Part shown: positions 1 to 64,000 of the stretch, in pieces
Numbering within the stretch: the first letter of the stretch is position 1
How the letters are laid out: each line of letters begins with the position of its first letter
Assembly: GCA_965199355.1 (NCBI GenBank)
Contig: CBDARB010000011.1
Location: forward strand, 148,588 to 212,587
Origin: Kordiimonas sp.
GTDB lineage: Bacteria > Pseudomonadota > Alphaproteobacteria > Sphingomonadales > Kordiimonadaceae
Length of the DNA: 64,000 nucleotides
Reading direction: 5' to 3'
Made by a program: the position numbers and the translations under genes
Notes under the pieces: model-generated
Told to the model about the DNA's origin: nothing
Seen by the model: only the letters and a program-made list of their open reading frames with translations
Databases searched by the model: none

Positions 1-671
1 GAATGCGCACGTTCCGCAGGAAAAAGCTTAAAGCATGCTTTGGTAACAAAACCCAGTGTGCCTTCTGCACCTGCCAGAAGGGGGGAGAGCGCATAGCCTG
101 TGTTGTCTTTCCTGAGACCAGAAAGGTCGCTGACCACGTCGCCATTTGCCAACACAGCCTCTAGGCCTAGCAGCATATCTCTCGTGGTTCCATAGCGAAC
201 AACATGCATTCCACCGGCGTTGGTTGAGATAACCCCACCGGCTGTACAGCTGCCCTCAGAAGCAAGCGAAAGAGCAAACAGAAGCCCTTCATTTGCTGCT
301 GCTTCCTGCATCGCTGCGACGGAAACACCGGCACCAGCTGTAAGTGTCATGCCTGTTCTGTCGACTGAGGGCACGTCTGTCATGCGGCGGGTGCTCAGCA
401 ATATTTCACTACTGCCATCTAGGCCGGGGATACCACCACCAACCAGTCCAGTGTTGCCGCCTTGGGGAACTATTTTGATGCCGTTCTCGTTGCAGTAAGA
501 TAATATCTTTGATGCTTCCTGGGTGGTTTTGGGCATTAGAACCAGCGGTGTGTTGCCGAAAAACTTGTCACGCCACTCGGTAACGAATGGATGAATGGTG
601 CCTTGGTCTATCAGGCAACCTTTTGGGCCAACAAACGATGAAAGCCTCTCAATGTGAGTTTGATCAATCAT
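1..671 (-). CDS. FAD-binding oxidoreductase (D-2-hydroxyglutarate/D-lactate dehydrogenase-like), 3' end runs off the window
   Basis: Not in the ORF track. Manual translation from ATG at 671 gives MIDQTHIERLSSFVGPKG...IVPQGGNTGLVGGGIP...GGVISTNAGGMHVVRYG...GLEAVLANG...LRKDNTGY, with FAD-binding PCMH motifs. The start overlaps the tsaC stop. Confidence 0.85.
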   Translation of the reverse strand, partial: MIDQTHIERLSSFVGPKGCLIDQGTIHPFVTEWRDKFFGNTPLVLMPKTTQEASKILSYCNENGIKIVPQGGNTGLVGGGIPGLDGSSEILLSTRRMTDVPSVDRTGMTLTAGAGVSVAAMQEAAANEGLLFALSLASEGSCTAGGVISTNAGGMHVVRYGTTRDMLLGLEAVLANGDVVSDLSGLRKDNTGYALSPLLAGAEGTLGFVTKACFKLFPAERAH

Positions 672-1629
672 TTGCATTCTCAGGTCGAGGAGCTGCCGCA
701 CGTTTCAGCCGGTCGTTGATGGCAATGCCGATACCTTCGTTGGGTATGGCCGCTACAGTAATAGTTGATATTCCCGTTTCATCGGCTTGTCGCAGAGTTT
801 CAAACAGATTTTTTGCGGCTTCACGAAGGTCGCCCGATGGGCTCAGGTTAAAATCACCGCTTTCTGCACCAAAGCCTATAAATGTCTCCGCATCACTCCT
901 GCGCCCATTTAGCTTCACGCTTGCCGTTGGGGCATAGTGGCTGGACAGTTGACCAGGCGCTGTGATCTGATTGTTCTGGCGGTCCAAGACCGGCAATCCG
1001 GTACATGAAGTCAAGTCATCAACTGTAATTGTACCGGGCCTTAGTAGCGTCAAAACATCACCTTCAACCGCCACTATTGTGGACTCAATGCCAACACGTG
1101 TTGACCCGCCGTCGACAATCAACGGAATTTTATTGCCCAACGTCGCGAGCACGCTGTGCGCATTAGTTGGCGAAAGCTGGCCAGATGGGTTGGCGCTTGG
1201 CGCTGCAATTGGTCGCTCCAGCTGTTTGATTATTTGCCGCGTCACAAGGCTGTCGGGGCTTCTAACGGCCAGCGTTTCCAACCCCACCGATACGGCGTTG
1301 GAAACGCTTACATTAGGTTTGCGCCGACTAACGATAGTCAGCGGTCCCGGCCAGAAATGTCCCATCAGCTTTTCCGCTGTTTCTGAAACGTCAACATAGC
1401 GTGATGCCGTGGCGATTTCGCTGACATGACAGATCAGTGGATTGAAACTTGGCCGTCCCTTCACGGAATAGATTTTGGCCACACCATGGTCGTTTGTAGC
1501 GTCTGCCGCCAGCCCGTATACCGTCTCGGTGGGAACGGCGATCACATCACCATGCAATAATTTCTCGACTGCGAGGTCAATCGCACCATCTTGAGAGGCA
1601 GAAACCAAGGTCGCAGTAGCGGTCACCAT
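664..1629 (-). CDS. tsaC: L-threonylcarbamoyladenylate synthase (Sua5/TsaC)
   Basis: VIAVPTETVYGLAAD, KGRPSFNPLICH, AAPSANPSG and a Sua5 C-terminal SHYAP segment. Start is ATG 1629 or GTG 1638. Confidence 0.92.
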   Translation of the reverse strand: MVTATATLVSASQDGAIDLAVEKLLHGDVIAVPTETVYGLAADATNDHGVAKIYSVKGRPSFNPLICHVSEIATASRYVDVSETAEKLMGHFWPGPLTIVSRRKPNVSVSNAVSVGLETLAVRSPDSLVTRQIIKQLERPIAAPSANPSGQLSPTNAHSVLATLGNKIPLIVDGGSTRVGIESTIVAVEGDVLTLLRPGTITVDDLTSCTGLPVLDRQNNQITAPGQLSSHYAPTASVKLNGRRSDAETFIGFGAESGDFNLSPSGDLREAAKNLFETLRQADETGISTITVAAIPNEGIGIAINDRLKRAAAPRPENAND

Positions 1630-1780
1630 AAACTTCACCGGTTTGATCTAAATCGTTTGCAGTCATTGGTGGTTATATATGCTGCGCTCTGGAAAGGAAA
1701 TGCCAGATAAATCTGTCAGATAGATCATCGGTGTTTCTGGCAGGTAACCAAGGTCCAAATTTGTATATGGATATGTATCA

Positions 1781-3574
1781 ATGAGTTATTATCGCGCCCC
1801 ACTTGAAGAAATCGCTTTCACGCTGGAAACTGTTGCAGGCATGAAGCAATGGACCAGCCTTCCCGGATTTGAAGAAGCGGGAGAAGACCTAGCTCTTGCT
1901 GTGCTGGAGGAAGCCGGCAAACTCGCCAATGATGTGATTGCCCCCACTAATGCGATTGGGGATGCTGAAGGCGCGATTTTGACAGACGGTGCTGTTAAGA
2001 CACCAGATGCTTTTAAACCCATGCATGAAGCTTATGTGGAAGGCGGCTGGTCAACTCTAAGTGCAGACCCGGACTTGGGCGGACAAGGGCTTCCAGCCTC
2101 GTTGGAGATTGCCGTGACCGAAATGGTCACGTCAGCAAACGTTGCTTACAGTTTGCAGCCACTACTGACCAGTGGTGCTATTCAAGCCATTAACGCCCAT
2201 GCCAGTGATGAGCTGCGAACGACATACCTTCCCAAAATGATCACTGGCGAGTGGTCTGGTGCCATGAACCTGACAGAGCCAAGCGCGGGCTCTGACGTTG
2301 GCGCGCTTCGGGCCAAGGCTGAAAAACAACCGGACGGTACATACAGGATCAGCGGCCAGAAGATATACATCACTTGGGGCGAGCATGATTTGTGTGACAA
2401 TATCATTCACCTTGTTCTTGCGCGCTTGCCAGACAGCCCGGCGGGGACCAAAGGCATCTCCATGTTTATTGTGCCCAAGTTTCTCGTGAATGAAGATGGT
2501 ACCCTTGGTAAACGTAACGATGTGAAGTGCGTCAGTATTGAACACAAGCTTGGTATTCACGGTAGCCCGACATGCACAATGGCTTTTGGGGAAGAGGGCA
2601 ACTGCGTTGGCTATCTGGTCGGCGAAGAAAACTTCGGCATGCGTAACATGTTCACGATGATGAACCACGCCCGTGTTGGTGTTGGCTTGCAAGGCGCGGC
2701 CATCGCAGAACATGCCTACCAGCAATCTGTCGCTTTTGCGTCCGAAAGGGTGCAGTCCGCGGCGATTGGTGCCAAGACACGCGAGTCAGTTGCTATCATC
2801 AATCACCCTGATGTTCGCCGTATGTTGATGACTATGCGGGCCACTACTGAAGCGGCGCGTGCCATTATTTACCGAAACGTATGGGCACATGACCTGGCCC
2901 ATGCATCAACCGACAAGGTCGAGCGGGCAAAAGCCATTGGTGAGGCCGATTTGCTTACGCCTATCTCCAAAGCATACTCCACGGATATTGGCGTTGAAGC
3001 GGCGTCTCTTGCTGTTCAAATTCACGGTGGTATGGGTTTTGTTGAAGAAACCGGTGTTGCGCAATTTTATCGTGATGTTCGCATCGCCCCAATTTACGAA
3101 GGCACAAACGGCATTCAGGCTTTGGATCTTGCTGGCCGCAAACTGAACGCTGATGGCGGCGCGCATTGGCGCTCGCTTATCAAAGAGATGCGCGAATCTG
3201 CCAATAACCTTGGTCGTTCTTTGTCGGGCTCGAAAAACTTGCTTCTGGAAGGTATTGAGGCGTTGGAGCAAGCGGCAAATACTCTGTTTGGCAATGGTTT
3301 TGAAAATATTATTGATACGGCTGCTGCTGCTACGCCGTATCTGCGCCTGTGGGGCACGGTGCTTGGTGCGCACCTTTTAACACAGCAAGCGGTTGAAGCA
3401 GAGCGGCGATTGGCATCAGACGATGGCAACCCGGCGTTCCTGAAGAGTAAAATCGCGACTGCACGCTTTTTTGTGGAGCAAATATTACCCTCGGCAAGTG
3501 CTCTACTCGGGCCCATTATGGCCGGGGCAGGTACCGTCAATGCGATGGATAATATTGACTTTGAAAGGGCTTAG
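1781..3574 (+). CDS. Long-type acyl-CoA dehydrogenase (DmdC-like family)
   Basis: GAMNLTEPSAGSDVG, ISGQKIYITWGEHDL, EHKLGIHGSPTC, IYEGTNGIQALDL; 597 aa. Confidence 0.9.
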   Translation: MSYYRAPLEEIAFTLETVAGMKQWTSLPGFEEAGEDLALAVLEEAGKLANDVIAPTNAIGDAEGAILTDGAVKTPDAFKPMHEAYVEGGWSTLSADPDLGGQGLPASLEIAVTEMVTSANVAYSLQPLLTSGAIQAINAHASDELRTTYLPKMITGEWSGAMNLTEPSAGSDVGALRAKAEKQPDGTYRISGQKIYITWGEHDLCDNIIHLVLARLPDSPAGTKGISMFIVPKFLVNEDGTLGKRNDVKCVSIEHKLGIHGSPTCTMAFGEEGNCVGYLVGEENFGMRNMFTMMNHARVGVGLQGAAIAEHAYQQSVAFASERVQSAAIGAKTRESVAIINHPDVRRMLMTMRATTEAARAIIYRNVWAHDLAHASTDKVERAKAIGEADLLTPISKAYSTDIGVEAASLAVQIHGGMGFVEETGVAQFYRDVRIAPIYEGTNGIQALDLAGRKLNADGGAHWRSLIKEMRESANNLGRSLSGSKNLLLEGIEALEQAANTLFGNGFENIIDTAAAATPYLRLWGTVLGAHLLTQQAVEAERRLASDDGNPAFLKSKIATARFFVEQILPSASALLGPIMAGAGTVNAMDNIDFERA

Positions 3575-3576
3575 CC

Positions 3577-4764
3577 TTGACTGACAGAGAAGATAACGGC
3601 CCAGAAGTTTCCGATATCGAAACCAAAGACCATCGCGTTGCTTCTGCGAAACAGGACGATAAAGGGCTGTTTTACCCCCACGGCGAGAAGGTACCCGGTG
3701 GCAGCGAAGTCATCGAGGTGACGGATGGTGTGTTGTGGGCGCGTATTCCGCTGCCGTGGTCGCTTGATCATATTAACATCTATCTTTTCAAAGAAGATGA
3801 CGGCTGGAGCGTTGTGGACACCGGTTCACGCGGACAAACCGGCAAAGATGCATGGGCTGCAATAGAACAGGATGTGCTCAAAGGTGAACCAATAACCCGG
3901 GTGATTGCGACCCATATGCACCCGGATCATCTTGGGCTTGCAGGCTGGTTGGTTGAGCGACACAAGGCCGAGTTCTGGATTACACAAGCAGAGTATTTGC
4001 TGGCAACCACACTTTGGAACAGTGCAGGGGCTGAATTTCCCGAGCATGAACTGGACTATCTCTTCCGCGGAGGGGTCGACCGGAAGTATGAACCCATGAT
4101 CCGTGCTGCTGGGTACGGAAACTATAAAAAAGGTGTTCATACTTTGCCCGCGACATATGTGCGCATCGAAGATGGTAGCAGGCTTAGACTGGGTGGTCGC
4201 GATTGGCTTGTGATTATTGGCAGAGGGCATTCGCCTGAACATGCCTGTCTTCAATGTCTTGATGAGCCATTGTTCATTGGTGGGGACCAAATTCTGCCCG
4301 AAATTACCTCGAACGTTTCCGTTTATGCGCGTGAGCCGATGGGAAACCCACTTGCGCACTGGCTCTCCAGTCTGGATCGTATGACCGGCCTGCCAGGTGA
4401 CCCGCTCGTCTTACCATCCCATGGGCGGGTTTTTGTCGGTTTGCAAACGCGTATCGATGCGCTGATCAATGGGCATCTTGATAAACTGGCGAGACTTCAT
4501 GATTGGTGCGGTGAGGCCAGGTCTGCAACGCGGACGTTCAAAGCACTGTTTCGGCGTAAAATCGAAGGGATGGATTTCTATCTGGCACTTGGTGAGGCGA
4601 TTGCACACATTCATCTTCTCGAGTCTATCAACCTCGTGGAACGCACCTTTGACGGTGAAGTTTACCAATTCCAGTCTGTGGGTGAATTCAAACGAGCCGA
4701 AGTGATGCCTCTTGTTAATGATCAGCCTGGTGTGGCACTTCGGTCGCTGTCGGACTTGTTTTGA
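3577..4764 (+). CDS. MBL-fold metallo-hydrolase
   Basis: THMHPDHLG (HxHxDH), GHSPEH, GDQILP, LPSHG; TTG start 2 nt after the upstream stop. Confidence 0.85.
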   Translation: MTDREDNGPEVSDIETKDHRVASAKQDDKGLFYPHGEKVPGGSEVIEVTDGVLWARIPLPWSLDHINIYLFKEDDGWSVVDTGSRGQTGKDAWAAIEQDVLKGEPITRVIATHMHPDHLGLAGWLVERHKAEFWITQAEYLLATTLWNSAGAEFPEHELDYLFRGGVDRKYEPMIRAAGYGNYKKGVHTLPATYVRIEDGSRLRLGGRDWLVIIGRGHSPEHACLQCLDEPLFIGGDQILPEITSNVSVYAREPMGNPLAHWLSSLDRMTGLPGDPLVLPSHGRVFVGLQTRIDALINGHLDKLARLHDWCGEARSATRTFKALFRRKIEGMDFYLALGEAIAHIHLLESINLVERTFDGEVYQFQSVGEFKRAEVMPLVNDQPGVALRSLSDLF

Positions 4765-4852
4765 GCGGTGGTGCTGACAAGTACCTTTACCTTTGTGGAC
4801 GTGAGGCCCTATAACGGGCGCAACCAAGGCAAGATCAGACGAGAGACGTTTC

Positions 4853-5110
4853 ATGGGCCAGGAAAACGCTTCAACAGACATTAATGACCTGAGTTTTGAG
4901 CAGGCTATGGCGGAGCTTGACGCTGTAGTTTCCCAACTCGAATCAGGGTCTGCCCCCCTTGAAAAGTCGATTGAACTTTATACTAAGGGGACTGCCCTTA
5001 AAGCCCGCTGTGAAGCACTTCTGAAAGAAGCGCAGGCTAACATTGAAAAGATTACCTTTGACGAAGCGGGTGCGGCGACCGGCACCACGCCTTTCGACCC
5101 GGAAGCCTGA
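4853..5110 (+). CDS. xseB: Exodeoxyribonuclease VII small subunit
   Basis: LSFEQAMAELDAVVSQLESG..PLEKSIELYTKG; conserved xseB-ispA-dxs order. Confidence 0.93.
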   Translation: MGQENASTDINDLSFEQAMAELDAVVSQLESGSAPLEKSIELYTKGTALKARCEALLKEAQANIEKITFDEAGAATGTTPFDPEA

Positions 5111-5115
5111 TTTCC

Positions 5116-6018
5116 ATGCCACTCTTCGACAATAAAGCCCTCAATGAGGCATTGATGGCGACTTCTGTAGCGCTTGAGCGCACAGTTGACCCATTGCTTT
5201 CTGTTACTGATGGACCAGAAGCGCAGGTTGTTGAAGCAATGCGGTATGCCTTCTTCTCGGGTGGCAAGCGATTGAGGCCGTTTCTTGTTCTGGCAGGTGC
5301 CGAACTGTTTGGTGTCAATCGGGCGCAAGCTCTCCGTGTTGCGGCGGCAGTTGAGAGTGTTCATTGCTATTCGCTTGTGCATGACGACCTGCCTGCGATG
5401 GATGACGACGACCTTAGGCGTGGCAAACCAACTGTTCATAAGGCATATGATGAAGCGACAGCCATTCTCGCCGGGGATGCGCTTATGACATTTGCGTTTG
5501 AACTTTTGGCTGATGAGAAAACCCATGCAGACCCGCATGTGCGGTTGAAGCTTATTTCCAGCCTTGCACGCGCGTCCGGTCATCATGGAATGGTTGGTGG
5601 TCAGATGATTGACCTGACTGCCGCTGATCATGAGCTTGGCGAGGCGGAAATATACCGCCTGCAGCAAATGAAAACCGGTGCTTTGATAAGCTTTTCGTCG
5701 GAAGCCGGGGCTATTATGGGGCATGCCAGTCCCAAGGCGCTCGCGTCAATGCAGGGGTATGCAAGAGACCTTGGACTTGCGTTTCAGATTGCGGACGACC
5801 TGCTGGACGTGGAAGGCACACCCGAAGAGGTTGGTAAGGCAACGCAAAAAGATGCAGACGCCGGAAAAGCAACCCTCGTTGGTATAATGGGAGTGGAGCG
5901 TGCCCGCAAGCAGGCGGAAATTCTCGCCAATCAGGCTATTGAACATTTGTCTGATTTCGACGATAAAGCAGCACTTTTGCGGGCTGTGGCGCATTTTGCT
6001 ATATTTCGCCGCACCTAA
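5116..6018 (+). CDS. ispA: Farnesyl diphosphate synthase
   Basis: GGKRLRP, SLVHDDLPAMDDDDLRRGKPT (FARM), KTGAL, FQIADDLLD (SARM). Confidence 0.95.
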   Translation: MPLFDNKALNEALMATSVALERTVDPLLSVTDGPEAQVVEAMRYAFFSGGKRLRPFLVLAGAELFGVNRAQALRVAAAVESVHCYSLVHDDLPAMDDDDLRRGKPTVHKAYDEATAILAGDALMTFAFELLADEKTHADPHVRLKLISSLARASGHHGMVGGQMIDLTAADHELGEAEIYRLQQMKTGALISFSSEAGAIMGHASPKALASMQGYARDLGLAFQIADDLLDVEGTPEEVGKATQKDADAGKATLVGIMGVERARKQAEILANQAIEHLSDFDDKAALLRAVAHFAIFRRT

Positions 6019-6075
6019 AGACCGACAGTGAATTTTCGCACTATTTTGGGGTCGTACAAGGAAAGATAACCGCCT

Positions 6076-8001
6076 GTGAGCAACACGTCAGAAACTCCAT
6101 TGCTTGATGGTATCGAGACACCAACAGACCTTCGGAAGTTGCCGAAAGACCAGTTGCAGGTGCTTGCTGATGAGCTACGCACCGAAATTATCAATGCGGC
6201 TTCTGTCTCTGGCGGGCATTTTGGCGCTGGCCTTGGCGTTGTGGAACTGACCGTTGCGCTTCACTATGTTTTTAATACCCCTGATGACAGATTGATTTGG
6301 GACGTGGGTCACCAAGCCTATCCGCATAAAGTGCTGACAGGCAGGCGTGAAGGCATCCGGTCTATCCGCCAACCTGGTGGCCTTTCGCCTTTCACCAAGC
6401 GTGGTGAAAGTGATTATGACCCGTTTGGGGCAGGGCATTCTTCCACGTCAATCAGTGCGGCGCTTGGTATGGCGGTCGCTAACAAGCTTGCCGGTATTGA
6501 TAGCCGGGCTATTGCGGTGATTGGCGACGGTGCCATGAGTGCCGGTATGGCTTATGAGGCGATGAATAACGCGGAGCAAGCTGGTAATCGGCTTATCGTC
6601 ATTTTGAATGATAACGATATGTCAATTGCGCCAGCGGTTGGCGGTCTTAGCGCTTATTTGGCGCGTATCATCAGCTCCGAGACCTTTTTGAGCCTGCGAG
6701 GGTTTGGCAAGAAGATCATTGAGATGTTGCCGAAGCCGCTTGCTGATCGTGCCCGTTTGGCTGAGGAAACTGCGCGCGGCATGGCTGCTGGTGGGGGTAC
6801 TCTGTTTGATGAACTTGGTTTCTATTACGTCGGCCCGATTGACGGCCACAATATGGACCATCTTCTGCCTGTGCTTGAGAATGTGCGAGACGCACAGGAT
6901 GGCCCCATTCTGGTGCATGTGGTAACGGAAAAAGGGCGTGGCCACCCCTTTATCAAACCTCATCAGGAAAAATATCATGCTGTGCCGCAGTTTGATCTGG
7001 TTACCGGTGAGCATAAGAAATCAACCCCGAAAGCACCGTCATACACCAGTGTTTTTGCTGAGGCTTTGATCGACGAAGCCTCTCGCGATGATAAAATCGT
7101 AGCGATCACAGCGGCTATGCCGTCAGGCACCGGTATTGATAAGTTTGAAAAGGCATACCCCGACCGCACATTCGATGTAGGTATTGCTGAACAGCATGCG
7201 GTAACATTTGCTGCTGGACTGGCGGCGGAGGGGTTCAAGCCGTTTGCGACTATTTATTCCACCTTCTTGCAGCGTGCTTATGATCAGGTCGTGCATGATG
7301 TGGCGGTGCAAAACCTGCCTGTACGCTTTGCGATTGATCGGGCGGGCCTTGTGGGTGCGGACGGGCCAACACACGCCGGCACGTTTGATATCACGTATCT
7401 AGCCAGCCTGCCGAATATGGTTGTGATGGCTGCGGCTGATGAAGCTGATTTGAAACACATGGTAGCAACCTGTGCGGCACTGAACGATCGCCCGTCTGCT
7501 GTGCGGTATCCGCGCGGTGAAGGTGTTGGTGTTGAACTGCCGGAGCACGGCGAGCCACTTGAAATCGGCAAGGGGCGCATTGTCAAGTCGGGCTCTAAAG
7601 TTGCGATACTGTCGCTTGGCTCTCGCCTCTCTGAAGCTCTGGAGGCCGCTACTCAACTGGAGGCGCGCGGTCTGTCAACCACCGTTGCAGACGCACGTTT
7701 TGCCAAACCAATTGACGAGCAGTTGATCAGAGATTTAGCAGCAAGCCATGACCTGCTGCTGACAGTTGAGGAGGGTTCCATCGGTGGGTTTGGTGCCCAT
7801 GTGATGGACTTCTGTGCCGATGAGGGCATCCTTGATGGGCGTCTTCGCGTAAGGGCTCTCAAGCTACCTGATGTGTTTATCGATCATGGCAAACCTGCTG
7901 ACATGTATGAAGAGGCGGGCCTCAATGCTTCGGGCATCGTATCCGCTGTTCTTAAGGCGTTGGGTCACAACAGTTTTGACCAAACTGCCGTCAATAAGTA
8001 A
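6076..8001 (+). CDS. dxs: 1-deoxy-D-xylulose-5-phosphate synthase
   Basis: [51 protein letters not shown]. Confidence 0.97.
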
Positions 8002-8021
8002 TCCCTTGGGGGAGAGCGCTG

Positions 8022-8765
8022 GTGCCTAAAATCCGGGTTGATGTTGCGCTTGTAGATCGCGGCCTCGTTGAAAGCAGGTCCAAGGCGCAGGCGCTTGTGA
8101 TGGCAGGTGTCGTATTTTCCGGCGAGACAAAAGTCCTTAAAGCAGGTCACCAGATAGCCGATGATAAACCCCTCGAAGTACGCGGTAAGGACCACCCGTG
8201 GGTAAGCCGTGGCGGCTTGAAGCTGGAAAAGGGCCTTGCGGAATTTGCTGTCGATCCCAGCGGTTTGATTGCTATTGATGTCGGGGCGTCAACCGGCGGT
8301 TTTACAGATGTGCTGTTAACTGGCGGTGCAAAACATGTTTATGCGGTTGATGTGGGGCGGGGGCAATTGGCCTGGAAGCTCAGGAATGATGATCGTGTTA
8401 CCGTTCTTGAAAAAACAAACGCCCGTTATTTGAACGACGAACAAATCCCTGAACCGATTGATCTTGTTGTATGCGACGCAAGTTTCATCTCTCTCAAAAC
8501 GGTTCTTTCCGCTGCGCTTGGCTTCACTAAAGGGGGGGGCAAGCTCATCGCTTTGATCAAGCCTCAGTTCGAGGTTGGTAAAGACAACGTCGGCAAAGGC
8601 GGTGTTGTGCGGGACCCGGCCCTTCATCAAGCGGTATGCGATGATATTAGAGATTGGCTTGATGCCTTATCGGGCTGGCGCGCAGTTGGCATTACCGAAA
8701 GCCCGATTAAAGGGCCGGAAGGGAACATAGAGTTCCTGATTTATGGCGAGAAGTCAGGTGACTAA
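8022..8765 (+). CDS. tlyA: TlyA family rRNA methyltransferase
   Basis: N-terminal S4 domain, WVSRGGLKL, IDVGASTGGFTD, LIKPQFE, SPIKGPEGNIEF. Confidence 0.95.
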   Translation: MPKIRVDVALVDRGLVESRSKAQALVMAGVVFSGETKVLKAGHQIADDKPLEVRGKDHPWVSRGGLKLEKGLAEFAVDPSGLIAIDVGASTGGFTDVLLTGGAKHVYAVDVGRGQLAWKLRNDDRVTVLEKTNARYLNDEQIPEPIDLVVCDASFISLKTVLSAALGFTKGGGKLIALIKPQFEVGKDNVGKGGVVRDPALHQAVCDDIRDWLDALSGWRAVGITESPIKGPEGNIEFLIYGEKSGD

Positions 8766-10035
8766 CCAGATTACGGTGACAATTGATACGCTTGGCGCAC
8801 GCGGTGACGGCATCGGGCAGCATGATGGTAAACCTGTGTATGTGGCGGGAGCCTTGCCGGGCGAAAGCATCTTGGTTGATGTGACAGAGGTTAAAAGAAG
8901 CGGCACGGTTGGTAGGATCAATGAAGTTCTTGAACCATCGCCTGACCGACGGGAGGCGCCATGCAAGCATTTTGACCGTTGCGGCAGTTGTCAGCTCCAG
9001 CATTTGGGGGAAGGGCTTTATGCAAACTGGACGCAGAGCCGTGCAGCGTTCGCGCTGAAACAGCAGGGCATTACCGATGTGCCTTTCGAAAATGCTTTTA
9101 TTGTTCCCCCCGCCAGCAGAAGACGTTTAGCGCTCAAAGCGTTGAAAACTTCAACCAAGCTTGTGCTTGGTTTTAATAAGGTATCGAGTCATCAAATTGA
9201 GGACATTGATCATTGTTTGGTGGCGGACGTGCAGCTGACAGATGTGTTCGAACCACTCAGAAACCTGTTATGGCAGGCTTTGCCAAGTTCAATGCTATCG
9301 ACAATTCACCTAACCCGGACGGATAGTGGCATTGACCTCGTCGTGGATACCTCTGTAGCGCTTGATTTGTCGACACGCGAACTGTGTACCGAGTTTGCGA
9401 ATGCGCACGATATCGCGTCTTTTCATTGGAACCATTCAGGCTTTCTTGATCCGGTCGCCATTCGCCGCGAAGCCGTCATGAAGTTTGCAGGGGCGAGATT
9501 ACCCGTTCCGCCTGCTGCCTTCTTGCAGGCGACTAGCGAAAGCCAGAAAGCCATGGTGGAAACGGTTTTGTCGGCCTGCGGCGAGACAAAGCGTGCCGCC
9601 GATCTATTTTGTGGTATCGGTACATTTACGTTTCCGCTTGCGCAGCGTTTTCAGGTATTGGCGGTGGAAGGGGCCAAGGATGCTTTGGCTTCTGTGGAAG
9701 CCGGTCGAAACACCGCCGCAGCTGCAGGGGTAAATCTGAAGCAGATTGTCACCAAACATCGCGATTTATTCCGCAGGCCGCTTTCTGAGAAAGAACTGGC
9801 CGGATTTGACGTTGTGGTGATGGACCCGCCCCGTGCGGGTGCTGAAGCTCAGGCGAGAGAACTCGCGAAGTCAGGGGTGAAGAAAGTTGTCTCCGTCTCA
9901 TGTAACCCCAATACTTTTGCCCGCGATGCCCGCATCCTGATTGATGGTGGCTATGAGCTGAAAATGGTAAAGCCTATTGACCAGTTCCTTTGGTCTACCC
10001 ATCTAGAATTGATCGGCATATTCCAAAGGCCCTGA
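8743..10035 (+). CDS. rlmD: TrmA/RlmD family RNA (uracil-5)-methyltransferase with TRAM domain and 4Fe-4S cysteines
   Basis: PCKHFDRCGSCQLQH, FLQAT, DLFCGIGTF, DPPRAGA, SVSCNPNTFARD, DQFLWSTHLE. Confidence 0.8.
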   Translation: MARSQVTNQITVTIDTLGARGDGIGQHDGKPVYVAGALPGESILVDVTEVKRSGTVGRINEVLEPSPDRREAPCKHFDRCGSCQLQHLGEGLYANWTQSRAAFALKQQGITDVPFENAFIVPPASRRRLALKALKTSTKLVLGFNKVSSHQIEDIDHCLVADVQLTDVFEPLRNLLWQALPSSMLSTIHLTRTDSGIDLVVDTSVALDLSTRELCTEFANAHDIASFHWNHSGFLDPVAIRREAVMKFAGARLPVPPAAFLQATSESQKAMVETVLSACGETKRAADLFCGIGTFTFPLAQRFQVLAVEGAKDALASVEAGRNTAAAAGVNLKQIVTKHRDLFRRPLSEKELAGFDVVVMDPPRAGAEAQARELAKSGVKKVVSVSCNPNTFARDARILIDGGYELKMVKPIDQFLWSTHLELIGIFQRP

Positions 10036-10067
10036 TAGTGGCCTATGCTTGTCGACAGGGGGATATT

Positions 10068-10682
10068 ATGAACCGAAAGAAAATCAATACGGATTCGATC
10101 ATTGCACTCGCTGCTATGTTGACGGCGGTGGTGGCGGTCGTTGTTGCTGTTGTTCAAACCAACATTATGCGGGAAGAAGCGACCGCAGAACGCGATCATG
10201 CGCGGCTTTCGGTTTTGCCTGCCGTTTCTATCTTATACAGCAATGGGCATAATGATGATGGTCTGTTGTTTTTCGAACTTAATGTTTATAATCAAGGTCT
10301 TGGACCGGCAAAAATTGAAGATTTTTCAGTCTATTACAAAGGCGAGAAAGTCAGAAATCAGCGTGCGTGGGTGCAGGCTGTTGCCGGGGATGTGGAAGCC
10401 ATCGAGCAATATGAGCAAGCGCCGGTCATTAACAATAGCTATGTGGGGGAGGGCCGTATCATCCCTGCTGATGGGACGCTTACCCCAATTCATGTGGCAC
10501 ATAGTGAGTTGGCGTCAAAACTTGAAAAAGCACTCGCGGACACTGAGTTTTCTATCTGTGTCTGCTCATTCTACGGTGATTGTCAGCGTTTGATCGGTCA
10601 AAATCCTCAAACGGAGCCCGTCGCCACATGCGTTGGGTACCGGGAGGCCGAGCCTATAGCTGAACCCTTCGTTAGAAAGTGA
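10068..10682 (+). CDS. Hypothetical membrane-anchored protein
   Basis: ATG at 10068 after GGGGGA; one hydrophobic helix IIALAAMLTAVVAVVVAVV; four C-terminal Cys. No family recognised. Confidence 0.65.
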   Translation: MNRKKINTDSIIALAAMLTAVVAVVVAVVQTNIMREEATAERDHARLSVLPAVSILYSNGHNDDGLLFFELNVYNQGLGPAKIEDFSVYYKGEKVRNQRAWVQAVAGDVEAIEQYEQAPVINNSYVGEGRIIPADGTLTPIHVAHSELASKLEKALADTEFSICVCSFYGDCQRLIGQNPQTEPVATCVGYREAEPIAEPFVRK

Positions 10683-10748
10683 GTTTGCCGTAAATTAGAC
10701 AGTTTGTGTCACAGGTGGTAAGCTCCGTTAGAAGTTGGGGATTATCAT

Positions 10749-11186
10749 ATGGCTTTGCATACTATTGTTTACAGCAGTAGAGAGGCTCACGAGTTTAGTG
10801 AGCAAGAGATTGAAGCGCTTCTGGTGGGAGCGCGCAGTCACAACTCTTCCGTCGGGATAACAGGCATATTATTCTATTTTGGCTATGTTTTTTTCCAGGT
10901 TCTGGAAGGCCCGGAAGAAGAGGTGCGTGATCTTTACCAAAGGATTGCTGCGGACCCTCGCCATAAGGATATTACGCTTCATGTGGATGAAGCTGCTCAA
11001 GGCAGACTGTTTGGGGATTGGTCCATGGCCTATACGGTTACGGATAGGGAAACCATTAGCCAGACGGACAATGTGGTTCAATTGTTTCAGCAGAAATCGA
11101 ACCATTTCTCATCAGCGTATGTTGACGCCCGCGAAGCCAAACTAATCTCCATGATTTCGCTGGTTGCTAAAACTATCGCGGCTTAA
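10749..11186 (+). CDS. Stand-alone BLUF domain protein (blue-light FAD sensor)
   Basis: IVYSS (Tyr), ARSHN (Asn), GITGIL, FFQVLEG (Gln), DPRH, FGDWSM (Trp/Met). Confidence 0.9.
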   Translation: MALHTIVYSSREAHEFSEQEIEALLVGARSHNSSVGITGILFYFGYVFFQVLEGPEEEVRDLYQRIAADPRHKDITLHVDEAAQGRLFGDWSMAYTVTDRETISQTDNVVQLFQQKSNHFSSAYVDAREAKLISMISLVAKTIAA

Positions 11187-11196
11187 GTAACCGGAT

Positions 11197-12156
11197 TTAC
11201 TCGTTCAGTAAGAAGCTCCGAACTTCCGCGGCGCTTTCTGTAGGCACTTCCTCCATAGGTAGGTGGCCAACACCTTCGAAAACCTTAAGTTTACTGTTTT
11301 CCAGCTGCTCATGCATTGCTTGGGCTGTTCTAACCCTGATTAACTTATCCTCATCTCCCCAAATAATCAGGGCAGGAATTGTTATGCGTGTGATGTCTAG
11401 CTCTCGGCTACCATTTTCGCGGTACCATGCAAACCGCAAACCAGTGGCGCGCCTGTTGCCGGGGTGACGGGCCAGTTCCCAGTAACGGTCGACCATGCTT
11501 TCTGTAATGAATGACTGGACGCTGGTGCTTTTTCGTAGTCCCTCCGCGGCAAGGCTGCGCGGCGTGATATTTTCCAGAATCCAGCTTGTGTACCAGCGGC
11601 CTGCAAGCTTGAATGCAAGCGGGTAGTCCGTATCTTCAGCATTTTCTAGTGGTGGCCTGATGCCTGCCGCATCCACAAGGATCATATGTGTCACATCGTC
11701 TGGGTGCTTGAGGGTATAATCGAGCGTTACCCCGCCGCCCATACTGTTTCCACCCAGAGCAAATGGCGGTAACTCCAACGCCTCGGTGAATTCCTTTAGA
11801 AACGAGGACATGCCTTCATAGGTATAATCATCACTTGGTATCGGGCCGGTAAGGCCGTGTCCGGGCAGGTCGACGGTAATGATGAAAAAGTCGTCGGCAA
11901 GGTCGCTTACCCATGGCTCCCACGTGTGCAATGAGGCGTTGGAGCCGTGCAGCAGCAATAGCGTTTGGCCTTCGCGGTTTCCCTGCATTCGATAATGGGC
12001 TGTTGCGCCGGAAGGAAGGTCAATGAAATCAGAAGCACCAGCGGCATATTTTTCTGCCAGAACGTCGTGCGGAATATCCGGTGTCCAGGCAGCATAGATA
12101 AATATCCCCACAACAAGGAGCGCAACACTTGCCATATATTTGAGCCATTTGAGCAC
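11197..12156 (-). CDS. Alpha/beta hydrolase (lipase/esterase) with N-terminal membrane anchor
   Basis: LLHGSNASLHTW, DLPGHG, GNSMGG nucleophile elbow, WGDEDKLI, GVGHLPMEE. Confidence 0.9.
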   Translation of the reverse strand: MLKWLKYMASVALLVVGIFIYAAWTPDIPHDVLAEKYAAGASDFIDLPSGATAHYRMQGNREGQTLLLLHGSNASLHTWEPWVSDLADDFFIITVDLPGHGLTGPIPSDDYTYEGMSSFLKEFTEALELPPFALGGNSMGGGVTLDYTLKHPDDVTHMILVDAAGIRPPLENAEDTDYPLAFKLAGRWYTSWILENITPRSLAAEGLRKSTSVQSFITESMVDRYWELARHPGNRRATGLRFAWYRENGSRELDITRITIPALIIWGDEDKLIRVRTAQAMHEQLENSKLKVFEGVGHLPMEEVPTESAAEVRSFLLNE

Positions 12157-12157
12157 G

Positions 12158-12787
12158 CTAGTTCTCCTGCTGCTGTAGCTCCGTTTCCCTAGCCTTTAAT
12201 ACTGTTTCAAGCGATGCCATGACGCTTTTCTCCATCCACCATGTTTCGTTCAGCATTTCAAAGTAGGCATCCAGAATTTTTTTGGGGTCTTCTTCATAAT
12301 TTACCAGCGTTTGTGCATCGCCGTTCTGTTGCCAGCGAAACTCGTGGGCTTCAAATAAAGCGAATACCTGAATAAGTGCACTCAGCCGTTCCAATTCGAT
12401 GTAGCTAATCAGATTGGTGAGTTTTGCAATTTCCCAATTGGCATCTGTCAGCAGAGCAGGGCGCATAATGCCTTCCCGATACATAGCAAGAAAAATGCGC
12501 TCATAGTCGGCATCCGTCAGGTCTTGGCTAGCTTTGGTTTCGGCGCGAATAAATTCCAGATGCTTGGAATGATGCTGGTGCGCTACCTTCAGTCGCTCTA
12601 GGTTTTCTGAAAGCTCAATGTATAGCTTGTCGAGAAGCTCCGTTTTTCGCTGTTCACGTTCGTGGTCTTCCCACCATTCATTGATGGCAAGGGCAAGCAG
12701 GATTGCAATGATAACGGCGGTTATCTCACGGCCAGCACTCCACGCGATAGCTTTCAAGTTTCTTGATGTATGTTCACCGTCAGCCAT
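12158..12787 (-). CDS. Hypothetical membrane-anchored protein
   Basis: EITAVIIAILLALAINEWWE hydrophobic helix followed by a charged helical region; stop 1 nt before the hydrolase start. Confidence 0.65.
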   Translation of the reverse strand: MADGEHTSRNLKAIAWSAGREITAVIIAILLALAINEWWEDHEREQRKTELLDKLYIELSENLERLKVAHQHHSKHLEFIRAETKASQDLTDADYERIFLAMYREGIMRPALLTDANWEIAKLTNLISYIELERLSALIQVFALFEAHEFRWQQNGDAQTLVNYEEDPKKILDAYFEMLNETWWMEKSVMASLETVLKARETELQQQEN

Positions 12788-12841
12788 TCTCTACCCCGAT
12801 CTGGCATCAGGTTAGTTTTGCTGCCGACTAAATGTCCAGCA

Positions 12842-13915
12842 CTATCCGCATTGGGCGCGGTGCATCATCATATGGTCTGCCAGCACAATTGCCATCATGG
12901 CTTCAGCAATTGGCACGGCGCGAATGCCCACGCAGGGGTCATGTCGCCCTTTGGTAACAACATCAGTTGCTTCACCGTCGCGTGTAACACTTTGACGTGG
13001 TGTCAGGATAGAGCTTGTTGGTTTGACAGAAAACCGGCCCACGATCTGCTGGCCGGTAGAAATTCCACCCAAAATACCGCCTGCATTGTTTGACAGGAAT
13101 ACAGGCTTGCCATCATTGCCAGGGCGCATCTGGTCAGCGTTTTCCTCGCCAGTTAACGCGGCAGCTTCCATGCCAGCGCCAATTTCGACGCCTTTGGCCG
13201 CATTAATGCTCATGAGTGCGGTTGCCAGGTCTGCGTCCAGTTTACCGTATACCGGCGCACCCCAGCCAGCGGGTACACCATCTGCCACCACTTCAATGAC
13301 CGCACCGATTGAACTGCCTGCCTTGCGTACTTTTTCAAGCTCAGTTGCCCAGTTTTCAGCAGCTACTGCGTCTGGGCAAAAAAGAGGATTCTTTCGAGCT
13401 TCATTCCAGTCCAGCCGGTCACGGTCAATTTTGTGGAGACCCATTTGCACCATGCCAGCGCTGATTTTGACGCCTTCGCCCAAAATTTTCCGGGCGACAG
13501 CCCCAGCTGCCACGCGGGCAGCGGTTTCACGGGCGCTTGAGCGTCCGCCACCCCTGTAGTCACGAATGCCATACTTTGCGTCGTAGGTGAAATCAGCATG
13601 GCCAGGGCGATAGCTTTTGGCGATATCGCCATAGTCTTTTGAGCGCTGGTCGACATTTTCAATCATTAGCTGGATTGAAGTGCCTGTTGTCTGTCCTTCA
13701 AAAACGCCAGACAGGATTTTTACTTCGTCAGGTTCTCGGCGCTGCGTCGTGTATTTGGATTGCCCCGGGCGGCGTTCATCCAGATATTTCTGGATGTCAG
13801 CCTCGGTTAGCGGCAAGCGCGGCGGCACGCCGTCAACGGTGCAACCAATTGCTGGTCCGTGACTTTCGCCCCAGCTTGTAAACCTGAACAATCTTCCAAA
13901 CGTATTGAAGGACAT
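12842..13915 (-). CDS. aroC: Chorismate synthase
   Basis: [43 protein letters not shown]. Confidence 0.97.
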
Positions 13916-13916
13916 G

Positions 13917-13946
13917 AAATTCCCAGACTATAAATTCCCAGACTAT
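13917..13946. repeat. Perfect 15-bp tandem duplication AAATTCCCAGACTAT x2
   Basis: Read directly at 13917-13931 and 13932-13946; spans the fabI stop codon and the aroC ribosome-binding site. Confidence 0.95.
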
Positions 13947-14758
13947 TCGATGAGAGAAACAACGGCCTTCATGGAAGCGTCATCAGTTGGCATACAGGTT
14001 GTGTTAAACCCGGCATCCACATAGTGCGTCTCACCGGTTACGCCTGATGACAGATCAGACAACATATAAAGACCTGCACCCGCAACGTCATCAAGGGTGA
14101 TATTGCGCTTTAGGGGTGCGTTTTTCTCGTTGTATTTCAATAGCATGCGGAAGTCACCGACGCCAGATGCAGCCAGTGTACGCATAGGGCCAGCAGAAAT
14201 GGCATTGACCCTGATACCTTGTTCGCCAAGATCGCGCGCCATATAGCGTGTGCTCGCTTCAAGGGCAGCCTTTGCAACACCCATAACGTTATAGCGCGGC
14301 ACCACTTTCTCTGCACCATAATAGCTGAGTGTCAGCAGGCTTCCGCCTTCGGACATCATTTTTTCCGCGCGCTGCGCCACAGCGACAAAACTGTAGGCAG
14401 ACACATTCATGGTCATCAGGAAGTTATCGAGCGTTGTATCGACATAGCGGCCTTTAAGCTCGTTTTTATCGGAGTATCCAATCGCATGGACCACAAAGTC
14501 GAGTTTGCCCCATTTGGCTTGCAGTTTTTCAAACATGGCGTCGATAGACGCGCCATCAGACACATCGCATTCTTCAAGGAAATCTGCGCCCAGTGAGGAA
14601 GCGAGCGGCTCCACACGTTTTTTTAATGCGTCGCCAACGTATGTAAAAGCAAGCTCTGCACCCTGTTCAGCACAGGCTTTGGCGATACCCCAGGCCATTG
14701 ATTTGTCGTTTGCGACACCCATGATCAGGCCACGTTTGCCTTCCATAAGCTTTGTCAT
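13943..14758 (-). CDS. fabI: Enoyl-ACP reductase
   Basis: LIMGVANDKSMAWGIA, VVHAIGYSD, YNVMGVAKAALE, NAISAGPMRTLAA. Confidence 0.96.
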   Translation of the reverse strand: MTKLMEGKRGLIMGVANDKSMAWGIAKACAEQGAELAFTYVGDALKKRVEPLASSLGADFLEECDVSDGASIDAMFEKLQAKWGKLDFVVHAIGYSDKNELKGRYVDTTLDNFLMTMNVSAYSFVAVAQRAEKMMSEGGSLLTLSYYGAEKVVPRYNVMGVAKAALEASTRYMARDLGEQGIRVNAISAGPMRTLAASGVGDFRMLLKYNEKNAPLKRNITLDDVAGAGLYMLSDLSSGVTGETHYVDAGFNTTCMPTDDASMKAVVSLIE

Positions 14759-14809
14759 AGTTTGCCCCTTTTGATCCTGTTCACGGTGCTGGTACCATAG
14801 AGGCGCGCG

Positions 14810-15757
14810 TTACGCACCCTCTATCTGCTGTTTTTTAGCTGCAGGCGCGGCGTTTTCTTCCGTGTCTGGAACGTTAGTGGTGCCAGCCTGAATTTTGCGC
14901 CTGCGCCTGTTCATTACTGTATAGGCAGCATTCATTTCCGCCCCGATAACAAAGCCGATACTGACGAAGAAACAGAATAGCTGCAAGATGACAACGCCCG
15001 CGAGGGAGCCGTAGGTCAGATCATAGTTGTCAACATACCGCAGATAGACAGATAGTCCTTTTGCTGTGGCTAGAAGGACGAGCAAGGTAAAGATGGTGCC
15101 CGGCAGGCGTGATGCATTTTCCACCTTACGCGGTGTAAGAGCCAGAAACATAGCATAAAGGCCAAGCATAATGATGGCGGGGCTGACGAGCAGGCTCAGG
15201 TAACCCCATAAAGCTTCAACACCATCTGTCACAAAGTCCGGCACGTGCGCTCCTGCCGCCACCAACAGGGGCGGACCAAGGATTTGAATGGACATGGCGA
15301 TAATGATGGTGCCCGCTCCAAAGATAATGATGGCAAGGCTTTCTAACCGCCTTATCCATGCCGGGTTGGCATTTTGCCTGCCAAAAGCCTTAATCAGCGC
15401 GTCACGGGCTGCTTCGACCCCTAATGCTGCTGTCCAAATGGCAAACAGGATGGAACCGGTAAGGATGCGAGGGCCTGTATTAGCAATAATACCCTGGATG
15501 GGGCCATCAATGACGCTCGAAACTTCAGGGGGCAATACTTCATAAAGGAAATTGATTGCAGCCAGCCCTGTGTCTGTCTGTCCAAGGAAACCAGAGAGCG
15601 CCACCAGAAAAATAATGAAGGGAAACAGAGACAGCATGGCAAGAAATGCCATGTTGCCAGCTTCTGCCATGCCATGGTTGCGGCCAAATTGCTTAAGGGT
15701 GCGTTTCAGGGCAAAGCTATGTCGCTCTGCAAACGACATGTCGTTTGTCTCGGTCAA
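14810..15757 (-). CDS. YihY/BrkB family inner membrane protein
   Basis: AGNMAFLAMLSLFP and YDLTYGSLAGVVI...GAEMNA; several transmembrane helices. Confidence 0.88.
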   Translation of the reverse strand: MTETNDMSFAERHSFALKRTLKQFGRNHGMAEAGNMAFLAMLSLFPFIIFLVALSGFLGQTDTGLAAINFLYEVLPPEVSSVIDGPIQGIIANTGPRILTGSILFAIWTAALGVEAARDALIKAFGRQNANPAWIRRLESLAIIIFGAGTIIIAMSIQILGPPLLVAAGAHVPDFVTDGVEALWGYLSLLVSPAIIMLGLYAMFLALTPRKVENASRLPGTIFTLLVLLATAKGLSVYLRYVDNYDLTYGSLAGVVILQLFCFFVSIGFVIGAEMNAAYTVMNRRRRKIQAGTTNVPDTEENAAPAAKKQQIEGA

Positions 15758-16683
15758 CTCAGTCCCGCTTTTTTCCGCAGGGTATCACCGCCATTTCCTC
15801 CCCACTGTTTTACTGCGCGTTCAAGCTCAAGGTCGCGTTTGGCTGGCGCCATGATTTTGAGGGCAACATACATATTCCCTGAACCTGACTTGGTCACCAC
15901 CCCTTTTTCTTTCAAGCGTAATTTGGTGCCGCTTGATGAATTGCGAGGAATGCGGATCGTCAGCTTGCCTCTTGGTGTGGGTACCTGAATATCACCACCC
16001 AGAATAGCTTCATCAATCGAGATCGGCAGTTCAAGGTGAATATCATTGCCTTCCCGTTTGAAATAGGGGTGTGTGGCAACCCGTACTTCAACCAGTGCAT
16101 CACCCTTTGGCCCTGAACCAAGCCCGGGGCCACCCTGACCGCTCAGTCGGATGACCTGTCCACTTTTTATGCCGGCGGGTATTTTAATGTCTACACTGCG
16201 GCCATCATTAAGGGTCAGCCTGCGGGTGCCGCCGTTGATGGATTCTTCAAAACCAATCGTCACCTCATAGCTGATATCGAGGCCCTTGGATTTGGGTGGC
16301 TGCTGTGTTCTGGCACCGTTCCCGCGTCTTGACTTGCCGCCGCCAGTGAATCGGAAAAATTCCGAGAAAACGCTTTCGGCATCGTCCATGTCGAACTCGC
16401 GCCGAGCACGCTTGCTAAAGCCGCCGGGCCGAAAACCACCACCAAAGCCAGCAGCTTTTTCATTGCCGTTTTCGTCAATTTCACCGCGGTCGTATTTGCC
16501 GCGTTGGTCGCTGTCTCCAAGGATGGAATATGCGGCAGACACTTCTTTAAAACGGTCCGCTATGCGCTTGTCATCTTTATTGAGGTCAGGGTGCAATTCT
16601 TTGGCGAGAGTCCGATAGGCTTTCTTGATATCTGCCTGGCTCGCTTGTTTTTCTACACCGAGGATACTGTACAGGTTTCGCAT
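15754..16683 (-). CDS. DnaJ-class chaperone (CbpA-like, no zinc finger)
   Basis: J domain with LHPDLN, G/F-rich linker and DnaJ C-terminal domains. Confidence 0.92.
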   Translation of the reverse strand: MRNLYSILGVEKQASQADIKKAYRTLAKELHPDLNKDDKRIADRFKEVSAAYSILGDSDQRGKYDRGEIDENGNEKAAGFGGGFRPGGFSKRARREFDMDDAESVFSEFFRFTGGGKSRRGNGARTQQPPKSKGLDISYEVTIGFEESINGGTRRLTLNDGRSVDIKIPAGIKSGQVIRLSGQGGPGLGSGPKGDALVEVRVATHPYFKREGNDIHLELPISIDEAILGGDIQVPTPRGKLTIRIPRNSSSGTKLRLKEKGVVTKSGSGNMYVALKIMAPAKRDLELERAVKQWGGNGGDTLRKKAGLS

Positions 16684-16878
16684 GACGTTGGTTCTACTGA
16701 CAAAACGGATTGTCGATTATTGTTATGATAACTATATACTGCTGCATATCGTTGTCGCAATCGTGGCGTTCAAGAGGCCGGGAAAAATGATCTTTCGACG
16801 GACCTTAGTCGTATTAGGTTACCAAAATCTCAAGCAACGCAAAAAAAGCACATACAAAGTTTAAGAGGATCACATTCT

Positions 16879-17475
16879 ATGGGTTCAGCACCATTTAATA
16901 CGCCGTTTGATTTGACGCAAGAATGGCTTGCCGACGCGGAACAATCTGAGGTGAATGACCCAACCGCAATGGCGCTTGCCACGGTTGGCGCCTCGGGTGC
17001 CCCCAGTGTGCGTATGGTGTTGCTTAAAGGGTGCGACGAAAAAGGGTTAGTTTTTTACACCAACTTCGGTAGCCGAAAAGGTGAGGAACTACTCGCGAAC
17101 CCTAATGCTGCGCTGCTATTTCATTGGAAATCACTGCGGCGTCAAATTCGTGTTGAAGGCAAAGTTGAAGTTGTGACAGACGCTGAAGCCGATATCTATT
17201 TCGCCTCTCGCCCGCGTGCTAGCCAGATTGGCGCCTGGGCGTCCAAGCAATCTCGGCCCATGCAAGGCCGTTTTGAATTTGAAACGGAAATCGCCAAATA
17301 CACTGCGAAATTTGGGGCTGGCGATGTGCCGCGACCAGACTTTTGGTCCGGTTTCAGGCTGGTGCCAAACTATTTTGAATTTTGGCGCGACAGGAAGTTC
17401 CGCCTGCATGAGCGAAAAACCTTTTCGCTTGATGATCAGGGGCAAGGCTGGGCCACTGAGGAAATCTACCCCTGA
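16879..17475 (+). CDS. pdxH: Pyridoxamine 5'-phosphate oxidase
   Basis: [48 protein letters not shown]. Confidence 0.95.
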
Positions 17476-17547
17476 TGCTTTGACCTTCGCGGCAATTGTC
17501 TTAGGTTAAATGCAGAGAGCCCAGGCCATACATTCGGGGAGAGAACC

Positions 17548-18999
17548 ATGGACGGCATGCATTATGTAGAAACACCGGAAGAAGACATCGCAAGCTTACT
17601 GGCTCGCCAACGCACCGCCTACCTGGCTGAAGGTGAGGTCACGGTCAGTGTCAGGAAAGATCGTCTGAACCGTGCACTTGCGGTATTGATGGACAATAAA
17701 GACGAATTTGTTCGGGTAATATCGGAAGATTTTGGCAATCGCTCTGCCGACACTACCTTATTTGCTGATGTTGCCGCCAGCGCAAGTGCGCTTAAGGAAG
17801 CAATCAAGCATGTTGCTAAGTGGATGCGACCTGAAAAACGGCCACTGCAGTTCCCTCTGGGTTTGCTTGGGGCTAAGGCACAGGTGGTGCCACAACCAAA
17901 AGGTGTTGTTGGTCTTATCACGCCATGGAATTTCCCACTCACCATGGTTTTCGTGCCGCTTGCGCAAATGCTGGCTGCTGGAAACCGTGTAGTCATTAAG
18001 CCGTCAGAACATACACCGCAAACATCTGCCTTGTTCGCCAAGGCGTTCGCTGAAAAGTTCGATGATACAGAAGTCGCCGTCGTAAATGGCGCCGTTGAGA
18101 CCAGCCAGGCATTTGCCAGGCAGCCTTGGGATCATCTGATGTTCACAGGCGCACCCGTCGTGGGCAAGCTTATCATGCGGGCCGCCAGCGAACACCTGAC
18201 GCCTGTCACGCTTGAACTTGGTGGGAAAAGCCCTGTTGTGGTTGGGGAGAGTGCTAATCTTGATATGGTGGCAGAACGCGTTGCAACCATGAAGCTTTTG
18301 AACGCCGGGCAAATCTGCCTTGCGCCTGATTATGTGAATCTTAAAAAGGATAAGCGGGACGCTTTTGTCGAAAGTTACACCAAACGTGTAAAAGGCATGT
18401 ACCCAAGCATGCTGGCGAACGATGAATATACGTCCATTATCTCCAGCCGTCACCGGGAACGCCTTGAAGGTTATATCGAGGATGCCAAGGACAAGGGCGC
18501 AGATGTTCGCATCATCAACCCGGCGGATGAGGATTTTGCCGGGCAGAACCAAGGCAACAAGCTGCCTGCTGCGGTTATCCTTGACCCTACCGATGATATG
18601 AAGGTGATGCAGGAAGAAATTTTTGGTCCCATTTTGCCGGTGCGCACCTATGAAAAAACAGATGACGTGGTTGACTATGTGAACAACGGGGAGCGTCCGC
18701 TCGCGCTGTATTACTTTGGAGAGGATGAGGCCGAGCAGAAAAAGGTGTTAACCCGCACCACATCTGGCGGTGTAACAGTCAATGATATTCTGTGGCATGG
18801 TGGCCATGAAAGTTTACCGTTCGGCGGTGTTGGCAATAGCGGCATGGGGGCTTATCACGGCTACGATGGCTTCAAGGAGTTTAGCCATATGAAGCCTGTG
18901 CTTAAACACCCGCCCAAAACCAGCATTGCCAGGCTGTTGGGTGTTGTTCCACCCTATACAGACAAGCTGAAAAAGAACGTGGATCGCATGATCAAATAA
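17548..18999 (+). CDS. Aldehyde dehydrogenase (coniferyl/fatty aldehyde DH-like, ALDH3 type)
   Basis: PWNFP, TLELGGKSP, NAGQICLAPDY, QEEIFGPILP, PFGGVGNSGMGAYHG. Confidence 0.92.
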   Translation: MDGMHYVETPEEDIASLLARQRTAYLAEGEVTVSVRKDRLNRALAVLMDNKDEFVRVISEDFGNRSADTTLFADVAASASALKEAIKHVAKWMRPEKRPLQFPLGLLGAKAQVVPQPKGVVGLITPWNFPLTMVFVPLAQMLAAGNRVVIKPSEHTPQTSALFAKAFAEKFDDTEVAVVNGAVETSQAFARQPWDHLMFTGAPVVGKLIMRAASEHLTPVTLELGGKSPVVVGESANLDMVAERVATMKLLNAGQICLAPDYVNLKKDKRDAFVESYTKRVKGMYPSMLANDEYTSIISSRHRERLEGYIEDAKDKGADVRIINPADEDFAGQNQGNKLPAAVILDPTDDMKVMQEEIFGPILPVRTYEKTDDVVDYVNNGERPLALYYFGEDEAEQKKVLTRTTSGGVTVNDILWHGGHESLPFGGVGNSGMGAYHGYDGFKEFSHMKPVLKHPPKTSIARLLGVVPPYTDKLKKNVDRMIK

Positions 19000-19051
19000 T
19001 TCATGTGCGTTCTGAAGTTGCTCATGGGAAATTGATGTCAGGGGGTAATTG

Positions 19052-20206
19052 ATGTCAGAAAGTTTTTCGTTCGACAATGTAGCCTCCTTGCTGGTTGAGG
19101 ATGGTGCAGCAGAAAGGCTTGGTTCCACACTGGCGGACCGTTTTGGTGTTCAGAAGGCTCTAGTTGTTACCGACAAAGGAATAATGTCACTGGGCCTTGC
19201 TGGTGGGGCCTTACGCTCGCTTGAAGAAAACGGTTTTACGCCCCTTGTTTTTGACAAGGTGGCAGCGGACCCTGCGGAGAGCATTATTCTGGAAGCGTCA
19301 AAGCTCGCGATTGACGAAAATATCGGCTTGGTTGTCGGGTTTGGCGGTGGCAGTTCGATGGACGTAGCCAAACTGGTTGCTATCCTAGCCAAACAGGAAC
19401 AGTCGCTGTCCGACATGTATGGTGTTGGTATGGTGCGCTCCAGCAGATTGCCGCTTGTCTTGGTGCCAACAACCGCGGGCACAGGCTCTGAAGTGACGCC
19501 CATTTCGGTGGTGACGACAGGCGAACACACCAAAATGGGGGTTTCTGATCGCACTCTATACGGTGATTTAGCAGTTATTGATGCGACCCTTACCACAGGT
19601 TTGCCCCGGCATGTGACTGCTGCAACGGGTATTGACGCAATGGTGCATGCCATTGAAGCTTACACCTCTCGCATCAAGAAGAACCTTCTGTCGGATACGC
19701 TTGCCATTCAGGCGCTAAAAATGCTTGGCGGTAGTATTGTGAAGGCTTGCGAGCAGCCTGATGACCTGAGCGCGCGCCGTGCCATGCTAACGGGTGCCAT
19801 GGTGGCAGGGCAAGCTTTTGCCAATGCCCCGGTAGGTGCCGTTCATGCGCTTGCTTATCCGCTTGGTGGTCGATTTCATATTCCGCATGGTCATTCCAAT
19901 TCACTGGTGCTGCCGCATGTGCTTCGCTTTAATGCTTCGGTCGCCAGCCCGCTTTATGCTGAACTTTCTGACGCTCTTGGTCTTGGCGGTAGCAGCGAAA
20001 ATGCCAAGACTGATGCCTTAATAAACTGGCTTGTTGAACTAACAACAGCAACTGGCATTGAGATGCGTCTGCGCGATATGGAAATCGCCGAAGCGGATTT
20101 GCCAATGCTGGCGGAAGACGCGATGGATCAAACCCGATTATTGGTCAATAACCCCAGGGCTGTAAGCCAGCAGCAAGCGTTGGAAATTTATGAGCAGGCT
20201 TGGTAA
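19052..20206 (+). CDS. Iron-containing alcohol dehydrogenase
   Basis: GFGGGSSMDVAK, VPTTAGTGSEVT, DAMVHAIEAY, VHALAYP, PHGHSN. Confidence 0.92.
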   Translation: MSESFSFDNVASLLVEDGAAERLGSTLADRFGVQKALVVTDKGIMSLGLAGGALRSLEENGFTPLVFDKVAADPAESIILEASKLAIDENIGLVVGFGGGSSMDVAKLVAILAKQEQSLSDMYGVGMVRSSRLPLVLVPTTAGTGSEVTPISVVTTGEHTKMGVSDRTLYGDLAVIDATLTTGLPRHVTAATGIDAMVHAIEAYTSRIKKNLLSDTLAIQALKMLGGSIVKACEQPDDLSARRAMLTGAMVAGQAFANAPVGAVHALAYPLGGRFHIPHGHSNSLVLPHVLRFNASVASPLYAELSDALGLGGSSENAKTDALINWLVELTTATGIEMRLRDMEIAEADLPMLAEDAMDQTRLLVNNPRAVSQQQALEIYEQAW

Positions 20207-20641
20207 GTGACTGATAAAATAGATATTTCTTCTTACCCCCATACGACAAAAATACCGACCCGCTGGATGGATAATGACGTCTATGGGCACGTAAATAATG
20301 TTCAGTATTACAGTTTTTTTGACACAGCGGTGAATGGCTATCTGGTTGATGCTGGTGTGCTGGATATGCACGAGGGTGAGACTATCGGATTAGTGGTCGA
20401 AACCGGTTGCAACTATTTTGCACCGATTGCCTTTCCTGATGTGGTTGTTGCGGGCGTTGCTGTCGAGCGTATCGGCAACAGCAGTGTCAAATATCGCATT
20501 GGCTTGTTCAGGGCTGGAGACAAAGAACCCTCCGCCCAAGGTTTTTTTGTTCATGTTTATGTGGACAGGGAAAGCCGCCGCCCCACTTCAATACCTAACG
20601 ATATGAGAACGGCACTTGAGGCTATTAAGCTGAAGAATTGA
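20207..20641 (+). CDS. Hot-dog fold acyl-CoA thioesterase (YbgC/4HBT-like)
   Basis: RWMDNDVYGHVNNVQYYSFFD. Confidence 0.9.
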   Translation: MTDKIDISSYPHTTKIPTRWMDNDVYGHVNNVQYYSFFDTAVNGYLVDAGVLDMHEGETIGLVVETGCNYFAPIAFPDVVVAGVAVERIGNSSVKYRIGLFRAGDKEPSAQGFFVHVYVDRESRRPTSIPNDMRTALEAIKLKN

Positions 20642-20677
20642 CTGGCCAAGGTGTCACCTGAAGTATTGGGGAGTGTT

Positions 20678-21481
20678 ATGGACGTTAAAGACAAGGTTAT
20701 TCTGATAACCGGTGGTGCCAGTGGCATTGGTAAAGCGCTGTGTGAGTTATTCGCTGCAGAAGGTGCTAAATTTATTGCTGTTGTCGACCTGGACAGTGAT
20801 GGGGCGCAGGAAGTAGCCGCGGGTATTGGGAGTAATGCCAAGGCATACACGCTTGATGTAACCGACGAAGCGGCAACACAGGCAGTTGTGGATGATGTAA
20901 CAGCAACTGCAGGGCCGGTTGACCTTTATTTCTCCAACGCGGGTATTTTCTTTTCTGACGCGCCAGATTGGACCGCGATCTCGCAGTCAAATGAACAGTG
21001 GCAAAAGATATGGGAAGTGAATGTGTTTTCCCACATTCTGGCACTGCGCGCGGTTCTGCCAAGCATGCTGGAGCGTGAGGGCTGCGGTTTCATCATTACG
21101 GCGTCTGCAGCCGGTTTGCTTAGCCAGATTGGCGATACATCCTATTCAACAACCAAACATGCTGCTTTGGGGCTCGCTGAAAGTGTTGCCATCAGCCACG
21201 GTGATGATGGTCTCTATGTGGCGGCGCTTTGTCCGCAAGCAGTACGTTCTAAAATGACTGCCGGTGGTGAGGATAGTTCTGCCGCAGGTGATGGCCTTCT
21301 GGAGGCTGACGAGTTCGCCCGCCGGGTTCTGACGCAAATGCGCGAAGGGCGCTTTATGATCAGGACACACCCGGAAGTAGAAGGCTATTTTAATCATAAA
21401 GCAAATGACTATGACCGCTGGGTTGGCGGTATGCGCAAACTGCGCCGCACCCAAATGGAAAAAACCGGTCGGCCAATCTAG
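20678..21481 (+). CDS. Short-chain dehydrogenase/reductase
   Basis: TGGASGIG, SNAGI, YSTTK. Confidence 0.9.
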   Translation: MDVKDKVILITGGASGIGKALCELFAAEGAKFIAVVDLDSDGAQEVAAGIGSNAKAYTLDVTDEAATQAVVDDVTATAGPVDLYFSNAGIFFSDAPDWTAISQSNEQWQKIWEVNVFSHILALRAVLPSMLEREGCGFIITASAAGLLSQIGDTSYSTTKHAALGLAESVAISHGDDGLYVAALCPQAVRSKMTAGGEDSSAAGDGLLEADEFARRVLTQMREGRFMIRTHPEVEGYFNHKANDYDRWVGGMRKLRRTQMEKTGRPI

Positions 21482-21492
21482 GGAGAGACACA

Positions 21493-22260
21493 ATGGACTA
21501 TACCAAACTGATGGATTTCACCGATAAGGTGGTTTTTGTAAGCGGCTCTTCCCGCGGTATTGGTGAGGCGATCGTGCGTGCGTTCGCTGCGAATGGTGCC
21601 AAGGTCATCGTGTCCTCTCGGGATCAGGCAGCGTGTGAGAAGGTGGCGGAAAGTATTCGCGGCAATGGTGGCAATGCACAAGCCAAGGCAGCGCACGCAG
21701 GCCGAATGGAAGATGTTCAGGCCATTTTTGACTGGATCCAGACTGAATATGGGCGTCTTGATGTTCTGGTTAACTGTGGTGGCACCAACCCATTTTATGG
21801 ACTGATCGGCGATACGCCTGAAGCAGCCTTTGACAAGACAATTGATGTGAACCTCAAGGGACCATTCTATCTATCTGCCAATGCGGTTAAAATGATGAAA
21901 GAGCAGGGCGGCGGCTCAATTGTAAATGTGGCCTCCATCAATGGTATTACGCCCGGCCATTTGCAGGGCATTTATTCCATGACCAAGTGCGCCATGATCA
22001 ATATGACCAAGGCGTTCGCCAAGGAATACGGCCATGACGGTGTTCGCGTAAACGCGATCTGTCCCGGCCTTGTGGATACAAAAATGACGGCAGTGTTTAC
22101 CTCTAATGAGGAAATGCTGAAGCAGCATACAGACAGTTTCCCTATCCCACGTGCAGGCGTGCCTGACGACATGGTTGGCGGTGTGCTGTATCTCGCATCG
22201 GATGCAGCAGCCTTCACAACTGGTACAACCCTTGTGATGGACGGCGGGCACCTAGCCTGA
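21493..22260 (+). CDS. Short-chain dehydrogenase/reductase
   Basis: SGSSRGIG, YSMTK, VNAICPGLVDTK. Confidence 0.92.
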   Translation: MDYTKLMDFTDKVVFVSGSSRGIGEAIVRAFAANGAKVIVSSRDQAACEKVAESIRGNGGNAQAKAAHAGRMEDVQAIFDWIQTEYGRLDVLVNCGGTNPFYGLIGDTPEAAFDKTIDVNLKGPFYLSANAVKMMKEQGGGSIVNVASINGITPGHLQGIYSMTKCAMINMTKAFAKEYGHDGVRVNAICPGLVDTKMTAVFTSNEEMLKQHTDSFPIPRAGVPDDMVGGVLYLASDAAAFTTGTTLVMDGGHLA

Positions 22261-22274
22261 GTGTAGGAGTTTTC

Positions 22275-23351
22275 ATGTCTGAAGAACTGAATAAAACGGT
22301 TGACGTCCGCGAAGGTGAGGAGCTGGATTCCACACTCGTAGATGCAGCGATGAAAGACCATATCAAGGGGCTTTCCGGCACACCTGTTATTCGCCAGTTT
22401 GCTGGCGGCAACTCGAACCTTACTTACTCCATTCAGTATGGTGGTCGAAAGTTTGTTTTGCGTCGTCCGCCGTTTGGTACGCGTCCAAAATCTGGCCACA
22501 GCATGATCCGGGAATTTCGGGTGATGAATGCCCTGAAACCTGTTTTTTCAGCGGTGCCAGAGACTTACTTCCACGTTAGTGACGAAGAGAGCGCATTCGG
22601 TGTTGAATATTATGTGATGGAACAGGTGCTTGGCCGCAAGCTTGAGCGCGACATTCCACCCGAATGGGGCTTTGGGGAAGAAGAAGGGCGCAAGCTGTGC
22701 CAATCGTTTTTCGATAAATTGATCGATCTGCATAATGTTGACTTCAACGCCATCGGCCTTGGTGACTTTGGTAAGCCCGAAGGTTATGTGGAAAGGCAAG
22801 TGCTGGGTTGGAACCGCCGGTACGAAAAAGCGCTAACAGATGATGTTGAAGCGTTCGAAGACGTGCGTAAATGGCTTGAAGATAATATGCCTGATGGTGA
22901 GGTAGGGCATGCAATTTTGCACGGCGATTATAGGCTTGATAATGTTATTCTCGATGAGAAAAACCCTTTTGAAATCATAGCAGTACTTGATTGGGAAATA
23001 AGCGCACTTGGTGACCCGTTAATGGACCTTGGCAACACGCTTGCTTATTGGAGCCAGCAGGGTGACCCGGAAGAAATGAAGATGATGCGCATGCAACCCT
23101 GTCTGGCACCGGGGATGATGACAAGAGAAGAAATCTGCGAATTGTACGCCAAGAGAACGGGCTATGACCTGTCCTACTTCGATTATTACCACGTATATGG
23201 TGTGTTCCGGCTCGCGGTGATCCTTCAGCAGATTTATTACCGATACTATCACGGTCAGAGTAAAAACCCTGCGTTTGCCTCCTTTGCAGGCCGGACCAAC
23301 CTGCTTGGTAACTACTCGCGACAACTGATTGAAAAATCACATATTGGGTAA
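22275..23351 (+). CDS. APH/choline kinase-like phosphotransferase (ACAD10/11 kinase-domain-like)
   Basis: GGNSNLTY, VLRRPP, ILHGDYRLDN, VLDWE, GDPLMDLG. Confidence 0.9.
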   Translation: MSEELNKTVDVREGEELDSTLVDAAMKDHIKGLSGTPVIRQFAGGNSNLTYSIQYGGRKFVLRRPPFGTRPKSGHSMIREFRVMNALKPVFSAVPETYFHVSDEESAFGVEYYVMEQVLGRKLERDIPPEWGFGEEEGRKLCQSFFDKLIDLHNVDFNAIGLGDFGKPEGYVERQVLGWNRRYEKALTDDVEAFEDVRKWLEDNMPDGEVGHAILHGDYRLDNVILDEKNPFEIIAVLDWEISALGDPLMDLGNTLAYWSQQGDPEEMKMMRMQPCLAPGMMTREEICELYAKRTGYDLSYFDYYHVYGVFRLAVILQQIYYRYYHGQSKNPAFASFAGRTNLLGNYSRQLIEKSHIG

Positions 23352-23359
23352 GTAAAACG

Positions 23360-23385
23360 TTGAGCCGCGCGCCGTCGTGGCTCAA
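23360..23385. terminator. Hairpin between convergent genes, probable bidirectional terminator
   Basis: TTGAGCC...GGCTCAA stem, flanked by AAAA upstream and CTTT downstream. Confidence 0.55.
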
Positions 23386-23388
23386 ACT

Positions 23389-24072
23389 TTAATGCATGCG
23401 CCCGGACAAGAATGTTTTGATTGCTTGGTCCAGGTTTGGAACAATGTCTGAGTGTTCTTGCCTCAGAACAATGTGATATGTGATTTTTGCTACGGGCATT
23501 GAAATAAACTCCGGTTTGTTCAAAAAATGCTCCATGCCTAGTTGTTCAGACAGCCCAACGTCGGCGCGCTCTAACCTTAGCAGTTCCACATAACGGTCGG
23601 CATTGTTGACGACAACGGGCATCATATTGAGTTCTTCAAGCTTGGTTTCTGCCCATCTGTGCCCCCCTACAATAATTACTCTTTTGCCCCGTAAATCATC
23701 TAGAGATTTGATGTTCAGTTCACGGCGTGCAAGCGAGATTGCCAATACCTGGGCCTCATGAAGAGGAGTGGGGACAACTATCACTGAGTTGCCGAGGCCC
23801 TCTGCCCATGTCCGTGTACGTAAAAATTCACCGTCTAGTGTGCCACTTATGGTCATTGATTCCGCGCGGCGCACCGGTGCAGCGACAAATTCCACGCATC
23901 CACCAACTGAGGCAAACAGGCTCTGTCCAGCCTTTTTGACGGTCTCGACCTCAGGAACCAATGGCAGGATACCTAACTTCAGGCAGTGTTGACGGTCAGG
24001 TTCGGTAGCCATCACGTTGCTGCCAAGCGCCAAGCCGAGAAAAAATACAAACACTAACTGGACAATAATCAC
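23389..24072 (-). CDS. Orphan periplasmic substrate-binding protein (family 3-like)
   Basis: Signal-peptide-like N-terminus; RAESMTISGTLDGEF.R, SLDDLRGKRV and LLRLERADV segments. Confidence 0.7.
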   Translation of the reverse strand: MIIVQLVFVFFLGLALGSNVMATEPDRQHCLKLGILPLVPEVETVKKAGQSLFASVGGCVEFVAAPVRRAESMTISGTLDGEFLRTRTWAEGLGNSVIVVPTPLHEAQVLAISLARRELNIKSLDDLRGKRVIIVGGHRWAETKLEELNMMPVVVNNADRYVELLRLERADVGLSEQLGMEHFLNKPEFISMPVAKITYHIVLRQEHSDIVPNLDQAIKTFLSGRMH

Positions 24073-24325
24073 TCAATACCCCTTCGTCCGCGATACAATG
24101 TGCAAGGTATGGAAGGTTATATACACGCAATACGGAAATGAGGATCCGTAAAGTTTAGATAAAATTGACGCAGATCGTTAGCGTATGATTAACAGTGTTG
24201 TTATAGACATGTGACTGGCAGCTAACATGTAAAGACGTATTATGTGTCTGTGGTAATCGCTCGGGGAAAGGGCGCAATCACCACACTGAAGGGATTAGTC
24301 CTGTAGGCAGTGAGGGAATGCACTT

Positions 24326-25072
24326 ATGAGCGAGCGTTTAGCGTTTTCAATGGCAATGGACCTTATGTTTAACGGGCAGAATATGGACTATTCTGAGCGC
24401 CCGCTAAGCCTTGATATCATTGATACCATGGCCATGTTTTCTGATCTGCCAGAACGCGCCCACATTGGTGTGGTGGGGCCGGGTGGGGGAAGGCTTGTTA
24501 AAACCCTCGCCAATCGTGGATTCATCGTGGATGCATACGAGGGCCGGGCCGAATGTACAGACCATCTGGAATCCATGTTTCAAAAGAACAGTGCGGTACG
24601 AATTTACCCCGTAAAGCACCTGAATGACCCGATTATGCGTGGCAAGATGAGGTTTCACGCCCTTTTTTGCATGGATGATCTACGCGCTTTTCGGGAAAAT
24701 CAGGAATGGACGGAAAATGTGCAGCGCATGATCCGCCCTGGTGGCTATTTTGTTTATTCTCAGGTTTCAAACAAGCTCCCGTCTCGTCAAAACACGCTGA
24801 AGAAATACTTCAGCCTGTCTGGCAACTATGATGTTAGCGAACGCACCGCCCAGCAAATTCGCGATACATATCTCGCACTTGATGAATGGGAGCCAGACGC
24901 CCGAAAAAAGAAGATGGCGATGGAAACACTCGGTATTGTGAAAACGGGGTCTGGCCTGCGCCGGAATATCATGAGCGGTGTAGAGGTGCGTTATGTTGTT
25001 TGGCGGCGTAAGCTAACCACCAAGCAGATTGAAGAAAGCTCCAAGCCGATCAAGGTGCGTGTAAACGCTTAA
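24326..25072 (+). CDS. Class I SAM methyltransferase-like protein with a degenerate motif I
   Basis: HIGVVGPGGGRLV at the motif I position; MIRPGGYFVY resembles the post-II LKPGG motif. Confidence 0.6.
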   Translation: MSERLAFSMAMDLMFNGQNMDYSERPLSLDIIDTMAMFSDLPERAHIGVVGPGGGRLVKTLANRGFIVDAYEGRAECTDHLESMFQKNSAVRIYPVKHLNDPIMRGKMRFHALFCMDDLRAFRENQEWTENVQRMIRPGGYFVYSQVSNKLPSRQNTLKKYFSLSGNYDVSERTAQQIRDTYLALDEWEPDARKKKMAMETLGIVKTGSGLRRNIMSGVEVRYVVWRRKLTTKQIEESSKPIKVRVNA

Positions 25073-25932
25073 ACTTCTTGCTTGAGACGCAGCAGGCTTT
25101 CCTGCGCGGTTGAAGCAAGTAAGCGTCCGTCACGGGCATATAGAGCGCCTCTGGCCAGCCCTCGGCCTTTACCGGACCAATAACCTTCGGTTTTGTAGAA
25201 AATCCAGTCATCAGCGCGAAAGTTATCGCGGTGGAACCACATGGCATGGTCAAGGCTTGCAACGGTTTTCAATCGCTGGTCCCGCGGGATCATTGCATGA
25301 GGGCGCAAGTTCGACGACAGAAAAGCAAAGTCCGAAATATAGGCAAGAAGTCTGCGGTGCAGGGTCTGGTCATCACTGATTGGTTCTTTGAGCTTTAACC
25401 AATACCCGGTTACCGGGTCTTTGGGCTGAATGTTCTCAAGGTCCATCCGGTCAATCGCACGGGTTTCAAATGGCAGATAAGCACGTTTCTTTTGCCCGGC
25501 ATTGAAGGCCCTTAGCACTTTCTCATAGTAGGCTTCGTCGTCATCCAGTTCTTCAGGCTGTGGAACATCTGGCATGTCAATCTGATGCGATAGCCCTTCT
25601 TCGCCCACATGAAACGAAGCGGCGAGGGTAAAGATGGCCTCTCCGTTCTGCACAGCAACAACCCGGCGGGTCACAAAACTGCGGCCATCGCGAATTGGGT
25701 CCACATCATAGATAATGGGTTGGTCAGCAATGCCGGGCCTCAGGAAATAGCTATGCAGGGAGTGCAGTTTAAAGCTTGGGTCCACAGTTTTTTCCGCTGC
25801 TTCCATAGCCTGAGCAACGACATGACCACCAAAAACATGCTTGTTGGGCCAGTCGTTTGGCAGTCCCCTGAAAAGGAGGCGATCAAGTTGCTCAACCGCG
25901 AGACGGTCGATGACAGCAGCAACAGAAGACAT
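25069..25932 (-). CDS. tesB: Acyl-CoA thioesterase II
   Basis: VFGGHVVAQA, LHSYFLRPG, DGRSFVTRRV, LAYISD, ASLDHAMWFH. Confidence 0.93.
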   Translation of the reverse strand: MSSVAAVIDRLAVEQLDRLLFRGLPNDWPNKHVFGGHVVAQAMEAAEKTVDPSFKLHSLHSYFLRPGIADQPIIYDVDPIRDGRSFVTRRVVAVQNGEAIFTLAASFHVGEEGLSHQIDMPDVPQPEELDDDEAYYEKVLRAFNAGQKKRAYLPFETRAIDRMDLENIQPKDPVTGYWLKLKEPISDDQTLHRRLLAYISDFAFLSSNLRPHAMIPRDQRLKTVASLDHAMWFHRDNFRADDWIFYKTEGYWSGKGRGLARGALYARDGRLLASTAQESLLRLKQEV

Positions 25933-25937
25933 AATGA

Positions 25938-26768
25938 TTAATCCCTGAAACTTTGGTCCATCCGATCAAGCTTGCGCAAGATCGCTGGCCAGACAAAATT
26001 ATCGGCGCCGTTCGCACCCGCCACCACTCGCAGGTCGCGTAGCGCTGTATCAATTGATTCCTGACTTGGGTCATGGAGCGGCATGCCCGTTGCGCGGGTC
26101 AATACCTGAACCTTGCAGGCTTTCTCAAGGAAAAACATTAACTCGAACGCTTGCGCAACAGTTGGTGCAGCAGTCAACGTGCCGTGGTTTCTGAGGATCA
26201 GCGCTGACTTGTCACCCATATCTGCAACGAGGCGTTCTTTCTCGCCGTCATTAACAGCAAAGCCTTCATAATCATGGTAGGCAACCTGTGACCATGGCGG
26301 AATGGAGCTTTGGCATAACAGCTCCAGCCCGTCCTTCAGGTTGGAAACCGCAATGCCATAATCAGTATGCAGGTGCATGACGCAGCCGGCGTCTTCACGT
26401 GCTTCATGAATGGCGCTGTGAATAACAAAACCCGCCGCGTTCGGAATAAAGGGTGTTTCCATCAAGGCATTGCCGTTCAGGTCCACTTTGATCAGGCTGG
26501 ACGCAGTCATTTCCTCGAACATCAGCCCTAGGGGATTAATCAGGAAATGATGGTCAGTGTTGGGGACACGTGCTGAAATATGGGTGTAAATCAGGTCATC
26601 CCACCCATAATGAGCACAAATCCGGTAAGCAGCAGCCAGGTTAACACGAGCTTCCCACTCTTCTTCGGAAACCTGGTCTTTGACCGATGGGATATCAAGA
26701 ACGCCGGGTTTGCTCATGACTGCTGTCTCCTTCGCAATACATAGGGTCGGATTGTTTATTGGCCTCAT
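25938..26768 (-). CDS. Class II aldolase/adducin family protein
   Basis: THISARVP, GFVIHSAIH, CVMHLHT, LRNHG. Confidence 0.9.
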   Translation of the reverse strand: MRPINNPTLCIAKETAVMSKPGVLDIPSVKDQVSEEEWEARVNLAAAYRICAHYGWDDLIYTHISARVPNTDHHFLINPLGLMFEEMTASSLIKVDLNGNALMETPFIPNAAGFVIHSAIHEAREDAGCVMHLHTDYGIAVSNLKDGLELLCQSSIPPWSQVAYHDYEGFAVNDGEKERLVADMGDKSALILRNHGTLTAAPTVAQAFELMFFLEKACKVQVLTRATGMPLHDPSQESIDTALRDLRVVAGANGADNFVWPAILRKLDRMDQSFRD

Positions 26769-26828
26769 TGGTTAAGCTAGTGCGAAAGCAACTTTGTTCC
26801 AAGGTCGGAATAAACAATCTTGCGATGC

Positions 26829-28235
26829 CTATTTTTTGGGTCGACGAAAAAAATAACTGCGAACCGGCGCGCGCACAATGCCAGCAACCGACTGTACCGC
26901 AAGCGGTGCATGATCTGTGGCGTCTTTAATCCAGCGATCTGAGCGAAAGCGGATAATCAAAAGCGTCGCTTTAATCAGATAGTCTGCAATGATCACCGCA
27001 TACATTGCCTCCACGGGGCCATCCAGCGCTAGCACAAGAAAACCAAAGCTGAAACGCCCAACAATGATACCGGCAAAGGTGACAAGAAGGGGAAAACGCG
27101 TTTCTCCACCGCCACGCAAGGCGCTGCCAATGGCAAACTCAATCGCCATCAGTGGCTGAATAACTGCCAGAATAACAATGAAATACTCGGTCAAGGCCCT
27201 GACTTTTGGGTCAATCGAGAGCAGGGCAGCTAGCTCGGCTTTGAAGATGAGCGACACAATCGCAAGCATGGACATGCTGGCGATGGCCATTTTCATCGCA
27301 AGCCAGCCGTTTGCGCGGGCAGCTTCGGGGTCTTTTGCCCCCAGGTTTTGCCCAGACAATGTTGCGCTTGCAGCACCAAATCCCATGCCAACAACGATAC
27401 ATATGCTTAAAATGGTTATGCCGATACCATATGCGGCGAACTCGGCAGTGCCATAGCCCGCAACCAATACCATAAACAGGACGAAGCTGGTTTGGATGAT
27501 TACCTGTTCCATCGCCGCAGGTGCGCCAATTTTTGCGAGTTGTTTCAGGCGGGAAATATCAAAAACCGCGTGTGTTGTTGGATAGAGCGGGTAGGCGCGC
27601 AACAGCCAGCGCATCAAAAACCAGATAACGACACCGAGTTGGCCAAAGGCTGTGCCCCATGGAATGCCTGTAATTCCCATTTGGGGCAATCCGAAGCTAC
27701 CATGAACCAATACATACGAACCAATGACACCAAACAGGGTGGCAAACGCACTGAAACGCAGCGGTCTGACAACATCCCCAATGGCGCGAAAGGCCGTTGC
27801 GGCTGTTAGTGCAAGCGAAAAAATACCGTTCAGGACTGCTGTGGGCCGCACATAGTCAACGGCGAGTTGACTTGAAACCGGGTCAAGCTTGAACAGGCCA
27901 ACAATCTGTTCAGCCAAGCCATATGTCACCACGCCAAGGATGAGGGATATCATTACGGCAAGTGTCAATGAGCTTGTCGTAGCTTCAGATGCATCCTTTG
28001 CATCCTCCGCGCCCCATGCGCGTGCAACCACTGCGGTGGTAGCAACCGATAAGGCCATCGCAGCCGACATAAGCAAGAAATGGACACGGCCCCCGGTCAC
28101 TACGGCAGCGCTCATTTCCGGCCCGAATGGTGCTGCAATAAATAAATGCGCAAAGGAAATGGACACCATCAGAATATTGCTGGCAATGTTTGGCCCCGCA
28201 AGCTGCCATATGTATCTGTAGGAAAGACGTTCCAT
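26829..28235 (-). CDS. MATE family efflux transporter
   Basis: Two internal repeats (VARAWGAED / SGQNLGAKD; FRAIGD / LRGGGET); about 12 hydrophobic helices. Confidence 0.88.
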   Translation of the reverse strand: MERLSYRYIWQLAGPNIASNILMVSISFAHLFIAAPFGPEMSAAVVTGGRVHFLLMSAAMALSVATTAVVARAWGAEDAKDASEATTSSLTLAVMISLILGVVTYGLAEQIVGLFKLDPVSSQLAVDYVRPTAVLNGIFSLALTAATAFRAIGDVVRPLRFSAFATLFGVIGSYVLVHGSFGLPQMGITGIPWGTAFGQLGVVIWFLMRWLLRAYPLYPTTHAVFDISRLKQLAKIGAPAAMEQVIIQTSFVLFMVLVAGYGTAEFAAYGIGITILSICIVVGMGFGAASATLSGQNLGAKDPEAARANGWLAMKMAIASMSMLAIVSLIFKAELAALLSIDPKVRALTEYFIVILAVIQPLMAIEFAIGSALRGGGETRFPLLVTFAGIIVGRFSFGFLVLALDGPVEAMYAVIIADYLIKATLLIIRFRSDRWIKDATDHAPLAVQSVAGIVRAPVRSYFFRRPKK

Positions 28236-28449
28236 AAAGCCCCAAGTTTGGCTGTGGCTGCGAAATTATATGCCGCGCCAACGCCAGCCAATTAAATCAT
28301 CAAGTCTTCGCATGCAGACTGCCCGCACGTAAAAATTTGTAATGAGCTTGACTTAGGGCGTCTATGACCGATGTCACTCTGGAAACAGATAAATTTCCGT
28401 AAGGTCACAGGAACTGACCACCGGAAAGTGTCGAGAGTGGGAGAGAGTA

Positions 28450-29622
28450 ATGACGGATCTGGAAACCTTCCGTAACGAAACACGCGCCTGGCTGGAGGAA
28501 AACTGCCCAGCCTCCATGCGTACACCGGCCCGCGGTGATGGGGACATGTGTTGGGGTGGCCGTAACTTTAAATTCATTTCGGAAGACCAGAAAGTGTGGC
28601 TTGAGCGCATGGCGGCACGAGGCTGGACTGTGCCAACATGGCCTAAAGAATACGGTGGTGGTGGCCTTAGCAAGGATGAGGCAAAAGTTCTTGCCGCTGA
28701 AATGCGCCGGATCAAAGCTCGCTCGCCGCTTACGTCTTTTGGTATCTGGATGCTTGGCCCGGCCTTGTTGAAATTTGGTTCACACGAACAGAAGCTGGAA
28801 CATCTACCCAAGATTGCACGTGGTGAAATCCGTTGGTGTCAGGGATATTCGGAGCCAAATGCAGGCTCTGATCTCGCGTCTCTCGCAACCAAGGCCGAAG
28901 ACAAGGGTGACCACTGGATTGTTAACGGCCAGAAGGTCTGGACATCTTATGCGGATCAGGCTGACTGGATTTTCTGCCTTGTGCGCACAGACAACACTGG
29001 GTCAAAGCACCATGGTATCAGTTTTGTGCTTTTCGATATGGAAAGTGAAGGGGTATCCACCAAGCCGATCAAGCTGATTTCTGGTTATTCGCCGTTTTGT
29101 GAAACCTTCTTCGACGATGTGACTGTGCCAAAGGCAAATTTGGTTGGCGAAGAAAACAAAGGCTGGACTATCGCGAAGTATCTGCTGACACACGAGCGTA
29201 CGGGCATCAGTGACATGGGTATGCCGGCGCCGCTTAATGCGCTTGCAAAAGACAAGCTCGGCTCCGACGCTGACGGGCGCTTGCCAGACGCCATGCTACG
29301 GCACCAGATTGCCGAGCATGAGATAGACGCAGCCTCCTTCGTTTTCACGCTTGAGCGCGCGAAAGACGAAGCCAAAGCCGGCGGCGACATGGGTGCTTTT
29401 TCTTCCATGCTCAAATACTACGGCACGGAAATCAACAAGCAGCGCCATGAATTGATTGTAAAAACAAACGGTTCTGACGGTCTGGAATGGGAAGGGCAGT
29501 TCTCGAACGAAGGCGATATCGCGCGCAACTGGCTAAGGACCAAGGCCAACTCAATTGAAGGCGGTACGTCTGAGGTTCAGTTGAATATCATCTCAAAACG
29601 CATTCTTGATCTGCCAGCCTAA
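28450..29622 (+). CDS. Acyl-CoA dehydrogenase (large subunit of a PimC/PimD-like pair)
   Basis: WCQGYSEPNAGSDLASL, NGQKVWTS, SIEGGTSEVQLNII. Confidence 0.92.
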   Translation: MTDLETFRNETRAWLEENCPASMRTPARGDGDMCWGGRNFKFISEDQKVWLERMAARGWTVPTWPKEYGGGGLSKDEAKVLAAEMRRIKARSPLTSFGIWMLGPALLKFGSHEQKLEHLPKIARGEIRWCQGYSEPNAGSDLASLATKAEDKGDHWIVNGQKVWTSYADQADWIFCLVRTDNTGSKHHGISFVLFDMESEGVSTKPIKLISGYSPFCETFFDDVTVPKANLVGEENKGWTIAKYLLTHERTGISDMGMPAPLNALAKDKLGSDADGRLPDAMLRHQIAEHEIDAASFVFTLERAKDEAKAGGDMGAFSSMLKYYGTEINKQRHELIVKTNGSDGLEWEGQFSNEGDIARNWLRTKANSIEGGTSEVQLNIISKRILDLPA

Positions 29623-29635
29623 GGAGTAGTGAGTA

Positions 29636-30772
29636 ATGGCTTTGATTTTGAACGAAGAACAACAGCTCCTTAAAGAGTCTGCGGACGGTTTTTTTGCTGA
29701 GAAAGCACCGGTTAGTCAGCTTCGAGAACTGCGGGATACCCGCAGTGAGGTTGGATACTCAAGCGACCTTTGGTCTGAAATGGCAGAAATGGGTTTTGCA
29801 GGTCTTCTGGTGGATGAAGATAACGGCGGCACCGATTTCGGCGTGATGGGCGCAGGCATCGTTGCTGAAGCAATGGGGCGCACGCTTTCGGCATCCCCTT
29901 ATCTAGCCAGCGCGGTGCTGGGCGCTTCCGTCATTCGTGCTGTAGCGTCAGATGCCCAGAAAGCGGAATTGTTGCCGGCAATTGCCGGCGGCGAAAAGCT
30001 GATAACGCTTGCGATTGATGAAACAGCCCATCACAAACCGGAAAATACTGCCCTCAAAGCGAAAGCAGACGGCGACGGCTATGTGCTTTCGGGTCTGAAA
30101 ACCTTTGTTTGTGATGGCCATGTTGCGGACAGCTATCTGGTGTTGGCACGTACAAGCGGAGAAGCAGGTGATACCGCCGGCCTTAGCTTGTTCCTTGTTG
30201 ACAGAGGAGCAGGCGGCTTGATTGTTGATCGTACCATCATGGCCGACAGCCGTAACTGGGCGAAACTCACGTTTGAAGGTGTTCGAGTTGGTGCAGATGC
30301 TCTTGTCGGGGAACTTGGCGGCGCGTTTGATGCCATCGAGCCAGCGCTTGATCGTGCGCGTATCATTGTTGCGGCGGAACTATTGGGTATCGCGCAGGAA
30401 TGTTTGGACCGCACGGTCGAATATTTACGCGAGCGTAAGCAGTTTGGCGTTGTCATCGGCTCTTTCCAGGGACTGCAGCACCGAGCCTCGCACCTGTTCA
30501 GCGAGATTGAAGTAACCCGCTCTGCCGTGTTGAAGGCCATGCAAATGGCAGATGCTGGCGGGGATGTGCGGTGGTTTGCAAGTCTTGCCAAAGCAAAAGC
30601 CTGCAAAACGGCTGAACTTGCCACCAATGAAGCCATTCAAATGCATGGTGGCATCGGCATGACCGACGAGTTTGATATCGGTTTCTATATCAAGCGTGCC
30701 CGTATCATGCAGGCGTTCCTTGGAGACTTTAACTACCACGCTGACCGGTTCGCCACCTGTTCCAGCTACTAA
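29636..30772 (+). CDS. Acyl-CoA dehydrogenase (partner subunit of the pair)
   Basis: LRERKQFGVVIGSFQGLQH, IQMHGGIGMTDE; 13 nt after the previous gene. Confidence 0.92.
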   Translation: MALILNEEQQLLKESADGFFAEKAPVSQLRELRDTRSEVGYSSDLWSEMAEMGFAGLLVDEDNGGTDFGVMGAGIVAEAMGRTLSASPYLASAVLGASVIRAVASDAQKAELLPAIAGGEKLITLAIDETAHHKPENTALKAKADGDGYVLSGLKTFVCDGHVADSYLVLARTSGEAGDTAGLSLFLVDRGAGGLIVDRTIMADSRNWAKLTFEGVRVGADALVGELGGAFDAIEPALDRARIIVAAELLGIAQECLDRTVEYLRERKQFGVVIGSFQGLQHRASHLFSEIEVTRSAVLKAMQMADAGGDVRWFASLAKAKACKTAELATNEAIQMHGGIGMTDEFDIGFYIKRARIMQAFLGDFNYHADRFATCSSY

Positions 30773-30806
30773 AGCGCGGCCACCACCATATTGTTGGGGA
30801 GAGACA

Positions 30807-32543
30807 ATGTTTGATAGTTTGGAATTGCCAAAAGTGGACCCAAGCACGCCGATTGATCAATTGATCGGCCTGTTGACGGCACCTGGGAAACCCTTTGAAA
30901 CCAAACAGGAAATGGTGAAGGGTGTTGAACACACGGTGTTCGCGGCCCAACCGGCCACCCTGAAAGATGTTTTCATGCTGTTCCTTGCGCATGCAGATAA
31001 GGAATTCATGGTCTATCAGGGCGAGCGGATCACATTTGCTGAAACTCTAGCAAAAGCGAGCCAGCTCTCTCAGGCGCTGGTAGACGACTTCGGTGTTCAG
31101 AAAGGGGACCGTGTTGCACTTGCGATGCGGAACTATCCTGAGTGGCCCATCGCCTATATGGCGATTGTCGCTGCTGGCGGCATCGCGGTACTGATGAACG
31201 CTTGGTGGAAGGAAGAAGAGCTTTCATGGGCGCTTAAGAATTGCGGCGCGAAAGTGGCGATTACTGATGCACCTAGAGCCGGGTATATGCTGGGCGTTGC
31301 AGATGAAATCGACCTTAAGATCATTGTCGCTCGCGATACATTCGAGGCCAATGATCGCTGTCAATCGATGGATGATGCGATAGACGGCAAGCAGCCTATG
31401 GTCTGGCCTGCTGTTGACGTGGACACTGATGACTTCGCCATGATGCTTTACACTTCGGGTTCCACAGGGTTCCCTAAGGGCGCGCCGTCAACCCACCGGG
31501 CTGTCATTAGCGTGCTTTTCAACTGGGTTGTTATCGCCCTGTGCCTCAAAATGCTGGGCCGCGTGCCGGACGATGAAGATTTCCAGCCAGTTATGCTGGT
31601 TGCGGTGCCTTTTTTCCATGTGACGGGCCTGCTGCCGGTCATGATGGTTTCAGCCGTTGTCGGTCGCAAATTGGTGATTATGCATAAATGGGACGCTGAC
31701 GAAGCCTGTAGGTTGGTGGAAGCAGAAGGTGTAACCACTTTCACAGGCGTGCCGACCATGAGCTATGAGATGGCTCAGGTAGCCAAAGGCGGCAAGTATG
31801 ATGTCTCTAGCCTGACAGACATGGGTGGCGGCGGTGCTGCACGTCCCGCGGAGCATGTGAAACTGATCAAGGAAGTGATGCCTAACGCAAACCCCGGTAT
31901 TGGATACGGCCTGACAGAAACCAATGCGATGGCTGCGCTTTTGTCCGGTGATGAGTATCTTGAACGCCCATCCAGTGTAGGCAAGGCTACACCGCCACTG
32001 ATGCAGGTCAAGATCGTTGACGGTTCCGGTACCGAAGTGCCGCAGGGTGAACGCGGTGAAATTTGCATGAAATCCGTCATGAATATCACCCATTACTGGG
32101 AAAACCCTGAAGCGACCGAGCGCGCGTTTCGCGATGGTTGGTTCCACTCTGGCGATGTTGGGTACATTGACGAAGAAGGCTATATCTTCATTGTAGACCG
32201 CTTGAAGGACATCATCATCCGGGGCGGCGAAAATATCAGCTCACTGGAAGTAGAGGCCGTTTTGCACGCCGTTGACGGCGTTGAAGATGTGATGGTGCTT
32301 GCGCTGCCATGCCCAACACTTGGCGAAATCGTGGGGGCTTGTGTTGTTCTAAGCGATGCATCGCTGAGCGAAGCAGACATTCTTGCGGAAACCGGCAAGC
32401 ATCTCGCGAAATATAAGCTGCCGACAAAAATGTGGATTAGGGAAGAGCCGCTGCCGCTTATAGCGTCCGGCAAGATCGACCGAAAGGCGGTCAAGGCTCA
32501 TTATCAAGAATTGTACAAGTCTGAATTAGAGAGGAATGCATAA
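30807..32543 (+). CDS. Long-chain fatty acid-CoA ligase (AMP-binding)
   Basis: YTSGSTGFPKG, GYGLTET, WFHSGDVG, DRLKDIIIRGGENI, SGKIDRK. ATG 30807 follows GGGGAGAG. Confidence 0.92.
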   Translation: MFDSLELPKVDPSTPIDQLIGLLTAPGKPFETKQEMVKGVEHTVFAAQPATLKDVFMLFLAHADKEFMVYQGERITFAETLAKASQLSQALVDDFGVQKGDRVALAMRNYPEWPIAYMAIVAAGGIAVLMNAWWKEEELSWALKNCGAKVAITDAPRAGYMLGVADEIDLKIIVARDTFEANDRCQSMDDAIDGKQPMVWPAVDVDTDDFAMMLYTSGSTGFPKGAPSTHRAVISVLFNWVVIALCLKMLGRVPDDEDFQPVMLVAVPFFHVTGLLPVMMVSAVVGRKLVIMHKWDADEACRLVEAEGVTTFTGVPTMSYEMAQVAKGGKYDVSSLTDMGGGGAARPAEHVKLIKEVMPNANPGIGYGLTETNAMAALLSGDEYLERPSSVGKATPPLMQVKIVDGSGTEVPQGERGEICMKSVMNITHYWENPEATERAFRDGWFHSGDVGYIDEEGYIFIVDRLKDIIIRGGENISSLEVEAVLHAVDGVEDVMVLALPCPTLGEIVGACVVLSDASLSEADILAETGKHLAKYKLPTKMWIREEPLPLIASGKIDRKAVKAHYQELYKSELERNA

Positions 32544-33781
32544 TGGATTTGGGAATGACCAAACGCGGCGAGGAGCTGCGCAACCGGGTTCGCAAATTTA
32601 TCGATGATATGGTTGTCCCGCTGGAGGACGAATATCATTCAGAAATCGGCAAGGCCGCAGGCGGTGACCGGTTTCAGTTCACACCGCGGATGACCGAAAT
32701 TCTAGAAAGCCTGAAAAAAGCTGCGAAGGCAGAAGGGCTTTGGAACTTCTGGCTTACGGATAGTGACCGTGGTTACGGTCTTTCAACCGTTGAATATGCT
32801 TATCTTGCAGAAGAAATGGGCCGTTCTCACCTTGCGGCGGAAAGCTTCAATTGCAGTGCGCCTGACACCGGCAATATGGAAGTGATTGAACGCTATGGCA
32901 GTGAAGAGCACAAAAAGAAATGGCTTGCACCACTTCTGGAAGGCAAGATCCGCTCTGCTTACCTAATGACAGAGCCTGATGTAGCCTCTTCTGACGCAAC
33001 GAACCTAGAAATGAGCGCTGTGCTTGATGGTGATCACTATGTGCTGAACGGCGAGAAATATTGGGCCTCTGGCGCTGGTGACCCACGCTGTAAGCTTTAT
33101 GTCACCATGGTAAAAACCGGTGATGACGATACACCGCGCAAAAGCCGCCACAGCATGATTTTTGTTGATCCTGATACGGACGGCATCGAAATCCTGCGCC
33201 CGATGATGGTGTTTGGCCATGATGATGCACCGCACGGCCATATGCATATTCATTTCACCAACGTGCGCGTACCAAAAGAAAACCTGATCCTTGGTGAAGG
33301 ACGTGGTTTTGAAGTGTCTCAAGGCCGTCTCGGCCCTGGCCGTATTCACCACTGCATGCGTTCAATCGGCGCTGCGGAACGGGGCCTGGAACTGCTCTGT
33401 AAACGGGCTACAACCCGTGAAGCGTTTGGTCGTCCGCTTGCAAAACTTGGTGCCAACTATGACATTATTGCGGAATGCCGCATCAATATTGAAATGACGC
33501 GACTGTTGTGCCTGAAAGCTGCCTATATGATGGACACCATCGGTACACAGGCTGCCCAGCCTTATATCTCGCAAATTAAGGTGCAGGCACCGCGGATGGC
33601 GCTTGAGGTAATTGATGAAGCCATGCAGATGCATGGTGGCCGTGGCATCAGCCAGGACTTCCCGCTTGCGAGCATGTGGCATGGTCAGCGTACCCTGCGG
33701 TTTGCTGATGGCCCGGATGCGGTGCACCGGATGGTTATTGCCCGTACTGAGCTGAAAAAATACCGCTCAAACAGCGTCTAG
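32543..33781 (+). CDS. Acyl-CoA dehydrogenase (ACAD10/11 C-terminal / LvaC-like family)
   Basis: FNCSAPDTGNMEV, MTEPDVASSDATN, QGRLGPGRIHHCMR, LRFADGPDAVH. Confidence 0.92.
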   Translation: MDLGMTKRGEELRNRVRKFIDDMVVPLEDEYHSEIGKAAGGDRFQFTPRMTEILESLKKAAKAEGLWNFWLTDSDRGYGLSTVEYAYLAEEMGRSHLAAESFNCSAPDTGNMEVIERYGSEEHKKKWLAPLLEGKIRSAYLMTEPDVASSDATNLEMSAVLDGDHYVLNGEKYWASGAGDPRCKLYVTMVKTGDDDTPRKSRHSMIFVDPDTDGIEILRPMMVFGHDDAPHGHMHIHFTNVRVPKENLILGEGRGFEVSQGRLGPGRIHHCMRSIGAAERGLELLCKRATTREAFGRPLAKLGANYDIIAECRINIEMTRLLCLKAAYMMDTIGTQAAQPYISQIKVQAPRMALEVIDEAMQMHGGRGISQDFPLASMWHGQRTLRFADGPDAVHRMVIARTELKKYRSNSV

Positions 33782-33792
33782 GCTTTGTTTGG

Positions 33793-34587
33793 ATGGATTT
33801 TGATCTCGACAATCTATTCAGCGTGAAAGGCAAGGTTGCTCTTGTCACTGGTGGCGGTTCCGGCATCGGTACAATGGCAACCGAGGCGCTGGTGCGGGCG
33901 GGCTGCAAGGTCTATATCGCATCGCGTCGCCTTGAAAGCTGTGAGGCAGTGGCTGAAGAATGTAATGAGGTTGGCCCCGGTAAGGTGATTGCCTTGCAGG
34001 CTGATCTTCGCACTGAAGAAGGAACGGCTGCATTGGCTGATGAACTGGCAGTCAGAGAGAATGCGCTTGATATCCTGGTGAATAACTCTGGCATGACGTG
34101 GGGGGCACCGTTTGACGAATTCCCTCGTTCCAAGTGGGATGAGGTGATGGCGCTCAATGTTTCTGCTGTTGCAGACCTGACCAAAAACCTGCTGCCGCTC
34201 TTGCGCCGTGCTGGCACAGCAGAAGACCCGGCCAGAGTGGTAAACTTGGGTTCGGTTGTTGGTACGCGGCCCGCATCAAACCAAGCCTATAGTTACGGTG
34301 CCAGCAAGGCGGCAATCCATCACCTTACGCGCATGCTCGCCAATGAATTTGGCTCCATGCATGTCACGGTGAATGCGATTGCGCCAGGTCCGTTTCCTAG
34401 CCGAATGATGGCACATGTCATCAGGGATGATGCACGAAAAAAAGCGATGGAAGCGCGTGTTCCGCTCCACCGGGTAGGAGAGCCAGAAGACATTGCGGGT
34501 GTATTATTGATGCTGTGTTCGCGTGCAGGCAGCTACATCACGGGTGGGATCATTCCTCTGGATGGTGGCTTGTCGGCGATGCCATAG
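33793..34587 (+). CDS. Short-chain dehydrogenase/reductase
   Basis: TGGGSGIG, VNNSG, YGASK. Confidence 0.92.
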   Translation: MDFDLDNLFSVKGKVALVTGGGSGIGTMATEALVRAGCKVYIASRRLESCEAVAEECNEVGPGKVIALQADLRTEEGTAALADELAVRENALDILVNNSGMTWGAPFDEFPRSKWDEVMALNVSAVADLTKNLLPLLRRAGTAEDPARVVNLGSVVGTRPASNQAYSYGASKAAIHHLTRMLANEFGSMHVTVNAIAPGPFPSRMMAHVIRDDARKKAMEARVPLHRVGEPEDIAGVLLMLCSRAGSYITGGIIPLDGGLSAMP

Positions 34588-34593
34588 AAATAT

Positions 34594-34645
34594 AAAACGA
34601 ATCATTTCGAATCAATGATTCGTTTTCGAAATTTATGATTCGAAA
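34594..34645. promoter_or_regulatory. Interleaved inverted repeats, probable operator array upstream of the MaoC-SDR-thiolase-QOR genes
   Basis: AAAACGAATCAT (34594-34605) / ATGATTCGTTTT (34615-34626) and TTTCGAATCA (34605-34614) / TGATTCGAAA (34636-34645). Confidence 0.6.
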
Positions 34646-34724
34646 CAGCAGCTTGCTGACTCTTTTTGAATCAAAACCTTATCAGGCGCTGTCGCGCCGA
34701 AAATTGATAGAGATGGAGACTGAA

Positions 34725-35189
34725 ATGGGTGACACAGTTAAGAAAGATGACCTTCAGAATTATGTTGGTAAAGAAACCGGCGTTTCAGATTGGTTCAAGG
34801 TTGATCAAGACCGGGTTAATCAGTTTGCTGATGTTACACTCGACCATCAGTTCATCCATATTGATCCAGAAAAAGCCGCGCAAACACCGTTCGGCACCAC
34901 CATTGCTCATGGCTTCTTGACGCTTTCACTCATTCCGCATCTTGCCGCTGATGCCACACTGAATGTGGAAGGTACAATGATGGGTATCAATTATGGCAGC
35001 GACGAGGTTCGTTTTCTGGCGCCCGTGAAGGTTGGCAGTGAAATCCGTGCGCGTTCCAAGCTACTTAGTGTGAGTGAAAAGCCGGGTAACCGTCTTTTGC
35101 TGAAAAGCGAAGTGACCATGGAGATCAACGGCGAAGATACGCCAGCCCTGATCGCGGAAACGCTGACCATGCTCGTGGTAGCTGGCTAA
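34725..35189 (+). CDS. MaoC family (R)-enoyl-CoA hydratase
   Basis: FADVTLDHQFIHID, TIAHGFLTLSL, VRFLAPV. ATG 34725 follows GGAG. Confidence 0.9.
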   Translation: MGDTVKKDDLQNYVGKETGVSDWFKVDQDRVNQFADVTLDHQFIHIDPEKAAQTPFGTTIAHGFLTLSLIPHLAADATLNVEGTMMGINYGSDEVRFLAPVKVGSEIRARSKLLSVSEKPGNRLLLKSEVTMEINGEDTPALIAETLTMLVVAG

Positions 35190-35230
35190 CCAGATTTTTA
35201 AATCAAACGATTTTAGTTCGGAGAGTTTTT

Positions 35231-36151
35231 ATGAGTATTTCCTATGACGGCAAAGTCGCCATCGTCACCGGAGCTGGGGGCGGCCTTGGCCGCAGCCACG
35301 CGCTTGCGCTAGCGGCCCGTGGTGCCAAGGTGGTTGTGAATGACCTTGGCGGTGATGTGCATGGTGAAGGCGGATCTTCATCTGCTGCTGAGGCGGTCGT
35401 TCAAGAGATTGTGGACGCTGGCGGCGAAGCAATCGCGCATGGGGCAAACGTGTGTGATGCCGATCAGGTTGCAGACATGGTGAAAACCACCATGGACAAG
35501 TGGGGCCGGATCGACATTCTGATCAATAACGCAGGTGTGCTTAGGGACAAGACGTTTGCCAAGATGGAACTGTCAGACTTCGAATTCGTCATGAGTGTTC
35601 ATGTGATGGGCTCAGTGACCTGCACCAAGGCTGTTTGGGATATCATGCGCGAACAAGCCTATGGCCGCATTGTCATGACCACATCTTCGTCCGGCCTGTA
35701 CGGTAACTTTGGCCAAAGTAACTATGGTGCCGCAAAAATGGCGCTTGTCGGCTTTATGAACACGCTGTGCCTTGAGGGTGCCAAGTTCAACATCAACGTA
35801 AACTGTCTCGCACCGATGGCTGCAACCCGCATGACCGAGGGATTGCTGCCGCAAGCGGCGCTTGACCTCTCGACACCAGAGTCGGTGACCGCTGGCTTGC
35901 TTACCCTTTGTGATGATGACGCACCGAACCGCACCATTCTTGCCGCTGGTGCTGGTGGTTATGCGAAGGCCGTTGTTTATGAGACTGAAGGCATCTATCT
36001 GAAACCAGATGAGCAAACACCTGAGAATGTGCGCGCGGCATTTGAAGACCTTTCAAACCCTGAAGGCCAGCAGGAGCTGGTGCAGGGTGGTCAACAATCC
36101 ATGAAATTCATCGGCAAGGCCGCTGCGGCCCTTGGCGTAAAAGTAGGTTAG
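35231..36151 (+). CDS. SDR of the MFE-2/HSD17B4 N-terminal (3-hydroxyacyl-CoA dehydrogenase) type
   Basis: VTGAGGGLGRSHAL, VVVNDLGG, NNAGVLRDKTF, TTSSSGLYGNFGQSNYGAAK. Confidence 0.9.
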   Translation: MSISYDGKVAIVTGAGGGLGRSHALALAARGAKVVVNDLGGDVHGEGGSSSAAEAVVQEIVDAGGEAIAHGANVCDADQVADMVKTTMDKWGRIDILINNAGVLRDKTFAKMELSDFEFVMSVHVMGSVTCTKAVWDIMREQAYGRIVMTTSSSGLYGNFGQSNYGAAKMALVGFMNTLCLEGAKFNINVNCLAPMAATRMTEGLLPQAALDLSTPESVTAGLLTLCDDDAPNRTILAAGAGGYAKAVVYETEGIYLKPDEQTPENVRAAFEDLSNPEGQQELVQGGQQSMKFIGKAAAALGVKVG

Positions 36152-36160
36152 GAACATATC

Positions 36161-37342
36161 ATGCGTGAAGCAGTTATTGTATCAACAGCTAGAACACCAA
36201 TTGGCCGCGCATACCGTGGTTCATTGAATGCAACACTTGGCCCAACACTTGGGGCTCACTCAATCTCCGCTGCTGTGGAGCGGGCAGGCATTGAAGGGGC
36301 TGAGGTTGATGATGTGATTATGGGCTGTGCCCTGACACAAGGCACAACAGGCGCGAATATCGGTCGCCTGGCTGCCCTTCGTGCGGGCCTGCCAACCAGT
36401 GTTGCGGGCATGACCATCGACCGCCAGTGTTCGTCCGGCATGATGGCAATTGCGACAGCAGCGAAACAGATCATCGGCGACGGTATGGACATCGCCGTTG
36501 GTGCTGGTATCGACAGTATTTCTGTCGTGCAAAACGAAAATATGAACCGTTTTCAGGCTGTAGACAAAAGCTTGGTTGCCATGCACGAACACACATATAT
36601 GCCGATGCTGCAAACTGCTGAAGTGGTTGCAGAGCGCTATGGCATTGGCCGCGAGGAGCAGGATGCCTATGGCCTTCAGTCACAGCAACGCACAGCTGCA
36701 GCACAGCAAGCTGGCAAGTTTGATGATGAAATCGTTCCAATCACCACCAACATGGCTGTGGTGAACAAGGAAACCAAAGAGATGTCCTTCCATGAAGTGA
36801 CTCTCGAAAAAGACGAAGGCAACCGCCCTGAGACAACAGCAGAGGGCCTTGCTGGCCTGAAAACTGTGATTGAAGGCGGCACCATTACGGCGGGTAACGC
36901 CAGCCAGCTTTCTGACGGTTCCTCGGCTTCTGTACTGATGGAAGCAAAGGTTGCGGAACGCAAAGGACTGCAACCTCTTGGTATCTACCGCGGTATGGCT
37001 GTTGCGGGCCTGGAGCCAGATGAGATGGGCATTGGCCCGATCTATGCCATTCCAAAGCTTCTTGAAAAAAATGGCCTTAAGATGGATGACATCGGCCTTT
37101 GGGAGCTGAACGAAGCCTTTGCTGTTCAGGTGGTTTATTGCCGCGACAAACTTGGTATTCCAAACGAGCTGTTAAATGTGAATGGTGGTGCCATCTCTAT
37201 CGGACACCCTTACGGCATGTCCGGTGCGCGTATGGTTGGCCATGCGCTGATTGAAGGCAAGCGCCGTGGTGCCAAATATGTTGTGTGCACAATGTGTGTT
37301 GGCGGCGGCATGGGTGCTGCTGGTCTGTTTGAGGTTGCCTAA
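36161..37342 (+). CDS. Acetyl-CoA C-acyltransferase (thiolase)
   Basis: DRQCSSG, ELNEAF, IGHPYG, CVGGGMG. Confidence 0.95.
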
Positions 37343-37360
37343 GCAATAGGGAGACGTGCC

Positions 37361-38335
37361 ATGAAAGCAGTTCTTTGTAAGGAGCTTGGGCCAGCAGACA
37401 AACTGGTTGTTGATGAGGTCGCTGACCCAACCCCGGGTGCCGAGCAGGTGCTTGTGGATGTGAAGGCCGCAGGTCTGAACTTTCCGGACACCTTGATCAT
37501 TGAAGGCAAGTATCAGTTCAAGCCTGATCTGCCGTTCACGCCGGGTGGTGAAGGCGCGGGTGTGATCAGCGCGGTTGGCGAAGGCGTTAGCCACCTGAAG
37601 GCTGGCGATAAGGTCATCTTCATGTGCCAAACAGGCGCTTTCGCGGAAAAGGTGGTGGTTCCGGCCATCACTGCCATTCCGATGCCTGATGGCCTGTCAT
37701 TTGAGATGGCGGCAGGCATTACGCTGACGTATGGCACCAGCTATCATGCGCTTAAGCAGCGTGCGCAGCTCAAAGAAGGGGAAACCGTTCTTGTGCTAGG
37801 CGCTGCTGGTGGTGTTGGTATCGCGACCGTTGAGCTGGCGAAAGCCATGGGTGCCAAAGTGATTGCAGCGGCGAGCACAGACGAAAAGCTGGCGTTCTGC
37901 AAGGCGTCCGGCGCGGACGAACTGATCAACTATTCAACTGAAGAACTGAAAGCGCGGGTGAAAGAGATCACAGGCGGCAAGGGTGTTGATGTAATTTATG
38001 ACCCGGTTGGCGGTGACTATACCGAGGCCGCGTTCCGCAACATGGCACCAAATGGTCGTCATTTGGTGATTGGTTTTGCTGCGGGTGATATACCCAAAGT
38101 GCCGATCAACCTGTGCCTGTTGAAGCAAGCATCGCTGGTTGGTGTGTTCTGGGGCGCTTGGGCAAGCAAGAACCCATCTGACCAAATCCAGAATATGCGT
38201 GAAATTCTGGGCATGGTTGCCGATGGCAGTGTGCGCGCAAGCGTGAATGATGTTTTTCCGCTAGCAGAAGTTGAGGCAGCTTACGCGTGCCTGACCGAAC
38301 GCCGTGCCAAAGGAAAAGTGATCCTGACCACATAG
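37361..38335 (+). CDS. NADPH:quinone oxidoreductase family (MDR)
   Basis: GLNFPD, PGGEGAG, VLGAAGGVG, GVDVIYDPVGG. Confidence 0.92.
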   Translation: MKAVLCKELGPADKLVVDEVADPTPGAEQVLVDVKAAGLNFPDTLIIEGKYQFKPDLPFTPGGEGAGVISAVGEGVSHLKAGDKVIFMCQTGAFAEKVVVPAITAIPMPDGLSFEMAAGITLTYGTSYHALKQRAQLKEGETVLVLGAAGGVGIATVELAKAMGAKVIAAASTDEKLAFCKASGADELINYSTEELKARVKEITGGKGVDVIYDPVGGDYTEAAFRNMAPNGRHLVIGFAAGDIPKVPINLCLLKQASLVGVFWGAWASKNPSDQIQNMREILGMVADGSVRASVNDVFPLAEVEAAYACLTERRAKGKVILTT

Positions 38336-38357
38336 GCGCTAGTTGTACAAGACTTTG

Positions 38358-38385
38358 AAAAGCGGCCTTTTGGGGTCGCTTTTTT
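38358..38385 (+). terminator. Rho-independent terminator
   Basis: AGCGGCC / GGTCGCT stem followed by a run of six T. Confidence 0.8.
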
Positions 38386-38457
38386 GATTTCTGGACCGTT
38401 CAGTCTTGATAAAATGCGGCTTCGTCATATTCTCCTGTGCATGGAGACTGTTAGCCC

Positions 38458-39531
38458 GTGAAAGCTCTTAAACTCATTGCCGGAAAAACCGCCAAGGCTC
38501 GTATCCACGAGCACGGTTTGTCGCCCGATTTGGTGCGGGCGATTGTTGGTGCTTCTGGCGGGCCGAAGTGGCTGGTGCTTAAGGGACTGGATAGGTTCCT
38601 CTGTCATGAATGGATGCCAAACGCGCCTCAGAATATCGACCTGATTGGTAGCTCTATTGGCGCATGGCGGATGACGGTTTATGCGCACCCTGAACCAGGG
38701 AAGATGTTCGACAAGTTTATTGAAGGGTATTTCGGTTTCCGGACTGATAATGTCAAAACCGCGGCGGAGCTTACGCGCGTTTCCTACGACATTATTCATG
38801 CTCTTTACCCGGATGTGGAAAAGGCGCGATTGCTCGATAACCCGAACCGGAACCTTAATATAGTTGCGGTAAAGGGCAGGGGACTGGCTGGCAGTAAAAT
38901 AAAATCAGCGGAAGCTTTGGGCATGCTTGGGGCTGCATTTGCCAACCGGCTGTCGCGAGGTAACCTACACAGGTTTTTTGACCGAGTGCTGTTCCATTCA
39001 AGCACCGAGGTGCCTCAGCTTGAGGTATGGCATGGGTTTGGACGTATTGATGCGTGCTTGTCGCCTGCGTCGCTGGCAGATGCCTTGATGGCGAGCGGGT
39101 CTATCCCCTTCGTGTCTGAGCCAATAGTCGACATTGAGGGGGCAGGCAGCGGCGTTTACCGGGATGGCGGGGTGATAGATTATCATTTTGACCTGCCATG
39201 GAACTATGATGATGGCATCGTGCTCTATCCTCATTTCTATGATTTCATCGTGCCAGGTTGGTTTGATAAAAGTTTGGAAAATCGTCGTGCCACCGGGGCA
39301 GCGTGGGATCAGCTGTTGATGCTGTCGCCTACAACCGAATTTGTAGCCTCACTACCCGGCGGTAAGATTACAGATCGCAAGGACTTTTCACAAATGTCGG
39401 ATGAAGAACGGCTTGCCTGCTGGAATGTGGTGATCTCAGAAAGCGAGCGTCTGGCCGATGAATTTGCGGAATTACTGGACGATCAGGATAAATTGGTCGA
39501 CAGTCTGGAAGACGCGCCTGCGTCCGCGTAA
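38458..39531 (+). CDS. Patatin-like phospholipase family protein
   Basis: GASGGPKW glycine loop, GSSIG nucleophile, DGG catalytic motif. Confidence 0.8.
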   Translation: MKALKLIAGKTAKARIHEHGLSPDLVRAIVGASGGPKWLVLKGLDRFLCHEWMPNAPQNIDLIGSSIGAWRMTVYAHPEPGKMFDKFIEGYFGFRTDNVKTAAELTRVSYDIIHALYPDVEKARLLDNPNRNLNIVAVKGRGLAGSKIKSAEALGMLGAAFANRLSRGNLHRFFDRVLFHSSTEVPQLEVWHGFGRIDACLSPASLADALMASGSIPFVSEPIVDIEGAGSGVYRDGGVIDYHFDLPWNYDDGIVLYPHFYDFIVPGWFDKSLENRRATGAAWDQLLMLSPTTEFVASLPGGKITDRKDFSQMSDEERLACWNVVISESERLADEFAELLDDQDKLVDSLEDAPASA

Positions 39532-39572
39532 ACGACCGAGATGGTATTCTGCCTAATGTGCAAGGAGATTAT

Positions 39573-41282
39573 ATGACGGCATCCTATAAGAGCAAGGTTC
39601 CCTTCAGCGCAGATGATATGCTTTCGAACCATCTTGGCAACATGGTGGAAGACAGTGTTGCTAGCTATGGCTCAAAAAAGGCTGTTAGTTGTGTGTTGCC
39701 GACAGGGCATACGCAGACCATTACCTTTGATGAGCTTGGCAGGTATTCAGATGCGGTTGCCGCCTATTTGCGGGAGGAGTTGGGGCTTGTTCAGGGGGAT
39801 GTCGTTGCGATCCAGTCACCGAACACGCTGTCGTATCCGGTGTTTGCCTTTGGCGTGTTCAAGGCAGGGCTAACGGTCACCAACATCAATCCGCTTTATA
39901 CCACCGATGAAACCAATCATCAGCTTAAGGACAGCGGCGCCAAGGTCTGGTTTGTTATCGATGTGTTTGGCGACAGGGTCGCAGAAGCCGTTCAAGGAAC
40001 GGCTGTTAAAAAGGTTTATAGGCTGTCGCTGCTTGATTTCTTCCCGCCGTTACAGCGGGTTATGCTGGGCGTGGCTATGAAGTATCTTAAAAAAGCGATC
40101 CCGCCGTTTACGGGTGAGCTTGCGGGCACAGCGATTACGGTCATCGCGAGCGGCACGAAACATATGGAACGGGTTGGTGACACGGCGCGTTACCGCGAAG
40201 GGCAAACCCTCGATGATGTGGCAATTTATCAATATACCGGTGGTACCACAGGGCGCAGTAAAGGTGCGGAGCTGACCCATTATAATGTGGTCGGGAACCT
40301 TTCGCAGGCTGACAAGCGGGAAGACAGTCTGGAGGTGCTTGATACGGATGCCATGCTGTTGATCCTGCCACTCTACCATGTCTACGCGCTTGCGGTGGGC
40401 GCGCTTAGCAGCATGCGTAACGGCATTCATATCGTGCTTGCACCCGTGCCGAGGCCGCTTGAAAACCTGCGGCATGCATTTGAAAAGTTCGACATTTCAA
40501 TCCTGCCCGGCATTAATACGCTTTATATCGGCCTGATGCAGGAAAGCTGGTTCTTGGCCAATCCACCGAAAACACTGCGTGTTTGTTATTCCGGCGCAGC
40601 ACCACTGCAACCCGCAACCGCCGAGGCATGGGAAAAGCTGACAGGCATGCAGATTTATGAAGGCTACGGCATGACGGAATGCACATGCGCTGTAACCACC
40701 ATGCCGCTTAACCGGCCACCAAAGCGCGGTACATGCGGCACGCCACTGCCCGGCACCGAACTTCGTATTGTTGATGCTGATGGCAATGATTTGCCGCAGG
40801 GCCAAGCAGGTGAGCTTTGGATAAAAGGCCCTCAGGTGATGAAGGGGTATCTGAATAACCCTGATGCAACAGAAGGCACATTTGTTGACGGCTGGTTAAA
40901 AACCGGGGATGTGGGCAAGATAGATGAAGAGGGCTATCTGACGATCGTTGATCGCATCAAGGACATGATAATTGTTTCAGGCTTCAATGTCTTCCCGGTT
41001 GATATTGAAGATGTGCTGACCAAATACCCGGGCATCGGCGAGGCAGCAGTGGTTGGTATGCCTGACCCATCAACGGGTGAGAAAGCTGCTGCTTTTGTTG
41101 TTAAACACGATGCATCCTTGACTGTTGAAGCCGTTGTCGCGCACTGCCGTGACCATCTGACAGGCTATAAGGTGCCTAAGACTGTTTGTTTTGTTGAAGA
41201 ATTACCGAAGTCGCCGGTCGGCAAAGTGCTCCGACGTGAACTCAGGGATAACGCGCAAAGCATCATTGACGCGGCGAACTAA
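39573..41282 (+). CDS. Long-chain fatty acid-CoA ligase (FadD-like)
   Basis: QYTGGTTGRSKGA, EGYGMTE, LKTGD, DRIKDMIIVSGFNV, SPVGKVLRR. Confidence 0.93.
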   Translation: MTASYKSKVPFSADDMLSNHLGNMVEDSVASYGSKKAVSCVLPTGHTQTITFDELGRYSDAVAAYLREELGLVQGDVVAIQSPNTLSYPVFAFGVFKAGLTVTNINPLYTTDETNHQLKDSGAKVWFVIDVFGDRVAEAVQGTAVKKVYRLSLLDFFPPLQRVMLGVAMKYLKKAIPPFTGELAGTAITVIASGTKHMERVGDTARYREGQTLDDVAIYQYTGGTTGRSKGAELTHYNVVGNLSQADKREDSLEVLDTDAMLLILPLYHVYALAVGALSSMRNGIHIVLAPVPRPLENLRHAFEKFDISILPGINTLYIGLMQESWFLANPPKTLRVCYSGAAPLQPATAEAWEKLTGMQIYEGYGMTECTCAVTTMPLNRPPKRGTCGTPLPGTELRIVDADGNDLPQGQAGELWIKGPQVMKGYLNNPDATEGTFVDGWLKTGDVGKIDEEGYLTIVDRIKDMIIVSGFNVFPVDIEDVLTKYPGIGEAAVVGMPDPSTGEKAAAFVVKHDASLTVEAVVAHCRDHLTGYKVPKTVCFVEELPKSPVGKVLRRELRDNAQSIIDAAN

Positions 41283-41302
41283 CAAAAAGAAGGACTGCAA
41301 AC

Positions 41303-42058
41303 ATGGACTTGGGCCTAAAGGGTAAGCGCGTAATCGTAACAGGCGGGACACGCGGCATTGGGGCAGCTATCGTGGACACCATGCTGGCAGAAGGGGCAAC
41401 GGTTGCGACCTGTGCGCGTAACCCGGCTGAAGTAGAAACGCTTCAGTCAAAGGCCGCCGAGGAAGGTTTGCCTCTTTCCGCATCGGTGTGTGATGTGGCA
41501 GACCAAAGTGCCTATGCGGCCTGGCTGGATAACAGCGTGAAGTCGCTCGGCGGACTGGATGTTTTTGTCCCCAACGTCAGTGGCGGTGCGCAGGCAGGAG
41601 AAGAAGGCTGGAAAAGCGCTTTTGAAGTTGACCTTATGGCGACAGTGCGGGGGTGCGAACAGTTGTTGGCTGCACTGGCGCAAGGCGGCGGTTCTATCGT
41701 CGTTATTTCCAGTATCTCTGGTCTGGAGGCTTTTGGTGGGCCGGGCGGTTATGGCACAATGAAGGCGGGCCTTATATCCTACGCTAGCCAGCTTGCCGAT
41801 GCGGTTGGACAGCACGGTATTCGTGTCAACTGCGTGTCGCCCGGGCCAATCCATGTGGATGATGGCTTTTGGGGCAAAGTGAAAACCGAGCAGCCTGAAA
41901 CATATGCAGCAGTGAGCGCACGGCACCCTTCTGGCCGCATGGGCACCACACAGGAAGTCGCAAATGCTGTCGCCTTTCTTGCCAGCGAAGCAGCGTCATG
42001 GGTGTCTGGCGTCAACTTGGTTGTTGATGGGGCCATGACAAAAAGAGTTCAATTCTAG
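41303..42058 (+). CDS. Short-chain dehydrogenase/reductase
   Basis: TGGTRGIG, YGTMK, VNCVSPG. Confidence 0.9.
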   Translation: MDLGLKGKRVIVTGGTRGIGAAIVDTMLAEGATVATCARNPAEVETLQSKAAEEGLPLSASVCDVADQSAYAAWLDNSVKSLGGLDVFVPNVSGGAQAGEEGWKSAFEVDLMATVRGCEQLLAALAQGGGSIVVISSISGLEAFGGPGGYGTMKAGLISYASQLADAVGQHGIRVNCVSPGPIHVDDGFWGKVKTEQPETYAAVSARHPSGRMGTTQEVANAVAFLASEAASWVSGVNLVVDGAMTKRVQF

Positions 42059-42162
42059 AAACTTGTATCTTAACTTTATCTCAACTGTTGCCGTTTAAGT
42101 GGTATCTACTCTAGGTGTGTTTTGGCCAAACGACCTGTGGTCTAGGGATTTGCGTCGACGTT

Positions 42163-43917
42163 ATGATAAAGAAGATGTTCATTTTGGGTCCGGCAGTTGT
42201 CGTGTTGCCATCTGTTTTGGTGGCGCTTTTCCTGCTGTTCGGTCAAGAAGATGTATCCTCTAGCATTTGGGCCGCCGTTATTGCCGGGGTCGGTTTATCC
42301 GTCGTGGGGGCGGGCGTACTCGTCTACCATTTTTCGCAGAAATATGTAGGGCCGGAGCGCAGGTTTCACGCTGCTCTCAAAAAGAGTTGCAGCGGTGAAG
42401 CGATTGATTATGAAACGCTGGCACAACAACTGTCTGCCAGGGCTGACCTTCTCGACACACTCGACCTCCTGCGCAAACAATTTGAGCTGATGCACGACAA
42501 GACACACGAGTTAAATCATGCGCGATCTGAACTCAAAGATGTCATTCGAGAGAAAAAACTGAACGAAGGCATTCTGAAAGAGCAGCGTGAAGCGTTTGCC
42601 AAACTGGCCAATGAACTCTCTCGTGCTCGGGATGCGGCGGAGTCAGCTAATATTGCCAAGTCTGAATTTCTTGCCACGATGAGCCACGAAATTCGGACGC
42701 CGCTAAATGGCGTGATTGGCATGGTTGACCTGCTTCGGGACACCGACCTTAATGAAAATCAGCAGTATTTTGCTAATACGCTGCAGCAGTCTGGGCAAAC
42801 ACTGCTGACCGTGATCAATGATATTTTGGACATCTCCAAGCTTGAGGCCGGCAAAGTTGATCTGGAATTCCAGACAATGCGTTTCAGCCGGGTTGTGGAA
42901 AATACGGCGCAGTTCCTTAAGCCGAAAGCGTCAGAAAAGGGCCTTTATATCAACTGGCTTCCCAGTGGGGCCATGCCAGATGTTATTGTGTCTGACCCCA
43001 CGCGTTTACGCCAGATTTTGTTCAATCTGGTTGGTAATGCGATCAAATTCACTGAGCGTGGCGGTGTTGATATTGTTGCAGAACCAGTGGTTACCAGCGA
43101 TGCTGGTATCACCATCAAAGTATCCGTTAAAGATACGGGCATTGGTATTGGCAAGGAAGCGCAGAGGAAACTGTTCCAAAAATTCACGCAGGCCGATGCG
43201 TCCACTACAAGGCGGTTTGGCGGAACAGGATTGGGCTTGGCAATTTGCAAGCAGTTATGCAGCTTGCTGGGTGGTGAAATCGGTGTTGATAGTGAAGAGG
43301 GCGAAGGTTCCATTTTCTGGTTCACCTTTACCTGTGCGGTTGGTGATGAAAGTGACCTGAGCCGCGATGATGTGGGCTTGTCGCTTGGTGATCTGAGGAA
43401 AGCCACTGCGGCGCGTAACCTCAATATCCTCGTCGCGGACGATAACGAGATAAACCAGCACATCATCGCAAACATGCTTGGCAAACTGGGGCACACTCTT
43501 GTGGCGGTGGAAAACGGCGCTCTTGCGTGCTCCAAGGTAGAAGAAGAAGACTTTGACCTTATCCTGATGGATATCCAGATGCCCGTTCTTGGCGGGATCG
43601 ATGCGACCAAATGGATACGGGCCATGGACGAGAGCAAGGCCAATATCCCTATCGTAGGGTGCACCGCCGATGCCTTCCCAGAACAGATTGAACGTTTCCG
43701 TCAGGCTGGCATGCAAGACGTTGTTACCAAACCGATAAACCGTAATCGTTTGCTGGCGGCAATCAACGACGTGCTTGGTGAAAACGTCCATATCGTAGAG
43801 GCCGCTGCGGGTAACAGTGGACGAAAAGAACTGGTTGAAGGTTTTGCCGTTAGTGGCGCGGGTGCAGGCGATAGCGCAGAAGACCCACTCGATGCCCTCC
43901 TGACCGAATTGAGCTAA
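42163..43917 (+). CDS. Hybrid sensor histidine kinase/response regulator (two N-terminal TM helices, HisKA, HATPase, REC)
   Basis: [50 protein letters not shown]. Start is 42163 or 42115. Confidence 0.92.
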
Positions 43918-44054
43918 TTCTTTCGTGACATTTTCATCGGTTTAGAATTTTTTTCCTGCATCACAGAAATATTAGTTGCTAATGCTATTGAAATGGCAGA
44001 TGTGGTGGCCAAAATATGCCGCTGATTTTATCATTTTGATTTCTGGAGAGAAGC

Positions 44055-45059
44055 ATGGCTGAAAACACAGGCGCTCTTGCTGCGATTGGTAACACCCCAC
44101 TTATCAAACTTAAATATGCTTCTGAACTAACCGGCTGTACCATTTTGGGTAAGGCGGAATATGCCAACCCTGGTGGTTCTTTGAAAGACCGTCCTGCGCT
44201 TAACATCATTGAAGAAGCGGAACGCAAAGGCGAACTCGAGCCCGGCGGCCTGATCGTCGAAGGCACTGCTGGAAACACGGGGATCGGGCTGACTGTTGTC
44301 GCCAATGCCAAAGGCTATCGCACGCTTATTGTTATGCCTGAAACGCAGAGCCGGGAAAAAATTGATACCCTGCGGGTAATGGGTGCAGGATTGAAGCTTG
44401 TGCCTGCCGCGCCTTATTCCAACCCTGCCAACTTTCAGCATGTTGCTAGACGCTTGGCGGAAGAACTGAAGTCATCCGAGCAAAACGGTGTGATCTGGGC
44501 AAACCAGTTTGACAATGTTGCCAACCGTGAGGCCCACATTAAAACGACAGCTCAGGAAATTTGGCAGCAAACTGATGGCAAAGTAGATGCCTATATCACT
44601 GCGGTTGGGTCTGGTGGTTCCCTTGTTGGTACTGCAATGGGCCTGAAGGAACACAATAGGGATATCGTCATTGGACTTGCTGACCCAATGGGTGCAGCTA
44701 TGTATAGCTACTTTAAAACTGGCGAGTTGAAGTCAGAAGGCACATCCATCTCTGAAGGAATTGGGCAGTCACGCGTTACCGCCAATATTGAGGATGCGCC
44801 AGTTGACGAAGCCTTCCAGATCACCGACCAGGAAGCGTTGCCGATAGCGTTTGATTTGCTTGCAAAAGAAGGGCTTTGTGTCGGCTCATCCTCGGGCATC
44901 AATGTTGCGGGTGCAATTAAGCTTGCCCAGAAAATGGGGCCGGGTCACACCATCGTGACGCTCTTGTGCGACAGCGGTCTTCGCTATCAATCAAAGTTGT
45001 TTAACCCTGAGTTCCTGCGTAGCAAGGAGCTTCCCGTTCCCGCATGGCTGGAAACCTGA
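44055..45059 (+). CDS. Cysteine synthase family PLP enzyme
   Basis: IGNTPL, NPGGSLKDR, EGTAGNTG, AVGSGGS, GSSSG. Confidence 0.92.
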   Translation: MAENTGALAAIGNTPLIKLKYASELTGCTILGKAEYANPGGSLKDRPALNIIEEAERKGELEPGGLIVEGTAGNTGIGLTVVANAKGYRTLIVMPETQSREKIDTLRVMGAGLKLVPAAPYSNPANFQHVARRLAEELKSSEQNGVIWANQFDNVANREAHIKTTAQEIWQQTDGKVDAYITAVGSGGSLVGTAMGLKEHNRDIVIGLADPMGAAMYSYFKTGELKSEGTSISEGIGQSRVTANIEDAPVDEAFQITDQEALPIAFDLLAKEGLCVGSSSGINVAGAIKLAQKMGPGHTIVTLLCDSGLRYQSKLFNPEFLRSKELPVPAWLET

Positions 45060-45141
45060 CTGACGTTTTTGTGATGGCCACATTTAGGTCATAAAAGACT
45101 ACATGATTGCTGATGTTTGATTAATTAGCGATTGGGGTTCT

Positions 45142-47340
45142 ATGTCTGTGTCATCAAGCGGAGAGGTCGTGCTGGCGACTTCGGCTAATCCGGGTGCTAT
45201 TCCGGGTACGTCAACTGTTGTTGTTACTGGTGTCAATTTTGGTGCAGTAACAGAAGGCGGCGGATCAGGCAATTCCCCCTCGGTTGTCGTGAACCTGTCA
45301 TACGATACCGGTATTTTCGGCCAGATTTCTTCAGTGCGTGTCGTGCTTAGAAGCCCCAGCGGCGAGTTGGTCGGTGAACAAGCAGAAGTTGGTGACAATG
45401 AGAGCATCAAGACGATAGAGGTTGGCCTAAACCGTCAGTCAATCAGTGGCGAATATTCATTGCATGAAGTGCAAATTCAATTTGCTGGTGACCCCGAATT
45501 AACAGGCTTTCCGTCAGAAGGTTTGACAATCGAAGCAAACGAATTATCCAGCCTTATTGAAAGCCGCTTCATTGATCTGGAAAACCCTGATCAGGATATT
45601 ACACCACCGACAATCACTGATATTCTACTGCCCGCTCGTTCTATCCTTGTGGATAACGATCTGCCTCTTGGTCTTGGCGGTGGTGACTCTGCGGAGATCA
45701 CTTTTCAAGCCACCATCAATGACGATAATTCCGGTTTGAATGTCATTGAGTTTGAATTTGATATCGGTCCGGGCTTTGCGGCGGTTATCGGTGCTGAGGT
45801 GGGCATATTTGGTGATTTGGATGAGGGCGAGCAACAACTATCTGCCTTCAACAGCCAGTCGCCTGCCGGGCGCTATATATTCGAGTTTATTCGTGTGTCG
45901 GACGATCAGGGAAACACTACATTCCTGACCGCTGACGATTTGGCTGGGCTGGGCTTTCAAAACGCTATTCAGGTGGTTACACCAGAGAATTTACAGGACG
46001 CGACCAGCCCATCTGTCTCGGCTTTTAATGCACTGGCAGACAGTGTCACTGTTAGCGCGAAGGGGGGTGTGCTTGAAGTCGCGTTCGAAGCAACCGATAC
46101 AGGCTTTGGTGCGACAGGTGTGCAGTCCGTTACGCTTGTGCTCACGAACAGCCTTGGTAGCCGCTATGAATTGTTCGCAGACGTGCAGGCTGGCGAAGGC
46201 AATAGCAACAGCGCAACGTTTCTGTTTCCACGGGACTTCCCTGCGGGAACCTTCAACATTGAACGTCTCAGCGTGAATGATGCGGCGTTCAACCGGCAAG
46301 ATGTATCGCTTGATACGACCACGCTAACCGTTGTCAACGCGGAAGGCGGTGATATTGCGAGCAACCGCTTGCGAGGTGACGAGACAGACAATGTTATCGT
46401 GGCACGAGACGGTGACGATACTGTTGTTGGCGGCGACGGTGCAGATGAACTGATATTGGGTGCCGGCAATGATGTTTCGTTTGCAGGGGCCGGCGACACA
46501 GGTAATGACACCATATCTGGCGGTGCCGGAAATGACCTTATTGGGGCAGGGGCGGGCGATGACTTTGTCGTCGGTGGCGCCACCGTAACCGAGGAAGTGC
46601 AGACATTGGTGCTGCGCGCACTTGAGACAAGTTTTGATGGTTCAGACACCATTTTTGGTGGCGCAGGCAATGACACGATTTATGGCGGAAACCCGAGTTT
46701 CGCCGAAGACGATGAAGGCAATACGATCTTCGCAGACTTTGGCTCTGTAGCCGAAGATCAATTGTTTGCAGGTGCTGGCGATGATTTTGTGCAGGCGTCG
46801 TTTGGTGCAGACGTTGTGGGTGGTGGTAGCGGCGCGGATACCCTGAAGGGTGGTAGTGGGCATGACATCATCTATGGCGGTCAGGGTGACGAGGGTGCGG
46901 TGGGCATCAATGACATCATTTCTGGTGAAAACGGTAACGATATAGTTTTTGCCTCTGGCGGAAACGATAGCGTGAATGGTGGTGCCGATAGTGACACTTT
47001 GTTCGGCGGTGGGGGTGACGACACAATCAATGGTGATGGCGGCGCTGACCGGATTTTCGGTGGTGGCGGCAATGATCAGCTTATTGGTGGCAGCGGCGCC
47101 GACACGTTCTTTTTCGCGCCCGGCAGCGGCATTGACGTGATTACAGATTTTGACCTTGATGAAGATACCTTGTTTTTAAGCGCTTATGCCTCTCGCTTTG
47201 AAACCTTGGCCGACATTCAGGAAAGCTCCGGTGTTACCGAACGCGACGGCGTCATCGGTCTTATCATCAATTTTGGTGAGGGCGATCAGCTGTTTGTTCC
47301 TGGCGCAATTAACCTGTCGCAATTGACGGTCGTTTTTTAG
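45142..47340 (+). CDS. RTX-type calcium-binding secreted protein with N-terminal beta-sandwich repeats
   Basis: Many GGxGxDxhx nonapeptides (GGDGADELI, GGAGNDLIG, GGSGADTLK, GGGGNDQLI) and C-terminal DVITDFD; no classical signal peptide. Confidence 0.85.
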   Translation: MSVSSSGEVVLATSANPGAIPGTSTVVVTGVNFGAVTEGGGSGNSPSVVVNLSYDTGIFGQISSVRVVLRSPSGELVGEQAEVGDNESIKTIEVGLNRQSISGEYSLHEVQIQFAGDPELTGFPSEGLTIEANELSSLIESRFIDLENPDQDITPPTITDILLPARSILVDNDLPLGLGGGDSAEITFQATINDDNSGLNVIEFEFDIGPGFAAVIGAEVGIFGDLDEGEQQLSAFNSQSPAGRYIFEFIRVSDDQGNTTFLTADDLAGLGFQNAIQVVTPENLQDATSPSVSAFNALADSVTVSAKGGVLEVAFEATDTGFGATGVQSVTLVLTNSLGSRYELFADVQAGEGNSNSATFLFPRDFPAGTFNIERLSVNDAAFNRQDVSLDTTTLTVVNAEGGDIASNRLRGDETDNVIVARDGDDTVVGGDGADELILGAGNDVSFAGAGDTGNDTISGGAGNDLIGAGAGDDFVVGGATVTEEVQTLVLRALETSFDGSDTIFGGAGNDTIYGGNPSFAEDDEGNTIFADFGSVAEDQLFAGAGDDFVQASFGADVVGGGSGADTLKGGSGHDIIYGGQGDEGAVGINDIISGENGNDIVFASGGNDSVNGGADSDTLFGGGGDDTINGDGGADRIFGGGGNDQLIGGSGADTFFFAPGSGIDVITDFDLDEDTLFLSAYASRFETLADIQESSGVTERDGVIGLIINFGEGDQLFVPGAINLSQLTVVF

Positions 47341-47347
47341 CAGCCCT

Positions 47348-47809
47348 TTATCGTTCCTGAAGCGGCAACCGTGTGCGGCGCAGGATGGTTCTTAACGCAA
47401 AGCTGGAATGAACCCGGTCAACTCCGGGCAGGCTGGTCAGCGTGTGGTGGATGCGTTCATAGTCGGGTGCATCCTTCACCACCACCCGAACTATATAGTC
47501 CACATCCCCACTCATCAGGTAACATTCCATGACCTCAGGTACATGGCTCACAGCATCTTCAAAAGTGAGAAGCTGATCTTCCCGCTGACTGTGCAAGGAA
47601 ACACGCACAAATACCGTGCCGGGCAGACCAACTGACTTTTCATCCAGATGGGCCGCATAATGCGTGATAACCCCTTTGGCCTCCAGATTCTTGACTCGGC
47701 GCAGGCATGCAGACTCCGATAAGCCAACAAGGTCAGCAAGTTCGACGTTGCTGAGACGCCCATTTTGCTGCAAATGATCAAGAATAGAAGTATCTATTTT
47801 ATCAAACAT
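47348..47809 (-). CDS. Lrp/AsnC family regulator (probable regulator of ald)
   Basis: LQQNGRLSNVELADLVGLSESACLRRVKNLE; ECYLMSGDVDY; divergent from ald. Confidence 0.93.
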   Translation of the reverse strand: MFDKIDTSILDHLQQNGRLSNVELADLVGLSESACLRRVKNLEAKGVITHYAAHLDEKSVGLPGTVFVRVSLHSQREDQLLTFEDAVSHVPEVMECYLMSGDVDYIVRVVVKDAPDYERIHHTLTSLPGVDRVHSSFALRTILRRTRLPLQER

Positions 47810-47836
47810 ATTAACCTATACCTGCGTTGCGATTTA

Positions 47837-47910
47837 GAAATTTCCGCAGAATATTGCGTACTCACTATTCATTATAGATGAATATGCAAGGACATGCACC
47901 TGCATATTCA
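47837..47910. promoter_or_regulatory. Palindromic sites in the lrp-ald divergent region
   Basis: GAAATTTC (47837-47844), CGCA-N6-TGCG (47845-47858), perfect inverted repeat TGAATATGCA (47879-47888) / TGCATATTCA (47901-47910). Confidence 0.5.
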
Positions 47911-48005
47911 GTAAATTCAGCGCCGAAATCACCGAGATGGTGATGATCCAGATTAGTTTCGATGTTTGTAGGTGGCCTGCGGGCTGCCAAATTGGGGAGG
48001 GCGAT

Positions 48006-49127
48006 ATGCTTATTGGTGTTCCAAAAGAGATTAAAAATCACGAGTATCGGGTTGGCCTGACGCCTGCGTCTGTGCGAGAGCTGATTGCAGCAGGCCATGA
48101 GGCTGTGGTGCAACATAATGCCGGCCTTGAGATAGGGTTCCCGAACGAGATGTATGAAGCGGTTGGCGCAACTATTCTGCAAACAGCGGCAGAAGTGTTT
48201 GCGAAAGCCGACATGATCGTGAAGGTAAAAGAGCCTCAGCCAGTTGAATGCGAGATGTTGAGTGAAGGTCAGATCCTATACACCTATTTACATCTGGCAC
48301 CAGACCCCGTGCAAACTCAGGGGCTTATCAAATCCGGTGCAATTGCCATTGCTTATGAAACAGTAACTGACAATCATGGTGGGCTGCCGTTGCTGGCCCC
48401 CATGTCGGAAGTTGCTGGGCGCATGTCCATTCAGGCGGGCGCACATGCGCTGGAAATGAGTAAAGGCGGGCGCGGCATGTTGCTGGGCGGTGTGCCAGGC
48501 GTTGCCCCTGCGAAAGTAACAATCATTGGCGGTGGTGTTGTTGGCACCAATGCGGCGCGCATGGCAGTGGGTATGGGCGCTGATGTTACCATTCTGGACC
48601 GCTCGATTCGCCGTATGCAGCAGCTTGACGATATCTTTCAGGGACGAGTGAAAACAGTCTTCTCCACGCAGGATGCAGTTGAAGAAAATGTTCTGTCTTC
48701 TGATCTGGTGGTTGGTGCAGTGCTTATTCCGGGAGCGGCGGCACCAAAGCTGGTTACACGTGACATGATCTCGCGCATGATGCGCGGTGCGGTGCTCGTT
48801 GATGTGGCAATTGATCAGGGCGGATGCTTTGAAACCTCAAAAGCAACAACACACGCTGACCCAACCTATGTGGTTGATGATATTGTGCATTACTGTGTTG
48901 CCAACATGCCGGGTGGGGTTGCTCGCACGTCTACGCTCGCGCTCAATAACGCGACACTTGGCCATGCTTTGGCGCTGGCAAACAAAGGTTGGAAACAGGC
49001 TCTTCTGGATGATGAACACCTCAGAAATGGCTTAAATGTGTGCGAAGGTAAAATCACTTACGAAGCCGTTGCGCATGATCAGAACCTTGATTACGTGAGC
49101 GCGACTGACGCCATTGGCGCAGCCTAA
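48006..49127 (+). CDS. ald: Alanine dehydrogenase
   Basis: [49 protein letters not shown]. Confidence 0.97.
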
Positions 49128-49149
49128 GTTTTGAGGTACAAGCGCAGGC

Positions 49150-50124
49150 ATGAAACAGAAACCTGCCCTTCAAATATTCGGTCTTGGCGGTACGATCGCC
49201 ATGGCCTCCAACGTGACACAGGGTGCCGGTGTGCACCCTTCACTGTCTGCTGATGACCTTATTGCTGCTGCGCCCGAGCTGTCGGATGTCGCTGATATTC
49301 AGGCGGAAACGCTCTCCCTGAAGGGGAGCGCGAATCTTGGTTTTCAGGAAATCGCTGATTTGTGCACTCGCGCGGCGCAAACCGAATGTCAGGGCGTTGT
49401 TGTGACGCAAGGCACCGACAGCATGGAAGAAACTTCCTTTCTGGCCAGCTTGCTATACCGAGGCGATGCGCCGCTGGTATTCACTGGTGCCATGCGGTCT
49501 GCAACGCAGCCGGGCGCAGATGGGCGTGCAAACTTGATGGCAGCGGCCCTGACCGCAGTCTCGGACGACGCGCCGCGAGTATCTGTTGTCATGAATGATG
49601 AAATTCATCACCCATATTATGTAATGAAAGCTCATACTTCCAATGTGGCGGCTTTCCAAAGTCCGATCAGGGGTCCGATTGGGCAAGTTGCTGAAAATAC
49701 AGTGTATTTTCACCCTGTTGCACCGTCGCCGGTGTTTGATATTCCCGCAAAGTTTGCACCGGTTGCCGTACTAAGTGCATTTCTTGATGATGATGGTAAC
49801 CTTTTCGATACCATTTTGAGTGCAGGATATAGTGGACTTGTTGTGGAGGGATTCGGTGCTGGCCATGTTTCAGAAGCCGTCGCCGAAAAACTATCGACTA
49901 TAGCGCAGGAAATTCCTGTGATTTTGTCGTCCCGCGTTAGGGCAGGTGCCGTGTTTGAACGCACCTATGGTTACCGCGGGGCAGAGATAGACCTTCTGAA
50001 CAAGGGCTTGGTTCCTGCGGGCAGGCTGAGCGGAAGAAAAGCCCGCATTTTGCTGTCGTTGCTTCTTGGCCTCGGGGTCAAAGACTGGCAGCAGGAATTT
50101 TTGAGGGTCATCAGACAAGTTTGA
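49150..50124 (+). CDS. Asparaginase/glutaminase family protein
   Basis: LGGTIAM, QGTDSMEE, FTGAMR, GFGAGH. Confidence 0.88.
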   Translation: MKQKPALQIFGLGGTIAMASNVTQGAGVHPSLSADDLIAAAPELSDVADIQAETLSLKGSANLGFQEIADLCTRAAQTECQGVVVTQGTDSMEETSFLASLLYRGDAPLVFTGAMRSATQPGADGRANLMAAALTAVSDDAPRVSVVMNDEIHHPYYVMKAHTSNVAAFQSPIRGPIGQVAENTVYFHPVAPSPVFDIPAKFAPVAVLSAFLDDDGNLFDTILSAGYSGLVVEGFGAGHVSEAVAEKLSTIAQEIPVILSSRVRAGAVFERTYGYRGAEIDLLNKGLVPAGRLSGRKARILLSLLLGLGVKDWQQEFLRVIRQV

Positions 50125-50146
50125 GGCCCAATAACAAGGCACATGC

Positions 50147-51226
50147 GTGCCAGATGTTTTGAGGTTTCGAGCGTACCGTATGGATATTGTTCAGTCTGTT
50201 CGTGGTTTAGGGCACATTTTTTTCTGGTACGATAACTGGCGTCTTGCTGCGCGCGTGCGGTCCCGTATGGTCGCTGCCGGGTTTGTGGAGCATCCGCTGG
50301 ATGATGAGCGGGTCCATTGTTTTCTGTGCGATGATTTCGAAACCTGCCTGCCTGTTCTCGCGGCTTTTTTGAATGATCGCGAAAAGAGGCAAATTTCGGT
50401 CCTATTCTCCGAATCAGCCCGACCAAAAGTCTTCGAGTTTGGCCGTATAAAAACTGTGGCCGAGCACGAGACGCAGCTTCGGGCTCGCTGGCTTGGTGAT
50501 ATGTTGATGGAACGGCGCTATCGCTCGCTCATGCAGCCAATTGTTTATGCATCCAACCACAACCGTGTAATGGGCTATGAGTTTTTGATCCGTGGCCTCC
50601 ACACTGATGGGACCGATGTTTCGGCTCCAACCCTGTTTGGAACAGCGGAAGCTTGCGGCATGCTTTATGCGCTCGATATGGCGGCGGGCGAAAGCGCAAC
50701 ACGCACAGCCCGTATGCATGAACTAACGGAAGACGTGTTCGTTAATGTGTTGCCGCGCACTATTGGTGATGAAGATGGTCTGGACGCTTGGCTGCAGGCA
50801 GTTATGGCGGCAGCAGAAGTTCGCCCCGAACAATTGGTTTTTGAGATCGTTGAAAGCCAACAGCTTGGCGATGTCAGAATTCTGCGCGGCTTGGTGGACA
50901 AGCTGCATGATCAGGGTATTCGGGTTGCACTTGATGATTTTGGTAGTGGCTTCAACAACCTTGTAGGGCTCGTTGAAGTTAGGCCCGATTATATCAAGAT
51001 TGACAAGTCTTTGGTGATTGGTCTGACGCTTGACCCCAGAAAAAGTAACCTTGTTGCTAACTTGGTCGACTCAGCCAAAAAGTCGGAAATTCAGGTGATT
51101 GCAGAAGGGGTGGAGGATGCCCAAACAGCGGAGGCGCTTGTCAGTCTCGGAGTAGATTATCTGCAAGGGTATCACCTTGGATACCCGGAAGATGCACCGG
51201 TTCAGAAAAACCTGATAGCGGTTTAA
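50147..51226 (+). CDS. EAL-domain c-di-GMP phosphodiesterase
   Basis: QPIV, YEFLIR, FVNV, FEIVE, ALDDFGSG, YIKID, AEGVE, YLQGY. Confidence 0.9.
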   Translation: MPDVLRFRAYRMDIVQSVRGLGHIFFWYDNWRLAARVRSRMVAAGFVEHPLDDERVHCFLCDDFETCLPVLAAFLNDREKRQISVLFSESARPKVFEFGRIKTVAEHETQLRARWLGDMLMERRYRSLMQPIVYASNHNRVMGYEFLIRGLHTDGTDVSAPTLFGTAEACGMLYALDMAAGESATRTARMHELTEDVFVNVLPRTIGDEDGLDAWLQAVMAAAEVRPEQLVFEIVESQQLGDVRILRGLVDKLHDQGIRVALDDFGSGFNNLVGLVEVRPDYIKIDKSLVIGLTLDPRKSNLVANLVDSAKKSEIQVIAEGVEDAQTAEALVSLGVDYLQGYHLGYPEDAPVQKNLIAV

Positions 51227-51690
51227 TCCTCGGCAGCTTCATTTTGGCCTGCATTCAGTTTGATGATCAACGCGTCTAGCTGGCTCTTTTCCACATCGCT
51301 GAAATGTTCGAGCAGTTTTGCTTCATAATCAAGCGCCAGCGGGATGATTTCACGGTAAATCTGCTGGCCTTCGTTTGAAAGGGCAATAACCGATCGTCTG
51401 CGATCCTCGTTCGAGAAGTGACGTTCAATGCGACCTGCTTCCAGCAGTTTATTAACGGCTCGCGAGACAGCAACTTTGTCCATCGCGGTCCGATCCGCTA
51501 CTTGTCCGGCGGACAAATCCGGTTCCTCACCCAACACTGCCATCACTCGCCATTCGGGCAAGGTTAGCTGAAAACGCTCCTCATAACGATCGGCGATTGA
51601 GCGGCTGATTCGGTTTGAAAGCACCGAAAGACGGTAGGGTAGAAAATCTGCCAACAATAAAGCGTCTGATTTTTCAATATGTTCGGTCAT
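51223..51690 (-). CDS. MarR family regulator, divergent from hppD
   Basis: FLPYRLSVLSNRIS, WRVMAVL, MDKVAVSRAV, DRRR. Confidence 0.92.
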   Translation of the reverse strand: MTEHIEKSDALLLADFLPYRLSVLSNRISRSIADRYEERFQLTLPEWRVMAVLGEEPDLSAGQVADRTAMDKVAVSRAVNKLLEAGRIERHFSNEDRRRSVIALSNEGQQIYREIIPLALDYEAKLLEHFSDVEKSQLDALIIKLNAGQNEAAED

Positions 51691-51716
51691 TTTTTCTCCC
51701 CACGGCAGTTGGTCTA

Positions 51717-51745
51717 TTGCAATTAGTTACGAATGAAACTATTAT
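51717..51745 (+). promoter_or_regulatory. Sigma70-type promoter of hppD with an operator palindrome in the spacer
   Basis: TTGCAA (51717-51722), 17 nt, TATTAT (51740-51745); imperfect palindrome TAGTT-N8-AACTA at 51724-51741. Confidence 0.65.
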
Positions 51746-51821
51746 GCTGTCAACCAATCGGCTCGATAATGCTAATCGTGCCTTCCAACATTTTATACAA
51801 GTTTTTTTGGAGAGTTGAACC

Positions 51822-52910
51822 ATGGCGGATTTGTTTGAAAACCCGATGGGCTTGTGTGGGTTTGAATTTGTTGAATTTGCGGCTGCTGAAAAAGGCATTC
51901 TGGAGCCGGTGTTTGAAATGATGGGCTTTACCAAAGTTGCCCGTCACCGTTCCAAGGACGTGGAGCTATGGCGTCAGGGCGACATCAATTTCATCACCAA
52001 CTATGAGCCAAAGTCTCCGGCTGCTTACTTCGCGGAAGAACACGGCCCGTGTGCAAGCGGCATGGCGTTCCGCGTAAAAGATAGCCGCGTTGCGTATGAG
52101 CGTGCGATTGAGCATGGCGCACAGCCCGTTGATGTGCCCACCGGACCGATGGAGCTTAAGCTTCCTGCCATTAAGGGTATTGGCGGTGCGATGTTATACC
52201 TGATCGATCGTTTTGAAGAAGGTAACAGCATCTATGATATTGATTTCGAATGGATTGAGGGTGTTGACCGCAATCCAAAAGGTTGTGGTTTCAATGTTAT
52301 CGATCACCTGACCCACAATGTTTACCGTGGCCGGATGGATTATTGGGCGAACTATTATGAAACGCTCTTTAATTTCCGCGAAATCCGCTATTTTGACATC
52401 AAAGGCGAATATACTGGTCTTCTTTCACGCGCGATGACCGCGCCTGACGGCTTGATCCGTATCCCGCTGAATGAAGAATCAGGCGGTGGTAACGGTCAGA
52501 TTGAAGAGTATCTGATGCAGTATAACGGCGAAGGCATTCAACATATCGCTTTCTCTTGCGATAACCTGCTGGAGTGCTGGGACCGCCTGAAAGAGCGCGG
52601 CGTACCGTTCATGACGGCCCCACCTGAAACATATTATGCGATGCTTGACGAGCGCCTGCCGGGACACGGCGAGCCAGTGGACGAGCTGAAATCCCGCGGT
52701 ATTCTGTTGGATGGATCAACAGAAGATGGAGACCCACGCCTGTTGCTTCAGATTTTCTCTGAAACAGCGATCGGTCCGATCTTTTTCGAGTTTATCCAGC
52801 GTAAGAAAGACGAAGGTTTCGGGGAAGGTAACTTTAAAGCCCTCTTTGAATCTATCGAACGAGACCAGCTTGCGCGCGGCGTAATTGGCGATAAGGAAGA
52901 CGCTGCTTAA
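51822..52910 (+). CDS. hppD: 4-hydroxyphenylpyruvate dioxygenase
   Basis: [49 protein letters not shown]. Confidence 0.97.
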
Positions 52911-52935
52911 TGCGGCGTCTTTGAAAGGACTGTCG

Positions 52936-53484
52936 ATGAAAATCCAGCGTATCCATCATGTTGCCTATCGCTGCAAAGATGCCAAAGAAACCGTAGAGTT
53001 TTATCAGAAACACCTGAATATGGAGTTTCAACTGGCGTTTGCTGAAGACAATGTGCCGTCTACCGGTGAAGAAGACCCCTACATGCACATCTTCCTTGAT
53101 GCCGGTAATGGCAATGTGCTCGCTTTCTTTGAATTGCCAACCCAGCCAGAGATGGGGCGCGATGAAAATACGCCTGCATGGGTGCAGCATATTGCGTTCG
53201 AAGTGGAAGATATGGACGCGCTTCTAGCCGCGAAAGAAAGCCTTGAGGCAGCAGGGATTGAGGTACTGGGCCCAACCGAGCACACGATCTTCAAATCCAT
53301 CTATTTCTTTGACCCTAACGGTCACCGTCTTGAGCTCGCAACCAATACCGCGAAGCCCGGCATGCTTGACGAGCTTAAGCGGGTAGGGCCGGCGATGCTG
53401 GAAGAATGGTCCAGAACCAAGAAAGCGCCAAGGCACGCAGCATGGTTGCACGGCGAAGGTGAATTTGTACCGCCAAGCGAATGA
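52936..53484 (+). CDS. VOC/glyoxalase-fold protein, candidate non-canonical homogentisate dioxygenase
   Basis: RIHHVAY, YMHIFL, VQHIAFEV, SIYFFDPNGHRLELA. The fold is secure; the function is inferred from context. Confidence 0.8.
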   Translation: MKIQRIHHVAYRCKDAKETVEFYQKHLNMEFQLAFAEDNVPSTGEEDPYMHIFLDAGNGNVLAFFELPTQPEMGRDENTPAWVQHIAFEVEDMDALLAAKESLEAAGIEVLGPTEHTIFKSIYFFDPNGHRLELATNTAKPGMLDELKRVGPAMLEEWSRTKKAPRHAAWLHGEGEFVPPSE

Positions 53485-53532
53485 TTGGCAAGCAATAACA
53501 GGTATTTAGCAAAATATTAGCTAGGGAATTTT

Positions 53533-54540
53533 ATGAAACTTGCATCTCTTAAACATGGTCGTGATGGTAAACTTGTGGTGGTTTCCCGCGATCTAACCCG
53601 TATGGCTGATGCATCAGCGATTGCGCCAACGCTTCAAGCAGCAATTGACGATTGGGACGCTTTGTTGCCGCGTCTGCGTGGCCTATACGAATCCCTGAAT
53701 TCAGGTGCAATGGAAGGTGAAGCCTTTGATGAAGCTGCGTGTGCTTCGCCGCTGCCGCGCGCGTATCAGTGGGCCGATGGGTCAGCGTATGTGAACCATG
53801 TTGAACTGGTACGCAAGGCGCGTGGCGCGGAGATGCCTGCGAGCTTCTGGACTGACCCGCTGATGTATCAGGGCGGTTCCGACACATTCCTAGACCCGCG
53901 CGGCGATATTGTTATGCCGCAAACCGAAGGTTGGGGCGTGGATTTTGAAGCAGAAATCGCAGTTATCACAAACGATGTGCCTCTGGGTGTGGGTGTTGAG
54001 AGAGCAGCGGATCATATCAAGCTGTTGATGCTGGTAAACGATGTGTCGCTGCGTGGCTTGATACCGGCAGAGCTTGGCAAGGGGTTTGGCTTCTTCCAGT
54101 CCAAACCATCCAGCGCTTTCAGCCCGGTTTGTGTAACGCCTGATGAACTTGGTGATGCATGGCGTGACAGCAAGCTGCATTTGCCGCTGGTGTCTCATCT
54201 GAACGGTGACATGTTTGGCAAGCCTGATGCGGGCATAGACATGACATTCAATTTCGCGCAATTGGTTGCTCATGCGGCTAAAACACGCCCGCTGGGCGCT
54301 GGTGCTGTTGTCGGGTCTGGGACTGTTTCAAACAAACTCAATGACGGTCCGGGCAAGCCGGTTGTTGAAGGTGGTGTTGGCTATAGCTGTATCGCCGAAA
54401 TACGCATGATTGAAACCATTGATGCCGGCGCGCCTAAAACACCGTTTATGAGCTTTGGCGACAGGGTTCGTATCGAAATGTTCGATGCGGATGGCGCCTC
54501 TATCTTCGGGGCAATTGAGCAAACTTTGTCGCAGGCTTAA
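53533..54540 (+). CDS. Fumarylacetoacetate hydrolase family protein
   Basis: VDFEAEIAV, LVNDVSLR, FFQSKP, VGSGTVSN. Confidence 0.9.
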   Translation: MKLASLKHGRDGKLVVVSRDLTRMADASAIAPTLQAAIDDWDALLPRLRGLYESLNSGAMEGEAFDEAACASPLPRAYQWADGSAYVNHVELVRKARGAEMPASFWTDPLMYQGGSDTFLDPRGDIVMPQTEGWGVDFEAEIAVITNDVPLGVGVERAADHIKLLMLVNDVSLRGLIPAELGKGFGFFQSKPSSAFSPVCVTPDELGDAWRDSKLHLPLVSHLNGDMFGKPDAGIDMTFNFAQLVAHAAKTRPLGAGAVVGSGTVSNKLNDGPGKPVVEGGVGYSCIAEIRMIETIDAGAPKTPFMSFGDRVRIEMFDADGASIFGAIEQTLSQA

Positions 54541-54544
54541 GGGT

Positions 54545-55189
54545 ATGAAACTATACGGATATTATCGCTCATCAGCTGCCTACCGGGTGAGGATTGCCCT
54601 CAATCTGAAGGGGCTTGAGTATGATAATATCCCTATCAACCTTATACCAGGTGTCAGCGAGCAGAAAAGCGGTGCCTACAAAGCGATAAATCCGCAAGGC
54701 AGGGTACCCTTCTTTGAAGACGGGGCTGTTGCGATTAGCCAGTCTCCGGCAATCCTTGAGTATCTTGAGGAGACCTTCAAGGACGTACCCCTGCTGCCCG
54801 CAGGCACAGCCGACAGGGCGGTGGTGCGGCAGCTCGCAAGCCTTGTGGGGTGCGATATTCACCCCCTGAACAACCTTGAGGTTTTGCAAACTTTGAAGGG
54901 TGATTTTGGGGCAGACCAGCAAGCTGTTGACGGATGGTACCGCAAATGGATTTTAGAAGGCTTTGCTGCCTTGGAGGCATTGGTTGTTAAAACAGCTGGC
55001 CGATACTGTTTTGGCGATACGCCAACGCTCGCAGATATTTATCTGGTGCCTCAGGTATGGAATGCGCGCCGTTTTAAGGTGCCGCTCGAGGCGTTTCCAA
55101 CCATTGAACGGATTTTTGATGCCTGCAATGAGCTAGAGGCATTTAAGCTAGCGGCGCCGGAAAACCAGCCGGATGCACCAGCGAGCTAA
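54545..55189 (+). CDS. maiA: Maleylacetoacetate isomerase (GST zeta)
   Basis: YYRSSAAYRVRIALNLKG, QSPAILEYLEE, CDIHPLNN. Confidence 0.95.
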   Translation: MKLYGYYRSSAAYRVRIALNLKGLEYDNIPINLIPGVSEQKSGAYKAINPQGRVPFFEDGAVAISQSPAILEYLEETFKDVPLLPAGTADRAVVRQLASLVGCDIHPLNNLEVLQTLKGDFGADQQAVDGWYRKWILEGFAALEALVVKTAGRYCFGDTPTLADIYLVPQVWNARRFKVPLEAFPTIERIFDACNELEAFKLAAPENQPDAPAS

Positions 55190-55214
55190 GGGATAATTGG
55201 GAAAGGATGTCAGG

Positions 55215-56096
55215 ATGGAAATCGTAACGCGATTGGGCCGCAAAGTCGAAGTAAACGACGACTATACGATTGACCAGAATTGGGAAGCTTTCACCGCTGA
55301 AGAGCATGACCGCTGGGACAGGCTTTATGCGCGCCAGGGCAAGCTGTTGCCGGGCCGGGCATGTGACGAGTTTATGCATGGGCTTGATGATCTTGAGCTT
55401 TCCAAAAGCGGTATCCCGCATTTTGGCAGGCTGTCTGACAGGCTGGAAAAGCGGACCGGCTGGCGCATTGTGGCCGTGCCAGACCTTGTGCCGGATGAGG
55501 TTTTCTTTGACCATCTAGCTAATCGCCGTTTCCCGGCGGGCAGTTTTATTCGCTCAGAAGCACAGCTTGACTATTTGCAGGAACCCGATGTTTTTCATGA
55601 TGTTTATGGTCATGTTCCTCTGCTGGCGAACCCGGTATTTGCTGATTATATGGAAGCCTATGGCAAGGGCGGTCAGCGCGCCATGGGCCGGGGTGTGCTT
55701 CAGAATTTAGCGAGGCTTTACTGGTACACAGTGGAGTTCGGTCTGATTAACACACCAGACGGCATGCGCATTTACGGTGCAGGTATTTTGAGTTCGAAAT
55801 CAGAGAGTATTTTCTGCCTTGATGATGCGAGCCCCAACCGTATTCATTTTGATCTTGTACGCCTTATGAAGACTGATTACCGGATTGATGATTTCCAGCA
55901 AACCTATTGGGTTATCAATAGTTTTGAAGAGCTTCTTAATGCAACATATCAGGATTTTGGCCCCATCTATGATGAGCTGGAAGCTGATACAACAAGCTAT
56001 CCTGCGGATGCAGTTCTTGATGGTGATACGGTTCACAACAAGGGCACGCAAGCCTACGCCGAAGCTGGCGGCAGGCTTGCGAAAGAAGCAAGTTGA
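55215..56096 (+). CDS. phhA: Phenylalanine 4-monooxygenase
   Basis: YLQEPDVFHDVYGHVP, RLYWYTVEFGL, IYGAGILSS. Start is ATG 55215 or TTG 55197. Confidence 0.96.
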   Translation: MEIVTRLGRKVEVNDDYTIDQNWEAFTAEEHDRWDRLYARQGKLLPGRACDEFMHGLDDLELSKSGIPHFGRLSDRLEKRTGWRIVAVPDLVPDEVFFDHLANRRFPAGSFIRSEAQLDYLQEPDVFHDVYGHVPLLANPVFADYMEAYGKGGQRAMGRGVLQNLARLYWYTVEFGLINTPDGMRIYGAGILSSKSESIFCLDDASPNRIHFDLVRLMKTDYRIDDFQQTYWVINSFEELLNATYQDFGPIYDELEADTTSYPADAVLDGDTVHNKGTQAYAEAGGRLAKEAS

Positions 56097-56123
56097 GTTT
56101 CTTCTTTCTGAAGTTATTCTGGG

Positions 56124-56650
56124 TCAGAATTTGAATTTGAGGTTGAGCTTGGTTTCGTCAACACTTTGAAACGAATTCTCATCGTCACCGCGCCGATATT
56201 CTATTCCGAACGAAGTCGAGCTTGAGCCCGAGTTCAGTAGCCCGATCTCCGCGCCTGCTGTGAAGATAGATTGGTCTTCAACGCGACTTAATATTTCGGC
56301 AAGGTAACGATAGGACGCGCTGAGTTTGAACTTTTTCCATGATAGTGACATGCCCACTTTAGCGCCCAGTCCAAGATATTCTGATGGGTTATTATTGCCA
56401 GCGTTCGCTGACCTAGCCAGCAGAAAATTGGGATTGGTACCTACTTTGTCGATGAACGAACCTTCAAGAATGGTTTGAAAACTTGAGTTTAGCGTCAGGG
56501 CGCCAATTTTGTCGCCTTCAAAGGCATCACCAAAGATACCGTAATGGGGCTTGGCACGTCCTGCTCCGTTTCGGCTTGTCGTGACGGTGGATAGGAAGGG
56601 GGTGTCGTTGCTCCTGATGCAGTAAGCTGTATCTACGGCGTCGCGCCATG
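56124..56650 (-). pseudogene. 3' fragment of an IS-interrupted secreted/outer-membrane protein gene
   Basis: Continues in frame from the 5' fragment once the IS is removed; amphipathic strands and terminal ...KLNLKFKF. Confidence 0.8.
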
Positions 56651-56689
56651 AGGCCTGCGCCATTTTATCAATCAAAAAGGAACAACAAC

Positions 56690-57724
56690 ATGACTGTATT
56701 TATAGGACTAGACGTCTCTCTGGCAAGCACGGCAGTCTGTGTACTGACGGGTAAGGGTGAGATTCTCAGGGAGGCAAAGGTGCCCAGCGAGCCGGCAGCG
56801 CTTGTGGGTTTTGTGCACAGCCTGGGGTGCGATGTCGCCAGCATTGGTCTTGAAGCAGGGCCCCTGTCCCAGTGGTTGTACAAGGGCCTGACGGAAGCGG
56901 GTTTCGAGACGGTGCTGATGGAAACACGCAGAGTGAAGGCCGCGCTGAAGGCCATGCCGATCAAAACAGATCGCCGGGATGCGGAAGGGATTGCCCGCCT
57001 GCTGCATCTGGGCTGGTTCCGGCCAGTCCACTGCAAATCCGTTTCGTCGCAGGAGATACGGGCGCTGCTGACGACCCGCCATGCCATCCAGAAGGCCCTG
57101 AAGGCTCTCGAACTGTCGGTGCGGGGTATCCTGCGCAATTTCGGTCTGAAGATGGGCAAGGTGTCGAAGGGGCGGTACGCGGCACGGGTGCGCGAGCTTG
57201 TGACCGGCAACCCTATGCTGGAAGCTGCCGTCGAGCCTGTCCTGCACGTGCGCGACACGCTGCGCAAGGAGATGGCAGGTCTGGAGAAAAAGATTAAAGG
57301 GCTGGCGACGGCGAACCCGGTCTGTGACCTGTTAATGACCATGCCCGGTGTAGGGCCGGTCGTGTCGCTGACCTTCCTGTCCGCAGTGGATGATCCCGGG
57401 CAGTTCCGCCGATCGAAGGATATCGGTCCATGGGTGGGGCTAACGCCGGGCCGGGACCAGTCGGGGGAACGGGATGTTACCGGCCGCATCACGAAGGCTG
57501 GCGATGTCGGCCTGCGAACCGCCCTGTATCAGGCGGCGACGGTCATGCTGAACGGGGGCAGATCCAACTGGCTGAAAGCCTGGGCGTTGCGTCTTGCTGC
57601 CCTGCGGGGCAAGAAACGTGCAACGGTCGCCCTTGCCCGACGCATCGGTGTGGTGCTGCACCGGATGATGGTGGACGCAACGGTGTTCTGCTTCACCCGC
57701 GAAGAGGCTGTCCGCTCTGTATAA
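56690..57724 (+). CDS. IS110 family transposase/recombinase
   Basis: DEDD RuvC-like residues in FIGLDVS, GLEAG and KTDRRDA; C-terminal TMPGVG and WVGLTP..DQSGE (Ser motif). ATG 56690 follows AAAAGGA. Confidence 0.96.
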   Translation: MTVFIGLDVSLASTAVCVLTGKGEILREAKVPSEPAALVGFVHSLGCDVASIGLEAGPLSQWLYKGLTEAGFETVLMETRRVKAALKAMPIKTDRRDAEGIARLLHLGWFRPVHCKSVSSQEIRALLTTRHAIQKALKALELSVRGILRNFGLKMGKVSKGRYAARVRELVTGNPMLEAAVEPVLHVRDTLRKEMAGLEKKIKGLATANPVCDLLMTMPGVGPVVSLTFLSAVDDPGQFRRSKDIGPWVGLTPGRDQSGERDVTGRITKAGDVGLRTALYQAATVMLNGGRSNWLKAWALRLAALRGKKRATVALARRIGVVLHRMMVDATVFCFTREEAVRSV

Positions 57725-57789
57725 ACCCGTTCAAGCAGCGTACGAGAAGAAACAGGAGGTTTGGCCGCGTCTGACAGGGGTCGGCCACC

Positions 57790-58010
57790 AGTGTCCCTGC
57801 CGGGACGCAGTCCCCGATGATGCACGCAGGATGCCTTGTCGCCGGACCCCGCACATATGTAGCGCAGGGTTCGAGCACGCCCCAAAGATAGGCACTCGGG
57901 AACTGTATTGGACAAGGTATGAAGTTGGCGGCCCTTGCCCTGCATGGCGCCGACCACGGACGGAAGCACGTACCCGGCGGTGATACAGGAAGGTGACCTG
58001 ACTCCAGAAG
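57790..58010 (+). ncRNA. Putative bridge/seek RNA in the IS110 right end (boundaries approximate)
   Basis: Contains AGGATGCCT matching the target flank, ATGGCGC and ACGGAAG matching the two IS ends, and several hand-identified hairpins. Confidence 0.6.
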
Positions 58011-58441
58011 GCAAAGGCAACGATCCACACAGTCAAAATCCAGGCTTTCCCCCTGTATACAGGGACGCCGACAAGACCCTCTCCCGTGAACCGTCAACCG
58101 TGTCGCGCCGGCTAATTGTGTGATAAAGGTGCTTGACATCAACTGCCCCATTACGGAAGCACGCCCCAAAGATAGGCACTCGGGAACTGTATTGGACAAG
58201 GTATGAAGTTGGCGGCCCTTGCCCTGCATGGCGCCGACCACGGACGGAAGCACGTACCCGGCGGTGATACAGGAAGGTGACCTGACTCCAGAAGGCAAAG
58301 GCAACGATCCACACAGTCAAAATCCAGGCTTTCCCCCTGTATACAGGGACGCCGACAAGACCCTCTCCCGTGAACCGTCAACCGTGTCGCGCCGGCTAAT
58401 TGTGTGATAAAGGTGCTTGACATCAACTGCCCCATTACGGA
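57874..58441. repeat. Perfect 284-bp tandem duplication of the IS right end
   Basis: 57874-58157 equals 58158-58441 by eye; the ORF track shows identical ORFs offset by 284 (57935 vs 58219). Confidence 0.95.

Positions 58442-64000: not shown

Follow-up and report, generated by a model that had tools for sequence, protein, structure and literature searches.

The closest described relatives of the protein studied here come from Acinetobacter. In A. baumannii no hmgA homologue was found, and a gene located between hmgC and hmgR was reported to code for a ring-cleaving dioxygenase domain of type I (PMC7646211, 2020). Later, an hmgA::Tn2006 insertion was reported to lead to pyomelanin, which was abolished by plasmid-borne hmgA (PMC9431530, 2022); the 'hmgA' of that report is presumably the VOC gene. 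A paper on Acinetobacter Tol 5 (bioRxiv 10.1101/2025.10.30.684093, PMC13572102) describes a glyoxalase-annotated gene in the homogentisate cluster and, in its own account of the matter, credits Seo, Hwangbo, Kim and Park (Proteins 2025, 93:2150, doi 10.1002/prot.70020) with the demonstration of homogentisate 1,2-dioxygenase function for the A. baumannii homologue. The crystal structure 9u42 is an Acinetobacter homogentisate 1,2-dioxygenase according to the title of the PDB entry, and the link between this structure and the function goes through that title and the citing paper. The metal in the crystal is Zn, not Fe. Taking the 2025 work as the Tol 5 paper presents it, the VOC-type class has been recognised stepwise in Acinetobacter, first the gene, then the genetics and finally the structure and the activity, and the discovery belongs there. 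The preliminary description of our locus, which suspected that such an enzyme may not be new, was therefore right, as the Acinetobacter enzyme was solved and named in 2025. What is useful in the present case is the annotation gap, the extent of the family and the co-occurrence of the VOC protein with cupin hmgA in hydroxylase operons.

The other described system is the cupin HmgA (TIGR01015/PF04209), represented by HmgA of Pseudomonas putida and by human HGD. It catalyses the reaction that is proposed here for the VOC protein and, like the latter, would stand between HppD and MaiA. Nevertheless, the cupin has an unrelated fold and around 430 aa, more than twice the length of the VOC protein, and it is therefore an analogue and not a homologue.

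Our locus lies in a window of 64,000 nucleotides, by which we mean the whole stretch of DNA that was analysed. The open reading frames, together with Pfam and NCBIfam scans, gave one operon on the + strand at 51822-56096, and its genes follow the order that had been read from the sequence beforehand (hppD, VOC, FAH family, maiA, phhA). The features are the following:

51223-51690, - strand: MarR-family regulator (PF12802 and PF01047), divergent from the operon
51822-52910, + strand: hppD, 4-hydroxyphenylpyruvate dioxygenase, which makes homogentisate (TIGR01263, 397 bits, cut-off 277)
52936-53484, + strand: predicted VOC-type homogentisate 1,2-dioxygenase, 182 aa (PF00903, 75 bits; 69% identity to PDB 9u42)
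53533-54540, + strand: FAH-family hydrolase, 335 aa (PF18288 and PF01557)
54545-55189, + strand: maiA, maleylacetoacetate isomerase, a zeta-class GST (TIGR01262, 279 bits, cut-off 171)
55215-56096, + strand: phhA, phenylalanine 4-monooxygenase (TIGR01267, 344 bits, cut-off 265)

The gaps between the five genes are only 25, 48, 4 and 25 bp, and therefore we consider them as a single operon. Regarding the gene starts, the VOC reading frame translates without stops to 182 aa from an ATG at 52936, which is 25 bp past the hppD stop and is preceded, at a distance of 6 nt, by the ribosome-binding site GAAAGGA. We took this ATG as the right start because of that site and because the resulting length fits the 180-183 aa of the homologues and of 9u42. 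A TTG start at 52885, giving 199 aa, was rejected, as it overlaps hppD and disagrees with the lengths of the homologues. The ATG of maiA at 54545 is 4 bp past the FAH stop, and phhA has an in-frame ATG at 55215 preceded by an AAAGGA site. The hppD of the operon is the single copy in the genome and its maiA is the only intact one, whereas phhB is not in the operon but on contig C10. An IS110-family transposase (window 56648-57724) lies around 550 bp downstream of phhA and leaves the operon uninterrupted.

Compared with Acinetobacter, the gene content is similar, since the gene of the Acinetobacter enzyme is also clustered with the homogentisate genes fah, maiA and hppD, in a genome (A. baumannii) that lacks the cupin HmgA. 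However, the regulator of the Acinetobacter cluster is hmgR/IclR and that of the window operon is probably a MarR protein. Furthermore, the window operon has a FAH gene of the 335-aa type, contains phhA, and is accompanied by a second VOC paralogue elsewhere in the genome. The host is also different, as the nearest named homologues of the window protein belong to Kordiimonas, a marine alphaproteobacterium.

A phmmer search of the VOC protein against the PDB gave one strong match, 9u42_A (182 aa), with an E-value of 4.5e-78 and residues 3-174 aligned to residues 5-178; the 69% identity extends along the entire chain. The AlphaFold2 model, for which an alignment of 20 sequences was the input, is of moderate quality, with a mean pLDDT of 75 and an N-terminal half that is weak, and consists of two beta-alpha-beta-beta-beta units and a C-terminal helix at residues 143-161. 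When this model was used in Foldseek, 9u42 was ranked first (E 6e-22, TM 0.71/0.75). The model thus predicts, as in 9u42, a single domain of the VOC fold of about 180 aa that is extended by a helix at the C-terminus. The Pfam matches were confined to the Glyoxalase/VOC clan, and the protein scored far under every curated NCBIfam cut-off. This includes the catechol 2,3-dioxygenase model TIGR03211, on which it reached 42 bits, with 320 being needed for membership, and matched only the profile positions 141-265, that is, the C-terminal domain.

Regarding the active site, the preliminary description had quoted the motifs HHVAY, MHIF, QHIAF and RLELA as metal-ligand positions. The four motifs are present and hold H7/H8, H51, H85 and E133. 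When 20 members of the family are aligned, these residues, as well as H116, Y123 and H130, do not vary, and all of them are identical in 9u42. In a phmmer alignment, the C-terminal domain of the catechol 2,3-dioxygenase XylE (PDB 1mpy) aligns with residues 81-134 of the VOC protein, and H85, E133, H116 and Y123 fall on H214, E265, H246 and Y255 of XylE, respectively. We take H214 and E265 to be the iron ligands of XylE, and H246 and Y255 to be its catalytic pair, from the structure of Kita et al. 1999. The stretch from T114 to E133 presumably fits the PROSITE extradiol signature. H8, located at the beginning of the first strand, is expected to be the third metal ligand, and H8, H85 and E133 would then correspond to the 2-His-1-carboxylate triad of the extradiol dioxygenases. 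Three of the quoted motifs hold these residues, and the fourth holds H51, which is conserved. As the ligand and catalytic residues align and are invariant, the protein looks like a one-domain dioxygenase of the extradiol type and not like a glyoxalase. The VOC fold and the active-site residues are common to the type I extradiol dioxygenases (XylE and the one-domain BphC). The differences with XylE are that the VOC protein is single-domain and that its substrate would be a para-diphenol, homogentisate, instead of catechol.

Cupin HmgA had been described as missing from the window, and a search of the genome for hmgA had been proposed. We searched the 4.8 Mb genome (17 contigs, completeness 100%) with TIGR01015 and PF04209, and neither of them had a match at E <= 0.001 anywhere, window included. 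Regarding the last step of the pathway, the 335-aa FAH protein reached 21 bits on TIGR01266, the eukaryote-type fumarylacetoacetase model of the canonical FahA (cut-off 375), which had no match in the whole genome. The closest structure is 3lzk (E 6e-146), an uncharacterised 'Fumarylacetoacetate hydrolase family protein'. Judging from these matches, the protein is a probable fumarylacetoacetate hydrolase of a non-canonical bacterial type.

Thus, the 182-aa VOC protein is, by its sequence, very probably the homogentisate dioxygenase that the genome otherwise lacks. The idea of a non-homologous, VOC-fold homogentisate 1,2-dioxygenase at the hmgA step, put forward from the letters of the window, is supported by the 69% identity to 9u42, the lack of the cupin and the conserved residues. 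We are confident, although not entirely, that the protein is a one-domain, type I extradiol-like, metal-dependent dioxygenase that carries out the homogentisate dioxygenase step of a self-contained operon for phenylalanine and tyrosine; we infer both its activity and Fe(II) as its working metal. PhhA would convert phenylalanine into tyrosine, an aminotransferase encoded elsewhere would give 4-hydroxyphenylpyruvate, and HppD would produce homogentisate. The VOC enzyme would then open the ring to maleylacetoacetate, with the metal bound by H8, H85 and E133 and with H116 and Y123 acting as the acid-base pair. MaiA would isomerise maleylacetoacetate with glutathione and the 335-aa FAH-family hydrolase would release fumarate and acetoacetate, while the MarR protein encoded at 51223-51690 is the probable repressor of the operon. 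The VOC enzyme would in this way close the apparent gap and leave a complete route from phenylalanine and tyrosine to fumarate without cupin HmgA.

The VOC family is very conserved, with identities of 65-88%. The best 120 clusters in a collection of 5.8 billion proteins were 76-89% identical to the window protein, the nearest named ones being from Kordiimonas species, and clustering at 50% leaves essentially a single full-length representative of the family. In a scan with one genome per species, carriers were found in at least 590 species. We examined by tblastn with the window proteins the neighbourhoods of the best 80 of these at least 590 carriers, which come from Alpha-, Beta- and Gammaproteobacteria and from a few other MAGs. 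The VOC gene was immediately preceded by hppD, on the same strand, in 47 of the 80 loci, and 50 had hppD within 6 kb. The gene for the 335-aa FAH protein followed the VOC gene, within 6 kb, in 47, and maiA was within 6 kb in 38. In 21 loci a MarR homologue was found within +/-6 kb, as a rule divergent and immediately upstream of hppD. The exact gene order of the window, including MarR and phhA, appeared in two loci, one in a Kordiimonas MAG and the other in an alphaproteobacterial MAG. In 11 of the 80 loci, a FAD-monooxygenase/DUF2783 gene or an MBL gene adjoins the VOC gene.

NCBI, UniRef and JGI still list the members of the family under the name 'lactoylglutathione lyase family enzyme' or 'VOC family protein'. 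Their scores stay below the cut-off of every NCBIfam model. Because of this generic naming and of the missing NCBIfam model, automated pathway reconstructions will wrongly call tyrosine catabolism incomplete; the naming may also produce wrong predictions of pyomelanin formation.

Some members may be fused. The C-terminal domain (residues 599-773) of the metagenomic protein P0125, of 778 aa, is 59% identical to the VOC protein, and P0125 may therefore be a fused form of it. Its N-terminal part of around 600 residues has only a faint Glyoxalase_4 match in Pfam, and no informative extra domains were found in P0125 or in the other candidate fused form, P0263.

The genome has a second VOC copy, at G000:C14:237072-237608 (9058-9609 of locus L009), which is 82% identical to the window copy. 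Locus L009 corresponds to G000:C14:228000-247000, and the copy belongs there to a second cluster of the homogentisate type, at 6781-14590 on the - strand, with the following features:

L009 13055-14590, - strand: SSF (sodium:solute symporter) transporter
L009 12015-12974, - strand: MBL-fold protein
L009 9620-11440, - strand: FAD monooxygenase fused to DUF2783, 606 aa
L009 8017-9027, - strand: FAH-family gene, 75% identical to that of the window
C14:235468-235988, - strand: decayed maiA (three pieces; a frameshift and an in-frame gap)
L009 6781-7257, - strand: MarR of the second cluster

Since the second copy is again accompanied by a FAH gene and by a remnant of maiA, VOC-FAH-maiA recurs as a module, and this trio supports the homogentisate dioxygenase role of the VOC protein. 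Our search of the literature on DUF2783 and 4-hydroxyphenylacetate 1-hydroxylase gave nothing bearing on the hydroxylase module.

At least four genomes have the VOC gene and a canonical cupin hmgA in one operon, together with genes for an MBL protein, a FAD monooxygenase/DUF2783 and maiA (L090 4257-10229; L091 5786-12619; L092 6701-13658; L093 5972-13314). This co-occurrence is redundant and unexpected for a pure replacement enzyme. In a tree of 87 VOC sequences, the four cupin-associated proteins group into one long-branched clade. As this clade stands beside cupin hmgA, its members could carry a second activity, which we consider unlikely; it could also apply to the C14 copy of the window genome. 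The activity may consist in the conversion of the quinol product of the hydroxylase into homogentisate, or in the cleavage of a substituted homogentisate that the cupin enzyme refuses.

A step further, the VOC protein could in general isomerise or rearrange a precursor of homogentisate, for instance an ipso-hydroxylated quinol produced by the neighbouring flavin hydroxylase in clusters of the second type, with an unrecognised enzyme as the homogentisate dioxygenase. The operons L090-L093 would fit two different jobs, given that the VOC gene comes right after MBL/FAD-monooxygenase/DUF2783 in the same operon as cupin hmgA, and the long-branch clade points in the same direction. Moreover, HppD, which also has the VOC fold, performs a comparable side-chain shift. 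However, the hppD-VOC-FAH-maiA operons would then be left without a ring-cleaving enzyme although HppD already supplies homogentisate, both the PDB entry and the citing paper give the Acinetobacter protein, 69% identical, as a homogentisate 1,2-dioxygenase, and the extradiol catalytic His and Tyr are retained. The tree of 87 sequences is also against it, because copies linked to hppD and copies linked to the hydroxylase are mixed on it and the context switches at least 7 times. From this interspersion, from the grouping of the two copies of the window genome on the tree and from their 82% identity, we argue for one function for both copies, and a general isomerase seems very improbable to us. 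We therefore keep the homogentisate dioxygenase as the function of the window protein.

As proposed in the preliminary description, we also examined whether the family and hmgA are anti-correlated. Among 24 genomes of the same genus, the VOC protein was present in 23, the exception being a genome 76% complete, and the cupin in none. Among 16 other genera of the order, 4 had only the VOC protein, 10 only a cupin-like protein, 1 had both and 1 neither. At the level of the phylum, an even draw of 401 Pseudomonadota genomes, each at least 90% complete, was scored for HppD, the tight VOC family (250 bits or more and an identity of 65% or more), the long cupin HmgA and a short cupin of about 380-400 aa. 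The tight family was cleanly separate in this sample from a subfamily with 39-49% identity. The cupins were counted again with TIGR01015, because PF04209 alone under-detects the short form.

HppD was found in 185 of the 401 genomes. These were distributed as VOC only (34), cupin only (128, namely 99 with the long and 29 with the short form), both (15, namely 12 with the long and 3 with the short form) and neither (8). The VOC protein was thus present in 34 of the 42 HppD-positive genomes without cupin and in 15 of the 143 with cupin, so the expected anti-correlation does appear; nevertheless, 15 of the 49 HppD-positive VOC carriers also have a cupin. The nominal Fisher P for this association is overstated because the sampled genomes are related, but the direction of the effect is clear. 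The VOC protein is the sole candidate ring-cleaving enzyme in about one in five of the HppD-positive Pseudomonadota sampled (34 of 185).

The 15 genomes with both enzymes, the database names given above, the weak sequence matches to the FosB, FosA and glyoxalase I families and the fold matches to them would agree with an accessory enzyme outside the main flux (a glyoxalase-I-like or thiol-dependent detoxifier of quinones or of by-products of homogentisate oxidation, or a dioxygenase of some other related diphenol, for instance gentisate or hydroquinone), but this is hardly credible, as the scores are far under the cut-offs (28.9 bits on the glyoxalase I model TIGR00068 with a cut-off of 120, 20.5 on NF050074 with 165, and 42 on the FosB family with 171, none of them enough for membership), the article of Seo et al. 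states in its title that glyoxalase I is mimicked in structure and that the function is not shared, and the genome would be without any homogentisate dioxygenase, yet keeps hppD, maiA and two FAH genes. Actually, what the VOC protein has in common with glyoxalase I and with the thiol transferases FosA and FosB is the size and the paired beta-alpha-beta-beta-beta fold, whereas its context is aromatic catabolism and not methylglyoxal or fosfomycin.

Two minor groups came out of the phylum sample. In 6 of the 8 HppD-positive genomes without cupin or tight VOC, the sole relative was a member of the VOC subfamily with 39-49% identity. We examined four of its loci (L095 7634-8125; L096 7652-8134; L097 7864-8346; L098 7906-8397) and in none of them was hppD, FAH or maiA adjacent, one of them adjoining a FAD monooxygenase; for this reason we do not claim this subfamily as homogentisate dioxygenases.

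The second group is the short cupin, a HmgA-like protein of about 380-400 aa that scored 64-98 bits on TIGR01015 (cut-off 511) and was present in 32 genomes of the phylum sample. We had considered Vibrio cholerae VC1345 (hmgA) as a candidate of the VOC type and dropped it, since the genome sample shows instead the separate short cupin form beside hppD. We regard this short cupin as a probable third form of homogentisate dioxygenase that is under-annotated; it is often directly beside hppD, and in L008 (1549-2373) it is found beside the gene for the 335-aa FAH protein.

What the first reader, a model, noticed from the sequence alone, without database searches (positions are those of the whole stretch)
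57810..57870. Putative target guide: a 9-nt match to the element's own insertion site
Seen: AGGATGCCT (57828-57836) is the exact reverse complement of the target half AGGCATCCT (58442-58450), i.e. 7 nt of flank plus the 2-nt core, and is followed by a GTC-GCCG-GAC mini-hairpin. A uniform-base estimate of chance occurrence in 435 nt on both strands is about 870/4^9, or 0.3%. The partner guide for the other half (CGCCATGAG) is not clean; the best candidate is ATGTAG at 57857-57862. Inference: this is the target-binding loop of a bridge/seek RNA, so the system would be a reprogrammable recombinase.
Basis: partly seen in the sequence, partly recalled or inferred. Interest (0 to 1): 0.78.

Follow-up and report, generated by a model that had tools for sequence, protein, structure and literature searches.

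The report
IS1111-type bridge RNA target guide
The 9-base match is real: it is the right-hand target guide of the guide ("bridge" or "seek") RNA carried by an IS1111-type jumping gene, a mechanism first described in 2024, so this is a cleanly decoded but ordinary new example.

Summary
Observation confirmed. AGGATGCCT (57828-57836) is the exact reverse complement of core AG plus right flank GCATCCT (58442-58450).

Interpretation supported. The element is an IS110-family, IS1111-group insertion sequence with 29 full copies in this genome. The consensus of its 29 insertion sites is CCCCAA|AG|GCATCCT.

In 50 homologous elements from other genomes, these two blocks are the hypervariable parts of a conserved two-loop RNA scaffold, and they track each element's own flanks (0 of 20,000 permutations). 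Two further segments covary with the element's own ends: GGUAU (57916-57920) and ACGGAAG (57960-57966).

Three details were wrong:
- The left end lies at 56536, not about 56651.
- The proposed left half (CGCCATGAG) and partner guide (ATGTAG) are therefore not real.
- The "mini-hairpin" is part of a longer conserved hairpin.

RNA expression could not be tested. The scan has already decoded similar IS1111 guide RNAs in other genomes. This is a new member of a known kind.

Side observation: 15 kinds of right-end-proximal tandem partial duplications all start right after an internal AG.

The parts
56530..56535 (+). Left target half CCAA plus core AG (56534-56535) at the left junction
   Evidence: 29 copies diverge to the left of this point. 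Position -1 is A in 29/29, -2 is A in 26/29, and -3 to -5 are C in 17-18/29.
56536..58441 (+). The insertion sequence in this window. It carries an internal 284-nt tandem duplication. The single-unit form is 56536-58157, 1622 nt, plus the AG core.
   Evidence: BLAST against the own genome finds 29 full copies at 99.9-100% identity. A collapsed repeat contig spanning 56533-58159 appears in independent DNA runs.
56539..56550 (+). Left subterminal inverted repeat, CCGTAATGGGGC
   Evidence: Perfect 12-nt inverted repeat with 58145-58156 and 58429-58440 (pairs I8 and I9). The same repeat is present in homologues.
56690..57724 (+). Recombinase (transposase) gene, 344 aa
   Evidence: Pfam PF01548 (DEDD_Tnp_IS110) and PF02371. 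D8, E55, D94, D97 and the GL-P----SG motif are invariant in 23 homologues.
57788..57966 (+). Predicted bridge/seek RNA gene (approximate limits), with a target-binding loop and a donor-binding loop
   Evidence: Conserved scaffold in 37 aligned homologues. 97.3% of cells are paired, 12 pairs show changes on both sides, and 0 of 500 shuffles reach the observed values. Many G-U pairs fit only the + strand.
57808..57825 (+). 5' arm of the stem that closes the target-binding loop. It pairs with 57891-57905.
   Evidence: Helices 3-5 include 8 pairs with compensatory changes.
57828..57836 (+). Right-target guide (the finding): AGGAUGCCU, complementary to the top strand of core AG plus GCATCCT
   Evidence: Exact complement of 58442-58450. 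It matches the 29-site logo. The homologous block covaries with the right flank in 50 elements.
57838..57878 (+). Inner hairpin of the target-binding loop.
   Evidence: A hairpin of the same geometry folds in nearly all 37 homologues despite different sequence.
57880..57890 (+). Left-target guide CCCCAAAG (57880-57887), same sense as left flank plus core and so pairing with the bottom strand. It is followed by AUA. CCAAAGATA (57882-57890) is identical to the left junction 56530-56538.
   Evidence: The 4-6 nt before the conserved AGAT covary with the left flank: 4.30 of 6 for own flank against 1.56 for others, 0 of 20,000 permutations.
57891..57905 (+). 3' arm of the stem that closes the target-binding loop
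57916..57920 (+). Right-donor guide GGUAU, complementary to the first bases of the element, ATACC (56536-56540)
   Evidence: The RNA base (C or U) follows the left-end base (G or A) in 42 of 43 elements, plus one G-U wobble.
57927..57955 (+). Inner hairpin of the donor-binding loop (57927-57932 paired with 57949-57955)
   Evidence: Helix 6: 99.1% paired, 3 pairs with changes on both sides.
57960..57966 (+). Left-donor guide ACGGAAG, identical to the last 5 bases of the element plus core AG
   Evidence: The variable base x in the right end TTACxGAAG equals x in the RNA's ACxGAAG in 43 of 43 elements (G 9, C 25, A 9).
57874..58441 (+). Two tandem 284-nt units (57874-58157 and 58158-58441). The second unit adds a copy of the left-target guide, the donor loop and the right end.
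   Evidence: (family D1). The repeated unit begins right after the internal AG at 57874-57875, so the new sequence after the AAG junction starts at 57876.
58429..58443 (+). Right subterminal inverted repeat (58429-58440), the terminal A, and core AG (58442-58443)
58444..58450 (+). Right target half GCATCCT (host DNA)
   Evidence: Logo of 29 right flanks: G 24, C 22, A 22, T 23, C 17, C 16, T 19 of 29.

Best explanation
Window 56536-58441 is an IS110-family, IS1111-group insertion sequence. Its 435-nt non-coding region downstream of the recombinase gene encodes a bridge (seek) RNA of about 180 nt, at roughly 57788-57966.

The finding's segment, AGGAUGCCU at 57828-57836, is the 5' strand of the RNA's target-binding internal loop. 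[quoted passage not shown] Both strands overlap on the core.

A second loop reads the element's own joined ends. GGUAU (57916-57920) pairs with the start of the left end. [quoted passage not shown]

The DEDD recombinase bound to this RNA would align a circular copy of the element with a CCCCAA-AG-GCATCCT-like site and exchange strands at AG.

Shown here: the sequence matches, the 29-site target logo, guide/flank and guide/end covariation across homologues, and a covariation-supported RNA fold.

Inferred from published work on relatives: that the region is transcribed, that the RNA is bound by the recombinase, and that it is required for and can reprogram insertion.
For: - Exact 9-nt (extendable to 10-nt) complementarity.
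- 29 independent insertions give the logo CCCCAA|AG|GCATCCT. Matches to the guides average 4.93 of 7 and 4.07 of 6. Random AG sites in the genome give 1.75 and 1.62.
- 50 homologous elements (recombinase 52-74% identical) have the same end architecture.
- In their aligned non-coding regions, the two guide blocks are the hypervariable parts of a conserved scaffold and match each element's own flanks. 0 of 20,000 permutations reach the observed values for either block.
- The stems that close the loop show compensatory changes and + strand-only G-U pairs.
- Donor guides covary perfectly with the element's ends.
- The guide order, with the top-strand match 5' of the bottom-strand match and the RNA downstream of the gene, is the order reported for IS1111-family seekRNAs (PMC11187229).
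- All 15 distinct internal recombination junctions lie right after an AG. This confirms AG as the crossover core.
- The recombinase has both Pfam domains and the catalytic and SG motifs.
Against: - No RNA data. The public runs that hold the element are DNA assemblies, so transcription, RNA ends and protein binding are untested.
- No sigma-70-like promoter was found in the element.
- No Rfam family matches.
- No empty target site was recovered. That the target holds a single AG is therefore inferred from the internal junctions, not seen directly.
- A few homologues do not match their flanks: L031, L100, L104 and L072 (the last with a doubtful end call).
- The natural target is short and tolerant. 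4 of 29 right flanks match only 1 of 7 positions, so pairing is not the only determinant.
Confidence: 0.9

Rival explanations
1. The 9-nt match is a coincidence, and the segment has no role in targeting.
For: A single 9-mer match on its own is only about 0.3-0.4% unlikely in 435 nt.
Against: The consensus of 29 sites equals the guide's complement position by position. The homologous block in 50 other elements follows their own, different flanks, with 0 of 20,000 permutations reaching the observed value.
Confidence: 0.01
2. The guide acts as single-stranded DNA of the element itself, as in IS200/IS605-type end-guided targeting, and not as an RNA.
For: No transcript evidence is available here. 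G-T pairs are also tolerated in DNA hairpins.
Against: For IS110/IS1111 relatives, the guide was shown to be an RNA that co-purifies with the recombinase and works in trans (PMC11187229; PMC11208160). The recombinase here has the same two domains. The conserved multi-helix scaffold with many G-U pairs is typical of a structured RNA.
Confidence: 0.03
3. The segment mainly serves excision rather than choice of new sites. It would recognise the flanks of the integrated copy and bring the ends together into the circle.
For: The 10-nt match includes the last base of the element (I17). CCAAAGATA equals the left junction, including three bases of the element. Published work shows that the target-derived flanks are needed for circle formation (PMC11187229).
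Against: This complements target selection and does not replace it. The 29-site logo shows that the same bases constrain where new copies land.
Confidence: 0.05

Closest known systems
IS1111-family insertion sequences with a seekRNA (ISEc11, ISPa11, ISKpn4, ISPst6; Siddiquee et al. 2024, PMC11187229)
   Same: DEDD recombinase of about 340 aa. 12-bp subterminal inverted repeats with asymmetric terminal extensions (6-7 nt left, 3 nt right). Long non-coding region downstream of the gene. A short top-strand-complementary segment lies 5' of a bottom-strand-complementary segment, and the two overlap at the insertion point.
   Different: A different clade: the best database protein is 81% identical and most are below 75%. 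The core and target differ (AG; CCCCAA|AG|GCATCCT). The target is short, degenerate and mostly unique chromosomal sequence, not a repeat. No RNA or transposition data exist for this element.
IS621 bridge RNA (IS110 group; Durrant et al. 2024, PMC11208160; Hiraizumi et al. 2024, PMC11208158)
   Same: Two internal loops, one for the target and one for the donor (the joined ends). Each loop reads one DNA strand on each side of a shared core dinucleotide. Guide/DNA covariation is seen across orthologues.
   Different: The RNA lies 3' of the gene, not 5'. In both loops the strand order is reversed: here the 5' side reads the top strand, whereas in IS621 the 5' side reads the bottom strand. The core is AG, not CT. 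The subterminal repeats are long. The right-donor guide shows no core pairing.
ISPpu9 and its Ssr9 module in Pseudomonas putida (PMC12288879)
   Same: An IS110-family element whose 3' RNA module occurs in extra copies apart from the recombinase gene. Circles were reported that contain the gene alone, the gene plus the RNA, or the RNA alone. Here there are 57 exact RNA-gene copies against 29 recombinase genes.
   Different: Here the extra copies are tandem, right-end-anchored partial units attached to full copies, not dispersed modules. Ssr9 was reported as not required for transposition.

Membership tests
IS110 family, IS1111 group | DEDD (RuvC-like) recombinase N-terminal domain | tested here: met
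   PF01548, E 4e-13, above the curated cut-off. D8, E55, D94 and D97 are invariant in 23 homologues.
IS110 family, IS1111 group | C-terminal PF02371 domain with the GL-P----S(T)G motif | tested here: met
   PF02371, E 6e-23. G250, L251, P253, S258 and G259 are invariant. The motif is as defined in PMC11187229.
IS110 family, IS1111 group | Subterminal inverted repeats of about 11-13 bp with asymmetric terminal extensions (6-7 bp left, 3 bp right) | tested here: met
   A perfect 12-bp repeat at 56539-56550 and 58145-58156. The constant bases outside it are AAGATA or AAAGATA on the left and AAG on the right.
IS110 family, IS1111 group | The longer non-coding region lies downstream of the recombinase gene | tested here: met
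   435 nt downstream against 154 nt upstream.
IS110 family, IS1111 group | Site-specific insertion with no target duplication beyond the shared core | tested here: inconclusive
   A clear target logo comes from 29 sites, and AG (AAG) is present at both junctions. No empty site was found to show that the target holds a single copy. All 15 of 15 internal junctions fall at AG, which supports a shared core.
seekRNA / bridge RNA | Non-coding RNA segments complementary to both strands of the target, overlapping at the insertion point, and covarying with the target | tested here: met
seekRNA / bridge RNA | A second loop complementary to the element's own ends (the donor) | tested here: met
   The right-end base equals the RNA base in 43 of 43 elements. 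The left-end base is complementary in 42 of 43, plus one wobble.
seekRNA / bridge RNA | The RNA is expressed, binds the recombinase and is required for transposition | not testable with these tools
   Only DNA assemblies hold the element.
seekRNA / bridge RNA | Circular intermediate with a right end-core-left end junction | tested here: inconclusive
   The assembly holds no right end-AG-left end junction. One run of another organism label has a closed 1301-nt contig spanning 56857-58157. This could be a circle or a tandem array.

The most novel reading that the evidence does not exclude
The recombinase recombines the element's right end (left-donor half plus core) with guide-unmatched AG sites inside sister copies. 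This would create right-end-anchored tandem partial units and long arrays. The arrays double the copy number of the guide-RNA gene relative to the recombinase gene (57 against 29). They would be a natural genomic record of half-site, off-target bridge recombination, and possibly of selfish amplification of the RNA module. Two unrelated relatives, L043 and L086, show the same scar.
Probability: 0.5. Interest if true: 0.55.

Novelty: new member of a known kind. Interest (0 to 1): 0.3.

Why it matters
For the finding itself, it matters little beyond annotation. It shows that sequence alone can decode all four guides (both target halves and both donor halves), the AG core and the true ends of an uncharacterised IS1111-type element.

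It also adds a clade to the RNA-guided recombinases, found mostly in Rhodobacterales and other Alphaproteobacteria. The clade has about 50 naturally reprogrammed guide/target pairs and a short, tolerant target.

The 29 near-identical copies, which are absent from 30 related genomes, record a recent burst of insertions that knocked out host genes.

The right-end-anchored tandem duplications at AG sites may inform current questions about excision and off-target activity of bridge recombinases.

Tried and rejected
- Rfam 15 at E up to 1 across the element gave no family.
- A single-sequence fold of the non-coding region was no better than shuffles (z = 0.04). Structure had to come from the alignment.
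- The promoter and terminator scan gave nothing useful.
- RNA evidence was not obtainable. Both run searches returned only Logan contigs of genomic DNA, and laying them gave copy-number-like depth and repeat-collapsed contigs with no transcripts.
- Empty-site search failed. The interrupted host gene has no orthologue in 31 genomes of the genus. The repeat targeted by the short-tailed clade was not found uninterrupted in the fetched loci.
- I considered that the four bases after the left-donor guide (CACG) select the 284-nt duplication site. Only 2 of the 3 AGCACG sites in the element are among the 15 used AG sites of 92. My estimate is p of about 0.07, so the idea stays unsupported.
- I checked for a hybrid promoter across a circle junction. 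A perfect TTGACA lies 21 nt from the right end, but I found no convincing -10 hexamer in the left end by eye.
- The preprint on half-match recombination listed could not be opened.

Full report
**1. The observation.** AGGATGCCT lies at 57828-57836. Its reverse complement AGGCATCCT lies at 58442-58450. The repeat finder extends the complementarity to 10 nt (pair I17). The 9-mer is expected 0.6 times in the 64-kb window on both strands.

**2. True limits of the element.** The own genome holds 29 full copies at 99.9-100% identity.

- Left ends: all copies stay identical leftward to window 56530-56533, then diverge. The constant part begins with AAGATA followed by CCGTAATGGGGC.
- Right ends: 75 right ends finish with GCCCCATTACGG-AAG.
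- Junctions in the window: the left junction is CACCAA|AG|ATACCG, with the core at 56534-56535. The right junction is ...TTACGGA|AG|GCATCCT, with the core at 58442-58443.
- Inverted repeat: a perfect 12-bp subterminal repeat lies at 56539-56550 and at 58145-58156 and 58429-58440.

Its 'other target half' CGCCATGAG is therefore element sequence present in every copy. The window's copy also carries a 284-nt tandem duplication of its right end (57874-58157 and 58158-58441).

The recombinase gene (56690-57724, 344 aa) has Pfam PF01548 and PF02371. The DEDD residues and the GL-P----SG motif are invariant among homologues. The non-coding parts are 154 nt upstream and 435 nt downstream. These are the defining features of the IS1111 group of the IS110 family as set out in PMC11187229.

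**3. What the 29 insertions say.** The flanks give the logo CCCCAA|AG|GCATCCT.

| Side | Position and count out of 29 |
|---|---|
| Right | G 24, C 22, A 22, T 23, C 17, C 16, T 19 |
| Left | -1 A 29, -2 A 26, -3 to -5 C 17-18 |

The left half plus core is spelled, in the same sense, by CCCCAAAG at 57880-57887. In addition, CCAAAGATA at 57882-57890 is identical to the left junction 56530-56538.

Matches to these two predicted half-sites average 4.93 of 7 and 4.07 of 6. Random AG sites in the genome give 1.75 and 1.62.

- A scan of genome contigs returned 80 loci with recombinases 52-74% identical, mostly Rhodobacterales and other Alphaproteobacteria.
- They share the end architecture flank|AG|AT(G/A)CCGTAA...TTAC(G/A/C)GA|AG|flank, but their flanks differ.
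- In the aligned downstream regions, a conserved scaffold carries two hypervariable blocks.
- The first block follows GAUGAUGC(A)CG and is homologous to 57828-57836. Its reverse complement reproduces core plus own right flank. Examples are L034, L035, L055, L081 and L088 at 7 of 7. L032 and L037 also reach 7 of 7 once a one-column alignment shift is read correctly.
- The second block is the 4-6 nt just before a conserved AGAU. It reproduces the own left flank, for example 6 of 6 in L039, L045, L046 and L075.
- Over 33 distinct guide pairs, own-flank matches are 5.21 of 7 and 4.30 of 6, against 2.12 and 1.56 for other elements' flanks. 0 of 20,000 permutations reach the observed values for either block.
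- Exceptions are L031, L100 and L104. L043 and L086 looked discordant only because their first right end is followed by an internal duplication. Their outer flanks match 6 of 7.

So homologues do not keep the 9-mer. They rewrite it to fit their targets.

**5. The RNA.** RNAalifold on 37 homologues gives the following elements:

- a 5' hairpin (57793-57797 with 57802-57806);
- a long stem that closes the target loop (57808-57825 with 57891-57905);
- a hairpin in the second loop (57927-57932 with 57949-57955).

On this structure, 97.3% of cells pair and 12 pairs change on both sides. Every measure exceeds all 500 shuffles and all slid controls. Many pairs are G-U, which would be A-C on the other strand, so the RNA is read from the + strand.

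Between the two target guides, every homologue folds an inner hairpin of different sequence.

The target loop therefore has AGGAUGCCU on its 5' strand and CCCCAAAG on its 3' strand.

The second loop reads the element itself:

- GGUAU (57916-57920) is complementary to the first bases ATACC. It switches to GGCAU wherever the left end is ATGCC (42 of 43, plus one wobble).
- ACGGAAG (57960-57966) equals the right end plus core. Its variable base equals that of the right end in 43 of 43 elements (G 9, C 25, A 9).

**6. Mechanism.** This is a two-loop bridge RNA. The order of guides is top-strand reader 5' and bottom-strand reader 3'. That is the order reported for IS1111 seekRNAs. [quoted passage not shown]

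The most likely working is as published for relatives. The RNA-bound DEDD recombinase pairs the circular element's joined ends with a CCCCAA-AG-GCATCCT-like site and exchanges strands at AG.

The AG core is supported independently. The genome holds 15 distinct junctions in which a right end is followed by internal element sequence. In all 15, the internal sequence begins right after an AG, although AG occupies only 5.7% of positions.

Transcription, protein binding and programmability are inferred, not shown. The only public runs with the element are DNA assemblies. Rfam has no matching family.

**7. Comparison and novelty.** The element passes the sequence-level membership tests for the IS1111 group and for a seek/bridge RNA. 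It is a new member. The best database protein is 81% identical. The element was not found in 30 related genomes. Its GC content is 0.60 against 0.52 for the genome, which suggests recent acquisition and a burst of insertions.

Its target is short, tolerant and mostly unique sequence, which fits 29 scattered insertions. The scan has already decoded several IS1111-type guide RNAs in other genomes, so the finding is ordinary in kind.

**8. Side observation.** The right-end-anchored partial units include arrays of alternating 1110-nt and 584-nt units at the end of contig 14 and the start of contig 5. They raise the number of exact guide-RNA genes to 57, against 29 recombinase gene starts and 75 right ends.

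The internal sites resemble the target only weakly. The events therefore look like recombination of the right-end half-site with any AG. The same scar occurs in L043 and L086. The nearest published parallel is the modular circles of ISPpu9.

Noticed in passing
Own genome, e.g. C14:523049-530883, C5:1-7646, C16:330706-333316, C1:187262-189564; window 57874-58441: There are 15 distinct kinds of tandem partial duplication. Each runs from an internal position to the right end, and each begins right after an internal AG. The internal start positions are 56859, 57053, 57236, 57300, 57579, 57707, 57830, 57876, 57892, 57917, 57967, 58008, 58033, 58044 and 58063. Arrays of alternating 1110-nt and 584-nt units reach two contig ends. 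The genome holds 57 exact guide-RNA genes against 29 recombinase gene starts and 75 right ends.
   Followed up: partly
L043 (about 456 and 597 nt after the stop codon) and L086 (about 438 and 893 nt after the stop codon): Two unrelated homologous elements in other genomes also carry a second right end. The sequence after the first right end is internal element sequence that follows an AG. The duplication scar is therefore a family trait and not an artefact of this assembly.
   Followed up: partly
Window 56857-58157, in run X5 (another organism label): A 1331-nt contig closes on itself across the joint 58157->56857, at depth 8.5. The left part of the element has depth 0-2.5. This is either a tandem array or a free circle of the partial unit in another sample.
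   Followed up: no
Window 56124-56535 plus 58444-59807, minus strand: Rejoining the host gene at the true ends gives an open frame of 591 aa. It ends in ...LNLKFKF, which looks like an outer-membrane beta-barrel. No orthologue was found in 31 genomes of the genus.
   Followed up: partly
Window 57967-58144: About 180 nt lie between the guide RNA and the right inverted repeat, with no assigned function. The stretch contains the palindrome CCCTGTATACAGGG (58051-58064) and a perfect TTGACA hexamer (58133-58138) 21 nt from the right end, facing outward.
   Followed up: no
Loci L049-L103 (short-tailed clade): About 20 related elements from different Rhodobacterales and rhizobia all sit in the same sequence, CAA(T/C)G|AG|TCCTGA(C/G)CCTAG. 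This looks like a conserved repeat or the end of another mobile element. Their guides match it.
   Followed up: no
L068, about 307 and 398 nt after the stop codon: Two right ends lie 91 nt apart. Each is followed by the same target-like sequence, TCCTGACCCTA. This may be a solo right-end remnant next to a full copy.
   Followed up: no
Whole genome: The element was not found in 18 genomes of the same genus or 12 of the same order. Its closest relatives are in Alphaproteobacteria, and its GC content is 0.60 against 0.52 for the genome. This points to recent horizontal acquisition followed by expansion.
   Followed up: partly

What the first reader, a model, noticed from the sequence alone, without database searches (positions are those of the whole stretch)
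57933..57993. Putative donor-binding loop matching both IS ends
Seen: within a CCTT-GC-CCTG / CAGG-AAGG stem, ATGGCGC (57944-57950) is the reverse complement of the left-end GCGCCAT, and ACGGAAG (57960-57966) is identical to the right end plus core. They flank a CCG-ACCA-CGG mini-hairpin, and the strand order agrees with the target guide. The left-end match sits 4 nt away from the core, which differs from a contiguous donor guide. A second copy lies at 58217-58277.
Basis: partly seen in the sequence, partly recalled or inferred. Interest (0 to 1): 0.7.

Follow-up and report, generated by a model that had tools for sequence, protein, structure and literature searches.

The report
Donor-binding part of an IS1111 bridge RNA
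The flagged stretch lies in the donor-recognising half of the guide ("bridge" or "seek") RNA of an IS1111-type jumping gene: its match to the right end is real, but the claimed left-end match is wrong, and the true left-end guide sits 28 bases upstream. It is a cleanly decoded example of a mechanism described in 2024.

Summary
All quoted motifs are at the stated coordinates, and the second copy is a perfect 284-bp tandem repeat.

- **IS boundaries.** Twenty-nine genomic copies show the IS starts at 56536 (ATACCGTAATGGGGC, after a shared AG core). It has 12-bp subterminal inverted repeats. GCGCCAT (56643, 56657) is internal 5'UTR.
- **ATGGCGC is not a guide.** It is partly a window-specific 10-nt insertion in a hairpin loop and partly the 3' strand of that hairpin.
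- **ACGGAAG (57960-66) is a genuine guide for the right end plus core.**
  - In 37 relatives it pairs with its own right end at 7/7 positions.
  - In 56 metagenomic elements, 55 match exactly.
  - An unbiased scan picks column 57962 as the best partner of the variable right-end base.
- **The true left-end guide is GGUAU (57916-20).** It tracks the left end: ATACC with GGUAU, ATGCC with GGCAU, ATGGG with CCCAU.
- **Architecture.** [GGUAU]-GAA-[hairpin 57924-57957]-GG-[ACGGAAG]. This lies 3' of a well-supported target-binding arm.
- **Novelty.** This fits the IS1111 bridge RNAs predicted by Durrant et al. 2024, so it is a new member of a known kind.
- **The duplication.** It is one of 46 joints in this genome between the right end and 15 different internal AG sites.

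The parts
56534..56535 (+). Left copy of the AG core. The preceding left flank has consensus CCCAA-AG.
   Evidence: All 29 left junctions read xAAG|ATACCG. The base before AG varies in relatives.
56536..58443 (+). IS1111-type IS110-family element, here with a 284-bp 3' duplication. The canonical single form is 56536-58159.
   Evidence: 29 near-identical copies in the genome. Ends are defined by the divergence of flanks.
56536..56540 (+). Left-end bases ATACC, read by the right donor guide.
   Evidence: Complementary to GGUAU at 57916-20. Covaries across relatives.
56539..56550 (+). Left subterminal inverted repeat CCGTAATGGGGC.
   Evidence: 12/12 complementary to 58145-56 and 58429-40.
56690..57724 (+). 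DEDD transposase/recombinase, 344 aa.
   Evidence: Pfam PF01548 (4e-13) and PF02371 (6e-23). The GLTPGRDQSG motif is present.
57793..57806 (+). 5' stem-loop GUCCC-UGCC-GGGAC. GCCGGG at 57799-804 may instead pair with CCCGGC at 57973-78.
   Evidence: Conserved in the alignment. The long-range helix is 86% paired.
57807..57906 (+). Target-binding arm. The closing stem is 57807-25 with 57894-906. It corresponds to the short seekRNA.
   Evidence: RNAalifold and pair counts show 96% of cells paired and 16 pairs with compensatory changes. 0/500 shuffles reach this.
57828..57837 (+). Right target guide AGGAUGCCUU, the reverse complement of A-AG-GCATCCT.
   Evidence: Matches the target logo from 29 insertions. 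Covaries with right flanks: 115 against 22 when shuffled.
57880..57887 (+). Left target guide CCCCAAAG (left flank plus core). It is followed by AU, the first two bases of the left end.
   Evidence: Target logo. 115/132 identities to each element's own left flank against 37 when shuffled.
57916..57920 (+). Right donor guide GGUAU, complementary to left-end bases 1-5 (ATACC).
   Evidence: Column 57918 is the best partner of left-end position +3 in the unbiased scan. GGCAU pairs with ATGCC, GGUAU with ATACC and CCCAU with ATGGG.
57924..57957 (+). Hairpin P3 between the two donor guides. The stem is 57924-32 with 57949-57.
   Evidence: 99% paired. Pair 150:173 is AU in 20, GC in 13 and GU in 3 sequences. 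The insertion is absent from 36 relatives.
57960..57966 (+). Left donor guide ACGGAAG, identical to the last 5 nt of the right end plus the AG core. It pairs with the bottom strand.
   Evidence: 7/7 positions pair in 37/37 relatives, 3 by G.T wobble. 55/56 metagenomic elements match exactly. It is the top column for right-end position -5.
58133..58138 (+). Outward-facing -35 box TTGACA in the right end. In the circle junction it lies 17 nt from GAAGAT.
   Evidence: CTTGAC is conserved at a fixed distance from the end in all relatives. Junction built. Promoter activity is inferred.
58145..58159 (+). Inner right end: subterminal inverted repeat, then GGA, then the AG core. It is now internal because of the duplication.
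58158..58441 (+). Second copy of the 284-bp tandem repeat. It holds the left target guide, a complete donor module (GGUAU 58200-04, ACGGAAG 58244-50) and the functional right end. It lacks the right target guide.
   Evidence: 100% identical repeat. The joint reads TTACGGA-AG-CACGCC, at an internal AG.
58429..58443 (+). Outer right end plus AG core, followed by the right flank GCATCCT.

Best explanation
The flagged stretch belongs to the donor-binding module of the bridge RNA (long seekRNA) of an IS1111-type IS110-family insertion sequence. The RNA is read from the 3' non-coding region on the transposase strand.

It has two modules:
- **Target-binding arm (57807-57906).** The right target guide is at 57828-37 and the left target guide at 57880-87.
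- **Donor module.** GGUAU (57916-20) pairs with the top strand of the left end (ATACC, 56536-40). ACGGAAG (57960-66) pairs with the bottom strand of the right end plus the AG core. Hairpin P3 (57924-57957) separates the two guides. They probably lie as junction strands of a multiloop.

By analogy with IS621, the two guides would hold the right end-AG-left end junction of the excised circle in one recombinase dimer, and in excision the two integrated ends. The target arm would hold CCCAA-AG-GCATCCT in the other dimer, and strands would be exchanged at AG.

Shown here: the element's boundaries, the conserved RNA structure, and covariation of each guide with its DNA partner. Inferred: that the RNA is made, binds the recombinase and is needed for donor recognition.

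ATGGCGC, the CCTTGCCCTG/CAGGAAGG stem and the CCG-ACCA-CGG mini-hairpin are not functional parts. The copy at 58217-58277 exists because the last 284 bp of the element were duplicated by a joint between the right-end core and an internal AG.
For: - **Family.** PF01548 and PF02371, the GL-P----SG motif, 12-bp subterminal inverted repeats, a 435-nt 3' non-coding region against a 154-nt 5' region, and 29 copies in one target logo.
- **Structure.** 96% of cells pair and 16 pairs show compensatory changes. 0/500 shuffles reach this, and slid controls give 28-38%. Many G.U pairs fix the strand.
- **Left donor guide.**
  - An unbiased mutual-information scan over the whole non-coding region picks 57962 for right-end position -5.
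  - It is 7/7 paired in 37/37 relatives. The variants ACGGAAG, ACAGAAG, ACCGAAG and ACGAAAG follow the right end, and the only departures are 3 G.T wobbles.
  - Permuting the ends gives 0/10000.
  - The right-end base changed at least 7 times on the transposase tree and the guide at least 6 times, never in the opposite direction.
  - 55/56 further metagenomic elements match exactly.
- **Right donor guide.** The scan picks 57918 for left-end position +3. Left-end bases 1-4 are paired in 37/37 and 17/17 elements. This includes a double change, ATGGG with CCCAU, in 4 elements.
- **Literature.**
  - IS1111 seekRNAs have the top-strand match 5' of the bottom-strand match, and a long form of 145-172 nt (PMC11187229).
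  - IS1111 bridge RNAs are predicted in the right end, with donor-binding nucleotides often in a multiloop (PMC11208160).
  - The guide-strand logic is that of IS621 (PMC11208158).
Against: - For ISEc11 the 82-nt short seekRNA, which has only the target part, sufficed for movement. The role of the long form is stated as unknown (PMC11187229). A donor module may therefore be dispensable or auxiliary in this group, with the subterminal inverted repeats read by protein.
- The guides are short: 4-5 nt and 7 nt. The left-end guide does not cover the core, unlike in IS621.
- The closing helix of the donor module is not settled. The alternatives are subgroup-specific: helix 139-143/190-194 is only 62% paired and is absent in this element.
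- Independent evolutionary pairs are too few for a formal sign test.
- Rfam has no matching family.
Confidence: 0.8

Rival explanations
1. One reading: ATGGCGC (57944-50) guides the left end, and ACGGAAG guides the right end, inside a loop closed by CCTTGCCCTG/CAGGAAGG.
For: The motifs are present. ACGGAAG is indeed right.
Against: GCGCCAT is not at the IS end and is a common 7-mer, 22 times in the window. 57933-42 is absent from 36 relatives. The GCGC part belongs to the covarying P3 stem. The mutual-information scan points to 57918, not 57944-50.
Confidence: 0.02
2. The internal ACGGAAG and GGTAT are DNA-level elements, not RNA guides. They could be internal end-like sites bound by the recombinase, or relics of end duplications kept alike by recombination with the true ends.
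For: Recombination between the right end and the internal ACGGAAG site does occur: the joint at 57967 is found in two copies. The short seekRNA suffices in ISEc11 (PMC11187229).
Against: Only 5 nt plus the core are shared, while the adjacent bases (GACCACGG against CCCCATT) stay different in all relatives. Gene conversion would not respect this. The exceptions are exactly the G.T and U.G wobbles expected for RNA-DNA pairing. The left-end match is a reverse complement, as the IS621 strand rule requires. Both segments flank a covarying RNA hairpin.
Confidence: 0.1
3. Chance resemblance within a conserved RNA scaffold whose 3' half has another role, such as stability, processing or protein binding.
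For: Single short matches are not significant on their own.
Against: Four right-end variants and three left-end variants are each followed by the RNA in about 90 elements. Permutation gives 0/10000.
Confidence: 0.05

Closest known systems
IS1111-group bridge RNAs predicted by Durrant et al. 2024 (ISPa11, ISAzs32, ISCARN28; PMC11208160)
   Same: The RNA lies in the long right end, downstream of a DEDD recombinase. It has separate target- and donor-complementary segments of 8-14 nt. The donor-binding nucleotides sit in a multiloop rather than a simple internal loop. Subterminal inverted repeats are present.
   Different: This is a different element with a different target (CCCAA-AG-GCATCCT). Here the donor guides are pinned to single bases by covariation: 5 nt for the left end and 5+2 nt for the right end. 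I could not see the published figures, so I could not compare structures base by base.
seekRNAs of ISEc11, ISPa11, ISKpn4 and ISPst6 (Siddiquee et al. 2024, PMC11187229)
   Same: The non-coding region is 3' of the transposase. [quoted passage not shown] There are no added target bases. The transposase is about 340 aa with GL-P----SG. The short (about 82-96 nt) and long (about 148-172 nt) forms fit the target arm (about 100 nt) and the arm plus donor module (about 175-190 nt) found here.
   Different: That work assigned only target matches and left the role of the long form open. Here the 3' extension carries end-matching guides. Nothing here was tested experimentally.
IS621 bridge RNA donor-binding loop (Hiraizumi et al. 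2024, PMC11208158)
   Same: Two guides flank a stem-loop. The guide for the left side of the donor junction pairs with the bottom strand and includes the core. The guide for the right side pairs with the top strand.
   Different: The order along the RNA is reversed, with the top-strand guide first. The core is AG, not CT. The right donor guide does not reach the core. The RNA is 3' of the gene. The element has long subterminal inverted repeats.
ISPpu9 modular minicircles (Pares-Guillen et al. 2025, PMC12288879)
   Same: It has an AG core. Recombination occurs at alternative AG dinucleotides, and tandem copies of an end-proximal small-RNA module exist.
   Different: ISPpu9 is in the IS110 group and its extra module has its own end-like boxes. 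Here the joints run from the true right end to many unrelated internal AG sites.

Membership tests
IS110 family, IS1111 group | DEDD (RuvC-like) N-terminal domain plus the PF02371 C-terminal domain | tested here: met
   PF01548 at 4.4e-13 and PF02371 at 6.2e-23. The protein is 344 aa.
IS110 family, IS1111 group | Subterminal inverted repeats of 7-17 bp | tested here: met
   A 12-bp perfect repeat, 56539-50 against 58145-56 and 58429-40, set 3 nt in from each end.
IS110 family, IS1111 group | The longer non-coding region lies downstream of the transposase gene | tested here: met
   154 nt upstream (56536-56689) against 435 nt downstream (57725-58159).
IS110 family, IS1111 group | GL-P----S(T)G motif in the C-terminal domain | tested here: met
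   GLTPGRDQSG is in the translation.
IS110 family, IS1111 group | Site- and orientation-specific insertion without a target duplication beyond the shared core | tested here: inconclusive
   All 29 copies lie in CCCAA-AG|..|AG-GCATCCT. No empty site was recovered: the flank has no homologue in the 30 relatives searched.
Bridge RNA / seekRNA | [quoted passage not shown] | tested here: met
   The left target guide shows 115/132 identities against 37 when shuffled. The right target guide scores 115 against 22. The order is as in IS1111 seekRNAs.
Bridge RNA / seekRNA | Two segments matching the two donor ends (donor-binding loop), covarying with the ends | tested here: met
Bridge RNA / seekRNA | Conserved secondary structure presenting the guides as unpaired strands | tested here: met
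   for the target arm and P3. The outer closure of the donor module is unsettled.
Bridge RNA / seekRNA | The RNA is expressed and bound by the recombinase, and is required for circle formation and insertion | not testable with these tools
   No run on record as RNA holds the stretch.

The most novel reading that the evidence does not exclude
The recombinase of this element repeatedly joins its right-end core to internal AG sites with almost no further sequence requirement. Several of these sites lie in the DNA that encodes the guides and therefore mimics its natural substrates. The result is heritable variants that can still transpose, carrying one target module and two or more donor modules, plus arrays longer than 15 kb. 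This would be a natural in vivo record of off-target or aberrant bridge recombination. The 3' extension of the right-end guide (AG-CACG) may even have templated the commonest joint.
Probability: 0.35. Interest if true: 0.6.

Novelty: new member of a known kind. Interest (0 to 1): 0.35.

Why it matters
How IS1111-type elements recognise their own ends is still open. The seekRNA study found the short, target-only RNA sufficient and left the role of the long form unknown. The bridge-RNA study only predicted donor loops for this group.

This element family gives a base-resolved, covariation-backed assignment of both donor guides in the 3' extension. The guides are a 5-nt left-end guide and a 7-nt right-end-plus-core guide, flanking a hairpin. 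The assignment can be tested directly with compensatory mutations and could help in designing IS1111-type recombinases as tools.

For annotation, it corrects the element's left boundary by 115 bp.

Tried and rejected
- **Rfam.** A scan of 55500-59500 at E<=1 gave no family.
- **Single-sequence folding.** Folds of the non-coding region and its pieces had z-scores near 0, so they were uninformative.
It can form, but shows no compensatory change and conflicts with P3.
- **Helix 139-143/190-194 as the closure of the donor module.** It is subgroup-specific and absent in this element.
- **Helix 133-138/194-199 as an RNA-RNA explanation of the C/U change at 57918.** Only one of the five U-bearing rows has the matching A, so the link to the left end explains the change better.
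- **Expression.** No RNA holder is listed. Read laying was not run, because only contigs of DNA or unlabelled runs were on offer.
- **Empty-site search.** The right flank found nothing in the 30 relatives searched.
- **Internal joint sites against guide-specified sequences.** There is only weak likeness to the right target half (p=0.02) and none to the left target half, the left end or the right end.
- **mafft-qinsi** was not available.

Full report
**What is at the locus.** Window 56690-57724 (+) encodes a 344-aa protein with the DEDD_Tnp_IS110 and Transposase_20 domains and the GLTPGRDQSG motif typical of IS1111-group transposases (motif from PMC11187229). A search of the window's own genome found 29 full copies at 99.9-100% identity.

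Aligning their junctions fixes the ends.
- Every copy begins ATACCGTAATGGGGC directly after ..AAG. In the window this is 56536.
- Every copy ends ..GCCCCATTACGGA-AG. In the window this is 58159 for the single form and 58443 for the duplicated form.
- CCGTAATGGGGC (56539-50) and GCCCCATTACGG (58145-56, 58429-40) are perfect 12-bp subterminal inverted repeats.
- In relatives the base before the left AG varies, so the shared core is AG.
- The 29 insertions give the target logo CCCAA-AG|GCATCCT.

That is 115 bp too short on the left. Both reconstructions of the disrupted minus-strand gene happen to be in frame, which explains the slip.

**Checking the observation.** However, GCGCCAT (56643-49, 56657-63) lies in the 5' untranslated region of the element, not at its end. 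It is also an ordinary 7-mer here, occurring 22 times against 17.5 expected. ACGGAAG occurs 12 times against 6.8 expected.

**Relatives.** A scan of genome contigs with the transposase gave 80 loci with 65-74% identity, mostly Alphaproteobacteria. Forty-two had recognisable ends of the same type.
- Right ends vary: TTACGGAAG, TTACAGAAG, TTACCGAAG, TTACGAAAG.
- Left ends vary: ATGCC, ATACC, ATGCT.
- Flanks differ widely.

The 3' non-coding regions align into a conserved scaffold with four variable patches.

**RNA structure.** On 37 distinct sequences (alignment A1), RNAalifold and explicit pair counts support three features.
- A long closing stem: window 57807-25 with 57894-906.
- An internal hairpin in which all six pairs show compensatory changes.
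- A second hairpin, P3 (57924-32 with 57949-57). One of its pairs is A-U in 20 sequences, G-C in 13 and G-U in 3.

Overall 96% of cells pair and 16 pairs show double changes. No shuffle out of 500 reaches this, and slid controls give 28-38%. The many G-U pairs show that the transposase strand is the RNA strand.

A long-range helix, GCCGGG 57799-804 with CCCGGC 57973-78, is 86% paired. It would make the region around P3 a multiloop. This matches Durrant et al.'s remark that in many IS1111 orthologues the donor-binding nucleotides sit in a multiloop (PMC11208160).

**Target guides.** In the first arm, AGGAUGCCUU (57828-37) is the reverse complement of A-AG-GCATCCT, and CCCCAAAG (57880-87) equals the left flank plus core. 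Across relatives both follow their own flanks:
- left guide, 115/132 identities against 37 when flanks are shuffled;
- right guide, summed match 115 against 22.

The order, with the top-strand match first, is the one reported for IS1111 seekRNAs (PMC11187229). This agrees with the earlier follow-up on 57810-57870 (e1-5283348).

**Donor guides.** I scanned every column of the non-coding alignment for mutual information with each variable end position.
- For right-end position -5 (G/A/C), the best column apart from the end itself is window 57962, the third base of the loop's ACGGAAG.
- For left-end position +3 (G/A), the best column is 57918, the U of GGUAU at 57916-20.

For the right end, reading each element against its own end, the 7-nt segment pairs with the bottom strand of the last five right-end bases plus AG at 7/7 positions in 37/37 elements. 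It follows four end variants, and the only non-Watson-Crick cases are three G.T wobbles.

For the left end, the 5-nt segment pairs with the top strand of left-end bases 1-5 at four or five positions in all 37 elements.

Shuffling the ends among elements never reaches the observed total (0/10000). On a transposase tree the right-end base changed at least 7 times and the guide at least 6 times. In independent pairs the guide never moved the opposite way, though the pairs are too few for a sign test.

A pattern scan of metagenome contigs added 120 loci.
- In 56 with an identifiable right end, the guide equals the end in 55.
- In 17 with a left end, bases 1-4 pair in all.
- Four elements with the new left end ATGGG carry CCCAU instead of GGCAU, a double compensatory change.

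**Resulting anatomy in the window.** The donor module reads [GGUAU 57916-20]-GAA-[P3 57924-57957]-GG-[ACGGAAG 57960-66].

This is the IS621 layout of guide, stem-loop, guide, with the same strand rule. The guide for the left side of the donor junction pairs with the bottom strand and includes the core. The guide for the right side pairs with the top strand (PMC11208158). Two things differ: the order along the RNA is reversed, as in the target arm, and the right donor guide does not cover the core.

The target arm is about 100 nt and the whole RNA about 175-190 nt. These sizes fit the short and long seekRNAs of 82-96 nt and 148-172 nt (PMC11187229).

- ATGGCGC (57944-50) is partly P3 loop and partly the 3' strand of P3.
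- The mini-hairpin CCG-ACCA-CGG can form but has no compensatory support, and it competes with P3.

**Caveat on function.** For ISEc11 the short, target-only RNA was sufficient, and the authors state that the role of the long form and the mode of end binding are unknown. The donor module may therefore be stimulatory rather than essential in this group. Nothing here shows that the RNA is expressed.

**The second copy.** The genome has 29 left ends but 75 right ends. Forty-six right ends are joined to one of 15 internal positions rather than to flanking DNA. Every such position lies directly after an AG.
- The same variants recur at different loci. For example, the 284-bp form occurs five times, so duplicated forms still transpose.
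- No left end lies next to IS-internal sequence.
- No solo fragments are seen.
- The sites resemble the right target half only weakly (p=0.02) and nothing else.
- Five sites fall in or beside guide-encoding DNA: 57830, 57876, 57892, 57917 and 57967.

L048 and L066 from other genomes carry the same kind of duplication. ISPpu9, which also has an AG core, forms aberrant minicircles at alternative AG dinucleotides (PMC12288879).

My inference is that aberrant excision between the right junction and an internal AG gives a small circle. That circle re-enters a full copy by homologous or recombinase-mediated recombination, producing a tandem 3' duplication. This step is not shown.

**Verdict.** The object is a well-decoded new member of the IS1111-type bridge/seek RNA class. 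The scan had already noted the element, its target guide and the duplication on this same window.

Noticed in passing
window 58158-58441; genome-wide in G000 (C1, C2, C5, C10, C14, C16): The genome has 29 left ends but 75 right ends. Forty-six right ends are joined to 15 different internal positions, each directly after an AG, giving tandem partial 3' duplications of 99 to 1303 bp. Identical variants recur at different loci, so they still transpose.
   Followed up: partly
G000 C14:521422-530883 and C5:1-7646: One copy is followed by an alternating array of 1109-bp and 584-bp 3' fragments that runs off the end of contig C14 and resumes at the start of C5. That makes more than 15 kb of amplified partial IS. 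It could be a real amplification or an unresolved assembly.
   Followed up: no
G000 C10:147430-149669: A duplication that is not anchored at the right end. IS bases 1-1360 end in CCCCAA-AGAT, the DNA of the left target guide, which mimics the left junction. They are joined to internal GGGGGC-AGAT-CCAACT (window equivalent 57560), with 4 shared bases: AG plus the first two left-end bases.
   Followed up: partly
window 57960-57970 versus 58153-58163: The RNA reads ACGGAAG-CACG and the duplication joint reads ACGGAAG-CACG, an 11-nt identity. The extra 4 nt have roughly a 6% chance of arising among 15 sites. This is suggestive only that the guide strand favoured this joint (also note e1-5283351).
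   Followed up: partly
L048:about 4300-4600 and L066 (3' end of the non-coding region): Related elements in a Parvibaculaceae MAG and a Rhodospirillaceae MAG also carry a partial 3' tandem duplication. In L048 it starts after an internal AAG inside the P3 region.
   Followed up: no
window 56124-56535 and 58444-59807 (minus strand): The IS interrupts an AT-rich gene. With the corrected boundary it reads 1364+412 = 1776 nt (591 aa), not 630 aa. The fragments have no Pfam hit, and the flank has no DNA homologue in the 30 relatives searched.
   Followed up: partly
window 58133-58138 plus 56536-56541 when joined: Joining the right and left ends gives TTGACA-17 nt-GAAGAT, a possible junction promoter. 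CTTGAC is conserved at this distance from the end in all relatives.
   Followed up: no
A1 columns 139-143 with 190-194 (window 57919-23 / 57968-72): In the Rhodobacterales-type relatives a 4-6-bp helix with compensatory changes (GAUG/CAUC, GGUG/CACC, AAUG/CAUU) links the bases just 3' of each donor guide. It is absent in this element and its closest group, so the donor module has two sub-architectures.
   Followed up: partly
window 57815-57827 and equivalents in relatives: The conserved CGAUGAUGC(A)CG just 5' of the right target guide reads GAUGCCGU in many relatives. This is identical to the core-proximal left end, G-ATGCCGT. It does not covary with the left end and may be coincidence or a protein-binding element.
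   Followed up: no
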